A DNA stretch of 64,000 nt from positions 74,772,001 through 74,836,000 of the forward strand of contig OX597818.1 in the NCBI GenBank assembly GCA_951406725.2. Reading direction: 5' to 3'. Source of the DNA: Octopus vulgaris (lineage: Eukaryota). The stretch's first letter is position 1; every line of letters starts with the position of its first letter. This document shows positions 1 through 64,000 of the stretch, piece after piece. The position numbers and the translations under genes were made by a program. The notes under the pieces were generated by a model. It saw nothing but the letters and a program-made list of their open reading frames with translations, was not told where the DNA came from and ran no database searches.

Positions 1-190
1 ATTGTTTATTATATGAAGTGTTGACTATTTTTGGTTTAGTTTCCGATTTAGAATTCTTATAAAGTGTTTTTCTGTTGCCTTTCATAATTTATCATTTTCA
101 TCCTTTACTTTGTAAAATGGAAATATTTTGAATTTTCAATTTACACAAATATCTAATGTTCACAAGTATCTAAATTTTCCTGCCTCACCA

Positions 191-241
<51 letters not shown>

Positions 242-319
242 TAAGAAAGTTGGTTTGTGAAAGCACGTGGGTGAATATATAAAAAATAGTAAAGAGTGAA
301 AAAACGACAGAAGGCTTAA

Positions 320-1036
320 GAGGATGGGATCAGACGTGCAACAGAAATCAACATAGAAACTTTAAGAAAAGTTCAACACAACAACACACCTTCCCCGAAA
401 ATACTACCTTACATATCTACATACAACCCCAGAAACAAAGAAGCCTTCACCATCATCACCCAGAATTTACCAATACTTCATAAAAACCCCAAATTAAAGG
501 AAATTCTAAACATACACCAAATCATTAAAAGCTACAAACAGCCTAAATCACTTAAAAAGATTCTCACAAAGGCAAAATTGTCTTCTGAAATTACGGATGC
601 AAAAGTAAAAAAATGTGGTAGATCGAACTGTGCAACATGTCCTAACCTGCTAGAAGGATCAGAATTCCTCTTTAAAGAGGGACAGAAATTCAAGATCAAA
701 TCTAACTTTACTTGTGCCTCTGAAAACATAATTTATGTCATAAAATGCTCGGGCTGCCACCAAGACTACGTGGGTTCCACGGGACTATCACTCAGACGTA
801 GATGCACACTGCATCGACAACAGATTGCATTCCCAGAATATAGAATGATACCTTTTAGTGAGCACATTGAGAAATGCGCAAAGCAACTACAACCACAATT
901 TTTAATCTTTCCATTCTACCAATGTGCTTTAGGATCATCAACACAAATTAGACTAAACAAGGAAACATTCTTCATTGAAAAGTACAAGCCCAGACTCAAC
1001 CATCCGAACATACTGATACAGAGAAATTCACATTAA
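320..1036 (+). CDS. 5'-truncated Penelope-like element ORF (RT thumb/linker, Cys-rich linker, GIY-YIG endonuclease)
   Basis: Open frame from 320 (in frame with ORF 578..1036): LPYISTYNP, YKQPKSLKKIL, KCGRSNCATC, NIIYVIKCSGCHQDYVGSTG (GIY-YIG), LRRR..HR, E.FFIEKYKPRLN. Confidence 0.9.
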   Translation, partial: EDGIRRATEINIETLRKVQHNNTPSPKILPYISTYNPRNKEAFTIITQNLPILHKNPKLKEILNIHQIIKSYKQPKSLKKILTKAKLSSEITDAKVKKCGRSNCATCPNLLEGSEFLFKEGQKFKIKSNFTCASENIIYVIKCSGCHQDYVGSTGLSLRRRCTLHRQQIAFPEYRMIPFSEHIEKCAKQLQPQFLIFPFYQCALGSSTQIRLNKETFFIEKYKPRLNHPNILIQRNSH

Positions 1037-1167
1037 GGGAAAGGAAAAAAAAATTTAAGCGATTATCTCCCTTACACCGGAAGAAATCACCCACTACCTT
1101 CCCTTATTTAGAACTCTCCGGAGCTTAAACACAAGGATAACTCTATTAAACATAAACATAACGTCAC

Positions 1168-1206
1168 AAGAAATTTGAAAAGCTAAATGCGAAACCGGTC
1201 TTTCTT
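1168..1206 (+). ncRNA. Minimal type I hammerhead ribozyme, U3-A8 core variant
   Basis: aagaaa(t)-TTGAAAA-gc[taaat]gc-GAAA-ccgg-TC-tttctt. Stem I aagaaa/tttctt with one extra U, palindromic stem III, GUC triplet; lies in the PLE 3' tail where HHRs are expected. Confidence 0.65.
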
Positions 1207-1332
1207 TAAAAATTATGTCATTATAAAGGGAAAAAAAATTTGTTTAAAATTTTTTTAATATTCTTCAGACATATTGACGCAAATATATATATTTTTTAAC
1301 ATTTAAGCCTTCTGTCGTTTTTTCACTCTTTA

Positions 1333-1365
<33 letters not shown>

Positions 1366-1449
1366 CGTTTAAATATCACTGAAGCAAAATAACACCAAAT
1401 ATATAGTGCGTGTGTTTTTATTGGCTAAACTGGCAATATGACCATTCCG

Positions 1450-1488
<39 letters not shown>

Positions 1489-1489
<1 letters not shown>

Positions 1490-1643
1490 GGCAAACTTCT
1501 TTTAGCTTCTGTGTCCCAAATCCACTCTCAATGTTTTGGTCAGCCTCAGGCTGTAGTAGAAGACAGTTAGCCAAGTTGCCATGTAGTGGGACTGAACTTG
1601 TAAACATGTGGTCGCGAAGTACACTGCTTACAACCTAACCACG
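1489..1643 (-). mobile_element. tRNA-derived SINE 5' fragment (same family as 37884..38043)
   Basis: Reverse complement aligns by eye to the tRNA-like head and CORE-like 'cttggcta/cttgggca' segment of the 37884 copy. Confidence 0.7.
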
Positions 1644-1847
1644 CTTTGTCCCCCAGTACCGCTTCACAAAGGTGTTAATTACTTATACTATTCGACAAAA
1701 TTGAATAGCATAAGTACCAGAATTAAAAATAAATATTGGAGTCAATCAATTCGACTAAAACATGATGCTAGATAGATAGATGCAAAAAATATATAATTTT
1801 CACAGCTACATTTATGTATGTATGTATATATATGTATATATACATAC

Positions 1848-1878
<31 letters not shown>

Positions 1879-2110
1879 CTAACAATATAGGATGAAGTCC
1901 CTTTCTCTACAGAAAAGGAATCCACCAGGAAGCGTGGGCAGTATATTTTAAAAAACCGTTACGGTTTAAGTATAAACATCATATAATTAAGGGCTAAAGA
2001 GGGTTATTCTAAAGCCAATACACTGATTTATCCACTTATAATCCGCTTGCTACAGCAGAATTGAAACTGAAAACGGGCAACTAACCTTTAGAAAATTTAA
2101 ATTTCGTTAT

Positions 2111-2171
2111 CTCTATATTGAATCAATTTCGAATTAATCTTATAAAAAGATATATTCTTTCTTCAGTAGAG
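2111..2171 (-). ncRNA. Type I hammerhead ribozyme
   Basis: Reverse complement: ctcta-CTGAAGA-aagaatatatctt..aagattaattc-GAAA-ttga t tcaa-TA-tagag; perfect 5-bp stem I, AUA triplet. Confidence 0.85.
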
Positions 2172-2515
2172 CTTTCGATGGGATATAAATAAAATACTCA
2201 CGTATGATCATGGAAAAAGCACAAGCTAAAAACATAGCTACACTTGAGTACATCACTTATACCTAAAAATAAAAATTATTTGGTCAGCCTCAGAAACAAC
2301 GTCTTGACCTTTCGCCGCTACAAATTGTAATGGTTACCGGTCCTCCCGTAGCAAGCAGCGAGTTTACTACTAACAATATAGGATGAAGTCCCTTTCTCTA
2401 CAGAAAAGGAATCCATCAGGAAGCGTGGGCAGTATATTTAAAAAAACCGTTACGGTTGAAGTATAAACATCATATAATTAAGGGCTAAAGAGGGTTATTT
2501 ATATCCCATCGAAAG

Positions 2516-2577
2516 CTCTACTGAAGAAAGAATATATCTTTTTATAAGATTAATTCCGAAATTGATTCAATATAGAG
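2516..2577 (+). ncRNA. Type I hammerhead ribozyme (inverted copy of 2111..2171)
   Basis: ctcta 2516-20; CTGAAGA 2521-27; GAAA 2558-61; ttgattcaa; TA 2571-72; tagag 2573-77. Confidence 0.85.
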
Positions 2578-2695
2578 ATAACGAAATTAAAATTTTCTAA
2601 AGGTTAGTTGCCCGTTTTCAGTCTCAATTCTCCTGTAGCAAGCGGATTATAAGTGGATAAATCAGTGTATTGGCTTTAGAATAACCCTCTTTAGC

Positions 2696-2754
<59 letters not shown>

Positions 2755-3221
2755 AGCACCACACACATATATATATTCATGACTGCATATGTATGTATGT
2801 ATGTATGTATGTATATATATATGTGTGTGTCTGTGTGTGTGTGTTGTATAAATTATCGTTTGTAACGCCAGAACAATGCGAAGTAAATGCAAATATATGA
2901 ATTAATGTAGACTTATCTCGCATTCAGTATGTCGGGGCTATCACCTCATCCTCAGGAAATTAAGGTATGTGCGTGTTTGTGAGTGTATGTGGAGTAGGCA
3001 TGCGCGGAAAGCTACTGTTATAGCAACCTACTAGTTTCCTGTGACTCTTCTTTGTTGTTGTTAGTTGGTTTACTTTGATGTAGATGGATGAACTCGTAGT
3101 GTCTAAGGTTGCCCCTGCTGCGCCGTGTTGCCCTGGTGTCTGTTGTATTTAACTTGTTTATTTACATATTTCATGTTATATGCACCATTGGTGACGTTCT
3201 GTACCCATATATCCATGTATC

Positions 3222-3272
<51 letters not shown>

Positions 3273-3383
3273 CACACATCAAATATAGGATAAAAGTTTT
3301 CGAAAAAAATTCTATCAATGGCCAGCATATTAAAAATTTCCTTTAAAGGTTAAATTTATAAACAAGGGCAAAAAATTTTTCTA

Positions 3384-3750
3384 ATGCCAAATATGCCGAA
3401 AATAGACACATCGTCAATAACCATATACTTCATCACTATAAGGACGCGTCTCGAAGAAAGCCGACAGAAATTACTAAGAAATTCTGTTATTATCGTATCG
3501 GACCCGATTTCAGAGTTAATTCATAAGAACCTTCTCTTCTTCAGCGATAAATGCAGCAAAGAAATAAATGAAATACTTATACCCATGGAAGAAGCAAACA
3601 CTAAGTCATGAGCACAATTAAGTACCCCAAATATATCCAAAATCGAAATTCTCCAGCACACCGCGAGACACGGGTGATCGGACTGAAAACTCTCATAGAG
3701 TGAGAGAGTCCGGAAATGAACACTATTAAATTTACATCTAACATAGGAAA
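3384..3750 (+). pseudogene. Possible degenerate PLE N-terminal region
   Basis: 'FFSDKCSKE..ILIP' loosely resembles the H..FL..C....IPKG N-terminal motif of PLE ORFs; interrupted by stops. Confidence 0.3.
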
Positions 3751-3754
3751 AAAT

Positions 3755-4476
3755 GTTTAATAGTTGGAAGAAGACAGTCTGGGACAAATGCTTCTTTTGG
3801 TTGTCTCCACACATATAGTCGGCCGGTGGTTGGAAATAAAGTAAAGGATGACTCGTCCGAGAAAATAACATTCTTCCACTGCTCTAGTGACCGATTCTGT
3901 ATGTTTTTACTCCACTCTAAACGCTTTACAACCTTTATTTTTGAAAGTAGTGTTTTTTTCTGATTGCAGTCCTCTCGTGATAACTGGCTTTGTGCAGCTC
4001 CCGGCGAACAAGTCTTGGGAAAACTGGGTTCTCGAGTTGTTCATTAAGCTCTGTATCCTTGTGTTACTTTCTAACAATTCGCGTAAGAGTCCGACGGTCT
4101 CTAACTGAAAATTTTGATTTTCTTCCGGAGTTTTGTTTCGACGAGGAGGTTTTTCTCTCTTTCTCAAAGGTTGTCATTACTTTCGAGACAGTACTTCTTG
4201 ATACATCAAACATTTCGGCTGTTTCCGTTACGCTAGCGCCTACCATAGGAGCACCAACAATTTGGCCTCTTTGAAAGTCGATCTGTAATTTTAATAAATT
4301 TTAAATACCTTTTTCTGATGGTATCTGAAAAGAAAGAGCAATTTTAGCAAAACATATTAAGCAACGCTAATAATAAATGAAAATACATAAAAATAAACAA
4401 AATTTTGACGGTTTTATATAGATATTTCAAAATTATGATGCTATGATGCTAGGTGTTTCCATTATTTTGTCTAATC

Positions 4477-4480
<4 letters not shown>
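3755..4480 (-). mobile_element. Tc1-family transposon, 5' half (TIR and paired/HTH domain)
   Basis: FQRGQIVGA..GASVTETAEMFDVSRSTVSKV..GRKSKFS.RDRR; TIR cagagattagacaaaataatggaaacacc next to TA; overlaps in sequence with the 63239 copy. Confidence 0.88.
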
Positions 4481-4543
<63 letters not shown>

Positions 4544-4935
4544 ATGTATGTATGTATGTATGTATGTATGTATATATACACACTTTCAAATATGCATGTA
4601 TATATAGATATAGCAATCTCGATTCTATAAGTAGATTTATGGCGATAGGAGGTAATGTGTTGTAGGAGGAACTGGGCTGAGAATGGGATGAACTTAAGCA
4701 CAACAGACAAAGTGCAACAAGATAAGGTCAATCAATCATAAAGAACCGGAAAAAGGATATTGAAGTATATAAGAGTACACTGGTATAAATGTAAATAATT
4801 GATAAATTCAGGAAATATATCTACTGAAATCTCTGGCATAGTAAGACATATTAATAAAACAACAGATCTCAGCTTCTTTAATATGTACGGCTAGGGTTTC
4901 GTGTATGTTTATCTATCTATTTCTCTCTCTCTCTG

Positions 4936-5017
<82 letters not shown>

Positions 5018-5050
5018 TGTATATATATAGACATATATATATATATATAT

Positions 5051-5143
<93 letters not shown>

Positions 5144-5205
5144 ATCCAAGAATTGAGGTATTGAATCTTCCATGCGTTAACATGTACCTCCGTGGAAACT
5201 TTCAT

Positions 5206-5317
5206 TAGATCGAGATAACCTTCGCCTGAAGAGTAGCCTGCGTTATACAGTACGCTTGGATATCTACCAGCTCCGACGTTCCGTTTGCTATGAAACATGT
5301 AGACCGAATCTTGTCTA
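5206..5317 (+). ncRNA. Type I hammerhead ribozyme with long stem II insert, in a short element between (TA)n tracts (5141..5331)
   Basis: CTGAAGA 5226-32; gtagc/gctat stem II base; GAAA 5292-95; catg palindrome; TA 5300-01; extended stem I taga-cgaga-ttcg / cgaa-tcttg-tcta. Confidence 0.8.
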
Positions 5318-5329
5318 CTCCTTAACTCT

Positions 5330-5408
<79 letters not shown>

Positions 5409-5582
5409 TATATATAGTATATATATATACATGCTTTAAATCGTTCATGGGAAACGTTTTGAATATGCATATGAAAGCTCCTAGTCTAACATACCGGCTA
5501 CAGCCTAACGATGACAACTGGCGATACCAGTTTTCTGGGATCATACCGAGCTGTGTCGATATAATGTAGAAGAAATAGAGTC

Positions 5583-5866
5583 ATAATAATAATACACCTT
5601 GGATAAAATTTATTTGTTTTAATGCATCGCTACGTGCGTTTCTACAGATCACGCAATACTTAAGATCATAGACCGCAATCATGACATAATCAGAGAGCAG
5701 TCCGTAGTGTCCATGGACATTGGGTATGCATGAACTGCACTGTAATCATGTAATAATCCCTGGATTACGGACCATGATCTTAAGAAATATTTGATTAGTG
5801 GAAACGCGTATAGTGATACGTTAAAATATATATTTATTCCATTCAAAGTTTACTACTATTATAACT
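5583..5866. repeat. Diverged inverted repeat carrying decayed hammerhead halves
   Basis: About 5583..5680 versus 5763..5866 are reverse-complement similar; GAAAcgcgTA on +, and CTGATTA...GAAAcgcacgTA on -. Confidence 0.6.
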
Positions 5867-6070
5867 ACACACTCACACACACATATGTATATATCTATCA
5901 ATCTATCTGTCTATCTATCATCTGCCCGCCTCTCTCTCTTTTTCTCTCTCTCCGTTTCTCTCTCTCTCTCTCTCAAAATCTCACTCTCCCTATTCTTATA
6001 TGTGATATATATATATATGGACATACAAACGTGTATTTATACATATACATATGTTGCATATATACATATA

Positions 6071-6850
6071 CATGGTGCGATGGAGAAATTGCCACGATCG
6101 TATACTTTTAGTTTCGCGCATGCGGTTTTTTTATCTTGTCGAATACACAACACAGTATAGGAGGGTCAGATGGACACTGCCAAGGAGAAAAGCAGCACCA
6201 TAATACAATTCACTCAGCCAGAAATTTGGAAACAACATGCTGTACTGCTTGGCATTCGCACCGGAAGATCCAAGAAGAATATTTCAGAGTGTTTTGTGTG
6301 TCAATCTGAGGATAATGCAGTCTGACAATATGTTCCGAGAATGATAAAAATCAAACATACAGTCAACATCATGGTGTTCGGAGTGATCACTAGCGATGGC
6401 GACGTTATGCCCCCGTTCATGTTTCCACACGGCCTCAGTCTCCACATGGTGCTGTGGGAGGTAGTGCTGCCCTGGGTCAAGACTGCTGGAAGACCATGTC
6501 TGGCAACCGAACTCCGCACCATGACACACAGGCAGGAACACTTAGTCATGGCCACCTAACTCTCCGGACTGTCACCTTCTTGACTATTATGTATGGGGCG
6601 CAGTTGGGTGAGAGACCAATAACACTTAGATTATGGCACGATTCGCCAACTTAAACAAGGAGATCATCCAGACGAGTAACATGAGATTCCGAAGTCGTCT
6701 TGAGTCAGTGGTTGAAGCAAATGGTGATATAATTGAATAAATTTACAAGATATTTTTATGTAATTTTGGAAAATATATCTGTTAAAATGAGATGTCAGTG
6801 GTATTTTCATTTTCGCGTAATATAGACGACAATTCATTCACCACACCCTG
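6071..6850 (+). mobile_element. Internally deleted Tc1/mariner-superfamily (maT/DD37D-like) transposon
   Basis: IMVFGVITSDGDVMPPF, VVLPWVK, WPPNSPDC...DYYVWG; TA-flanked ca(t/g)ggtg.. / ..caccctg termini. Confidence 0.8.
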
Positions 6851-6862
6851 TATGCGTGCATA

Positions 6863-7173
6863 TATCACCGTCACTGTGACCGACCAGGCTATCAGATGTT
6901 GCCACACATCGCTGGTCACAATGCGCTTCGCATTGTTTTAGCCTTCAAATGACGCCACCCCGCTGGCTAAGAGGGCAGGCCAACAGAAGAAAGAGTGAGA
7001 GAAAGTTGTGGCGAAAGAGTACAGCAAGGATCGCAACCACTCCTTGCCGGAGCCTCGTGGAGCTTTAGGTGTTTTCGCTCAATAAACATTCACAACGCCC
7101 GGTCTGGGAATCGAAACCACGATCCTACGACCGCGAGTTCGCTGCCCTAACCACTGGGCCATTGCGCCTCCAC
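6863..7173 (-). mobile_element. tRNA-derived SINE, apparently full length
   Basis: Head gtggaggcgcaa-TGGCCCAGTGG (A box)...GGTTTCGATTCC (B box); its 3' tail recurs at about 36017..36108. Confidence 0.85.
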
Positions 7174-7247
7174 ATGTGTGGAGATATATATATATATATA
7201 GATAGATAGATAGATAGATACATACATACATACATACATACATAGAC

Positions 7248-7296
<49 letters not shown>

Positions 7297-7297
7297 T

Positions 7298-7346
<49 letters not shown>

Positions 7347-7462
7347 CAGACAGCTAACTAGATAGATACGGATGGAATGCCTGCTTTAGAGTTGCCATCA
7401 AAATTCGCTGCGTATAAAAGAGTCAGAAAAAATTGTCTATTTGTATGTGCATGTGCGTATGT

Positions 7463-7557
<95 letters not shown>

Positions 7558-8129
7558 GAGACAAGCAGACAGACACGACCGCTCACACTTACACATATAA
7601 AAGTTTATCTTTTCTACGTTTCACTTATGGGAGTGTGGCAAGATGGAACAACGACATAGGTTTCAATCGAAATTATCATCCCAGTACTTACTTCTAAGTT
7701 TTTATAATATTGTCCTTTGTTACCTGCACTCTACTGAAACTGTAACGTTTCACCTCTGTCCCCGATGCAATAGTGACATATTACTATCATTACACTTACT
7801 TTTATTTTATTTCTATTCTTATGTTTACTCATTTAACCCTATCTGATTTTTATTCTCCCATTTCTTCCCTCTCTCTTTATCTCTTTCTCGCTCCTCTCTC
7901 ACCCATATACACTCACTCACACAACCCATGTATGATATCTCTATCATTACGCTTACTTTTATTTTATATTTTACTTATTTTTTTACCCATTTTTACCTTT
8001 TTACCCCTATCTTATTTTATTACTTCCTTCTCCCTCTCTCTCCTCTCTCAGTTTCTCGCCCCTCTCCCATATATAACCACACACAAGACCCATTTCTACT
8101 ATCTTACTACTTCGCTCTATATGCACGTT

Positions 8130-8446
8130 TACAATATTAATAAATTACTCAAAATACAGCCACAGTACCACCTGGATTTAAACTAAGGAAGTTCGTTGAA
8201 GTACCGACCAACATCCATATCCTCTGGAAATCAATGATTTGTGAACATTATTCTAACTACCTTTACTCTTTATTCTTCTATTTACACCATTATTCTTCTA
8301 TTCTATTCATTATAAACTGTAGATTTTATTCCTTGTAAACTGTAAATAATCACTATTTAAAATATCCATACCCTGTGTCTGATGACGGAATGGCCGGTGC
8401 TTGGACGCACTAACCTATCACTTGGGTTATCCCAGAAACGACTGTA
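8130..8446 (+). mobile_element. PLE extreme 3' end and tail
   Basis: One frame ends NTATVPPGLN* (typical GIY-YIG PLE C-terminus T..P.GLN) at 8186, followed by an HHR motif. Confidence 0.5.
8372..8446 (+). ncRNA. Hammerhead ribozyme motif with the 3' strand of stem I disrupted
   Basis: CTGATGA 8379-85; stem II gga-atggcc/ggttatcc with internal hairpin ggtgc/gcact; GAAA 8435-38; cgactg (near-palindrome); TA 8445-46; then a TA-rich tract. Confidence 0.6.
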
Positions 8447-8476
8447 AGTATACATATATATATATGACTGAAGATT

Positions 8477-8713
8477 GAAGGCTTCGAATGTCCCGTCCGT
8501 CTTTTTTGTATTTTGTATCGTCTTCTAAATGTTTTACGTTCTTGTCCCAGTTTGTATTTTTCTACATATAGTATATATAGCGCCATCCGTACCCTCTTTG
8601 GCCTTATGTAAGTACATATTCCTTTAAATTTGGTACGACTCTATAACACTGTCTCTCTCTCTCCTATATTTCTCTGCCTTTCACACTTTGCACTCTATTT
8701 TGATCTGTCTCTT

Positions 8714-8774
<61 letters not shown>

Positions 8775-9258
8775 CTTTGATTCCTTTGCCCCCTTTTTTT
8801 TCTCTCCCTTCTCCTTTCACGTGACCGCTGGTCAACCAGCCTTTCAGCTTCTAACCAGCGCCATGAGAGGATCGTTGTCTTCGTCTGCCGAAAAAGGCAT
8901 TTTTTCCAAATACGCCAGCTAAACTAATTTGTACTGTCTATTAGTCGTAAGACATCCGCTGTTGTTGTCCTGTTTTTACTATTATTTTTTGGTATTTTAT
9001 ATTCGTGTGGCATCGTCTGTTTTTCTGTCCCTGTTTCGTATACATTCGATCCTTCTTCCAAGAAATCTAATGCTCGTAGCTTAGTTTTTCCTTGGGGCTG
9101 GCCGGATCGGAGCGATCTCAAAATTAATCAGCCGAAATTGCTAGGATTATCCGGTTCTTGACTGAATTTTTGAAGGCTTCGAATGTCCCGTCCGTGTTTT
9201 TTGTATCGTCTTCTAAATGTTTCACGTTCTTGTCCCAGTTTGTATTTTTCTACATATA
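8477..9258 (+). repeat. Element bounded by a ~90-bp direct repeat (8477..8570 and 9171..9258) with a CT-rich/CACGTG head
   Basis: tgaaggcttcgaatgtcccgtccg...tttttctacatata occurs twice; each copy ends in TA-rich sequence. Confidence 0.7.
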
Positions 9259-9261
9259 ATA

Positions 9262-9320
<59 letters not shown>

Positions 9321-9338
9321 TCGCACACACACTCAGAT

Positions 9339-9460
9339 ATAGGGAGCTGTGAATGAACTGTCGTCTAAGTTACGCAGTGAAAATATCACTGACATCTCCT
9401 TTTAACAGATATATTTACCAAAATTTCATGAAAATATCTTGAAATACTAGAATAAATTTA
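9339..9460 (-). mobile_element. Terminal fragment of the maT-like transposon family
   Basis: Reverse complement matches the 3' end of the 6071..6850 and 42716..43558 copies. Confidence 0.7.
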
Positions 9461-9464
9461 GACT

Positions 9465-9604
9465 AGCGAGGTGGAGGATAGTCGATAACGTTGACCCATG
9501 TCCTCAACTGGTACTTATTTTATCGACTCCAAAAGACGTTGAGGCAGACGAAATGACGCTCAGCATTTCATCTGGTGCACTAAGGATTCTTCGAACGTAC
9601 TGCC

Positions 9605-9605
<1 letters not shown>
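9465..9605 (-). mobile_element. Degenerate SINE (family of 18363..18548)
   Basis: Conserved central 'ctggtacttattttatcgac' segment. Confidence 0.6.
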
Positions 9606-9690
<85 letters not shown>

Positions 9691-9788
9691 CTCTCATGGC
9701 GCTGGTTAGAAGCTGAAAGACTGGTTGACCAGCGGTCACGTGAGAGGAGAAGGGAGAGAAAAAAAAGGGGGCAAAGGAATCAAAGAAG

Positions 9789-9820
<32 letters not shown>
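9691..9820 (-). repeat. Inverted copy of about 8732..8869
   Basis: Reverse-complement identity with about 2 substitutions in the non-microsatellite part. Confidence 0.85.
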
Positions 9821-9825
9821 TTTTT

Positions 9826-10592
9826 AATTGAGGGAAACAGAGGGATTTTTAATTGCAGCACAAGACCAAAGCCTCCCCACCAGAAATTACCAAAAACATG
9901 TAATGAAAAGAAATATTACAAGTAACTGCAGAGTATGTGGAGATGGACAAGAAACAATAAATCATATTATCTCTAGCTGCCCAGTCCTGGCTAAGAAGGA
10001 ATATATTCACAGACATGACAGAGTTGGAACCTACATACATTGGAAGCTATGCCAACATTATGGAATAACAACAGAAAAAAGATGGTATAGGCACACACCA
10101 GAAAAGGTCACAGAAAACGAGAAAGCAACCATACTCTGGGATATGCCGATACACACAGATAGAGAAATTAAGGCCAACAGACCAGATATAGTTGTCAGAG
10201 ATCATGAAGAAAAAAATGCTTTCTAATTGATGTATCAATACCGGCAGATGACAACGTGTCTCTAAAAGAAATGGAGAAACTCTCAAAATACAAAGACCTG
10301 GAAATAGAGGTAACTAGAATGTGGAACCTGAAAACAGAAACAATTCCTATCATAGTAGGTGCATTAGGCATGATAAAAAAATATTCAGACAAATACATAA
10401 CAAAAACACCAGGACTTACAAACACATATAACATACAGAAAATTGCACTACTAGGCACTGCACACATCCTACGCAGAACACTTTCCATACAATAACCATC
10501 AGAGCATCACAACAAATCACAGCACATACCCAAGGCACACAGAGCTGCGCTCGGTAGTGAAGTGAAGGCACGCTATAAAAATAAAACTACTG
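9826..10592 (+). mobile_element. R4/Dong-clade non-LTR retrotransposon 3' end (CCHC knuckle and restriction-like endonuclease), one frameshift
   Basis: ETEGFLIAAQDQ, CRVC...ETINHIISSC, RHD.V, NRPDIVV, IDVSIP, EKLSKYKDL, PIIVGALG, QKIALLGTAHILR; frameshift at the poly-A near 10210; 3' end runs into (TAA)/(TAG)n. Confidence 0.92.
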
Positions 10593-10731
<139 letters not shown>

Positions 10732-11470
10732 ATTTCTTTATTAGCCACCAGGACCGAACAAAAAACAAAGAACGATACACAGACGAGGGACAGTGAGGTT
10801 AAATGTGTAAACAGCCAACAAAAACGATTAAACGATTAAAAGAGTCAACAATATGCTTCCCTAACAAAGAGGGATTCCACCGTAAGATGACCAAAGAGAC
10901 TTCACGCACTTTGGACCCTTTAACACCAACGGCTCCTCAGGAAGGCACCCTCTCCTCCTTCATTCATCCAGCCTACAAGCGCACACTTAGACTAGGCCCA
11001 TTCACGTGGGTCATTCTTGCCACATTTACCCACCTTTCAACGAACTTAGTGGGAAACAGTACTTCCCTCTCCAGCTTCACTTTCTATTTCAGGTGGAACT
11101 TGAAAAAGTCAATGAGGCCTTGTCCAAAGAGGACGGTACCCGTCTTCGACCTTTTCAATCGCGTCCACCGCACAACCTGTTTTGCCATAGCCGCCAGACA
11201 GAGAAAAATTGCCGTCCCTTACCAGCCAAAGGAAGAAGGCGGGGCAACATTCACAATGGACTCGGACGATGGCCGAATCCGTCCTGCACGTGACAATACT
11301 GTTGGACAAAGCTCCACAAGTCTGAAATGCGCAGACACTGTACGAGAGCATTCAGAGCGGTTTCATCGCTCTGCGTGCATCTCGGACATGCCCAACTGAC
11401 TAAACATTCGCGCTTGTAGAGCATATCTCTTAGCTATGCTAGTTCCAACTTGTCGACGCTCCTCTCGATA
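10732..11470 (-). mobile_element. Tx1/L1-group LINE 3' fragment (zf-RVT)
   Basis: Minus strand CPRCTQSDETALNALVQC..ISDLW; terminus gtggctaataaagaaa shared with the 48164 copy. Confidence 0.8.
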
Positions 11471-11819
11471 CTCTCATCCCCTCCCACACGCACCCAATCC
11501 ACAGCCGGTCATGTCCATTAGCAGTCCAATCAAACAATCTGTATTCGTAGACACAACACGCCCGCTCCTCTATTTAACGCCGCAGTATTATCAGTAGCAA
11601 AACCAATAACCGCTAATCTGCCATTATTTGCTACATAAATAACTCAGGGGAAACACTATTAGGACCCCTAGGCTTTATAGTAATAATATAAGTATAGGAA
11701 TAATTGCGAAACTATAGTAGTGAAGAAGTAACTATTATGATAGGTATTATAATAGAAATAGTGAAATTATAATAGTGAACAAGTAAATAAGTACCCAGAA
11801 TGATTAACAAGTGACATTG

Positions 11820-13213
11820 TGAAACCGTTGAGTCGTCGGCGACTAAACCAGCAACCTCACTAAACTTTCTTGGTGAGGAAGGTGGATTTTATCCCTGCGG
11901 GATTAAAAACAAAACCCAGCGAAGGGCTGAGGAAACCGGAGGAGTCAATGGTCATTCCGAAAACAGGTAGAAAGTATTCCTGAGCTTTGGTTGGCAGTCT
12001 GTCTAGAAGAAGAAACACTCTGATTTAAAAACTGGGGTGAAAACCTGTCACTGTTCAACGGCTCCATGTCTGAGATGAATGTGAATGAACCGCGTATTGG
12101 GACTTAACTCCGAAGCAATATTTGGATGAAGGCACGGGACTAACTGATACTCTCCTGTCTCCTAGTGAGAATCACGATCATGATCCCTAACATACAGAAA
12201 TGCGAAGGGAATAGGCCCAACTTAAGGACAGTAAGAGCTCTGCAGTCTTGGTTGACAATCTTACTAGAGATGGTGTCTCGATAAAAATACCGGTTTGTGG
12301 CTAACCTTAAAACATATACCTCAATGCTGAGTGAAAATGTCTCATACAAATGTATCAAATAATGGTGTTAATGTGGTTGGAACTAAAGGTGAATGCTTTT
12401 CGCCCAGCAGGTGGCTTGTAGTCGAGCAGCGCAGGTCTGGTCGTCCAGAGACTGCTTGTACACAAAGCCAGAGGCATAGAAGTGAGATAATGATGCAAAC
12501 CGAACGGTAATTGAATGCTGGATCAGGAGTGAACCCGACAGAAGGGGATTCCGACGACTGAAAAAGCAAAACTGAATGCGATGGGACTCTTCGAAACATT
12601 TGAGCAACGTTCAGCCGACCAGGTAGGAGCAATAAGAGCGAAAAGGTGGTTAACAGACATGGAGATAGAAGAGATTAAAAAGGAAAGTAGAAGATAGAAA
12701 TAATACTTCACCAACAGATAATGTTAACTGTGAGAAGAGAAAAATGAAAAGCGGCAGTGAAGACGTGGAGCAAAGTGTAAATATAAGTGCATTCTCAGCC
12801 AACGAAGCAGAAGTATTGGGAAGAGCTACATCATAAATATGCGATATATTAGAGAAGACCAGTATCAATACATTGATCGAGACCGAAAAGATAGATTAGG
12901 TACTTGGGATATACCAGACGGGAAATATAACTGAAACTAACACGATTATTTGGGCTGCAGCTATGGTTGCTGCGGATAAATTTGGATACAAAAGAAAAGA
13001 ACAAGCAGAACATCAAGAACCATACTGGCGTAGACGAATTTGTGAGAAACAAAGTTAAAAAGACATTCAGAACAAGGTAATAGGTTGCGAAGAGAGGAAT
13101 TGCGGAAGGAAAATATAAGAATAATACTGCAAAGAACATATAGAATAAGAGATAAAGGTTATGATGTGATATTGGAAGAACTGAAACAAAGCATAGTAGC
13201 AATCAAAATAAAT

Positions 13214-13248
<35 letters not shown>

Positions 13249-13535
13249 CAACTCTCTTGAATACGAAATAGCTCGGCCCTATAAAATGAAGAATGCGAAG
13301 ATAGTGTCAATTATTGTTAGGTCCTTAGAAATAATATCAGAAGGCACCATGGGAAATAAATGTATTGAGTGTCCAGTAGAACTGGTACAAAAGTTTTGCT
13401 TCCTTGGCACATCCAGAATAATCAAGAAAGTATTAGATAGCTGAAAAGAACAAATAGCATGATACCGTAGGCTGCAGGTAGCAAGCCCGCTACGCATGCA
13501 CGACTCAAGGAGTTCCAACAAAACCTGTGATAAAA
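11820..13535 (+). mobile_element. Degenerate, internally deleted R4/Dong-clade element (N-terminal region plus extreme 3' end)
   Basis: EQRSADQVGAIRAKRWLTDMEIEEIK, ITETNTIIWAAAMVAADKFG, EPYWRRR (R4 N-terminus); ELVQKFCFLGTSRIIKKVL (C-terminus), followed by a TTA/TAA tract. Confidence 0.72.
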
Positions 13536-13536
13536 A

Positions 13537-13572
13537 GATAATATTATTATTATTACTATTATTATTATTATT

Positions 13573-13611
<39 letters not shown>

Positions 13612-13628
13612 ATTATCTTTATTATTAC

Positions 13629-13667
<39 letters not shown>

Positions 13668-13684
13668 TAGTAGTATTAATAGTA

Positions 13685-13732
<48 letters not shown>

Positions 13733-13756
13733 ATGATAATAATAATAATAATAATA

Positions 13757-13820
<64 letters not shown>

Positions 13821-13832
13821 TGATGATGATGA
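13537..13832. repeat. Compound trinucleotide microsatellite (TTA/TTG/TAG/TAA/TGA)
   Basis: Directly visible. Confidence 0.95.
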
Positions 13833-14079
13833 TCACTAGGCTTCTACAACCATTATAGACAAAGCTGGATAGCATTATGTTTGCGACACTGTGTGATTTT
13901 AATGACGACTAAGAACTTCAACACATTCAGTAGTTTCATTGACTATCGATACGTCCCGATGGGTTAATTCACTCACATGTGCATTCATTTTGCTTCTGAA
14001 TCAATAAAATACAGTATTCGGATCCTGCATTGCATGATTCGCTCCAATTTGTATGAGTGAATATCTCAGAAATATTGCT

Positions 14080-15415
14080 ATTTTCACATCAGAAGGATAT
14101 TTAGACAAAAGAACCAACATTTACTGATGCATATGGAATTTTAAAAAAAACTAACAAACTTATTTGCATGCAATAATCAACGCATTTTAGTAAGGAGTTA
14201 TAAATGTCTATACAGATTTCAGTTAATGAAAAACAGATTCATGCATTTGATGACTTTTATTTAATAATGTTGAACGATTTAGCAATAAACGTATTAAATC
14301 TTGAGGCATACATCTCACTAGAAGTGCTTCAGGATGAAGAAAGCAGTGGATACTTTCAATATTTGGATTTTTCTATTTCATATTTGTATCATATCAGAAC
14401 CATAAATTTTCACTACCATAACTACAGCTCTAACCGTGTAAACACTTGAGCATAGTTTCCATTAAATTTCATCTTTCATGGCCGAATAAATTAAATTAAA
14501 TATTGCTTCCCCTGTAGCATGATTCTGTAATGTCTGGCAAATTAATAAATTTTCATCAATGCTATCATCACAAATATAGCGTACAAACAGAAGGAAAATT
14601 GCTACCTCTGCATCGGCTGTTGATTCGTCTTCTTCATGAGAGGATGTTAAGTTCACTTTAGTTCATCTTATTAGTACAGTTTCATAAATTAAATTTATGC
14701 TTCATGAATATGACTTTAAACCGAGTCATTAGAAAATACACAGGCAGAATTGTTAGAAAGTCCCATTCTGGTACAACGCCAGCTTCTTTATGTCCAGAGT
14801 TCAAATCGCCCTAATTATCAGCACTTGCCTTCCATCCGATCTCGATAAAACAAATATCAATTATAAGTTACAGTTGATATTTTGATATTATCGTCCAGTT
14901 TATTCCTTAAAATTTGACGTATTTTTATGTAAGAAACCATTAACTTTGAAGTAAATTTTATTTATAATGCATGCCACCAAATCTTTTCTACAGCCATATG
15001 TTTCTACAACTCGAATACCGATGCGACGTAAAACAAATAAAACATTTTTTTTATTTGAAACAAAATACAAAAATGTAGTTGTTCTTTGATTGAAATCACG
15101 AAATTTCCGTTGCAAAGGTTCTTCATGTGCATAATTTCACAATTGGTGTCGCTAATTTTAGCTACTTTTCTCTAAAAGCTTTCCCCATTCCATTCAGTCC
15201 TCTCGATTTAGTCGTATCACCAGACCTAGTGAAAGCATAAGCAATAAACTTTCATCACATTTTCTTTTCTTATTTTTAATGTTTTCATCTTGTTTTAATA
15301 ATCATTTTAAACAAAAAGCTGTTGTAAGCCTAACCCGAGTAATACATCTTACTTTACGTTATTAAGATTCTCTTAATGGCATTTGCCTTATTGATTTAGA
15401 ACCATTTATCCATTG
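14080..15415 (-). mobile_element. Degenerate hAT (Buster/ZBED-FAM200-like) transposase relic
   Basis: DESTADAEVAIFLLFVRYI...ENLLICQTLQNHATGEAIF; upstream MDKW...KRKCDES start typical of the family. Confidence 0.75.
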
Positions 15416-16442
15416 TGGATGTAGAGTGTGTTGTATTGATTTTAGAATATCATAATTGCCCAAAACATTTATCTTCAGCGTGCTTGCCTAAAAAATGTCA
15501 CCGAACTATTTCACACCAACAGGGTGTACTATTTGTAGCAACCAATTCACATTTATTGTTGCCTAAGCTAGAAGTGATAGAAAATTGACACTCAATATTA
15601 ACTTGAGTTGCCAAATTTTACCACTTCAGTAGAATATATTCAGAATTAATAGTCTTACATCAGAAATAAGTAGTTATTATTCAAGCAGATGGTTCTCTGA
15701 AAATCCTACGTTGCTTTGTGTGAAGTCTATATGTGAACATGTGAATATGTTTGTTTTGTGCGTTTCCATATAAGTCTATATATCACAGCCACATTAATTT
15801 CTTCACTTGTACATGAACATGATTATGTATGTATGTATGTATATATGTATGTATTTATGTATGTATGTATGTATGTATGTATGTATGTATGTATGTATGT
15901 ATGTACGTATGTATGCATGCATGTATGTGAGTGTATGCGAGAGAGAACTGGCCGACCAGTAGATGTGTGTAAAACACAAGATATGACAATGGTGAAATGT
16001 AAGAAGAAATGAGAAAGTCAAAAAGAGGCAGTGGATTAATCGGATTTAGTAAGGTATATACAACGTCTACGTGTGTGCATATATTGCATTTATCTAAATA
16101 AAAATTAGCAAATTACGAAAAGAGATAATCTCTACATTATGCATATTCTGAAAAGACATTTGAGCTATTAACATGAAGAATGATTCATTAATTATATATT
16201 AAGTGGTAAAAAACGCACATATGCCTTGCCATATGTATAAAACAAATTATTGACCTCCAGTAACATCTCTCGCTTTGATTAATTACAAATAAGAATGTAT
16301 ATATTTATTGCGGTATAGAATTTATGCAATTCTGCAAAAAGTGTGATTTACTTAACGGCATTCAGCGGTAAATCTTGCACTACAACCAACTCGTTACGAA
16401 TATCTCAAACATGATTTGAGGAGTAAAGAGATCTTGTTATAA

Positions 16443-16619
<177 letters not shown>

Positions 16620-17393
16620 CATAGATAGAATTAGAGAGAAATACATATATATATATGCTCACACACACACACTTATATATACATAGGCACATGCATACAT
16701 ACATACAAATATTATCAATATCATACATAATGCTGTGTCCTGTTGAATTCTAGTCGTTAGGGTATTCCGTCTGGGAGAAATCCGTTTGGAGACATATATG
16801 CTAATCGAAACTAAACCGTCTAGGAAGTGAATGAGAACTACAGATATCGATATTTCGTAGTTTTAGCTACACACCGGTGGCGTATACATGCTCTACTTCT
16901 TAAACGAAATCGAAATATATACAAATAGTGTAAATTCTATTTGCTCATTCGCAATAGCGCCACTGAAGTGCAGCAACAGACATACATTATGTAAGTGGCA
17001 TTGATAACTTTTACATCATTGGGCTGCTTCTAATACAGAATTTTATTCTACTTGTGCAGTGCTACTTCACCTCAGTATATAGATATATCACTATTTGTAT
17101 ATACTTCTAGATTGTGATTTCGATTTCGTTTCGGAGGTGAGGCGAGTATATGGAAAGAATGAGCCGCAAAATCTGTGAAATATTAATATTTGTCGTTCTC
17201 GTTCACATCCGAGACGGTTTTATTTCGCTTAAATTAGAAGTTTATTGTACTTCTTCACACGATACGTCTCTAGCAATATCTCTTCCAGACGAAACAGAGC
17301 AGCTACACATGTTCATCGACATTTCTACAAAATAGTAATAAAGCTTTTCAGCACTGAGCTGCTTCTCACATGAAATTTGAATTTTATATATAA

Positions 17394-17461
<68 letters not shown>

Positions 17462-17784
17462 GTATGTGTGTGTGCGTAAATAATATTGTAAGCCTTCACT
17501 GTATATTGACTATAGAAAATAGTCTAATATGGCATTCAATCCCCACCAATAACGGAAAGAAATGTGCATTTGTACGCGTGGGAATCGAACCTATACCTCT
17601 TATTTTCGTTTTGGTATTATTCCCATGCGTACTTATGTCAATTTTCTCGGAAAAGGGTTTTATAGCCCTAATACTAGACGATTTTCGTAAGTCAATATAC
17701 GGTGAAGGCTTTTAATTCTATGTAACAAATTTCAATCGCCACCGTTTCCTAATTCCCGCAGAAATCGCACATGAGTGTGTGTGC

Positions 17785-17853
<69 letters not shown>

Positions 17854-18086
17854 TGTGTGTGTGTGTACTTCTATGACTATCGCTCTTAAGCGACTCGTAT
17901 GATTCCGTAGCAGGGTGAGATATGTTTCTTGTTTGTGGATGTAGTAAAGGAATTTCATCAAAATTATTTCAATCGTCGGCTTTATCGTAGACCGAATGGC
18001 CTGGCATACCCCTAAACACATTTGTTGCAGAAAAAGTTGTCTTTAAGCTTTTCTCTCTTTTTATTTACTTTCTTTCCGATTAGTCC

Positions 18087-18149
<63 letters not shown>

Positions 18150-18362
18150 CATTTTAATTTAGCATAGCGAAAATAGCATCTCATCAAATCAGAAGAGTCC
18201 TGTTGTGGGAAGTTAGACGCTTGCTGCTGTGTATATATTCGTGTGTTAGATGTAAGAATTTTCTAACATTGATTTTGTATTTTGATATATAAAAACAGCT
18301 GAGATTAAAATTCAAAACTTCTCTGAGAAACAAAGATGTTATATCACAGATAGATATACATT

Positions 18363-18548
18363 TCTACTCTAGACACACGGCCCGGAATTTTGGGGAAGGG
18401 GGCCAGTCGATTTGATCGACCCCAGTACGCAAGTGGCACTTAAATTTTCGACCCCGAAAGGATGAAAAGCAAACTCGACCTTTCAGATTTTGAACTCAGA
18501 ATGTAAATACAGACGGCATGCTAACGGTTCTATCAGCTCGCCGCCTTA
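18363..18548 (-). mobile_element. SINE with a Nin/Deu-like central domain
   Basis: Reverse complement: ggcggcgagctgatagaaccgttagc...gagttcaaa (B box)...cctttcggggtcga; related copies at 9465, 19810 and 55840. Confidence 0.75.
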
Positions 18549-19809
18549 TCACAGATAGATATTAGTTGATAATGGTCTGAAAGCTAGGAATAGCAAATAT
18601 TGTGATATAATTTCAAATATACGTTTATTAGTCGCATACTGATTTCGTATATATGTCGTGGCATCGTTGCATTTTGAGAAATTGTTGTGTGAATATTTGT
18701 AGGCAGCTCAAATATTCTGCAGATAAGATTTAACCTTTAGCCTCTCTACAGTAGAGAGTTTAGATTGGATTATATATTGGCCCTATACGCTTGGTCATCT
18801 GTCTATAATAATAAATATGATTTTATATATATTTCCTTTCGGTGAAATTTAGATCGTGTGTCGTGACATTATGACGGACGTATTCCTTCTAGCTTGGCGC
18901 TGGATATTTATGATTGTATTTGATATCTTCATTTAATGGCTTTTTGAGAATAAGACGTAATTTATCAAGAAACTGGAACATATTTTAAAGCACTGCAATT
19001 AAAGAACTTCAATCAAACAGTACTAGACATTTGCATTTGAACGATATTCCTCCCTGATATAGCTGTTAATAGGTTACTGCCATTTCAATTTTGAATAGCC
19101 TGAAACGATTGACATAGTTGACCTTTCAAAATATGTTCCAAGAATTTCAGAATCAGTTTAAATAAATGAACGTAACCAAATGTATTTTCTTGAATCGACC
19201 ATACCACGATATCAAAAGTTCAACCAATTATTTTGCTATTCTTAATCCCCAGTTCGTTCTGACATTGACAACGAATCACGATTTATAAATGCAGATATGA
19301 ACTTTAATGATAAGAAATGTTAGCATCATAAATTATCGTCGTCCAAGCTGTATCCTCTCTACAATATTATACAAAAACAACGGAACGATATTATTTACTA
19401 TCACATCTCAGTCTTACTACTGTCATTTGTGATTAATTCGTTGGCATCATTAGTTTGTGTTTTGAATTCGGTCATTTTGTATAGCAACTTGGAAATAAAT
19501 CCTGTGCCATAGTTTCGTGTCGTATGAATCTTCTGAGAAGCAGTAGGAAACTGGAATTACGTCGGAACACTCCATTATGCTCTATTATGTTCTTTAGTAA
19601 GAGACTTATTCCTACTCCCGTTTATCACCAACCACTAAACTTTAGTTGAGTTTATGAAACCTCACTCTCCTCCATATATTCACACAAAGTTAGCAGTCAC
19701 AAAAGCAAAAATTCCTCCATACTTTATTCTCTCACTCGAAACCGCTGAAGCAAGCTACCTTTTTTCCCTGTGAATAAGTCACAAGAAATACTAACAGAAA
19801 ATAAAACAA

Positions 19810-20003
19810 TTCTTTCGAATTTGGGAGAGGGTCAGCAGTTCTGAATGAAGGGAGCAAGTCAATTACATTGATTCCAGTACTTGACAGGTACTTTATTTTG
19901 TCGATCCTAAAAGCTTGAAAGGCGAAGTCGAAAGCCAGCATGAATAGAGCTCAGAACATTAAGAACCGGAAGAAATGCCCGAACTATTTCTGCCAGCTCG
20001 CCA
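19810..20003 (-). mobile_element. Degenerate SINE (family of 18363)
   Basis: ggcgagctggcagaa head and 'ggtactttattttgtcga' core. Confidence 0.65.
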
Positions 20004-20060
20004 AAGAAAGAAATTAAGAAGAATATGTACATATTCCTGACGAGATTTCATTTCCCTTGA

Positions 20061-20670
20061 CAACCTTCGCCAAGAAAGGAGGTTATGTTTTCATCGGCGT
20101 TGGCTTGTCCGTCTGTGTGCAATATACCTCACAAAATTGTAGACGGTATTTGATGAAACTTGCAGGACAAGTTGGTAATGACTCAGAGAACAGATGATGA
20201 AATGTTGGTAGTGATCCGGGAATTCTTATGGATTATTGAAGGATTTTTCATTTGTTATATTTACTTTACATGAAGTATTACAATTTTACGTTCTTTGATT
20301 ATCTCCCTTGAAGACACGTTCATCGTTTCAAAGTAACCTATTGTGAAGTTGCTGTTTCCAAAGTTTATATTCGTTTCTTTATTAGTAATTTTACTCGTGT
20401 TGTGTGTGTATCACTCAAGATTTAGGAAATTGTTATTTCTTTTTAGTTGTATGGGGAAACTAGCTTGCTGTTACCATTGATGTATAACTGCTTCAGATGA
20501 TTCCTGTTTTTAAAAATATATGGCAGTGTTATTTTTTTTAACCCCGCCTAGGAGGTTATGTTTTTGCCGGCGTTGAGTCTGGAAAATTGGGCGATTTTCA
20601 GCATGCGTGTATATGGGTGGCAATGAGCTGCTTCGCGGAGGTCTGCGCTCTCCGAGTGCTTGTCTAGTTT
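20061..20670 (+). mobile_element. Non-autonomous Helentron-associated (HINE/DINE-like) element with a duplicated 5' end
   Basis: Sub-terminal IR acct(t)cgcc...gcggaggt; 'ggaggttatgtttt' head at 20078 and 20552; 3' hairpin gcgctctccgagtgc then ctagttt. Confidence 0.65.
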
Positions 20671-23289
20671 GATAAATATTTGCAAAGAACCACAAATAAC
20701 AATTTCACTGATTATCTTATCTTGTTTATGTTTTTTAATCTGTACTATAATTTCTTTCAAACATCCAATATTGCTTTTCTTTTAATGTTTTCTTTTAATA
20801 TTTTCACATGATAGAGTTATGTTACTTATCACCCGACAAAATATTTTTTATCACATCGAATATATTACACTTGCCATGAATCCCTTTAACTATTTGCTTT
20901 AGTTTTCCATTTGTTTAGTAGAACATTTTTTAAAGATTATTTCCTTTCTCTTTCAGTGCTTGCTCTTTCCACATTTTGTATTAGCATAAAAGGTCACTTT
21001 GTCCTCACTTGATATTGCTTTCTTTTACAATCTGTACAACATCTACAATAACTTTACTTTTTTAACATTCATTAATAGATAAATTACTTTTCTTTCAACG
21101 ATATATGTTTTATTTTGTTTCCTTGTTATTCGGGTTGTTGCGTACACCGTCAATATATATCTATCACTGCTTTTTTCTTCATCAATTTCCTGTCGTCTTT
21201 AAACTTACTTCACATTTATCATTAGTTTCATTCCTTGATTTCCTTTTGATATTAAATAATATCTAGGCACTTATCGGAAACCTGTTAGCATTTTTTGTTC
21301 TTCAAATTTCGATTTAATATTTTTTTATCGTGTTATCGAGGTGATTAAGTGTTGATGGACTTTGTGAATGTTCTTTCTGAAAATTCGTTATCAAGAACGA
21401 TCGTAATTTAATAAATAAATAAATAAATAAATGAATATAGATTGTAATGTTCAGGCTGATAGAATCAATAGATTCATACCATTAAAACTGAGATAGAAAC
21501 TTACATTTCAACAGCTCGAAATACTTGACTGTTTGTATCATAGATATGATAAGTACCTATCATTTACCATTTCAAAAAGCCGGTATTTCAGCATTAATAT
21601 TGAATATTTGCGTTGAACTTGGCATTATGGTTATAAGAAAATAAAACTTAAGCAACTAAGTAGAATATATTTATATACAGTTAATATTGTGGCAAAAACC
21701 GAATCACCAGGGTTCAACCAGTTTTCATCTTCAGTTTCAATTGAATTAACACAATGTGATATACACCTCTTGGAGAGGAAGTCACATATTCAAGAGAGAT
21801 TTACGTTGACAATAAAATCAAACAAATCAACATATGTTTAGTTTTCAGAACTGCAGTTCCATTTGAGAGGAAGGGTGATTTGATCCGATACACACTAGTG
21901 ACATTTAAATGATAGAAAGTGAACTGTTGACAATTCGCTTCTAATTTTTCTATATGCATTAGTCGGCTTTGAGACTGACGGGAAAAGGAATGGCATCGCT
22001 TTACACATTCTACAAGTCTTTGAGACTGGTAGAAAGAAAAAATGTGAGTTGTTCATTGAGCCTTAAGTTAACTCCAAATTTTTCAATAAAATGTGGTCGT
22101 TTAAAGTCACATTCTTTCGTTTCTCTTTATGTTGTTGTTGTAGTAGTAGTAGTAGTAGTGGTGGTGGTGGTGGTGGTGGTGGTGGTGGTGGTGGTGGTGG
22201 TAGAAGTGGTACTAGTAGTAATAGTAGTAGTAGTAGTAGGAGGAGGAGGAGGTAGAGGAGGATGTCTATGAAGAGGAGGTGGAAGAGGAGGTATCGGAGG
22301 ATGTCTATGAGAAGGAGGTGGAGGAATAGGAGGGGAGGAGAAGGAGTGGGGGTCGGTGGTGGTAGTAGTATTAGTAGGAGTAGTAGTCTGTGATGGTGGT
22401 GGTGGTGGTGGTAGTAGTAGTAGTATTAGTTGTTGTTTTTGTTGTTGTTACTGTTGTTGTAATGGGGCTCAATAAAACATTCCAAAACTTATTCTGATCA
22501 ACTTATAGTGTTTCTGTTCCTTAGCCTGATGCTGTATGATAACGTACTTCTAAGGTGCTGCCCTCCTACGTCAGGACCAATTGCACAATATATATATTCC
22601 AGTGCCAAAATATAACGATACCATAATCCAATGATATTTAGTTGTTATAACGTACGCAGGAAATTGAACCTCAAACAACAAAAATATTGGAAACCATACA
22701 CGATGTAAATTCTATTTATATCAAATTAACACTTTGTCCACCAGAGGTATCATCGGTGACATCCCATACTATATTCTTAGTATACCATGGTAGCTACCTG
22801 TTATGGAGCCTCTCATTACTGTGGTTTAGATTATTCTTTGCATTTTTTGGAAGGTTATTCTGTTTGAATCAATAAAATCTGAGATTGGAGCTGATTAAAG
22901 ACTATACATTTCATAAGGAAAATCCCGCCTTTCGCTATATTAAAATGCAATCATAATACCTTATATGGATATAGTATAATTTCAATAACATTAAAGATGA
23001 AGCAATCCATTAACAACTGTGAAGTTGAAATCAGAAACTCAAGAAGAAACATTGTAAAACCATTACAAAATGAAGAGACATTCAATAAATATTAGAAAGA
23101 CCTATAAACTGGGAAAATGGCATTTGTATAGGCGATGTAATAAACCACACTAACCGTTATAGCTATTTACGTTTTGTACGCAAATTGCACCAACTTATAC
23201 ATAATTATACCTTCATTGCGCATCCTGAACAGTATGTGCTCAACAGTTTGCTTTTAATTTTACCTACTCTTTAATGTCATATAATTGAG

Positions 23290-24370
23290 ACATGTAAGCA
23301 CAGCATTTTGAGCACACAGCATTCATTTTCAATTCGAAAGTCATCCTCTAGTTCCTTCACATTTGCGCTTCGAAGATGCTAATATTGTTTCGAATCTAAC
23401 AATAGCATGCCAAATTTTACTCTGAATTCCCCAAATATTTTCTTGCTGCTGAGACTGTTCATTAACAGTAGATATTCTTAGTAGTAGCTCAAAAGCAACT
23501 TTATTGTACCGAATCACACATTTCTTCAGTGGGGAAAAGTAATTTGATTCAATATATCAACATATCGCTTGCATTTGTTATGTTGAATTATTGCATCGGG
23601 CTTATCATTGGGCTCCACTTTTCTGTCTCCCTTTACCTGTCCTACAGTTTTGCCTTGTGTCTTGTAAAAAAGAATCTTGCTCTTTCCTTGTCTATTCAGA
23701 ACCCCCACTATAATACTACTTTTGTCTTTAGCGATTATTTTGTCTTTTCGCAATGATAAATAATGTTGGAGTCTATTCTGGGTGATGCCCTTGGAATATT
23801 TTCCTAAAGTTCCAGCCAAGCTTATCTCTTATGAAGTAGTTTTTCTACCAGGGTAATATTGGTGCAGCAGTTGCCTACACCAATGTTCTGCTTTCATCGG
23901 GGTAGTCGATGATAAGGCCCGTAACAGTTCTTTAAGACAGTTTCTCTGCATCTGCAGTAGTGTCGTTTCTCTTAAAACTGTAAACCAGAGCTCTTTATAT
24001 GTATAACTTTCAGGATCATAAATACTGAATAGCTTTATACCGTATTTTGGACTTTTTCCCGGGCATATACGACCGAAATATCGCACTCCTTTTAAATTTG
24101 TTCATTATCTCACCAATTATAAGACGTTCGCAAGGTATCTGAAGAGCACTAAATTTATGATACATTTTATTACATAGGACCCTTATCTTGTAAATCTATT
24201 ATCCTCATCCATTGTTTCATTGTTAGTAAAATATATCATCTGAAAACTATTTCTTTATAGAAAACTGTTTCTATAAAGTATGTTAATTGATTTGTAGTCA
24301 GACATTTGAGGTTAGTTAATTATTCCCTCTGTCATATTATGTCTAGAAACTGATTTCTTCTGTATTTTCT
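23290..24370 (-). mobile_element. Degenerate piggyBac transposase relic
   Basis: PGKSPKYGIK, GTLGK..KGI, KPDAIIQHNKCKRYVDILNQ (matches KP..I..YN..KGGVD..DQ), C-terminal Cys remnants; many stops. Confidence 0.75.
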
Positions 24371-24503
24371 GCTTTCCTGCGTCGAATAATCTAATGGCTG
24401 AATGATAAACTAGGAATATTCGTCAGTATTCCTACTAAGGAAGATGATAGTTAAGTACACCTTAATATGATGACAGCAGCCATTAAGACCCAAACTATTA
24501 TGA

Positions 24504-24544
<41 letters not shown>

Positions 24545-24968
24545 TAAAAGCTAGCTAGCAAGATAGATAGATAGCTAGATACCTACCTACATACATACAT
24601 ACATACATACATACATACATACATACATACATACATGCATACTTACAAAACATACATACAAACATACATACATAAGATACATTCATACAAACATATGTAA
24701 TTCTATGGATGGTTAGATGGCTGTTTGTATGTATAAAATAAACCAGTTCTTTTTTCGGCAAAATGTTTTAAAATATTACTTAACACAGCTTAGATGCAAG
24801 AAAAACGTACTATTCATAAATTGGTAGAATTTGCAAGTGCTCTCTCTTTAAGATTCCGAAGATGTGCCTGGTATCCCGATGAATGTCAGACTATCTATAT
24901 TGCTTATTCCACATAAAGCAGAGTATCATTTTTAAGAATCGCTGGTATGCATAAGTATATATATATAT

Positions 24969-25006
<38 letters not shown>

Positions 25007-25913
25007 TGGCAGACAGAAAGATAGGTAGATGTGTGTGTGTTATGGATATGACGTTAGACGGCACCTTTCAATAGGGTGCATGTTTGGAAGTTCCAGGGTT
25101 TTCAGTTACGCAAAATCACCTATTGGCTTCTGTTATTCCCAGGGTGACTCCAACTCAGAGTACTAGCATTTGTCAGGGTTGCAGGGGTACGAGCTGATTA
25201 GCATGTCACAGAATTTACTCCAGTCGCTCACAACTACCCCAATGAACCAGGGCAGACAACCAACTTCAGCTTTGTTAGCTGCTCTGACAAGATCTTCAGA
25301 TCTACATGAAATACTGAGTTTTATCTTTGATCTCATTTTTCTGTCCAAGAAATATACTTTCCATCTGAATCTGTAGACAAATGAGCCAACACATTCGGTC
25401 ATCTGTTTCAGTTATTCCCTTCTGCTTAGTATAGGTATGTAAAAACTAAAGTCATCACATCCAGGGAAAATGTGATAAATAGACACTCCGAGGTGATCAT
25501 ATCATGTAAACATAAAACCAAACTTAAAATCGTGTAAACATAAAAGAATTCTAAAATCATGTAAATATAAAAGCAAAATATCGTCACTTTAATTTTAAAA
25601 TTACATTTTAAGACCGAATAACGTCAAACGCACTTAGTATATAATAGAAAAAGGAAGGCGCACAATCAAATACACAAACCACGTACGTTTAGGATGTTAT
25701 ACACTATATCACGAGGAACAAGTAAAAGTTCACCCTAAGAACCTATCACTTGTCAATTCAGACAATTAACCCCAACAGCTGAGGGTTGGTAGGTGAGTAC
25801 ACACTAGTATGATGAACCCGGTCATTAAAATACAAACTATTATGATACATACATACATACATACATACATACATACATACATACATACATACATACATAC
25901 ATACATACATACA

Positions 25914-28113
25914 GAAGTAGGAGGTTGAAAACTGCACAAGAAGTCGCAGCGCTTTCTGGGCGATTGCAGGATATTCCTTTTCAACCAGCAACCAAACTGC
26001 ATTCAGGTAAAGCTCAGAATGCTTCAAATGTAATGTTCTGTTTATTTAAAACACTGGCAAGTTCTTCTTCTTCTGTTAATGTGAACTGTTCTTCAAATGG
26101 CTCAAATTCCACAAATGGGTCATACTGGTCAACAGATATCGATGGAAAATATTTGTCAAGATTTGTTAACAAAGTGTGCAAATAGTTCAAAATCAGTAGC
26201 GCAGTTTCTTGACAATTCCTTTTAAAAACACTTCCAAATTTCCTACAGCTATGCGTTTCTTCCATATTGTCAATTTCTTCTGAAAAGCATTTATTTTGTC
26301 AGTAGAAGACAAGATATTTTCGTTCCTGCCCTGCTTGCCATTGTTCAAGAGGCTTAGCTCATGAAATATATCGGCAAGATATGCTAACTTGGAACACCAA
26401 TGGTCATCACTCAAACATTCTACAAAGTCTTTCAGGTTTTCTTGGAAACAAAAGGTCAATAACTCTTCTCTTAATTGGTAGAAACGAGAAAATACTTTTT
26501 CTCTTGACAACCATCGTATTTCTGTGTGCTGGATTAAGGTGGTATGGTCTGCGCCCATACCCACACAAAGTTTCGCAAACTGTCGACATTTAAGTGGCCT
26601 CATTTTGAAGTAATTATCTATTTTCACTACCATATCCAATGCAGATTTTTGTTCAGATCCAAGCGTTTTAGCAACTAGTGCTTCTCTATGAATGAAACAT
26701 TTGGATTTTATTTTTGTACCAAAGTGGACAAAGCCTTTAAGACATCCTGTCATTGCAGGGGCACCATCTGTACAAATACCAACGCAGTTTTTCCAGTTCA
26801 ATCCACAATACTCTAAGTATGAATTTAAAACATCAAATACATCTTGTCCTTTTCTTGTTTCTGGCAACTCTTTGCAACACAGGACGTCTTCTACAATAGC
26901 TTCATCATTAATAAAACGAACAAATACAAGGAGTTGTGATTTGCCAGTGATGTCTGTACTCTCATCAACTTATGTTTCAGTATTTTTGACTTAATATTGC
27001 ACTCAATGTCTCCTGACTTATTATGTTGTCAGAAGGTGGAATTTTATTCAGCTCTGATGCAGCATCCTCTCCAAACATTATCCTCACTATCTACTGGCAT
27101 GCAGGTAAAATTACAGTTTCAGCGATGGTATGAGATTTCATTTTTCTTGCAACTATCTCCGCCACAGCATAACTTGCTTCTTGTCCTTTGTCACTCAACT
27201 TGAACTTTTTGGCAAACATAGAAACTTGCCTTTTATTAAATGCCAATTCTCTTTTAAAATATTGTTCTTTTTTGCCTGACAACTCTGAATGTTTAGTCGT
27301 TAAGTGTCGTTTCAGTTTGGCTGGTGCCATAGCACTATTAGCCAGCTTCTCCCCAGAAACAGTACACAAAGGTGAAGGGCAGTCTGGGTTTCCAGTTCAA
27401 GTAAATCCCAGAGCTATATAGTTTTCACAATATTGACGAACTTTTAGTTGCAGGTTAATTCCATCATTTCTTGGTAATTTCGACGAGGCAACATCACTGG
27501 CAGTTGCTGCAGCTTCAACAGACTGTCTCAGACCCTGCATCTGTTCATCTGTATCTGCCTTACGTTTTTTTTTTCAGAAATCTATCCATACTTGTAAGGC
27601 AGTAAGCAGAATTGTATATATATATAAAAGCAAACCTAATAGTGGCAGGACAAAATGATCTTTAAAGTGTAGCGAGTTTAATGATGTAAAATTTAGCTTT
27701 TTTTATTAATGCTTTTTAGCAATAGGTATTTGATTATATTTAAATAATATGCATATAATAATAAAATAGATTTTCGGATTTGAATTTAAAATAGTTATTT
27801 GTTCATTGGCTCAAGTTTCTCATCGAGTTTTTGATGAGAATAAATGTAATCTATTCAAACTAAAATTTTTTAAATACATGTTTTATAATAACTGTAGATG
27901 CAAGAATAAAATTGCATATGTACGTGACAATTTTTTTACACTTTGAGTTTTTATTGTAAATAAATCTGAACATGAGTATTTTCATTTCATTAATAAAATG
28001 CTGGGTTTTTTTTTTTTTTTTTGTGCATAAGACAAATTATTGCACAAGGGTTCCTCGAGCCAGTGGAATGTTTTCTTGGGGTTCCGCTCCAGCAAAAGGT
28101 TTGAAAAGCACTG
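25914..28113 (-). mobile_element. hAT Buster-family transposon (5' TIR present, frameshifted transposase)
   Basis: TIR cagtgcttttcaaacc at 28113; MDRFLKK start at 27589; BED-like LANSAMAPAKLKRHL..KH; DESTD; ICTDGAPAM; CFIHREAL; TEIRWLS; LAYLADIF; FSTSY.C. Confidence 0.92.
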
Positions 28114-29611
28114 ATATATATATACACGTACATACATACATACATACATACATACATACATACATACATACATACATACATACATACATACATACATACA
28201 CACATACCAATCCTTACACACGTAACAAAATTGTTACCTAGCAAATACTCTAAAAGCATCACATATAATCATGTGTTTGAATGCGAGAGTGCGTGTATGT
28301 GTGTATCCTTTGTTTTTGTAAACATATCATTGTATTACATTCTTGGATATTCACCGAACCAATTAAATTGTATGCATTCGTACAAGTACCAACTGCTCTT
28401 ATAAACTTAAATCATTTGTCACCATTCTATAATCATATATTTCTCAAATATCTACGTCAGCAATCTATATCAGAGATGGCCTTTGAAGAGACACATAGCT
28501 CTTCTACTCTCTTAACTAAAACTCATAATACACCAATCTGGTCTTATACCTAAAGTTATGGGGTTTTTTGCTTGGTCACATAAAATAAATATTAGGTTAA
28601 TGCAATATGTCCCATTGCATAATAGTTTATATATATATATTTATCTTTGAGTTGTTAGTGAAAATTGCCTTTTATTGACTAAAATTCTGTGCAAATTAAA
28701 TTCCTGTATCATTTGTAAGCTGCTGTAAAACCAGCAACTATATGCTTATATCACACAAATATCGATAAAGCATTCAAGGCATGGCTAGTATATAAATTAA
28801 TATTAGATTTTAAGTTTATGATTACACTATAAATTTAATATCATAGGGTATATCTTAAATATTGATTTTATTCTGGAGACTAGCTCTGAATATCTGTGGT
28901 AAAAGCAGTTACATGTGTTTCCTACCAAAGTCATGTGCTGATAATTTATGTTTGTGTATATCGGAACCATATGGATGCAAATACTTTATGTAACACGTCT
29001 ATCAATAATTTTGAAATTATTTCGTAGGATGGTCAGCTAAGTTCCATTATATTGCAGAATCAAATTTCAATTATAATGATTTTCCAACTTTACTGTGGTG
29101 TTGCAAATATTCAGTTCATCACGGGTTTTCAAAAATAAACCGACCAGTACCTCTGTTCTCTCAGCCTTAGTTATACAAGGGATTTGATAAACTAGTCTAT
29201 AAATTAAAACTGGCCCCATAAAAACAAAAAATATCAGTGACGGGCAAAGTCTCTAACAATGTATATCTTCTTGAAAACTTAGTGACCTCTATCCTGGAGT
29301 GAGGCAGCATGTTCTTTATCTATCTCCTTAACTTCTTGGATTTTAGGTATAATTATACTAATGTATCCATCTGATCTAATTTAATTAAATTCTATGTCTT
29401 TGTGCAGCTGAAGATTGCTCTGCATTTTAAATTTATGTAATGATTGCATTGTTCAATTAAATTCAGTTGCATGAAGCGATCATACTGCATTACCTCTGAA
29501 TATCCTTGTTGCTTATTTTGAATATATATATATATAGTATATATATTATATATTATATACATAGATATATATGCGTGTGTGCGTATGTGCGTGTATGTTT
29601 GTGTGTTTGTG

Positions 29612-29661
<50 letters not shown>

Positions 29662-30398
29662 CACATAAGACGGTTCTTATTGAGCTATTTTAACTCTTAT
29701 TTCTAGCAATACTGGTGCTGAATAACGCCCTCAGTCGCTTTAATGAGGCATATATTCTTGCCGCTTGGTTGAAAAATTGCTAACAAGCCAGCCTTGTTAT
29801 TTATAATTTACACCTTTACCATTTATGAAATCAGCGTATGGTTTCTACAGTGATCTTATAAGCTGACAAGGCGAATAGAGATTAACCGAAGCCGAGCATT
29901 AATGTAAATGCAAAGTCACTGGTGATCTGGCTATGCTCGGTGCTTGGGGAGCTTGCCGCCTTTGTCAGTCAATAAGATAGCGCTTATTTATGGTGGTTAT
30001 AAGTTGTTTTGGCTCTTATTTCTAGAAAAACTGAATAGCGTCTTCAGTCACTTTACTGGAGTACATACTCTTGCCTTCTATTTGAAAAATGAATTATATA
30101 TATATTTATATATATGTATATTTAAAACAAAGTAAACTTGCTACTAATGTAGCTCAAAATATGTTTTGAACTACATTAGTAGCAGTATGGATTTTCCCTT
30201 TTCTTGCTCTGCTAGAGAATTTGAGTAAAATTATATTTATGTGTCCAACTGATTAAACAAGTCTATTCGTTTATGCTGCTGAGGATAGCCCAGCATTTAT
30301 ATTGATGTAATGATTGCATTGTTCAATTAAAAGGATCCGCTTGAGAATGTCGTCGTGCATCACCTCTTGATATCCTGTTACTTATTTTGGTTATATAT

Positions 30399-31128
<730 letters not shown>

Positions 31129-31151
31129 CATATATATATATATATATACAT

Positions 31152-31237
<86 letters not shown>

Positions 31238-32003
31238 ATATATATATACAAACACAAAGGAATGGAGAATTATACATTCTTTAATCAGCTAACGAACATT
31301 TCCAATAGATTGGCACATTCCAGAATTCCGCAATGTCGTTATTATCTTTATTGATTGATCCCATATTTGATCGACTATGATAAAACATGAACATCATAAC
31401 ACACTGCTTACAAATGAGAGCATTTTAAGTGAGATTGATAGTAATGACATTAAAATTGTTTGACCAATAGAAGTTGTACACAGGTGTTTCAGCAGACACA
31501 CTTAGGAATCGTATTTATCACATTATGCAAATATCGTAACATGACATTGCGACAGAGAGAGAGAGAGTGAGAAAGGGACAGTATAGATACTGACATTGAT
31601 ATATATGTAGATATTTAAAAGATTTATTCAATTTACAATAGAGCACCTCTTCCAATAAGGAACTGATTGTCCATACAATAAATGGCTTCACACGTTCACC
31701 AACTGAAATTGGAATTAATGTTATAATTGAAGGAAAATTTATCTACATTTATTTAAATTGCAATTACCGACGAAATGATGGTTATATTGTATGAAGTCCA
31801 CTATTAAAACACATGTACAATGGTAATTTGAATAAATCATTTTGAACGTCATATTACTGTATGGATTTTCTTTTTTGCGACGTGAACTAATTAACTACGT
31901 AGGCAAATGTGTTTATAAATCACATTTTTTATTGAAACTTATACTAAACACACACATACATACACACATACGTACATACATACATACATACAAGCGTGCA
32001 TGC

Positions 32004-32054
<51 letters not shown>

Positions 32055-32943
32055 TGTGTGTTCTTTGCTGTTCTCGTTTACCTTTATATTAATTCTAATG
32101 GAAAATTTCAACTCTGCTCAATTATGTGAGATATGCAAGCCAATATGTCATCCTGATCAGAATTATTCCATTTATCATAACGTTGGCTTAGAATTATATA
32201 GGTCTAAAATGTCTGCTAATTAGATAAACGGTGTGAGTGTGATTTGTGTCGATTGGCTAGCGTTTTTATTAAGCCAAGTGACTGATTACCGGCTAACTTA
32301 CTTACTCATGAATATTTTTAGAACATATATTATACTTAGCGTATTTCAGGAATTCCTTCAGTACAGAAACATTACACTCTTGATAATCATATTCTAACGT
32401 AAAAATCTCTTTCATGGCATATTGTACGATACATGCAAGCGATTGGCTATGGATGTCAGTGTTTCGCGTTACATATTTCCATGTTATAACAATATTTTTA
32501 GCAACGCCACAATTCTGCAAGTGGCAGATTGCTGTAGTATATTGCAGCCTGTCACCATTACTTTATAAACGACTATCAATGCATCCCAGCGTTGCCCGGG
32601 TGTTATGACCTACTTCCACATTGTACTATTTGTTTCTTTCTTATGGGTAAAATCGGCACAAGGATGTAAAGAATCGGAATACGTATGAGGACGTAGAGGT
32701 ATCCGTATTGCAGGAAGTAAGGGACATGGAAAGAAAGCTGCTTCGTTGTGAAAAGCACCGGCTCTGTAAAGTTTGGGTAGACTGCACACTTCAACATATG
32801 TTAAGTGAAGACGATAATGCCCCTGAGTAAAGTATGTTCTGTGTAAGTCCAGTGTTGGTAGAATAAATATACAAGTCATCTGCACTGATAATTCGAGAGC
32901 ATGCGACATATAGTTGTCCATGAAAAAAGCAGAGTATTTGTTA

Positions 32944-33935
32944 ATTGAGACCCACAACTTTTAAAGTTTGACCTTGAGTTTTGTTGATTGTCATAGCGAA
33001 GCACATTCGCACTTGGAACTGGAGGCGTTTGAATTCAAATGGCACATTTAAGGGAATAAGGAGCATGCGATTTCTCCTTGACGACAGCCGGCAATAATGG
33101 TTGCTTCTAGCACATGGCTTGTCATTGTAGTTACAGTCAATCTTGTACCATTGAATAGTCGTGGTGGATAAATGCAATTTTCTGTAGGAACGATGTATAA
33201 GGTGGCAGTTTGTTGGTTGTAGAGAGTTGAGACATTCAACTGGATACTGAAGAGTAGCATGTTCGTCGATGGTAGTATCAATGGAGACAAACGTTGGAAC
33301 ATCTCTCGGTAGACCGTGGAGGAGTTCATGGACTACTTTATCAACGCTTTCATTCCGAGGTGAAACCAGGCTATGTTTTTTCTAAGTTGCCTTGCTATGT
33401 GGGAAATACTTTTTCTTTAAGCTCGGCCAATGTAGACATCATGTGACCACATTGCAGTACATGATATTTCAGGGTGTTATTCAACGGTAAGACGCTATTT
33501 CCTATTTGTAGAAGTTGATGAGAGAATTCCTCAACTAAGGGGTCGTTATAGAGATGAGCTTAATGAAAGCTGACGAAAAAACCTCCAAAGTGGTGAAGAC
33601 TTCAGATATACATAAATCTCGTCAGCTCGCGTAATTCGTGGTTTGACTGGTAATATTTGATGGAAATTCATGCGAGGACAACAGTCCTCCCCCCCATAAA
33701 CGCACTATTGTTTCTAATATCCCTTACTCACCTATCTAGGGCTTCTAGTGCACCACGGTGTGCCATCGTGCAGTCATCCCAGATTATAAATGTAGTTTAT
33801 AAACGTCGGTGATCGTTTTGAAATATTGTAAATTTGGGCATCACTGAAGTGAGTTTTCTGGAGCAGGAATAGAGGCAGTTTCTTTGTGGCCCTTGTTTGT
33901 AGAGATAAATTAGAATGTCTTCGTTTTGGAGGCAT
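32944..33935 (-). mobile_element. Helitron RepHel relic (Pif1-family helicase motifs)
   Basis: MAHRGALEALDR, FMGG, QILPV, PRLFNGTRL, FKRLQFQVRMCFAMTINKTQGQTLKVVG; N-terminal MPPKRR at 33935. Confidence 0.88.
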
Positions 33936-35578
33936 GGCTAAAAAGAGCGACCGATTAAGGATCATATAAGATGGAAGATATAGCAATTTGAAGTTGTGTA
34001 TTGTATAATTTCATTTTTTAGTAACGAATGAAGAGATGTGTTAATGTCAATTTGTATACCGTTATTATGAGAAGAAGCGTTAAACTCTGAATGATTTGGC
34101 TATGTTCTGTATTGATAAGCGTAATGCGTTTTGTCAGCTGATATATAGTGGAGTGGATTACTGGTGTTATGTTAGTTATTGTTTGTCCAGAAGTAGAGTT
34201 GGAGGTTCAATTTGCATGAAAGTGATTTATATTCTTAAGAAGGGACACACACTATGTACTGTTTAATCGAATAAAAAGGGGTTTTTAATGATTTTTGCCC
34301 AGAAATCACGTTTTAAAAGTTAGAATTTCTCCCCTCCCCACCGAAATTTTCGAATTTTGTTTTTCATCCACCTGGAAGAATACAGAGATTACGAATGTGG
34401 CAAATATTATTTGTTTTTGAAAGTTTAGTTTTTCTGAAAGAAATACTGTATGTCCCTTCCCTGAACTCTACCAACCATCAGCAAAATATCCTGTATGGAA
34501 AACATAGGAATGTGAGTAAATTGAGGAAAGAAATATGGGGCGGGGTACGCAAATGTCATCTCGGAATGCTAGAAACAACAGGTATAGGACATGATTTTTG
34601 AGATAACATCCTTGTAAGTTTAAATGGAAGATCAGGTTTTAAAAGGCGCTCATCACAAACAGAAATAACAGAATAGGAAAAGATAATTTCCATAGGATTT
34701 AAGGCACAGCAAAAAATAACATAGTTCAAGTGTGTGTCTATGTGTGCGTGTGCGTGCCAAACGAATTTATTTTTGCATACCTTTCTTAGTTCCAAAAGAA
34801 GGAAACGTAGTGAAGTTGTGAAACGTTAACGGCGTAAGAAATTGAAAAAGAAAGATAATGTCTAATTCTACACACACGTGAAACATGGGACGAAAGTGAA
34901 AATATGCAACCCGATCTCGATTCTGGTGTTCTCAGCGTCTCCTTCTCTCCCACTTTCCCCCTCTCTGTGTGCCAACTTTCTTACACCTTCACATTTAGAA
35001 TATAAATACAGTATAAGATTTCTTCCGGCTTTCTTTCACTTTCAACTATAGGACATATATAGGGTGTGAAATATCAGCATTTCTCTGTTGCCCTCTCCCC
35101 CGTCTTTCGTCTTCTATAGAAACTTGTTTTGTGACTCTGTTTCTTTCTCTTGTCTCTCCGTCTTTTTCTCATTCTCTATTCCTCTAGCTCATTCAGTAAA
35201 ACTTTATTTGGATTCTACGCTGGGGTTATATTATTGTATGAATTGCAATTGAAAATATAGGAACTTTCTCTTATCCTTTCAATTATTAGAATGCATATTA
35301 CATTCAGTAACGTATATTATAATAACATATTTTGAAACAATGATTTTATTTTGATTTACCATAGTATTCTTACATTTCAAGGGAAAGGAAATTTATATTA
35401 ACGTCATTCATACAATTCACAATATATTATTTCAGTAAATGATGCTAAGCATTTATCTTCATGTATCGATCAATATATATTCATGCATTTATACATACAT
35501 ACATACATACATACATGCATACATACATACATACATACATACATACATACATACATACATACAGAGTGACAGATAGAC

Positions 35579-35611
<33 letters not shown>

Positions 35612-35827
35612 CACACACACATACGTACACGCAGACATATGCATATATATATATATATACACATAAATTAGAAAAAAAAAACACCTTTTATCAATTCAAA
35701 ATCAACAATTAAATTACACCATCTAGAAAATTACATATAATAGAAATATTAAAATTAAAATAACAATAATATACCGATGATTAAGTAAAATGGAAAATAA
35801 TAATAAAACCGAATATATTTGGTACGA

Positions 35828-35933
35828 TAACGACGCGTGTTTCGTGGCTATGTTTAAGAAATGATTATAGTAAAAAAAAGATAATAGTAATAGCAAAATC
35901 ACTTCGATATAAATATAGCCAATCATCAGGTTA
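35828..35933 (-). ncRNA. Type I hammerhead ribozyme with very long stem II
   Basis: Reverse complement: taac-CTGATGA-t-tggctatattta..gaagtgatt...aatcatttc..taaacatagcca-c-GAAA-cacgcg-TC-gtta; GUC triplet. Confidence 0.82.
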
Positions 35934-35975
35934 AAAATGAACTAGAATAATAAAATAATTAATTAATGAATATAC

Positions 35976-36024
<49 letters not shown>

Positions 36025-36108
36025 CACCGACCAGACCATCAGATGTTACATAGCGCTGGTTACAATGCGTTCGCATTGTTTTAGCCTTCGAATGGGCCAA
36101 TCCGCCTC

Positions 36109-36172
<64 letters not shown>

Positions 36173-36180
36173 AAATATGT

Positions 36181-36251
<71 letters not shown>

Positions 36252-36269
36252 TATATGTATACGTATATA

Positions 36270-36320
<51 letters not shown>

Positions 36321-36325
<5 letters not shown>

Positions 36326-36663
36326 GATGTACTCGCATAGCAAGTGATTTGATCTGAGATCGTGTGCTGGAACGAAAATAATTGCAGTGTGGAAGGTGTT
36401 TGTAAGCCATTTAAGAAACACACAAAAGCCGTTCGATTCACTTCAACATTTAAGTTTAATTTGTCAAAATATTTTCGTCGCTAAAATCCGCGACCTGTTC
36501 ACTCTCAAAAATCCGTGCTGCATCTCATAGTACCGATTTTTGTCAGTGAACAGGTCGCGGATTTTAGCGACGAAAATATTTTGACAAATTAAACTTAAAC
36601 ATTGAAGTAAAACGAACGGCTTTTGTGAGTTTCTTAAATGGCTTACAAACACCTTCCACGCTG

Positions 36664-36666
<3 letters not shown>
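36321..36666. mobile_element. Fold-back HHR element between (TA)n tracts (arms 36382..36513 and 36535..36666)
   Basis: About 130-bp inverted repeat with a 21-bp spacer; the left arm extends about 60 nt further. Confidence 0.87.
36539..36588 (+). ncRNA. Hammerhead-fold motif with a G3-C8 swapped core (second copy on - at 36460..36509)
   Basis: tttgtca-GTGAACA-g-gtcgc[ggatttta]gcgac-GAA-Aatat-T-T-tgacaaa: 7-bp stem I, 5-bp stem II, palindromic stem III, UUU triplet. Confidence 0.72.
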
Positions 36667-36718
<52 letters not shown>

Positions 36719-37014
36719 TTAAATTATTCAATACTTTAAAATTAATTAATATGCACAATGCTACTACAAGCCATTAATACAGTAATCAAAATAAGAAATG
36801 GTTCAAATATAGACAAACTCATTAAATAAGCTAACTATGTAATTAATATATATGTGTAGTATCTATAGATTTAATATATCACTCTATAATATAGTTGACT
36901 AAATATCAATTAATATAATACCTAATTATCTTAAATTTAATACTACTTAATAAATATACCACCTAATAATTAAATAATATATTGTCTAGTAAAAATAACT
37001 AAAGACACACCAAC

Positions 37015-37759
37015 AGCTTATTTTGATGAATTTTTTGCTTTTTAGGCTGTGTTTTGGTGGCTCGTCTTTGTGCAACGATTGTGCTGAACGTCTACGGTTG
37101 TTGTATTAGATCCATTTCTCATCACAGGTTACAATTCGATTGAAAAATTATTCATTTTTATGACAGAAAAGTACCTAAATGCCGGCTTCCAAACGTTGCT
37201 GTTTCTAATTTTCATTGAGTTCATGTGGAACACACTTATCCAGCATTTTCACTTTAACAATTTGAATTAGGTGAGTCAATAGTGTTTGCTTGCTAACAAC
37301 AAACAACAACAATAATTGACGGCCACTTTGAGATAGATCTGACTCGACGGTGGCTTTCAGTTCATCATTATCCACCTTTGTTTCTGGTCGACCACATTGC
37401 TAATTTGTGACTTCAAATTTGCCAGAACGAAATTTTGCAAACCAATTCGATATTGTCTGCTACGTAATAACATTAGAATGAAATACTCCATTAATATTCC
37501 GAGCTGTCTTTGATGCTGTATTCCCAAGAAAGAACTCATATTTCAAAACTGTACGAATTTCCGACTTAATCATCTCTAAACAAAAATAGCAAAAAAATGA
37601 CTTATAAATACTTTATAAAGCGCAAAATGTTAGGGAATAAAGAAATAGATGTATCAGCTTTCTAACAGAAAATAAGATTGTCAAAATATAATAATGGCGC
37701 AAAATGAGCAGCTGTCAAATTTACCATGTACCTTACTACAAATTTCATACTTGACCTAA
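37015..37759 (-). mobile_element. Mariner (DD34D) transposon 5' part, degenerate
   Basis: TARNIN, NWFAKFRSG, GRP, VPHEL, RIVTCDEKWI.YNN; TIR ttaggtcaagtatgaaatt next to TA. Confidence 0.88.
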
Positions 37760-38043
37760 TATTAAGGGACCAAGTGTGAAAACGATTTATCTCCAACATG
37801 CTTGAATTGCCGATACCTTCAAAACACTAGAAGCAGGCTAGAGAAAGAATATTAAAAAGAGGTCTTATAATATATACACACTTAGGAGTGGCTGTGTGGT
37901 AAGCAGCTTGCTTACCAACCACATGGTTCAGGGTACAGTCCCACTGCGTGACACCTTGGGCAAGTGTCTTCTACAATAGCCTCGGGCCGACCAAATCCTT
38001 GTGAGTGGATTTGGTAGACGGAAACTGAAAGAAGCCCGTCGTA

Positions 38044-38107
<64 letters not shown>

Positions 38108-38108
<1 letters not shown>

Positions 38109-38731
38109 GTAAATGTAATATGTGACAATTATTCGGTAGCCAAGATAAAACTCCGAGTTTCGGATGATGAGGTGGAAATCCACGCCACCATCTCTTCAGT
38201 TATCCGGCCATCGGAAAAACGCTATGAAAAATGACCGTTATACAAAGGGAAATTACTGTGTTATTGACCGCTATAAAGACAAAAGAGCTATTCGAATGAC
38301 CGCTAAGTAAGGTAAGGGGGTAAAAAGTTCATAGTATTCGCGTAAGCGTGCCTGTTCATACCTTCACATGTGCGCCCGCACACCTACATTCGTGCGCAAA
38401 CATTCATCCACCCTCACTTGAAAAACGTACACATCTTCACTCACATCCTACGCCAAATGTATATGTATATACATACAAACCCACACACACGCATACCGTA
38501 AAAGTTCATACATACGTCTACATACGCACAAGCACAAGAAAAAACAGGGTTAAGGGTAACAATACAGAAAAAAAGCATAAGGGAGTATACAAAGAGTAAC
38601 CCACGTCTATATACGGAGTTTTATCTTGACTACCGAATAATTGTCACGTATTACATTTACAAATACAAATCCTCTATTTACATAATATCGAGGGCTCTTT
38701 TTTACTTTTGTTATCTTACCGTTTTTATCAA
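38108..38731 (-). mobile_element. HHR-bearing PLE-tail insert with a 48-bp inverted terminal arm
   Basis: 38108..38155 is the reverse complement of 38614..38661; (TA)n on both sides. Confidence 0.8.
38143..38205 (-). ncRNA. Type I hammerhead ribozyme
   Basis: Reverse complement: ggataa-CTGAAGA-gatggtg-gc-gtgga[tt]tccac-ct-catcatc-c-GAAA-ctc g gag-TT-ttatct; GUU triplet. Confidence 0.85.
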
Positions 38732-38762
<31 letters not shown>

Positions 38763-39110
38763 GTATATATTTGTGTGTCTGTCTTTGTCCCCCCACCATC
38801 GCTTGACAACCGATGCTTGTGTGTTTACGTCCCCGTAACTTAGTGGTTCAGCAAAAGAGAGCGATAGAATAAGTACTAGGCTTACAAAGAATAAGTCTTA
38901 AGGTCGATTTGCTCGACAAAACGTGGTGCTCCAGCATGGCCACAGTCAAATATCTGAAACAAGTAAAAGAGTAAGAGAGAATATGTATATTATTAATTTA
39001 ATGTACAAATTGCCGATACAATTTTATAGCACGCTAACTACCAGATAAAAATCGGAGTGATTTTTATCCTTATATTCTGTTATGAATTTATATATATATG
39101 TATATGTATA

Positions 39111-39141
<31 letters not shown>

Positions 39142-39464
39142 GTGTGTGTGTGTGTATGTGTGTGTATCTTTGTATGTAAGTACGTATGCATGTAATAATA
39201 AAAAAATGGTTGAAGATGCATTAAGTTTCTCTTCGTTCACACATTTGTTTGAAAAAAACAAGTTTTATTTTTTAATAGGGGTCAGTATATTTTCCACATA
39301 TTTATATATTTTGGGAGGTAAAAATAGGAAAATTATTTCACATAACAAATATACTAATATAATATTCGTACAATAATTTCACTGGACAATTACTTATGTA
39401 TATTTTCACAATGTGAAAGAGAGAGATACGAAGAGAGCGGGGAAAGTATGTGGCGGAGCTAGAC

Positions 39465-39502
<38 letters not shown>

Positions 39503-39887
39503 TGGCAGACAGGCACAGAGAGAGGAAGACAGAGAGAAAGAGAAAGAATCAGATATTATTGAAAGATTTTCGTCTAAAAAAATGGTTTACTGACAAAAAC
39601 ACCAGCCAAATCTCTGCATGGCCAGTGTTGACCTGGGGCTAAACACAACCAGCAGAAACAAGAACTGATTTCTCTGCTGTAGACCAAGTCATTTATATTC
39701 GATTAGTTAAGGATATCTGGATACACAGCACATGATTATTGCATACATTTTCACCTGAGTTGTTTTCAACATTGTATTCTTTGTAAATGTCACATTACGG
39801 CGCAATATGTGTTGAATATGTGTGTGTATCTCTAGACAGATAAATAATAGATGGACAGCTAGCTAGCTATGTAGCTAGATGGCTACC

Positions 39888-39991
<104 letters not shown>

Positions 39992-40343
39992 CAGAGAGGG
40001 AGAGAGGGAGAGAGAGCGGAAGATTTTATATGTATGGATGACTGGTTGTATCTCCATGAATGGAAGGCAAAATGATGTATAAATGAATGAATATAATGCT
40101 GTTCAAATATAAAGCTTTCATTATCATGGAACATTGCTTTGGAATGTCTACATATATATACTCAATGACTAATATATACAGATATATAGTTTCGATTATT
40201 AAAGTTGTATTCAACAGACAAAATGTCTGATACATACTACTACATATTTACACACACTCGCGCTTATACATACATACATACATACATACATACATACATA
40301 CATACATACATACAAGCATACATACATTCATACATGCGTGCGC

Positions 40344-40377
<34 letters not shown>

Positions 40378-40399
40378 ATGCGTACATACATACACACAC

Positions 40400-41430
40400 A
40401 ACGGCGTTATCAAAAGTAATATGAAAGTAGGAATACCATTTTTAACAAACAGAAATTGTTGAAAGTGCACATGTTAGTATAGTAACTCCTCCTCTATAGT
40501 AATGCTTCTCCATAGCAAGTAATGATGGGTAGCAAGCAGAAGCAACGAGGAAGGGTGCAGAAAATGTTATGTTATTTATTCAAATGACACTATAGTGAAA
40601 ATCAAATATGAAGACCTTTAAAAAAAGTGAAGTCAACTTTAAAGACAAAGCACGCAGTGTATCAACTACGACCAATCGCCAGTGATTGGATGAACTGGTT
40701 CGCACGAATAGAAGTGTTACAATCAGTGAACTTGCTACACAAGATTGGGGTCATAGCATATTACAGAATATGCTTGACATATTTGAGTATCGGATAATAT
40801 GTCCACAGTGAGCACCTAACTTTGATGGAGAAAGAGTGGAAGGCTGTCCTGATCTGTTAGTAATGTTCGAAGCCAATAAAGACATATCTTTTCACATCAG
40901 ATCAGATAAGACAACACGTGTGTGCGCATTTTGCGATTCTGAAATAAAGGCTCAGTTCATAGAATGACTTCATACGTTTTGTTTTGAGACTTATGAAGTT
41001 TAAAAGCCAGCCATCAGGGCTGAAAATTAATGAGGGGTGTTTGGAGGGTTGACAAGAGTCATTCTCCATAAATGTTTGGCATTTATCTGTACCGCAAACA
41101 TCAAGCGATATTCTAAAGCAATAAAAACGTTTCGAGAAGACATTACGAAGAAAAGGGTGAGGAAGCATATGGAAGTGATTCGTGTTCAGAATAACAAAGC
41201 ACGAGCACATACATCTTTGTCTATAAACATGCAATCGGGAAATTGCTGTGCTCTTTGGCCCTCAATACATCGTATACCACAGACATACGACTTCAAACTT
41301 AAGTTTAGTTGTTTTGTTTTCAACGATAGGGAACTTTTTTAATGAATCAAATATTGAAATCTACGTATGACCTGGCCAGGTGCAACATTTGTAGCATAAA
41401 GCAGCTATTCTTAATATACCTTCAATTAGG
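40400..41430 (+). mobile_element. Highly degenerate mariner-like relic
   Basis: 'NNKARAH' resembles HDNARPH; remnants of HTH, GRP and WVP regions; many stops. Confidence 0.45.
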
Positions 41431-41967
41431 TATTGTATGTTTTAAAAAGTAACATAAATATTTGCACGGTTAAAAACAAGAACAAATTTCCGTGTGGTTT
41501 GTCATTTGTTATCTTTCAGTTCTAAAATACCCAAAACATCCATTATCTCTGTTTTACGCCAGAAATACTAATATCAAATTAGTTTTAAAAAATATATTAA
41601 AAACCTACTTTAGAAAGATAATTCATGACAACTTCCATGACATCGCGTTGTTAGTATGGCTTACTGTTCAATAGACAAGGAAAGATTCACACACAAATAC
41701 ACACACAGCGGCAAAAAGCTATATATGCCTATATGTGTATAAGTATCACTCACTCTTTCTCTCTCTCTCTCACTTCTCCCTACACACACAAACACACACG
41801 CACACACACACACACATATATATATATTTATATTTGTATGTATATGTACATATATATTTTATATGTTTTGTTGAACGTCTGTCTTCTTTACAAAAGAATG
41901 GAACAAGTATTCAATATATAATACAAAATTTGTATATTTTGTTGCAAATTGACGCTTCAAATATCGC

Positions 41968-42040
<73 letters not shown>

Positions 42041-42157
42041 CATATATATAGAGAGAGAGAGAGAGAGACAGACAGAGAGAGAGACAGAGAGACAGAGAGA
42101 CAGAGGAGGAGGGGGAGGAGAAACAGAGACAGAGATATAGATAGATAGAACGATAGG

Positions 42158-42211
<54 letters not shown>

Positions 42212-42452
42212 TAGTATATATTATAATACTGTATAATATTTTAATGAATGTTGGTTTCTGTGACACCTGCATTCGTAAGTGATCGAGTAATTAATGTGTA
42301 AAATTCATGAGCCTAAGAGTTGTTATTGTTCTTATAGAAACGAAGGATATTAATATCAATTCTTTCGAGTTTAAAAAGACTTCCTGAAATATATTCACGA
42401 GTGTTAATTAACGTGATTCGTTTCCTACAATTTCTACAGAAAAACTAGTCAT

Positions 42453-42496
<44 letters not shown>

Positions 42497-42601
42497 CCTC
42501 CTACTCCCTACACACACTGCTTGACCATGGAATGGCATGTTTTCTACACATCTAATAACGTATTTTGGTCACTTACTCATTGAGAAAGAATGCGCTTTGA
42601 T

Positions 42602-42672
<71 letters not shown>

Positions 42673-42715
42673 GCACACACATAAACACGTACACTAACAC
42701 ACACACATATATATA

Positions 42716-43558
42716 TAGGGTGCGATGGTGAAATTGTCACCATTTTATGCTTCTAATTTCGTGCATGCGCATTGTTTGTTTTTGATCTTTTCGACTACAC
42801 ATTATAGTATGGTCAGTTCGACACCGGCTGTGAGAAAAACAGCACCACGATGCAATTCATTCTCCAGAAATTTGGAAACGATATGCTGAACCGCTTGGTA
42901 TTCGCGCCAAATGCACCAATACGAACATTTGGGAGTGTCAGTCTCAGGACAGTGCAATCTGAGAACATATACCGAGAGTGATAAAAACCAAACATCCCGT
43001 GAACATCATGGAGTTTCGAGTGATCACTAGTGATGGCGAAGTTATTCCTCCATTCACCTTCCCACGTAGCCTCAGGCTCAACTCAACCCGGAGGTCTACA
43101 CTAAGTTCCTGGAGGAGGTAGTGTTGCCTTGGATCAAGAGCATGTCTGCTGGAAGACCCTATATCTGGCAACAGAACTCCACACCAAGCCATACAGGCAG
43201 GAAAACCCAGTCATGGCAGTCAGTGAATTTATGCGACCACATCACCCCTAACATCTGGCCACCTAACTCCCCAGAATGTAACTCCCTTTAATATTATGTG
43301 TGGGGCGCAGTTGAGCGAGAGACTAACAAAACTCCTTGTAAAACCAACATTCATCAATTAGAGAAGGAGACGGTCCAGAAGAGTTGCAGAAGATTCCAGA
43401 GTCGAGTGGAGGCCGTGCTTGAAGCCAAAGGCGTTTTAATTGGATGAATTTACTCTTTAGTATTTCGAAATATTTTAATATAGTTTTAGTATAAATATAT
43501 CCCTTAAGATGAGATAACAGTGTTCTTTTCCTTTTTGCGTAACTTAGACAGCACCCTG
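42716..43558 (+). mobile_element. maT/DD37D-like transposon, second copy
   Basis: KTKHPVNIM..VITSDG.V.PPF, WQQNSTPSHT, WPPNSPECN..YYVWGAVERETN; termini match the 6071 copy. Confidence 0.85.
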
Positions 43559-43865
43559 TATATATATATATATATATCTGTGTGTGTGCGTGTGTGTGTG
43601 TGTGTGAGAGAGAGAGTGTGCGTGGGTGGGTGTGTACATTATTCCATAATTACAAACATAATTATAATCAGGGAACAGCTCATTCCTTCACTATGCACCG
43701 AATTTACAAAATTGGAGTTAAAATTAATATAATTCTGCTTATAATTAAAGATTATTTGTATAATTTTACCTAAAAAGGTTAGTATAACGTACAGAACTAC
43801 TTGGTGAAATTCTTAATTGTTAATTAATTAATTGACTAATTCATAAATTGATTTTACCCTTCTGT

Positions 43866-43941
<76 letters not shown>

Positions 43942-44079
43942 CAGAGAGACAGAGACAGAGACAGAGACAGAGACAGAGAGACAGAGACAGAGAAAGAGAC
44001 AGAGGGAGAGAGAGAGAGACAGAGGGAGAGAGACAGACAGATAGATAGATACATACATACATAAATATATATATATATG

Positions 44080-44137
<58 letters not shown>

Positions 44138-44139
<2 letters not shown>

Positions 44140-45462
44140 GGAGTAAACACATAAATGTGAAATAAGGTGGAAAAAGAGTACTCAAATACCAGTGGTAGAG
44201 TAATATGCTTTATTTTAAGCAGCAGAAAATTCAACAAAATCTGTTACTCTGAGTTTCTCGTTGCCGTTCATCAGACAGTTTTTGCTAGAATGGAACATAT
44301 ATATTAATTCAATCTATACTCTTACAAACGCTACACCTTTAAAAAGAAATGAACTTGTTTGATTGGCCCTTTAGAAAAACCGGTCAATCTTCGAGAGATT
44401 AACAAAAAGGTCAAAAATATATGTATATATATATAAAAAAAACTTATAAAAATTATAAAATCCGAGGAAAAAACCGAGGAAAAAACCTATTGCCGTTAAT
44501 GAAGACAGTACAAATTAATGCATAGAAATTAAACCTGTTATAAATACTGCAATACATATTTATATTAAAATCCACATATATATATCAACATACACAAAAG
44601 GATGCGCGTAAACGCCATACATACATATACAGACGTATGAATATGAATCTAAATTATACACATAAAAGCATGTGTACATATATTCACGCAAACCGTCTCG
44701 CACGCAAGCTAAAATTCATCTATGTAGCAATTCTCATATACTGAGCAAGGAGGGGGAACGAAAGAAAGGGAAAGAGAGAAAAAGGAACGAAGGAGGGGTG
44801 GGGAAAAAACTTGTAGCGATATTATTGGCATCTATAGAGGCCAGTATACATACACAAGTTTGAATTGATACATATACATACCGTCGTGTGTATGCGTGCT
44901 GAAGCACAAGCATACTTTCACTTACACATACACAGATACGCATGCTTACAAATACATATGCTTTGCTATACACAAACTTATATAAACATTCTAAATTTGA
45001 CAACATTGCTTTTTTTTAAAAAAAAAAAAACATTGCTTTTAAAAAATGGGTGCATTAATAAAAATATATACGAAAGACATATAAAATAAAATATAACATC
45101 CTATTTTGGGTCATTTATAAATAATCAAGGTAATATAAATAATCAAGGTAATCTTATGCAATACAATAACATGAAAACTAAGTTTGTAGGTTTTTCCTAA
45201 TATATATGTAGAAACAATAAGACTTTGCTATAGGTCCGTCGTAGCGCTCAAGAGTCAAAATCAAAATCAAAAAATCAAAATACAAAATATATACTCTATC
45301 CATATGGTATATTTATATTCGACATTTTAAATTTAGCCGTGTGCCTACATAAGTTCATTAATTCACTTCTTTGATTCAAAGAATTATTGTCTTTGAATAA
45401 TATGTGCATTTTTTCTAATAAGCAAAGCCTGCACTTGAAATTATATTTGTAAGCTCCATGCC

Positions 45463-45463
<1 letters not shown>
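44138..45463 (-). repeat. Inverted copy of the Naiad-like PLE 3' end and tail
   Basis: 44208..45463 is the reverse complement of 46720..47972 with only a few substitutions, plus 70 extra tail nt ending at (TA)n. Confidence 0.95.
44230..44290 (-). ncRNA. Minimal hammerhead ribozyme (copy of 47890..47950)
   Basis: Reverse complement of the 47890 motif. Confidence 0.85.
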
Positions 45464-45504
<41 letters not shown>

Positions 45505-45507
45505 CAA

Positions 45508-45540
<33 letters not shown>

Positions 45541-45652
45541 CATACATACGTACATACATGCATACATACATGCATACATACGTACATACATACATACATA
45601 CATACATACATACATACATACATACATACATACATGCATACATACATACATT

Positions 45653-46887
45653 AAGAAGACTGACGATTCTCTTTTCGATGTACCGATGGGGGCATACGAC
45701 GGGGCTGAATTATGTATGCTCATAGGAGCCTTTATTCTCCATAATCTAAAAATAGAATTCCCATTTATAGATGCAGGTCTATATAGGGATGACGGCCTTA
45801 TAGCCACGCATAATCTAAACGGCCATGAATCAGATAGACTTAGGAAGGACCTTATAGCTTTCTTTCAAAGGATGGGCTTACGGATTACGATAGATACTAA
45901 CCTGAATAGTGTAGATTTTTTAGACGTAAATTTTAATGTAAGATCGGATAGATTTAAACCTTTCCGTAAGCCCAATGAAAAGCTATCGTATATTAGCAAA
46001 GATTCGAACCATCCACCAGTTATCCTTAGCAACTTAGTCAGCAATGTAGGTAGAAGAATATCTTCAATTTCTTCGGACGAGGCAGCATTCCATAATGCTG
46101 CACCTTATTACGATAGCGCATTAAAGAATAGTGGATTCTCGGAGAAGATCCAGTTCAACCAGCTTAATGCTAATAATAATGCTGCACGAAGAACTAGGAC
46201 CAGGAAAGTTTTGTGGTTCAACCCGGCTTTCAATTTGGCCGTAAAGACTAATATAGGTAAGGAATTTTTGAGATTAGTCTCTAAGCATTTTAGGCAGGGT
46301 CATAAATTCTACAGAATATTTAATAGAAGAACCCTGAAGGTTAGCTATTCTTGTTGCAGAAATTTCGCCTCTTACATTAGCCAACATAATAGGAAGCTAA
46401 TTGAGATTAGACATGGTGCCGAGCCCATTAAGAAATGTAATTTCAAAAACGAAAGCTCCTGTCCGTTAGAAGGGAAATGTCTAGTGAAAGGAGTAGTTTA
46501 TAGAGCCAAGGTGCAAGTGGAAGGCTCATCGGAATACAAGACATACACAGGGGCTTCAGAAAATTCATTTAAAACAAGATTTTATTCTCATAAGAATTCT
46601 TTTAAATACCCAGAGAATAGAAAGAAAACCAGCCTAGCAAAATATGTCTGGGAACTAAAAGAAAAAAAGCCCCACCTTTCAACGTGACATGGAGCATTCT
46701 GGACAGGGCGGCACCATACAGGCATGGAGCTTACAAATATAATTTCAAGTGCAGGCTTTGCTTATTAGAAAAAATGCACATATTATTCAAAGACAATAAT
46801 TCTTTGAATCAAAGAAGTGAATTAATGAACTTATGTAGGCACACGGCTAAATTTAAAATGTCGAATATAAATATACCATATGGATAG
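45653..46887 (+). CDS. 5'-truncated Naiad-like Penelope RT-GIY-YIG ORF with one frameshift near 46670
   Basis: FDVPMGAYDGAE, GLYRDDGL, VDFLDV, PFRKPN, SNHPP, WFNP.F, KVSYSC, CN..N..SCPLEGKC, VVY...YTG, FKTRF..H, CRLCLLEK, LN.RSEL..LCRH. Confidence 0.93.
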
Positions 46888-47889
46888 AGTATATATTTTG
46901 TATTTTGATTTTTTGATTTTGATTTTGACTCTTGAGCGCTACGACGGACCTATAGCAAAGTCTTATTGTTTCTACATATATATTAGGAAAAACCTACAAA
47001 CTTTGTTTTCATGTTATTGTATTGCATAAGATTACCTTGATTATTTATATTACCTTGATTATTTATAAATGACCCAAAATAGGATGTTATATTATATTTT
47101 ATGTCTTTCGTATATATTTTTATTAATGCACCCATTTTTTAAAAGCAATGTTTTTTTTTTAAAAAAAAAAGCAATGTTGTCAAATTTAGAATGTTTATAT
47201 AAGTTTGTGTATAGCAAAGCATATGTATTTGTAAGCATGCGTATCTGTGTATGTGTAAGTGAAAGTATGCTTGTGCTTAAGCACGCATACACACGACGGT
47301 ATGTATATGTATCAATTCAAACTTGTGTATGTATACTGGCCTCTATAGATGCCAATAATATCGCTACAAGTTTTTTCCCCACCCCTCCTTCGTTCCTTTT
47401 TCTCTCTTTCCCTTTCTTTCGTTCCCCCTCCTTGCTCAGTATATGAGAATTGCTACATAGATGAATTTTAGCTTGCGTGCGAGACGGTTTGCGTGAATAT
47501 ATGTACACATGCTTTTATGTGTATAATTTAGATTCATATTCATACGTCTGTATATGTATGTATGGCGTTTACGCGCATCCTTTTGTGTATGTTGATATAT
47601 ATATGTGGATTTTAATATAAATATGTATTGCAGTATTTATAACAGGTTTAATTTCTATGCATTAATTTGTACTGTCTTCATTAACGGCAATAGGTTTTTT
47701 CCTCGGTTTTTTCCTCGGATTTTATAATTTTTATAAGTTTTTTTTATATATATATACATATATTTTTGACCTTTTTGTTAATCTCTCGAAGATTGACCGG
47801 TTTTTCTAAAGGGCCAATCAAACAAGTTCATTTCTTTTTAAAGGTGTAGCGTTTGTAAGAGTATAGATTGAATTAATATATATGTTCCA

Positions 47890-47950
47890 TTCTAGCAAAA
47901 ACTGTCTGATGAACGGCAACGAGAAACTCAGAGTAACAGATTTTGTTGAA
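47890..47950 (+). ncRNA. Minimal type I hammerhead ribozyme in the PLE tail
   Basis: ttctagcaaaaactgt-CTGATGA-a-cg[gcaa]cg-a-GAAA-ctc a gag-TA-acagattttgttgaa; GUA triplet, long stem I, GNRA-capped 2-bp stem II. Confidence 0.85.
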
Positions 47951-47983
47951 TTTTCTGCTTCTTAAAATAAAGTATATATATAT

Positions 47984-48018
<35 letters not shown>

Positions 48019-48132
48019 CAAACATACATACATACATACATACATATATACATACATACGTACATACATGCATACATACATGCATACATACGTACATACA
48101 TACATACATACATACATACATACATACATACA

Positions 48133-48163
<31 letters not shown>

Positions 48164-49290
48164 GTTTCTTTATTAGCCACACAGGGCTGCACACAGGGAG
48201 AAAAAAAAGGTGGTGTAGGTGTTCGATTAAAGGGGATCGTAAAAAGGAAAGAAAAAAACGATCAGTAGGGTCGTGTATCACAGAAATGTCATGATGTATA
48301 GTGTAAAGGGGGGAACAGAAAATGTTTATCCGTGGAAAGAAAAGCCTACGGAAAAGACCACGGTATCCTCGGTCAATAATATCGCATGTTAACACATTTA
48401 TTTGCAAGTAAGTAACTCTCTGTTTTAAATTTTTCCGGGTTCGTAGGATTATGCTCATTCATACCTGCCATCCCTGCTACATTCACCCATCTTTTTTTGA
48501 AACATTCGCTAGACAAAACTTGCCTCTCTACTCTTACTTTCCTTTTCGAGTGATACTTGAAGAAGTTGATGAAAGATTGACCAGAGAGGAACGTGCTTGT
48601 CTCCAATCCTTTCAGACGTGTCTACCAGATACATTCTTTCGCCATAGCCATATGTATGATGAAAATAGCCCTTCCTTCCCGTTTGAAGGAAGGAGACGTG
48701 ACAATATTGACGATAGACTCGGCTGATAAACCGACTCGTCCCACAGGTGACAGCAGTCGTCCGACATAAGCCCACAGGTCGGAAATGGTTAGACACTGCA
48801 CAAGTGCGTGCAGAACGGTTTCGTCGCTCTGGCCGCATCTCGGGCTGGTCGGTCCCATGTTTCTCGCGCCATGTCTGTAGAGCTTATCCCGAATGGGTAG
48901 TGCTTCTCGGTAGCGCTACCAGGCCAGGGATCTCTGGAAGTTGTCCATGGGCCCTGGCCCGAAAGTCGTCCTGAACAGGCGGGTCAGGTATTTCTCGTCG
49001 ACCTCCAGGTTCGCCCCGAGCACGTCGTCGTACCTCCCCTCCACTAATTCCCTATAGACAGCTTTGGTTGTGTTGAAGTCGCTCAGGGTCGACCCGAGAC
49101 GGCATAGTTGCTTGAGAGCAACGTGACACTCGCGGTGCCATTCGCCCTTCCTCGGCCTCTTTTTGATCCACGACTGTATTTCGGTCATGGAGACGAGTTG
49201 CGGGAAAGCGTGCTTCACAAACGGCGACCACACCTGTTCACCGTCGTCTACGTAGAGCTGGAGATGTCGCAGTCTCAGCGCGTGTCTGCG
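48164..49290 (-). mobile_element. Tx1/L1-group LINE 3' fragment (zf-RVT)
   Basis: LRLRHL, WSPFVK, TKAVYRELV, NFQRSLAW, PRCGQSDETVLHALVQC..ISDLW, AMAKECIW; ends gtggctaataaagaaa. Confidence 0.85.
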
Positions 49291-49840
49291 CATATATATA
49301 CAGATCCATATATACATAGATACATACACATAAACATGCTGCGTCGAATATATATGAAAATATCGCAGTTCGTAGGTATACATCTCTGTGTATTTATCTG
49401 CATATTTAATGGGTGCATGCTTATACATATATGGATATATTTATATTTGTGTGTCGTTTTACTATACAGTTATGTCCATATATATACGTATATACATATA
49501 TGTGCAAAGATGTATTTGTACTACCGGTGCATATTTAATTTTATATGAATATAAGTATACATACATGTGTGTCTGAATCATACATGTCTGGGAGAATTTA
49601 TGTAGTTTTTATGAGTGTGTATATATACATTGTATATTTATATACATATAATATTCGTATTTCTATTGCTTTTGTTAATATATGTGTGCCTATGTGGGTG
49701 TAAATATATGTGTTAGTATGTATGTAAGTATATATATATATGCATGTATATATATGTATATATATATATATGTATGTATATATGTATATATATTTATATA
49801 TATGTACATATATATGCATATATAAATATATATGCATATA

Positions 49841-49899
<59 letters not shown>

Positions 49900-50015
49900 T
49901 ATATATAGTTATATTTGTATGTATGTTTATACTCATTAATACATATGCATACACGTTGGCAGGTGCAAATGCATATCATATATTTCTGAAAATATGTGTG
50001 TGTGTGTATATATAT

Positions 50016-50090
<75 letters not shown>

Positions 50091-50124
50091 GATAGATAGA
50101 TATACATACATATATTCATCTACA

Positions 50125-50158
<34 letters not shown>

Positions 50159-50273
50159 CATACACATATATACATATAGTAAGAGGCGTAGTTAGGTAGG
50201 TTGATAGATAGATAGACAGATAGGCAGGCATACATAGCGATATATAGATAGATAGAAAGAGAGAGAGAGAGAG

Positions 50274-50351
<78 letters not shown>

Positions 50352-50366
50352 TGACAGAGAGGAAAA

Positions 50367-50452
<86 letters not shown>

Positions 50453-51232
50453 AGATGAAAGAAAGAGAAGTCGGAGAACAAACGAGCGAAAGTAACTTTT
50501 AAAACGTTTGGTTGCATCCATGTATATGTAATAATAATTTGATAGAGCCTCTCATTACTTGTAGATTCGTAGGCGTTGGATACGTCCACCTCCTTAGACA
50601 TTAGCTGTGGGAAATCTGAAATAGCTGATGTGTCCTACGCCTCCAGACATTCAAGTAATATGGAGATGAATCAAAATGTCATATGCGTCGGCTTGTGTGG
50701 GTGTGTATATATATAGGAACTCAAGGAGATAATATATCTTTGTTACCCATTTTCTAAGTTAAAAGATAAAAACAATTTATCAAATACTATTGTTGGCAGT
50801 AAGACGATATTTTAACAAAGGTAGTCCAACCATAGCCATGTAATGCTCGAAAATTTTATCTGGCGTATTGCTTCTCATTTAGAAGACATATATGTGAGAT
50901 TCGGCTTCTATATTTAACATATCTAACAACCACCTATAAATTCCCGCGTCTGTACGAGACATTCGGCCCATGAATCGTTCGTGATGCGGAATAATAAGTA
51001 AATGATATACATATACATATATATAGTTACCGACCTGTATGGCGAATTTTTGTCGTTGAGGAGGACCTAAGTAAGTGTAGGATGACTTCTTAAAAATCAA
51101 TCGGCACCTTCCACATTGAACACCATCAGTTCTCTGTTCTTTCCGCTGTCCGTGTAGCCTGGTGTCTCACTGCCCACCGAGTAAAAGCTATAGTCTATAG
51201 ATTAGAGACAGGTATACATATATGTGTTTATA

Positions 51233-51277
<45 letters not shown>

Positions 51278-51282
51278 CAGGA

Positions 51283-51313
<31 letters not shown>

Positions 51314-52961
51314 GTGTGTGTACGTGAATGTAGTTTATGCGCATCCACAAATTAGCCCGCATGTCGCTCAAATTTTAAGAGGACATTCGTAACGACCCTA
51401 GCTGTATTTTGGTCAAATTATTTTCCCTCGAGGCACCCGCGAATAGCGGTAAATAGTTTTGAGCCATAACTTCTAACAATTTTTACGGCGGAGAAATCCG
51501 CCATTGTTTACTAACCAACATGAATTAAGTCCCCTCCTAACGACGATGTGAAGAGAGGTAGGGAGAGGGGGAGAGAGATAACAGATTTTTAAAATTTCGT
51601 CTTTTTACTGAGTGATCAACAAGTAAAAACAGACAGGTGTTTTATGTATGTATGTATGTATCTATGTATATATGTGTGAATGACTTCAGTCACACACACA
51701 CACAGACACGAGCATGTATGCGTACAAAATACATGTATGCAATATGTTTGTGTGTGTGTGTGTTGCCCGTATATATATATATATATATATATATATTTAC
51801 ATATATACACAATATAAGTGATATTCTCCGTTTCTCCACAACTAATTTCCAAATTAGCTGAATCCGTTGCTCTCCTCATAGCGATACATAGCTGGTTGTG
51901 CGTGAACATGGGAGAGAGCAGAGGTTACTAGAGCAAAAGACCTACTTGTTGACTGTAGACACACTCCTTCGCAAACGATCAGCTATTATTTTGTAAACAA
52001 TGTTTCGAAACTGTTCATGTTTTCGAAAGGAGAGATATGACTCACGTCTCTGCGGGAGAAGGTAGCCTCCTCTATTCCTGTTATAAAACTTACTTCCGGG
52101 TGCCAAATTTGCTTCAAATGATGGTATTACTCAGGTAGGAGGTGGTGCTGGGAAAGTGGCAGGGGCAAAGGCGTGCAAAAGCATGTATGCAATAGGTATA
52201 TGTACGTATATGTTTGTGTGTGTGTGTGTTGCCCATATATATATACTTAGTTGTGATCTGAACATAACCGCTTCTCGCACAGACGATCGGGGGCCCTTTT
52301 GGGCGTTCTATTTTCCTTGCTAGAAGGGTTCTCAACTCATGGGCAAAGTGGGGTTACATGATGGGGTGGTGTTTTCAAAAGGGTTGCCATATGCAGCCTG
52401 ATCACCTCTGCCGATCTAATTCCCAACCCATACACTCTCGTCGCGACACTGATTCTACAGAACTGGGTTGGGTATGAAAACCAACTTTAAAGTATAAATA
52501 TAGATGTTTTTGAATCAGCAATGTTCGGTTAACTCCTATTTGGGGTGAAAAATCAATAAACTGATTTTCCATTTAATCAGGACAAAGAAATCGATAAACC
52601 GAGTCCTTATAGGACTTCCCACTAAAATTGGTTACACCCCATTTTCAACCATAACGTCTACCAATTTTGATGTATTCTGTTCAAACTTGATACCAGCATT
52701 ACTTAGGATTCATGGGATCTTTGAATGCTTTAAGTTCTCCAAAAACGAAAAAGAAATCGGTGAGTGGAAAAAATTGATAAACCGATTCCTTATGGGATTT
52801 TCCAATCAAATTGTCTGCAAAATTTCAGCTAAAATTTTACCAATTTCAACGGATTTCACTCAAATTTGACGTCGATGTTACTTTGTTTGCTTTGAAATAA
52901 AGAGTTTGATTAGCTTAATAATCCTAACTTAATCCCGAGCAAGGCCGGGTTATACTGCTAG
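51233..52961 (+). mobile_element. Non-autonomous Helitron
   Basis: 5' TC after A; 3' hairpin cccg-agcaaggc-cggg (52934-49) then CTAG before T (A/T target). Confidence 0.72.
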
Positions 52962-53040
<79 letters not shown>

Positions 53041-53484
53041 TGTATTTAGGAATGGTCATTGTGCCAGTTTAGCCAATAAAAACACACGCACATTCATTGT
53101 TACATACATACAGACACTTACAAAACACACACATACACATATATATATATATACATACATACATACATACATACATACATACATACATACATACATACAT
53201 ACGTATCGCTTTCTTCATTTCCAGAGACATTCTCAACGAGCTAGAGTGTGTTCACAAATTGCTGTGTCAATTTATTCCCTGTATCTCTCTCATTTCTTCC
53301 TCCGCTTTTATCTTCCTTTAGCTCTGTATCCCCTCTCTTTTCCCGCCTTCTCTTCCATTACGCTTTGCTGATCTATTCTGCCTCTATGCGCTGCCAACTT
53401 TTCTATTCCTACTTCCGCTGTAGCAACATATAGCGCTTTTAAATTAAACTCGTCATACTAAAAAAACGCATTCTTCTTATCTCC

Positions 53485-55319
53485 ACAGATATATTTGTGT
53501 TTATGCATATGTATGTGTGCATTTATATATGTAGGGTGGATGGGGGGTAATGTGAGTGTAAGTATTTATTCATATATCTATGTCTCTGAAGAGAAATATC
53601 TCCAGAAGTTATCACACTATTTCGATAAAAAATATCAAATCGAGTAACGAGTACCATAGAAGCAGCCGCTTCAGTCTATTTACTGGACACCACTTCCATG
53701 AGACCTGAGTGAAATAACTGAAACCAACAAAAGTTTTTAAAAATTCATTATTTTTCCCCTTAAAAGTGTTGTCCAATAAGTAATAACTTTGTTTCAGCCA
53801 ATCGTCGAAACAAAGACCAAATTCTTGCATTTCACTTCATATTTCATGCAGTTTTGTTTTGACATTTTGTTCCGTGTTAATTTTAGCGTAATATTATATT
53901 TTATGTTGTTTAATCTCGAGATGGTCATTACAGCAATGATAAACACATGCACTGGTTCTTTTTCCTTCTTTATTTGTTTCCCAGTTGATTAACTCTTTTA
54001 CATATTAGCTGATCAATTGTTTGAATAATCCTTGCGTTTATCAGTAAGTTAGTTAAAGTCGTTTCGTCGAAAAATCGACATCATTAGTGACATGTCCTCT
54101 CTATTCCAGGACTGTTTAATTTTTGTCTCGACGAATAGCTCATAAAGAATTGAAGTAGATCCAGTGCGTGTATTTTTCATTGGCATAACAACACTCCTGA
54201 GATACAGCAAAATATTGTTCAACACTATAAAGAATCATGCAAGCCAAATGCCGAAAAGAAATTTTCTCCATTTTAGCCCAACCTAAACACGGATTTTCTG
54301 TTAGAACACTCTATACTGCGCTAGTTACCAGGAGAGGACCACTCATATTGGCTTTTGGTGTAAAATGCACTTTTTATTATATCGATAACGGAGAAATAAT
54401 TTCAAGTCAATTTCAGCGCTAAGACTAGCATTAATACTGCTTCTGTCGCTAAGTATATTCTCTATTTTGAGTTTTATCGAAAATGTATTTTGTCTTAAGT
54501 TTCATCTCAAGTAGATCCAAGTTTTATTTATTTCCTTTCCTAGTCGCAGCATTTACCTGTCATTATTTTTCCCGCTTTTTTGGGGGAATGGGGTTACGCC
54601 TAAACATTAAATACCTAACAACAGTAACCAAGGTATGTCTATGCTGCTTTGTTCGTTTTGTTGGATCTCTCACAGCAGTATTATTTTATTGTTTACGACT
54701 ATTTCGCATATACGCGCACGACAGTCACATATTGAATGATATATAAATACACCATGCCGGAATGATAGACGAGATCTTCAGGAGTGAAACACATGTCCGT
54801 AAATTTGCTAAATAGGAAATTACCTGAGGTCAAAGAACTATAACTACTGACAAATACTGATCTTCTTATACTCAGTTTAAACTCACGACACATACACACA
54901 CACACACACAAGTACACTCATACACACACATACACACAAACACACACACACACGACGATTTCTTACAGAGTAATACGCAAACACACAAACAAAACTAAAC
55001 AATTACAGATATATGCGTGTTTATGCATATGTATGTGTGTATATTTATATATGTAAGGTGGATGGGGGGTAATGTGAGTGTAAGTATTTATTCATGTATC
55101 TATGTCTCTGTAGAGAAATATCTCCAGAAGTTATCACACTATTTCGATAAAAAATATCAAATCGAATAACGAGTACCATGGAAGCATCCGCTTCAATATA
55201 TTTACTGGACACCACTTCCATATGAACTGAGTGAAATCACTGAAACAAACAAAAGTGTGAAAAAATTCGTTATTTTTCTCCTTAAAAGCGTTGTCCAATA
55301 AGTACTTACTTTGTTTCAG
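53485..55319. repeat. ~313-bp diverged direct repeat (53485..53797 and 55005..55319) flanking a possible minus-strand PLE RT relic
   Basis: The repeat is seen directly; 'DFST' and 'LLDNTF' remnants on the minus strand are weak. Confidence 0.65.
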
Positions 55320-55839
55320 GCGACAGACATATGCGTATATTGTGTCGAGCTGCAAGTACACTTACTATTATTCTAGAAGCACATTTTTGTTGTTACCCGA
55401 GTACCTATGTACTTTGAGTTTTTCCCTCAAATACATATCCACTTCTATAATCCCACTGTATTTTTTGTGATTTTTACTGGCCGACAAGTACATATGAACT
55501 AGTGAGGTTCCACAACTGTGTATAAAGCAACAAATATACATTATATTTGTAATCTGTTCCTGGTACCAAAATGTTATCGCTCCTTGTTTTACATGGTCTC
55601 TCTCTGGAAAGTAGCGGCCAGATACTTTTAGTACTTATCAGAAATTAATACATATATGTTTCTAAAAACATTTCCTCCTCTCCTCAAAACGAAAAAGATG
55701 TAGTGAATATCTCAATGCACTATGTCAGAATAAAAGACGAGATGTTTACGGTTGAAGCAATTTTGTCCGTATGTTTGTAAAATAAGAAATATCTTTGGGC
55801 TAAACAACTATAAATATTGGCAATATTAATATTCTTTTA

Positions 55840-56040
55840 TGGCAACGAACTAGCAGAATCGTTAGCACGCCGGGCAAAATGTTTAGCGGAATTTCTTCCG
55901 TCTTCGCGTTCCGAGTTCAATTTTCACCTTTTATCATTTCGGGGTCGCTAAAATAAGTATCAGTTGAACATTGGGATGAATGTAATCCACTTATCGCCAC
56001 CTCCATATCTGCGTGCCTTGAGCCAAACTTTGAAACCAAT
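55840..56040 (+). mobile_element. SINE (family of 18363)
   Basis: ggcaacgaactagcagaatcgttagc...gagttcaa...tttcggggtcgctaaaataagta. Confidence 0.7.
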
Positions 56041-56882
56041 ATTAATCTCCTTATTCTCATCTAAATCTATTCTGGGTTCACCCGTAATTTTGTAACATTG
56101 GGATCCAATCTAAAGTGGGATCAAATGTAGATTTGAACACAGAAGAGAGAACGAAATTTTGTTCCCTTCGAATCATTTAATTGAGGACGTCGTGAGATGC
56201 TACCACCATTTATCTCTCCACAACCACAGTTGCATAAGTATTAAAATGTATTTAATATCCACATAATACTAAACGGTGGCGACGAATATTAAGTAATAAT
56301 GAATGCTGCGACGATTATTGAGAAATAATAGAGGCTACTATTTAATATCAGAGAATTCAATTGACCGATACTTAAGTTTATCAATGTAAGAGATAATTTC
56401 CTTTAGATTATAAACGAGACAAATGTGCTAGGGCCTGGAATAAATCAGCTGAAATTCAATTAATTGCCTACTCCATATGGCTACAGGGCATCGAGCAACA
56501 TCTATTTAATTGCTACATTTGAACAACACACTTTCCCTCGCTTCCGTTATATTGATTTCAAAACGCTTCTCTGCCAATTCATCCTCTCTCTTTCTCTCTC
56601 TCCCTCTTCATCTCTCACCTCCTCTCTCTCTCTCTTTCTCTCTCATCCCTATTCGCCTAACTTCCGTTCTCTTCCACCCACTATACATATTAATCATGTG
56701 TGTGTGAGAGTGTGTGTGTATATGTGTATATGTGTGTGCGTGTGTGTATGCATGTGTCTTCGTGAATGTGTGCGAATGTGTAATGTTCTCAGACACTTTC
56801 TGATGCTTCCTTTTATTCTTGTCTACGTCAACCACTCCCCGCACATTCTCACATACACCTCTATATAACTCCTTTGCTTCTA

Positions 56883-57340
56883 CGAGTAGGTACCCAAAAG
56901 TAATAGGAAATGTTCTGTGTGGAACAAACGCGTTGTAGTTCGTGCTTCCGCCGCCAGAAGCCACTTGATGCAACCCCCAGGCATCTGTCTGTCGACCGGC
57001 GTCGTCCTGTTTAGTTCTACTGCCACATGGCGCGCCTCTGTTTTGCAGTGTCTCTCCCATGAATGCTTGTCGGGAACTGAAAGAACAGTTGGAAGTTGAT
57101 CTGGACTTTTTTCGAAGGTCATCACTAGTGACGAAACCTGGTGCTACGGAATTTGTTGATGTAAAAAAAAAAAACGACAGAGGCGTTAAAAGGCATCATT
57201 TCGCAAGGGTTCCAGGATTGCTTCGAACTGACGCATTGCTTCAAAGGGAGAATGCATTGAAGGCGATAAAAATGTAAACGTAAAAGTAAGTGAATAAAAT
57301 AATATTGCAAAATTCCGGATTCTTTTGGGTAAACACCTCG
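56883..57340 (+). mobile_element. Mariner deletion derivative
   Basis: Imperfect TIRs cgag..acccaaaagtaa / ttcttttgggtaaacacctcg; internal VITSDETWCY. Confidence 0.75.
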
Positions 57341-57579
57341 CGTCTTCCTTTTCCCTCTACACTCTCGATAGCTTATTGACCTATACATATGTGTGTGCAC
57401 GTGTGTGTGTGTGTGAATGTATGTGTGAACGTGTGTGTGAGCGTGCGCACGTGCGTGTGTGTATACGTGTGTGTGTGTGTTAGTGTGTGAGTTAGTGTGT
57501 GAGTGTGTATGTATATTCCTATTTACATATATATATTATACCTTTACGTACCATTTAGTCGAGATTGCTCGATGTATAT

Positions 57580-57626
<47 letters not shown>

Positions 57627-58698
57627 GATATACCATGATGTACTGGTGATCTGATGAGCTAGCGTTCTTTACCTGCATTGATTTGTGAATATAAAATTGT
57701 ATTGATTACTGTGTAGCATGTATATTAGTACACGGAGAATACATATATAATCTTAGCGGTGTTAAGTGGTTAAATAGCCGTGCCCTACTCTCATACCTCC
57801 TGCCTATTTGTGGTTCATGTACTGATCATGAAATAATTTCATTTATTGCATCCTCTGGTTCTCATGGAAATCTTCAGAATACGCCTCTGTGTTTCATACA
57901 TACACAAACAGCCGTGTCACCTCCCTCAATAATATTGTTGCAAAACCTGATAGTTAACATTCGCAACAGAATATCTAACCTTTCTTCTTCTAAAGATATT
58001 TTGATAGGGCAGCCCTTTACTACAACAAAGTCCCAGCCAACAATAGCTTTAACGATTAATTATTTTACAACCCTTCTACTAATGATACGAATCATAATAA
58101 TTGACCTGCAAATAGACCTTGGAGAATAATTAGGTTCATTCACCCATTCTTTTCTATAAATTATAAAACTAGCATAAAGAAAAGATACCCATCTTTCTTA
58201 GATAAACAGTTTGCTGTAAATCAATTGTGCAAAAATTATTCAACAGACGCTTAATTAAATTATCATATACCGACAGCCTCGATATGAAGAGCATAGTTCC
58301 ACTGAGACACCACCAAGTATCTACTCCCAGTTATAAATGTAAAGACGCCGGAAAATGCCCACTCGACCAGGGGTGCATGATAAAATCCGTCATATATGAG
58401 GCAAAAGTTATAGATCCTCAAGCGGGCTCTGTTAACAGACCACATTGTAGTCTAACACAGAGACGTATTCTGAAGATTCCCATGAGAACCAGAGGATGCA
58501 ATAAATGAAATCATTTCATTATCAGTACATGAACCACAAATAGGCAGGAGGTATGAGAGTAAGGCACAGCTATTTATATATGTATTCTCCGTGTACTAAT
58601 ATACATGCTACGCAGTAATCAATACAATTTTATATTCACAAATCAATGCAGGTAAAGAACGCTAGCTCATCAGATCACCAGTACATCTTGGTTACATC
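57627..58698 (+). mobile_element. Degenerate Naiad-like PLE fragment with an inverted tail (arms 57627..57893 and 58454..58698)
   Basis: PPSI..NL..NIRNRISNLSS, IKLSY, CKDAGKCPLDQGC..KSVIYEAKV; arms are reverse-complementary. Confidence 0.82.
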
Positions 58699-58789
58699 TT
58701 TGATTAAAGGGAGAAATTGGAAATATCTTTTTTTATGCCCAGCTGACATAATTTACAACATTAAATGGTACAAACCGAATATGAGAAAC

Positions 58790-61245
58790 CAAAGATAATT
58801 TATTTATCCAAACAGAGCTCTTTCAGTACAAGAAATTAATTGTTTCTTAAAAGGCCTAAGATTTAATCTAACACCACAATGCGCTGTCTCAAATTAAATA
58901 CAGCACATTTCACAGTTCTGTAGCATAATAGAGAAATCATTTGAGAATAAAAACAGTGACAAATCAATTGTCAGAAACAAAAGTATTACAGGCCTACATC
59001 TAATGCCTAAAGCGTTAGATGAAATTTGTGACTTAATATCCAGCTTCACATACAATGAACCTCTACACCCTCAACTCAAACCCAATACTAGATACAAAGA
59101 ATGGGAATTTATACATAAACTCAAAAAGCAATTACGGCATTATAAATAGAGAATCAGGAAAAGGAAGAATTGTAATTATTAAGGATGTTGAACACTACAA
59201 AAGTGCTATAATGTCTTTACTATAAGATATGGCCTATTACGAAATGGTAAAGGTTTACCAATAATAAATGACGATGACCAAACTGAACATCCTCAATCAC
59301 CGACATCAAACTGGTTTAACTAAAAACAATGAATATGACTACAAGCTCATTTTGAATGGAAAACAAGATACTTCTTCGGTCTCCCCCAGATCCACCTGAA
59401 GAAAAGTATTAGGGGTGCTTGTAAAGAATCAACTTCATCCCAACGATCATAACTTTATGCCAATTGTAGCAGATCAGAACTTCGAAACGCACAGACTCGG
59501 TAATTTTACAGATATACTATTGATTGAAGCCTACTTTAAAATACATACCAAGTTTTGTGAGAAAGAACATGTATCATTTAAAGCGCTTCCTCAAAACCAT
59601 CAATAAATATATTAATGTTGCACCAATTGATATTGTAAACGACTATACCACGACACCATACTAATATGAAGTAGAAGCAATATGATTCTGGCTCGGAAAA
59701 TTCGCTATGGCATACATGGAGGTCCAGATATAAGAACGATCTAATGTAAGACATAGCGTGGACTGGCATAAATATTTACTAGATAACTGCTTGATTCTGT
59801 GAACGCACACATTTGGACAGATTACTGATTTCAAAAACCTACTTAACAGCATGAACAATAGTGTTAACTATACCAGGGAATACAATTCTAATCATCAGCC
59901 AAACACAAATACTCAAACGTATATTCACTACAAACCAACAGATTCTAAACCATATTTGCTCTTCTCTTCATGCTATCCCAAACAGACGAAGACTAACATT
60001 TCATTTAATCTAGAATGGAGAATCTGCACAGTTGTTTCAAACTATGGATTTCGTTATAAAAGACTCCCTGGATGAAAAGAAATGCTATTTGCCTGACAAT
60101 ATCCATCAATATTCATAGAGAACGGAATAGAATGTGCCAAAGTAATAGATATTCGCGAATTGTGTAAACCAATAAACACTTCAGGTACTCCCAAAACTCT
60201 ACCCGTTATTACAATATACGACCCAATAAAGTGTAGAGGTTTACAACGTTACCGCCAGATCATTCCACTACGGAGTCAAGATCCACGAATGAAACAAGAA
60301 CTCGAAATACACAAAATATTCAGAAGAAAACGGTAATCGAAATCACTCAAAAAAACTACTCACCAGTACTTAATAACCCTTCTCAAACTATGCAACAGGT
60401 GTCAAAATGTGTGACAATTCATTGCCAACAAATACAAGACCGCATAGCTAAACAGATCCGACTGATTGGACCATAGGCATTGTAACTTTACCAATCTAGG
60501 CCTTGTAACTTTACCAATATTCAACCAATACTAGAGATTAAACAGAATAAGTCAAGAAAATATATTCATACAAACCACAAATCATGACTGAGTAATGGAC
60601 ATTCACTCACAACTACTCACACACACATTCTTCTACTTCACAAGATTTGTAACATGCCGGCTTTAAATTTCGGATACTTTTCTTGCCTAGACTTATATAT
60701 TCCAAATTTCCCCATTTTAACTTTATTTTTCAAACAATACCACAATTCAAGCATGAATATTTTCACACAAAAATACAAACCTCGACTGAAACGATATCGA
60801 CAAGCCACACAAATACTAACTCACGGACAATACAGTAGGACTAACAAAATTTAATGACTACATACAAACGATTCCTGTCCATTCTAACACTCAGATTAAA
60901 TTTATATAATCTTGACACTGTCACAAAGCAGAAGCACTCAACCGTGTCACTCTTAACTTTCGGCACGAAAAGTATTGTCATGTGACAATAATGCGAGGAT
61001 GAAGCGGGAAGTTACAAAAATTTCTAAGCCTAATCATGTGACTATCCTCTACCAAATTTTATCCCAAACATATACTAACTAGAGCTATGGTCTCTCCACA
61101 GAACAAAATAATTTTCGAAATCCAAAAAGAAGCAAGACAGCTACGGCATAGACCCAATTCTTTCTATCTTACTTAGACGCTAAAAATCAGAAAATTCAGT
61201 GAAACCGGTTAAGCCTTTATGAATAAACCATTGAAAGGCACTCCC
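58790..61245 (+). mobile_element. Degenerate Penelope-like element (RT to GIY-YIG end plus tail), related to 320..1036
   Basis: LKGLRFNLTP, FFGLPQIH, PIVA..THRL..FTDILL, YKPTDSKPYLLFSSCYP..TKTNI.FNL..RICT.VS, LPVITIYDP, FTQKYKPRL; many stops. Confidence 0.85.
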
Positions 61246-61307
<62 letters not shown>

Positions 61308-61317
61308 AGCTTTACAT

Positions 61318-61403
61318 AGATCGATGTATGTTTCAGCTGCATAGATTAGTAACCGTTGCAATTGCAACCCTACTATAATATCGGTACAGTTTCTTCAGGA
61401 TCT
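61318..61403 (-). ncRNA. Type I hammerhead ribozyme with decayed stem III
   Basis: Reverse complement: agatc-CTGAAGA-aactgta...tgcagct-GAAA-cataca-TC-gatct; perfect stem I. Confidence 0.7.
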
Positions 61404-61446
61404 TTACTTTATTATCCTTCGATTTAACTTTTTAAGATTTTCATTA

Positions 61447-62255
61447 ATTGATTTATTTAATCATTAATGGTGAAACATCGGAGTGTAGAATTAACTGATA
61501 TTTCAATTCTTTCAAATTGTCCTGCTCGCTTGCAATCATAGCGGTCTAAGTAAGAATGTTCTTCCGTGGTTCGGGAATTTGAGTCCCTTTTTAGCATGTA
61601 AAAAGACCACATAATGGTCTTCTCTCCGTATAAAATTTTATACATTCATATATATTGTAAAAATACGTCTACTGACACATCTTTACGCATGATAACCACT
61701 GGTATAAATTATTCTTTTTTTAAATTATGTATACCCTTTATATTTTTATTTTTGAATATTTTAATTCTTGAGTCAGATAATTCACTGTTGAACTTATATT
61801 CACTGCTGCATTAAACTGACTCGGCACGATGATTGAGATCAGTTGATTTGAATTCTTGATATGTAACAATGAAACTGTACGTGTTTTACCTTATGTTCCG
61901 GTACGTATTTGCGTTTTATATTAACATGCCCCAGCGATTCTACTGAAGATCCACGAATGGTTAATTCATGAATTGATTAATTAATTGCTTTATTTGATCA
62001 TTAATGGAGAAAATTAGGATTACAGGATTAACTATTTTAATTCTTTCAAATTGTCCTGCTCGCTTACAAACAAAGTGTGCGAAATAAGAACGTCTTTTCG
62101 TGGTTTGGGAATTTACCTACACTTTTAAGCATGTAAGAAGACCACGTAGTGGTCTTCTCTCCGTTTATAAAATTTTATACATTCATATATATTGTAAAAA
62201 TGCTTGTGTCTACTGATATTTTTTTACGCATGATAACCACTGGTATAAATTATTG
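61447..62255 (-). repeat. ~280-bp diverged direct repeat (about 61447..61713 and 61985..62255), pLTR-like
   Basis: The repeat is seen directly; minus-strand 'H.VFL...K.R.IPK' resembles a PLE ORF start. Confidence 0.65.
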
Positions 62256-63023
62256 TTTTTTAGATAATTTTTACCCTTAGGTAAAATTTTTATATATCTG
62301 TGTGACTCTCTCTTCCCCCCCTCTCTCTCTCTCTCTCCCTCTTGCATTCATTCTTTCCCCCTTTTCTTTGCCTCACACTCTCACTTCTATTCTAGCCTTT
62401 CTACTTACTTCCTTTCTCTCTCTCCATTTTGCATTCCTAACCTTTCTCCCTGCCCGTCATTCCTTTCCTCTTTTTCTCTGTCACTCCCCCTCCCTGCTGT
62501 CTTTCTCCTCCGCCTGCTGCTGCCACGTGACCAACGGTCAGTTCCCCCTTTTGTTCCTTTCTTACTAGTTGACTAGTCGTAAATTCCAACCGACCGTAGC
62601 TGACCAGTCGCAAATTCTCTATCCCTCCGTTCTCCATCCTTCCAGACATTTTCTAAGCATTACTCCCTATTTTCGTCTTCTTAGCTCCAATGCCGTCTTT
62701 TGATCAACTGTTCGTTCTCATCCACCGTCTTAAAACACACTCTGTGTCGTTTTGCTTATGTTTTCTTTTGTTTGCTCCTGTACCTAATTCTCCGCAGGAA
62801 AACCGAGTTTTTTTTGTTTTTTTTGCGGGCGCCGCCAATTCGAAAGCACTCAGTCTTATCATTAAAGGTACGAAACTGAATATTACCAATTGGTCAATAA
62901 CTGATGAAGAATTACGGACCTTCTGTTTGTCTCCCGTTCGTTTTTACATTTAGTATATTTTACGTTGTTTGTTTATACATTTTTCATTCATCAAGTAAAG
63001 GAACGCAACACACACTGAATTTG

Positions 63024-63099
<76 letters not shown>

Positions 63100-63147
63100 T
63101 AGATAGATAGATATGTATATATGTATATATACTTATCTATATATCTA

Positions 63148-63202
<55 letters not shown>

Positions 63203-63238
63203 ATGTATCTATACATATATATACGGTATGTAGACATA

Positions 63239-64000
63239 CAGGAGTTGGACAAAATAATGGAAACGCTTTAAAATTTCAAACAAATTTATTTTAATATGAG
63301 GTACGACCGCCTTTGGCAGTAATTACAGCTTGAATCCTATGAGGTATTCATACAAAGTTTGAATTGTTTCCAAGGGAATTTTTGTCTATTCTTCAGCTAA
63401 AACAGTCTCTAGTTCTTGTAGCGATGATCAACTCCTTACTTGTTTTTTCTAAAATGCACCACAAATGTTAAATAATATTGAGCTCTGGGGATTGTTGTGG
63501 CCAGATAAGATGTTCAACTTTACTAGAATATTCCTTGTGGCATTTCGTAACAATTATAGCTGTGTGAATTGGTGCATTATCATTCTGAAACATTGCGTTT
63601 CCCTGCGGAAACAGTTCTGCAATCATAAGATGCATTTGATCACATAAAATGCTTAAGTAGTTTTGACCATTAATTCTGCCATGAAGGGAAACCATTGGTT
63701 TGGCGAATTTCCAAGATATAGCCCACCAGATCATCACAGATCCTCCTCCAAGTTTAACAGTTGGAAGAAGGCAGTCTGGGTCAAATGCTTCTTTTGGCTG
63801 TCTCCATACGTATACTTACCCTGTTGTCGGAAATAAGGCAAAGAATGACTCGTCCGAGAAAATAACATTTTCCCACTACTCTAGGATCAATTCGGTAAGT
63901 TTTTACTCCACTCTAAACGCTTTGCAACGTTAGCTTTTGAAAGCAGTGGTTTTCTAATTGCAGCCCTCCAATGAAATCCGGCTTTGTGCAGCTCCTGACG
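63239..64000 (-). mobile_element. Tc1-family transposon, 3' half (DDE domain), runs off the window
   Basis: FSDES, MIWWAIS, FQNDNAPIH, WPQQSPELNII; TIR caggagttggacaaaataatggaaac after TA. Confidence 0.9.

Follow-up and report, generated by a model that had tools for sequence, protein, structure and literature searches.

A two-armed 491-nt hammerhead unit in Octopus vulgaris, probably a non-LTR retrozyme inserted by a Penelope-like enzyme

As far as they have been tested, animal non-LTR retrozymes occur as RNA mainly in circular form (Cervera and de la Pena 2020, PMC7229834), and in coral, mussel and axolotl a host ligase has been shown to close the hammerhead-cut monomers. For the return of animal retrozymes to the genome, mobilization by Penelope-like elements (PLEs) from circular RNA was proposed in 2020 (PMC7229834) and has gained homology support in a 2026 preprint, whose authors propose both a PLE origin and PLE mobilization of non-LTR retrozymes, their evidence being co-occurrence and homology to pLTRs in Xenopus (Li, Clavereau and Pollet 2026, bioRxiv 10.64898/2026.07.22.740005). 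PLE insertions themselves have a characteristic anatomy, with a partial tandem, an inverted 5' arm, a one-sided tail and a (TA)n target, and non-autonomous PLEs with head-to-tail copies have already been described (PMC8557442). In work with a purified anole PLE, both strands of AT-rich DNA were cut and extended, and copying began inside the RNA, at two sites whose spacing equals the genomic tail; hammerhead cleavage was not needed in vitro, and unprocessed RNA was the main substrate (PMC11167929). Retrozyme, non-autonomous PLE, inverted arm and tail are thus each known separately. In the literature searched we found neither a cephalopod retrozyme nor a two-armed retrozyme insertion, and the supplements of PMC7229834 and of the preprint may list some.

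The locus described here lies in a window of 64,000 nt (Octopus vulgaris contig OX597818.1, positions 74,772,001 to 74,836,000, forward strand; all coordinates count from the first letter of the window). Its 491-nt hammerhead unit is, in our judgment and with good probability, a non-LTR retrozyme that was inserted by a borrowed PLE enzyme priming from both strands. The element occupies 821 nt, 1877-2697, with a (TA)n-type tract on either side (left, 1813-1878; right, 2698-2752; Table 1). A partial second pass through the unit follows the first at a spacing of 491 nt, with three mismatches at 1925, 1949 and 1967, and leads into an inverted arm of 203 nt, which matches 1991-2192 in reverse complement at 98.0% and differs from it by 3 substitutions and 1 indel. 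The direct and inverted blocks overlap by the 5 nt TTATT, and an overlap of at least that length has a probability of about 0.008 by base composition alone. Read as a circle the unit contains no ATG-initiated ORF longer than 37 aa and no stop-to-stop frame longer than 43 aa. All of this bears out the original prediction, which had described a 491-nt unit free of ORFs with a 132-nt overlap in tandem and an inverted 203-nt arm joined through TTATT, the whole between (TA)n tracts.

Table 1. Features of the two-armed element and of its diverged neighbor, in window coordinates
Feature	Positions	Strand	Basis or remark
Left (TA)n/(TATG)n tract	1813-1876	.	Probably where the long arm was targeted and primed
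491-nt ORF-less unit	1877-2367	-	RNA sense likely minus: period, fold z, hammerhead strand, no ORF above 43 codons
114-nt one-sided tail between two preferred 3' ends (~1877, ~1991)	1877-1990	-	Left end versus arm end; loose ends in other samples
Type I hammerhead	2111-2171	-	Descriptor search
Rod-shaped predicted fold with a 13-bp closing helix (2358-2346/2055-2043); within it the hammerhead plus a long hairpin at 2263-2182	2043-2358	-	Fold prediction
Partial second pass through the unit, 132 nt	2368-2499	-	97.7% identity to 1877-2008
5-nt microhomology joining the arms	2495-2499	.	Complementary 3' ends of the two putative cDNAs
Inverted arm, copy of 2192-1991	2495-2697	+	Rare alleles at 2050 and 2058 common to unit and arm
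Second hammerhead copy within the arm (core 2521, A17 2572, helix II base unpaired)	2516-2577	+	
Right (AT)n tract	2698-2752	.	Likely primer site of the short arm
Diverged relative, separate insertion: ~458-nt ORF-less unit plus ~25-nt overlap (core 3544, A17 3496)	3272-3758	-	

The element resembles the metazoan non-LTR retrozymes of PMC7229834 in being ORF-less, in its type I hammerhead and in a GC content below 50% (0.34 for the unit), and further in its self-paired predicted circle, its head-to-tail junction and the presence of PLEs in the same genome. The circular fold is strand-specific, with z -3.9 for the minus strand versus -0.6 for the plus strand (40 shuffles each). Judged from sequence, then, the retrozyme features that we tested are all in place: a type I motif, no coding capacity, a head-to-tail unit of a few hundred bp, GC below 50% and a self-paired fold. 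Unlike the retrozymes of that study the unit, at 491 nt, exceeds the range given there (150-450 bp), and the locus, known here from DNA alone, consists of 1.27 units plus an inverted arm and has no discernible target site duplication, both flanks being (TA)n. The unit does fall within the 51-972 bp of the retrozymes of Li et al. (2026), among which monomeric copies are common. These authors call a locus active when it has two consecutive complete units; the present locus fails that test, its direct array containing one hammerhead, and is best seen as a near-monomeric offspring copy rather than an active array. Where Li et al. argue from co-occurrence and pLTR homology, the evidence here is an insertion footprint, with no homologous pLTR found.

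That footprint is the one left by EN+ PLEs: partial tandem, inverted 5'-truncated arm, one-sided tail and microsatellite target. As in the PAc/Poseidon elements of Anolis (PMC11167929) and the Penelopes of Adineta (PMC3846280), there are signs of priming on both strands of an AT-rich target, of two internal starts that leave a one-sided tail, and of an inverted arm that has a few bases in common with the direct part. The element differs from these EN+ PLEs in having no ORF, a tail of ~114 nt rather than 30-40 nt and a longer, canonical hammerhead. The ORF for RT and GIY-YIG that lies between the pLTRs of an autonomous EN+ PLE is absent from it.

The hammerhead reads on the minus strand as helix I (2171-2167/2115-2111), the core CUGAAGA (2166-2160), helix II (2157-2154/2134-2131, plus a 5-bp extension), GAAA (2130-2127) and a helix III of 4 bp, with a predicted cut after A2116 in AUA, that is, between 2116 and 2115. 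An exact-core type I descriptor matches twice in the 64 kb, with cores at 2166 and 3544, both on the minus strand, and gives no match in 20 block-shuffled windows or in 5000 shuffles of the unit. Matches of a descriptor that tolerates two core mismatches were disregarded because it returns 1-8 per shuffled window. A single hammerhead had been claimed for the unit; this is right in that each unit holds one type I motif, and incomplete in that the inverted arm carries a second core (2521-2572, plus strand), which the descriptor does not report since the base of its helix II is unpaired. Helix II is weak at its base in both the unit and the arm copy, as in the axolotl HHR_Amex2 (PMC7229834), and the hammerhead fold of this copy lies 3.9 kcal/mol above the minimum-energy fold. 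Most of the depth in other material carries a different base at 2158 (34,323 of 39,148 in run X1, all in X10), and many contigs of the deep runs have an extra base after 2130. Taken together, these changes would give helix II a closing G-C pair, so that the hammerhead typical of the family is likely to be better than the copy at this locus.

Rfam at gathering scores gives no match in the window and three irrelevant weak matches in the element, a blank that carries little weight because Rfam also missed the other hammerhead-like motifs of the window. In a metagenome scan a 26-nt motif had no match, and a bare gapped core pattern had 33, none of the 33 with a helix I of at least 4 bp and none with BLAST similarity. 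When 38 variants are mapped onto the predicted structure, 18 keep a pair, 9 break one and 11 fall on unpaired bases, a weak result as it has no null model. By hand, the changes between the locus and the majority, read on the RNA strand, include 5 A>G against 4 U>C and thus lack the surplus that would mark RNA editing. At 2280-2370 and 1880-1945 we considered twister, HDV-like and type II/III readings by eye and dropped them. A stretch near 2337-2319, which we take to be PSE-like and hence a lead for an snRNA-type promoter, lacks conservation in the neighbor at 3272-3758. Runs X8 and X17 also have loose ends at 2096 and 2131, which belong to other families; these share the helix III and helix I portion of this hammerhead and differ on both sides of it.

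This neighbor, some 600 nt away and ~30% diverged, aligns with the unit end to end with a score of 214, compared with 118 +/- 10 for shuffles (maximum of 300, 159.5) and 143 for the best unrelated tile. Its start follows (AT)n and keeps the register of 1877, its first 24 nt recur 458 nt later (reached in 8 of 5000 shuffles), and it contains no ORF. The core and AUA site of its hammerhead are unchanged relative to the unit, and a comparison of helix pairs by hand finds 9 of 13 changed on both sides and none broken, to be read with the fact that the descriptor demands pairing and that the homology of the neighbor was found independently of it. The long hairpin at 2263-2182 forms here as well. 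A two-sequence alifold of unit and neighbor misaligned the hammerhead and so is no test of it. As modeled, the neighbor's hammerhead folds well and appears a better candidate for a cleavage assay than the 491-nt copy. Within the neighbor, at 3434-3461 on the minus strand, a GAGACGCGTC motif is followed by a UGAUGA-like motif, pieces of a hammerhead-like core in reverse order.

The window also contains other repeats. Between (TA)n tracts at ~1488-1660 lies a short repeat that we take to be a tRNA-derived SINE; it shares 15 nt with the unit (1535-1549 and 2279-2293, E 0.15), probably by chance. Tc1/mariner-like fragments at 3755-4001, the first of them adjoining the neighbor, and at 63468-63995 are 83% alike and give a weak match to DDE_3. 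A PLE-like endonuclease piece is found at 58206-58508, a zf-RVT LINE piece at 9828-10226 and, by eye, a hAT-like transposase at 26193-27396.

Runs under four organism labels contain the sequence. Five of them, from three labels, were compared with the unit in two registers, label D being left out; X2 and X17, which may be RNA, were taken as sequence only, and contig depth was not read as copy number. Coverage of the unit is complete (29 of 29 bins) in each of four runs and in both registers. The head-to-tail junction at 2367/2368 is spanned with at least 31 nt on each side by record 7 of X1 and by record 17 of X17 (358 nt, running through 2263-2499 and then 2017-2125), and is crossed by joints in X1 (two contigs) and X8 (one contig). 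The fraction of the compared sequence that passes into unlike DNA is 0 in X1, 0.01 in X10 and 0.02 in X8, and 0.13-0.16 in X2 and 0.36 in X17; the loose ends listed for the latter two resemble variants, flanking microsatellite or hammerhead families related to this one. Loose ends are listed for 24 of 138 and 24 of 116 rows. The contigs are short, none of those listed spans the unit, and no listed piece reaches 31 nt to both sides of the predicted cut site. Because the unit is covered, its junction is bridged under three labels and little unlike sequence adjoins it, the 491-nt ORF-less hammerhead unit is, on these sequences, a multi-copy family and not a local duplication.

The family bears directly on the reading in which the sequence is a pLTR of an autonomous PLE and the locus a one-off insertion, internally deleted or truncated. 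Partial tandem, inverted arm and tail are ordinary PLE anatomy, two truncated coding PLEs of such build lie in the window, and the loose ends listed cover just the fractions given above. Against this stand the head-to-tail junction in samples under three organism labels, the near absence of passage into unlike sequence in the deep runs, and the ~30%-diverged relative that closes in the same way with no ORF. We regard the pLTR reading as improbable, and its one-off form is already largely refuted. A coding parent of the family, if rare, may exist, since the contigs are short and the loose ends listed are a part of the total. The original prediction had staked itself against two outcomes, a duplication unique to this locus and copies always attached to a PLE ORF; the first fails on the junctions bridged in other samples and the second, as far as it could be tested, on the 0-0.02 of sequence passing into unlike DNA in the three deep runs.

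The same runs locate the ends of other copies. Loose ends in microsatellite occur at 1971/2462 in at least 9 and at least 8 contigs of X1, and at 2365-2375 (2365/2375 being equivalent to 1874/1884) in at least 2 contigs of X1 and at least 1 each of X2 and X17. The ends at 2365-2375 are the left end, 1877. Those at 1971/2462 are probably the arm end, ~1991, since a local alignment of the locus's own arm itself reaches 1971 through AT-rich sequence. In the sequences compared copies thus end at two points ~114 nt apart and not at random points. Variable start points, or free permutation of the unit, had been predicted, and the microsatellite loose ends contradict this part of the prediction, with two fixed, preferred ends in their place. 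Microhomology joins and inversions arise in DNA repair too, and the locus might be imagined as a DNA-level satellite or break-repair product (unequal crossover, fold-back) formed with no retrotransposition at all. A repair event, however, would not reuse fixed points, and here both ends lie in (TA)n, at ends shared with other copies, with a head-to-head polarity that matches PLEs; even granting the satellite-like expansion through unequal crossover that Li et al. (2026) discuss, we consider such an origin extremely unlikely.

Which PLE might have supplied the enzyme can be approached through the coding PLEs of the window. The one at 44139-47977 is 5'-truncated, with an ORF at 45494-46687, inverted arms of 1261 nt (99.2%), a one-sided tail of 64 nt, a hammerhead-like core at 47906 and (TA)n flanks, and by eye it matches the Hydra alignment of PMC8557442. 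The other, at ~250-1348, is also 5'-truncated and has a GIY-YIG ORF (320-1036, 73% to P0001) and a short inverted arm at 275-319; its hammerhead-like motif, near 1167-1196, is minimal and degenerate. The unit has no similarity to the 3' UTRs of either, and four short motifs are absent from the PMC8557442 supplement. A family of the Hydra clade is listed for Octopus bimaculoides (PMC8557442), and with these elements the unit shares the (TA)n target and a helix III of 3-4 bp; Hydra clade hammerheads, which have a full helix III, often carry an A or a U as base 17 and leave the foot of helix II partly unpaired, and the hammerhead of the unit may be likened to them in this. Consensus ends of the clade (PMC8557442) lie 30-48 nt after the cut in 10 of 24 and 88-153 nt after it in 11 of 24, two groups ~80 nt apart, which suggests long tails. 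Unlike the Hydra clade, the unit has a helix III beginning AU rather than AC, and ends 125-145 and 232-242 nt after the cut. A Hydra clade PLE is therefore our first guess for the partner, and a lead only.

L1-type twin priming also yields inversions, and a retrozyme-type RNA could have been mobilized by a LINE and not by a PLE. The element is devoid of poly(A) or of a LINE-like tail, and in its two internal ends in (TA)n and its head-to-head arms it agrees with PLE insertions, among them the Hydra-like one at 44139-47977. LINEs have been named as alternative mobilizers (PMC7229834); for this element we find them a very unlikely choice.

Insertion by a PLE may be envisaged in five steps. A tandem source locus would be transcribed from the minus strand, and its hammerheads are predicted to cut the transcript into 491-nt monomers that a host ligase closes. 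A PLE would next nick both (TA)n strands, by analogy with the anole PLE in vitro, and its RT would start inside the RNA at ~1877 and ~1991. The long cDNA, primed in the left tract, would run from 1877 to 2367 and on to 2499 (the RNA being the minus strand), and the short cDNA, primed in the right tract, from 1991 to 2192; the lengths as read from the DNA are 623 nt (1.27 units) and 203 nt, and both extend past the predicted cut site. The cDNA 3' ends would finally anneal over 5 nt, with repair filling the remainder. Since both cDNAs cross the predicted cut site, the template would have been continuous there. Unit and arm have the same alleles at 2050 and 2058, where ~98% of the depth in X1 and X10 reads otherwise, and this suggests one source for both; the internal differences, 3 in 132 and 4 in 203, are as expected for drift after insertion.

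The nature of that continuous template is a separate matter. Our tentative reading, to which we would not quite grant an even chance in its full form, is that a PLE, perhaps of the Hydra clade, primes both cut (TA)n strands at two fixed points ~114 nt apart on a single circular 491-nt RNA and reads round it. The same element could arise by the same twin priming from an uncut read-through multimer of a tandem locus, or from linear monomers joined by template jumps, with the hammerhead a passenger. An uncut multimer gives the same DNA, since the anole PLE uses unprocessed RNA: insertion was normal when its hammerhead was mutated, and none of the RNA-seq reads stopped at the cut site (PMC11167929). 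Moreover, 8 of 9 Xenopus retrozyme dimers stayed uncleaved in vitro (Li et al. 2026), the hammerhead of this copy is predicted to be weak, and 1.27 units fit within a dimer. On the other hand, all three helices have changed in a compensatory way between two families, which points to selection for cleavage, the tested animal retrozymes exist mainly as circles (PMC7229834), and the strand-specific self-paired fold is as in the circles of animal retrozymes. We hold the passenger account to be a real possibility that falls somewhat below an even chance. One locus cannot separate a circle from an uncut multimer; as modeled, a circular template is favored about as much as it is doubted. Of the original proposal, a non-LTR retrozyme cDNA made by a PLE in trans, the ORF-less hammerhead family and the Penelope-type anatomy endure, and the start points turn out to be fixed, not variable.

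The unit family offers a concrete substrate with a defined strand, a predicted cut site, two priming points and, adjoining it, a better-folding relative. Were priming on a circle to prove true, the locus would support, from genomic data, the circle-templated step that has been proposed for the retrozyme cycle and would name its two priming sites, and each two-armed insertion would be the record of one RNA circle.

What the first reader, a model, noticed from the sequence alone, without database searches (positions are those of the whole stretch)
44138..48161. Young Naiad-like PLE with a 1.25-kb inverted tail and a ~180-bp duplicated target microsatellite
Seen: the order is [inverted tail 44138..45463][compound microsatellite 45463..45651][PLE 45653..47972][same microsatellite 47985..48161]. 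Both microsatellites share the same interruption pattern (GATA)n-CAAA-(CATA)n-TATA-..CG..TG..TG..CG. The arms differ at only a few sites and each has an HHR. Inference: one event in which host DNA 3' of the target was copied into the junction between two oppositely primed cDNAs, or an unusually long target duplication. This is a mechanistic snapshot and a route for microsatellite amplification.
Basis: partly seen in the sequence, partly recalled or inferred. Interest (0 to 1): 0.72.

Follow-up and report, generated by a model that had tools for sequence, protein, structure and literature searches.

The report
Two-armed Penelope insertion with copied flank
Two cut-short, head-to-head copies of a Penelope-type jumping gene (Hydra group, not Naiad) enclose a 189-base copy of the microsatellite that lies just beside the insertion, likely because a loose new DNA end briefly copied the neighbouring chromosome while the insert was being sealed, a slip already known from human LINE-1.

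Summary
The layout is in the sequence. Left to right: (TA)27, a minus arm with a 70-nt tail (44138-45463), a 189-nt compound microsatellite, a plus copy (45650-47972), (TA)7, and the same microsatellite. The arms are 99.3% alike, each has a hammerhead motif, and the microsatellites share six interruptions found together nowhere else in the window. The element is not a Naiad: its C-terminal GIY-YIG, missing CCHH, CxxC/CxH motifs and hammerhead fit the Hydra clade. Inverted arms with a one-sided tail are published for PLEs. The extra piece is a direct copy of flank starting about 12 bp from the insertion point, matching L1 'templated insertions' (<250 bp, within 15 bp). Best reading (0.55): one event primed on both target strands, with a cDNA end switching onto the right flank. 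A third nick would give the same product (0.17). Misassembly is not excluded (0.10): no genome was held and no listed record spans the locus. The centre argues against a pre-formed, self-primed hairpin. I found no PLE case in print, but this scan's unchecked notes report similar flank copies in other genomes. One case does not show a route to microsatellite amplification.

The parts
44084..44137 (.). Left (TA)27 target run; inferred top-strand priming site; holds the left copy of the unresolvable TA TSD
44138..44207 (-). 70-nt 3' tail, present only on the left arm
   Evidence: family contigs continue into it behind 47977 (table 7)
44208..45463 (-). Inverted 5'-truncated arm: last 53 codons of the endonuclease plus the 3' UTR; 99.28% to 46720-47972
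44241..44278 (-). Minimal type I hammerhead motif, left arm (cleavage untested)
   Evidence: compared by eye with Hydra-2_aMil in File S2
45463..45651 (+). Inner 189-nt compound (GATA)n/(CATA)n microsatellite, a direct copy of the right flank; 1-nt overlap (T) with the left arm and 2-nt overlap (AT) with the plus copy
   Evidence: upstream family letters from one X12 contig (table 7)
45650..47972 (+). 5'-truncated Hydra-clade PLE without the tail; ORF 45650-46887 (RT C-terminal half, thumb, linker, GIY-YIG); about 300 N-terminal residues missing; frame broken in the A run near 46660-46666
   Evidence: other family copies differ by one base at this run (table 4)
47902..47939 (+). Minimal type I hammerhead motif, right arm (2-bp stem II; not the MFE fold; cleavage untested)
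47973..47986 (.). Right (TA)7; inferred bottom-strand priming site and TSD remnant
47987..48162 (+). Outer (host) compound microsatellite, the inferred template
48163..49290 (-). Neighbouring 5'-truncated non-LTR retrotransposon 3' end with a weak zf-RVT hit; bounds the microsatellite (Tx1/L1-like label is recalled, not tested)
   Evidence: PF13966, E 2.9e-4, below curated cut-off; one search gave no family

Best explanation
This is a head-to-head pair of 5'-truncated Hydra-clade Penelope-like copies in a TA run, with a direct 189-nt copy of the adjacent host microsatellite between them, likely made in one insertion event in which a cDNA end switched onto the neighbouring chromosome. Steps, all inferred unless marked: (1) The GIY-YIG endonuclease nicks both strands in (TA)n, about 7-14 nt apart. 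(2) Each 3' end primes reverse transcription at one of the family's two recurrent start sites. That recurrent ends exist is shown in family contigs. This gives a 1.33-kb arm with the tail and a 2.32-kb arm without it. (3) Instead of the two cDNA ends joining directly, one end pairs with the right flank and copies 189 nt. Either the plus-copy cDNA anneals by 'AT' at the far end of the microsatellite and runs off at the top-strand nick, or the minus-arm cDNA enters at that nick and leaves after 189 nt; the product is the same. (4) The ends are joined by 1-2 nt microhomology and filled in. (5) Point changes and repeat slippage then make the arms about 0.3% different and the microsatellites differ by 1 substitution and up to 3 repeat-length changes.
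For: The copy is direct and begins at the TA/GATA edge, within about 12 bp of the plus copy's 3' junction; its edge is blurred by slippage, since an ungapped match from 47973 gives 96.3%. That is the size and distance reported for 22 L1 templated insertions: <250 bp, within 15 bp, SDSA-like model (10.1101/2024.08.27.596794, section 4 read). Junction overlaps are 1 nt and 2 nt. Neither arm can be a fold-back copy of the other: only the left has the tail and only the right has 45650-46719. A PLE protein cleaves and extends both strands in vitro and starts at two RNA sites that define the tail (PMC11167929, parts 1-2 of 4 read). Family contigs join (TA)n at about 44203 in 2 of 4 runs (7 contigs in X15, 1 in X11), the tail-less end used by the right arm; other contigs run on into the tail. 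The ages agree: 4 substitutions in about 1250 nt predict 0.6 in 185 nt, and 1 is seen. A second independent hit of the family in this TA run is unlikely: 0.04-3.6% under assumed 1,000-50,000 copies, a 2.5-Gb genome and the window's TA density (the assumptions are mine). Each arm carries a real allele at one site where they differ: an X11 contig of depth 1198 matches the left arm across 45072-45153, and one X1 contig matches the right arm at 47279.
Against: No listed record spans the structure, and none of the rows shown carries the two inner junctions. The tables were cut, the runs are short-read contigs of unknown relation to the source, and the one raw-read run laid 1 read. The empty allele was not seen. 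The arms are not identical, so two different RNAs or two events remain possible. The tools' allele tables were incomplete (46843 and 47828 appear in only one of the two lays), so allele frequencies could not be used. Microhomology of 1-2 nt is no better than chance. The sequence cannot separate template switching from a third nick.
Confidence: 0.55

Rival explanations
1. One event with a third nick: after two-ended priming in (TA)n, a further top-strand nick at the TA step at the far end of the microsatellite primes second-strand synthesis on the plus-copy cDNA, so the 189 nt are a long staggered duplication rather than a template switch.
For: The inner copy ends 1 nt short of the end of the outer (CATA)17 tract, at one of only 3 ATAT sites among 43 AT steps in it, so both limits lie at TA steps the endonuclease would favour. 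L1 TSDs over 100 bp are known (up to 10% in HeLa, most events in NER-deficient cells; PMC5223499 passages).
Against: It needs three nicks and the unwinding of about 190 bp. The PLE TSDs given in the passages read are 8-10 bp (PMC3846280). Slippage of 1-2 units elsewhere in the copies makes the 1-nt coincidence soft.
Confidence: 0.17
2. Assembly artefact: two haplotypes or repeat copies were joined through the microsatellite, and the two microsatellites are alleles of one locus.
For: No spanning record. Such PLE structures are noted as hard to assemble (PMC8557442). The differences between the microsatellites are of allelic size.
Against: A chimera needs two independent family insertions at one TA run plus a false join of CATA to a mid-ORF position. 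A read fold-back would mirror the flank and could not add the tail. The one-tail/no-tail pairing is the published PLE pattern.
Confidence: 0.1
3. Two separate insertions: the plus copy came first with a TSD of about 200 bp, and a sister copy later landed in the opposite orientation at the TA/GATA edge.
For: The arms differ at 4 substitutions and an indel. The left arm matches high-depth family contigs at 45082-45089, as a younger copy would.
Against: It needs two rare things, a 200-bp TSD and a same-subfamily second hit in the same TA run (0.04-3.6% under my assumptions). One divergent contig sides with the right arm at 47279.
Confidence: 0.08
4. The two arms first joined directly; later the inverted repeat broke at its centre and repair patched it with a copy of the nearby microsatellite.
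For: Long inverted repeats are break-prone (own knowledge), and the template is 2.3 kb away.
Against: A later patch has no reason to start at the edge of the insertion's own TA run. The arms are 1.26 kb apart, not a perfect palindrome. Arm and microsatellite divergence agree in age.
Confidence: 0.08

Closest known systems
Hydra clade of C-terminal EN+ Penelope-like elements (Craig et al. 2021, PMC8557442; e.g. Hydra-2_Amil, Hydra-1_Obim, Penelope-13_HM)
   Same: RT then GIY-YIG, no CCHH, CxxC and CxH around the conserved E and N, (TA)n target, hammerhead with the same stems I and III as Hydra-2_aMil; Penelope-13_HM has a 5'-truncated inverted copy at its 5' end.
   Different: The second linker cysteine reads F in this copy; the tail is 70 nt rather than 30-40; hammerhead stem II is only 2 bp; host flank lies between the arms.
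EN+ PLE insertions with an inverted 5'-truncated copy and a one-sided tail (Pen2a_Av, PMC3846280; PAc, PMC11167929)
   Same: Head-to-head arms, tail on one side, AT-rich target, two RT start sites.
   Different: No palindrome at the inverted junction; instead a direct 189-nt copy of the target's own flank, which a hairpin formed away from the target could not contain. Host spacers in Pen1_Av are of unknown origin and lie before the 3' pLTR.
L1 templated insertions (Zumalave et al. 2024, 10.1101/2024.08.27.596794) and flank-derived 5' extra nucleotides of zebrafish LINEs (PMC4245944)
   Same: A copy of nearby genomic DNA, <250 bp and within 15 bp of the site, built into the insert during integration.
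   Different: Those are LINEs, mostly somatic or cell-culture events; here it is a PLE in a genome assembly, both arms include the element's 3' end, and the template is a microsatellite.

Membership tests
Naiad PLE | GIY-YIG endonuclease N-terminal to RT | tested here: not met
   RT motifs (FDVPMG, LYRDDG) at 45.7-45.8 kb precede GVVY..YTG at 46.5 kb
Naiad PLE | No canonical hammerhead | tested here: not met
   Type I core with stems I and III near the 3' end of both arms
Naiad PLE | CCHH zinc finger with two cysteines between GIY and YIG | tested here: not met
   No cysteine between GVVY and YTG (Fig. S2)
Naiad PLE | CxC motif, DKA motif and IFD | not testable with these tools
   That region is lost by 5' truncation in this copy
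Hydra PLE | Single ORF, RT with C-terminal GIY-YIG | tested here: met
   59% identity to 713-aa P0001
Hydra PLE | CCHH absent from the endonuclease | tested here: met
   against Fig. S2
Hydra PLE | [quoted passage not shown] | tested here: met
   CRLC-L-E-K ... LN ... CRH
Hydra PLE | CxCX5C linker motif | tested here: inconclusive
   This copy reads C-N-F-x5-C-x5-C; all 5 aligned full-length relatives have CNC; whether the F is private or family-wide was not determined
Hydra PLE | RWK and DKT motifs in the N-terminal part | not testable with these tools
   Region missing in this copy; relatives show RWR/RWN/RWK and DKT/DKS
Hydra PLE | Divergent RT4(B) of the FDVTMGSYDGAE type | tested here: met
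   FDVPMGAYDGAE here; Hydra-2_Amil and Hydra-1_Ajap in Fig. S1, compared by eye
Hydra PLE | Canonical hammerhead near the 3' end | tested here: inconclusive
   Core and stems I and III match; stem II 2 bp; not the MFE fold, z 0.13; no Rfam hit
Hydra PLE | Insertion into (TA)n | tested here: met
   Both 3' ends abut TA runs
Hydra PLE | RT phylogeny places it in the Hydra clade | not tested
   No tree built with the published reference set
Retrotransposon templated insertion (L1 definition) | Copied template <250 bp lying within 15 bp of the insertion site | tested here: met
   189 nt; starts 0-14 bp from the 3' junction at 47972
Retrotransposon templated insertion (L1 definition) | Template present once at the empty site | not testable with these tools
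   No genome held; no spanning record

The most novel reading that the evidence does not exclude
Hydra-type endonucleases nick TA steps on both sides of compound microsatellites, so two-ended insertions routinely duplicate whole microsatellites into their centre. PLEs would then be a systematic source of new microsatellite loci in this repeat-rich genome, and the copies would map the nicks of the unresolved second half of PLE integration.
Probability: 0.1. Interest if true: 0.6.

Novelty: new variant of a known kind. Interest (0 to 1): 0.33.

Why it matters
How PLEs finish integration and make their inverted structures is still open (PMC8557442 discussion passage; PMC11167929). One published reading is self-priming on an antisense template (PMC3846280 section 11). 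A direct copy of the target's own flank between the arms can only be made at the target, so, if the assembly is right, this locus favours priming from both cut strands with the arms joined on the chromosome. The interrupted microsatellite also marks the copy's origin and, roughly, the top-strand nick. The gain is modest: it is one locus, the slip is known for LINEs, and the scan has noted related cases elsewhere.

Tried and rejected
No whole genome was held, so sister insertions and the empty site could not be surveyed. Scans for the family's hammerhead motif found 0 matches in metagenome, genome and viral contigs; the protein scan of metagenomes confirmed 0 of 210 candidate stretches. Raw-read run X24 laid only 1 read. 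Contig allele tables were too incomplete to say whether the arm differences are private or shared, so an early idea that both arms share a rare allele at 47828 was dropped. Most 'joints' from 44139 to 45463 (table 5c) come from the short TA and GATA flanks I included and are not evidence. The joint 45658-47964 (22-nt side, low complexity) was ignored. Pfam gave no hit for the PLE pieces. The Atlas gave no family for the neighbouring LINE fragment. Rejected readings: Naiad; fold-back copying of one arm from the other; the microsatellite carried from the donor locus (it matches the flank of this site); chance resemblance of the two microsatellites. Searches that found no PLE report of a flank copy between arms: 0 papers; 1 paper, phrase used in another sense; 0 papers; listings only. 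Most subscription journals are not in the library. PMC12016303 (passages) and 10.64898/2026.07.22.740005 (passages) held nothing on this point.

Full report
Observation. The structure is as described. From left to right: (TA)27 at 44084-44137; a minus-strand arm at 44138-45463; a compound microsatellite at 45463-45651; a plus-strand element at 45650-47972; (TA)7 at 47973-47986; the same microsatellite at 47987-48162; then the 3' end of a LINE-like fragment. The arms match at 99.28% over 1256 nt, with 4 substitutions, one 2-nt indel and one homopolymer shift. The left arm has 70 extra nt at its 3' end, and the right copy has 1070 extra nt at its 5' end. The two microsatellites share six interruptions in the same order and nearly the same spacing. 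The pattern occurs 2 times in the window and in 0 of 100 shuffles, and in none of the 11 other CATA arrays listed. They differ by (GATA)10 versus 8, (CATA)7 versus 6, one CATG and about one unit at the end.

What the element is. The plus copy encodes the C-terminal half of a PLE reverse transcriptase, the thumb, a linker and a GIY-YIG endonuclease. It lacks about 300 N-terminal residues relative to P0001 (713 aa, 59% identical), and the frame breaks in an A run near 46660-46666 where other family copies differ by one base. Craig et al. 2021 (PMC8557442; abstract, passages, sections 3, 10, 11, 12 and supplement parts 2, 54, 55 read; the Fig. S7 alignment not read) define Naiads by an N-terminal endonuclease with CCHH and no canonical hammerhead. 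All three fail here. Hydra elements have a C-terminal endonuclease without CCHH, a CxCX5C linker, CxxC and CxH around the conserved E and N, a hammerhead and a (TA)n target. This copy meets these, except that the second linker cysteine reads F and the hammerhead's stem II is 2 bp. The hammerhead is a motif match only: it is not the MFE fold, Rfam has no hit, and cleavage is untested. The family is abundant: 20 of 24 listed runs hold at least half its words, and thousands of contigs were laid in three runs. Earlier scan notes call this an octopus genome; I did not test that.

The two arms are a known layout. An inverted 5'-truncated copy with a one-sided tail is described for EN+ PLEs (PMC8557442 section 6 passage; PMC3846280 passages) and listed for the Hydra family Penelope-13_HM. 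The anole PLE protein cleaves and extends both target strands in vitro and starts at two RNA sites that define the tail (PMC11167929, parts 1-2 of 4). Here, contigs in 2 of 4 runs join (TA)n at about 44203 (7 in X15, 1 in X11), the tail-less end used by the right copy, while others run on into the tail. Neither arm can be a fold-back copy of the other, since each has sequence the other lacks.

The extra piece. The spacer's first 189 nt are a direct copy of the flank right of the insertion. The left edge is the TA/GATA boundary, blurred by up to 12 bp because of slippage. The right edge is 1 nt short of the end of the outer tract. The junction overlaps are 1 nt and 2 nt; the second is read from one X12 contig that shows the family's upstream letters. 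If both strands were nicked in the TA run 7-14 nt apart, the TA units on each side are the TSD and the inner copy starts at about the top-strand nick (inference). For L1, 22 templated insertions were reported, typically under 250 bp and within 15 bp of the site, with an SDSA-like model (10.1101/2024.08.27.596794, section 4 read; its supplementary Fig. 4d could not be seen and may bear on orientation and size). Flank-derived 5' extra nucleotides are known for zebrafish LINEs (PMC4245944 passages), templated genomic insertions in L1-induced cells (PMC11702581 passages), and L1 TSDs over 100 bp (PMC5223499 passages).

One event or two. Arm divergence (4 in about 1250) predicts 0.6 substitutions in the microsatellite pair and 1 is seen. 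The window has 36 TA runs of 10 or more units and 61 of 6 or more. With an assumed 2.5-Gb genome and 1,000-50,000 family ends, a second independent hit in one run has a chance of 0.04-3.6%. An X11 contig of depth 1198 matches the left arm exactly across 45072-45153, and one X1 contig sides with the right arm at 47279, so at those two sites the arm in question carries an allele that exists elsewhere. The allele tables were incomplete and cannot say more. One event is favoured, with one or two RNAs as template.

What is not shown. No genome was held. No listed record spans the locus, and no displayed row carries the inner junctions (tables cut; short-read contigs). Misassembly and the state of the empty site remain open. 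Template switch and third nick give the same sequence. That the copy ends at one of 3 ATAT sites among 43 AT steps is a mild point for the third nick.

Frequency and novelty. Of 4 two-armed inserts that I picked from the window's self-BLAST, 1 has a flank copy in its spacer (a 15-nt match at another was set aside as chance). My searches found no paper reporting this for PLEs. Unchecked notes of this scan report two fixed arm ends for Hydra copies in the same genome and flank copies at PLE junctions in other genomes, one of 90 bases between head-to-head arms. These are leads, not support.

Verdict. Real as assembled; a Hydra-clade PLE, not a Naiad; a known two-armed layout plus a templated flank copy of a kind known from L1. 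Its value is as a clean footprint that favours joining of the arms at the target over a pre-formed self-primed hairpin (PMC3846280 section 11). Interest 0.33; new variant of a known kind.

Noticed in passing
window 1879-2697: Insert in a TA-rich run with a 130-nt direct repeat at 491-nt spacing and a 203-nt inverted arm. The unit length recalls the 490-nt hammerhead repeat in scan note e1-8672319; not compared.
   Followed up: partly
window 320-1300: [quoted passage not shown]
   Followed up: no
window 36321-36666: Short hairpin insert between TA runs, arms about 90% alike, with a one-sided extension of about 57 nt; no flank copy in the loop.
   Followed up: partly
window 57623-58692: Older two-armed insert (arms 88% alike) with Hydra-like RT/EN remnants in the spacer and a hammerhead-like core; no flank copy found.
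   Followed up: partly
window 48163-49290 (-): LINE-like 3' fragment with a weak zf-RVT hit and an in-frame stop, joined to (CATA)n, with CATAT on both sides (possible 5-bp TSD) and a decayed CATA-like tract beyond its 5' end. If it arrived after the PLE, the microsatellite originally ended in a short TA run.
   Followed up: partly
window 45494-46687 (+): The inner (CATA)n copy is in frame with the truncated RT, giving a chance 397-codon stop-free frame with TYIH repeats.
   Followed up: no
window 44138-44171 and runs X1, X11, X12, X15: Many family contigs diverge at 44171 into a different tail end, so the family has at least two tail variants (table 7).
   Followed up: no
window 8360-9253; 53485-55319; 26193-26969; 38199 (-); 3544 (-): Tandem 110-nt repeat with a hammerhead-like core by eye (8466/9160); 313-nt direct repeats 1.5 kb apart; a 258-codon frame resembling a DNA-transposon transposase (recalled, not tested); two more hammerhead-like cores.
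   Followed up: no
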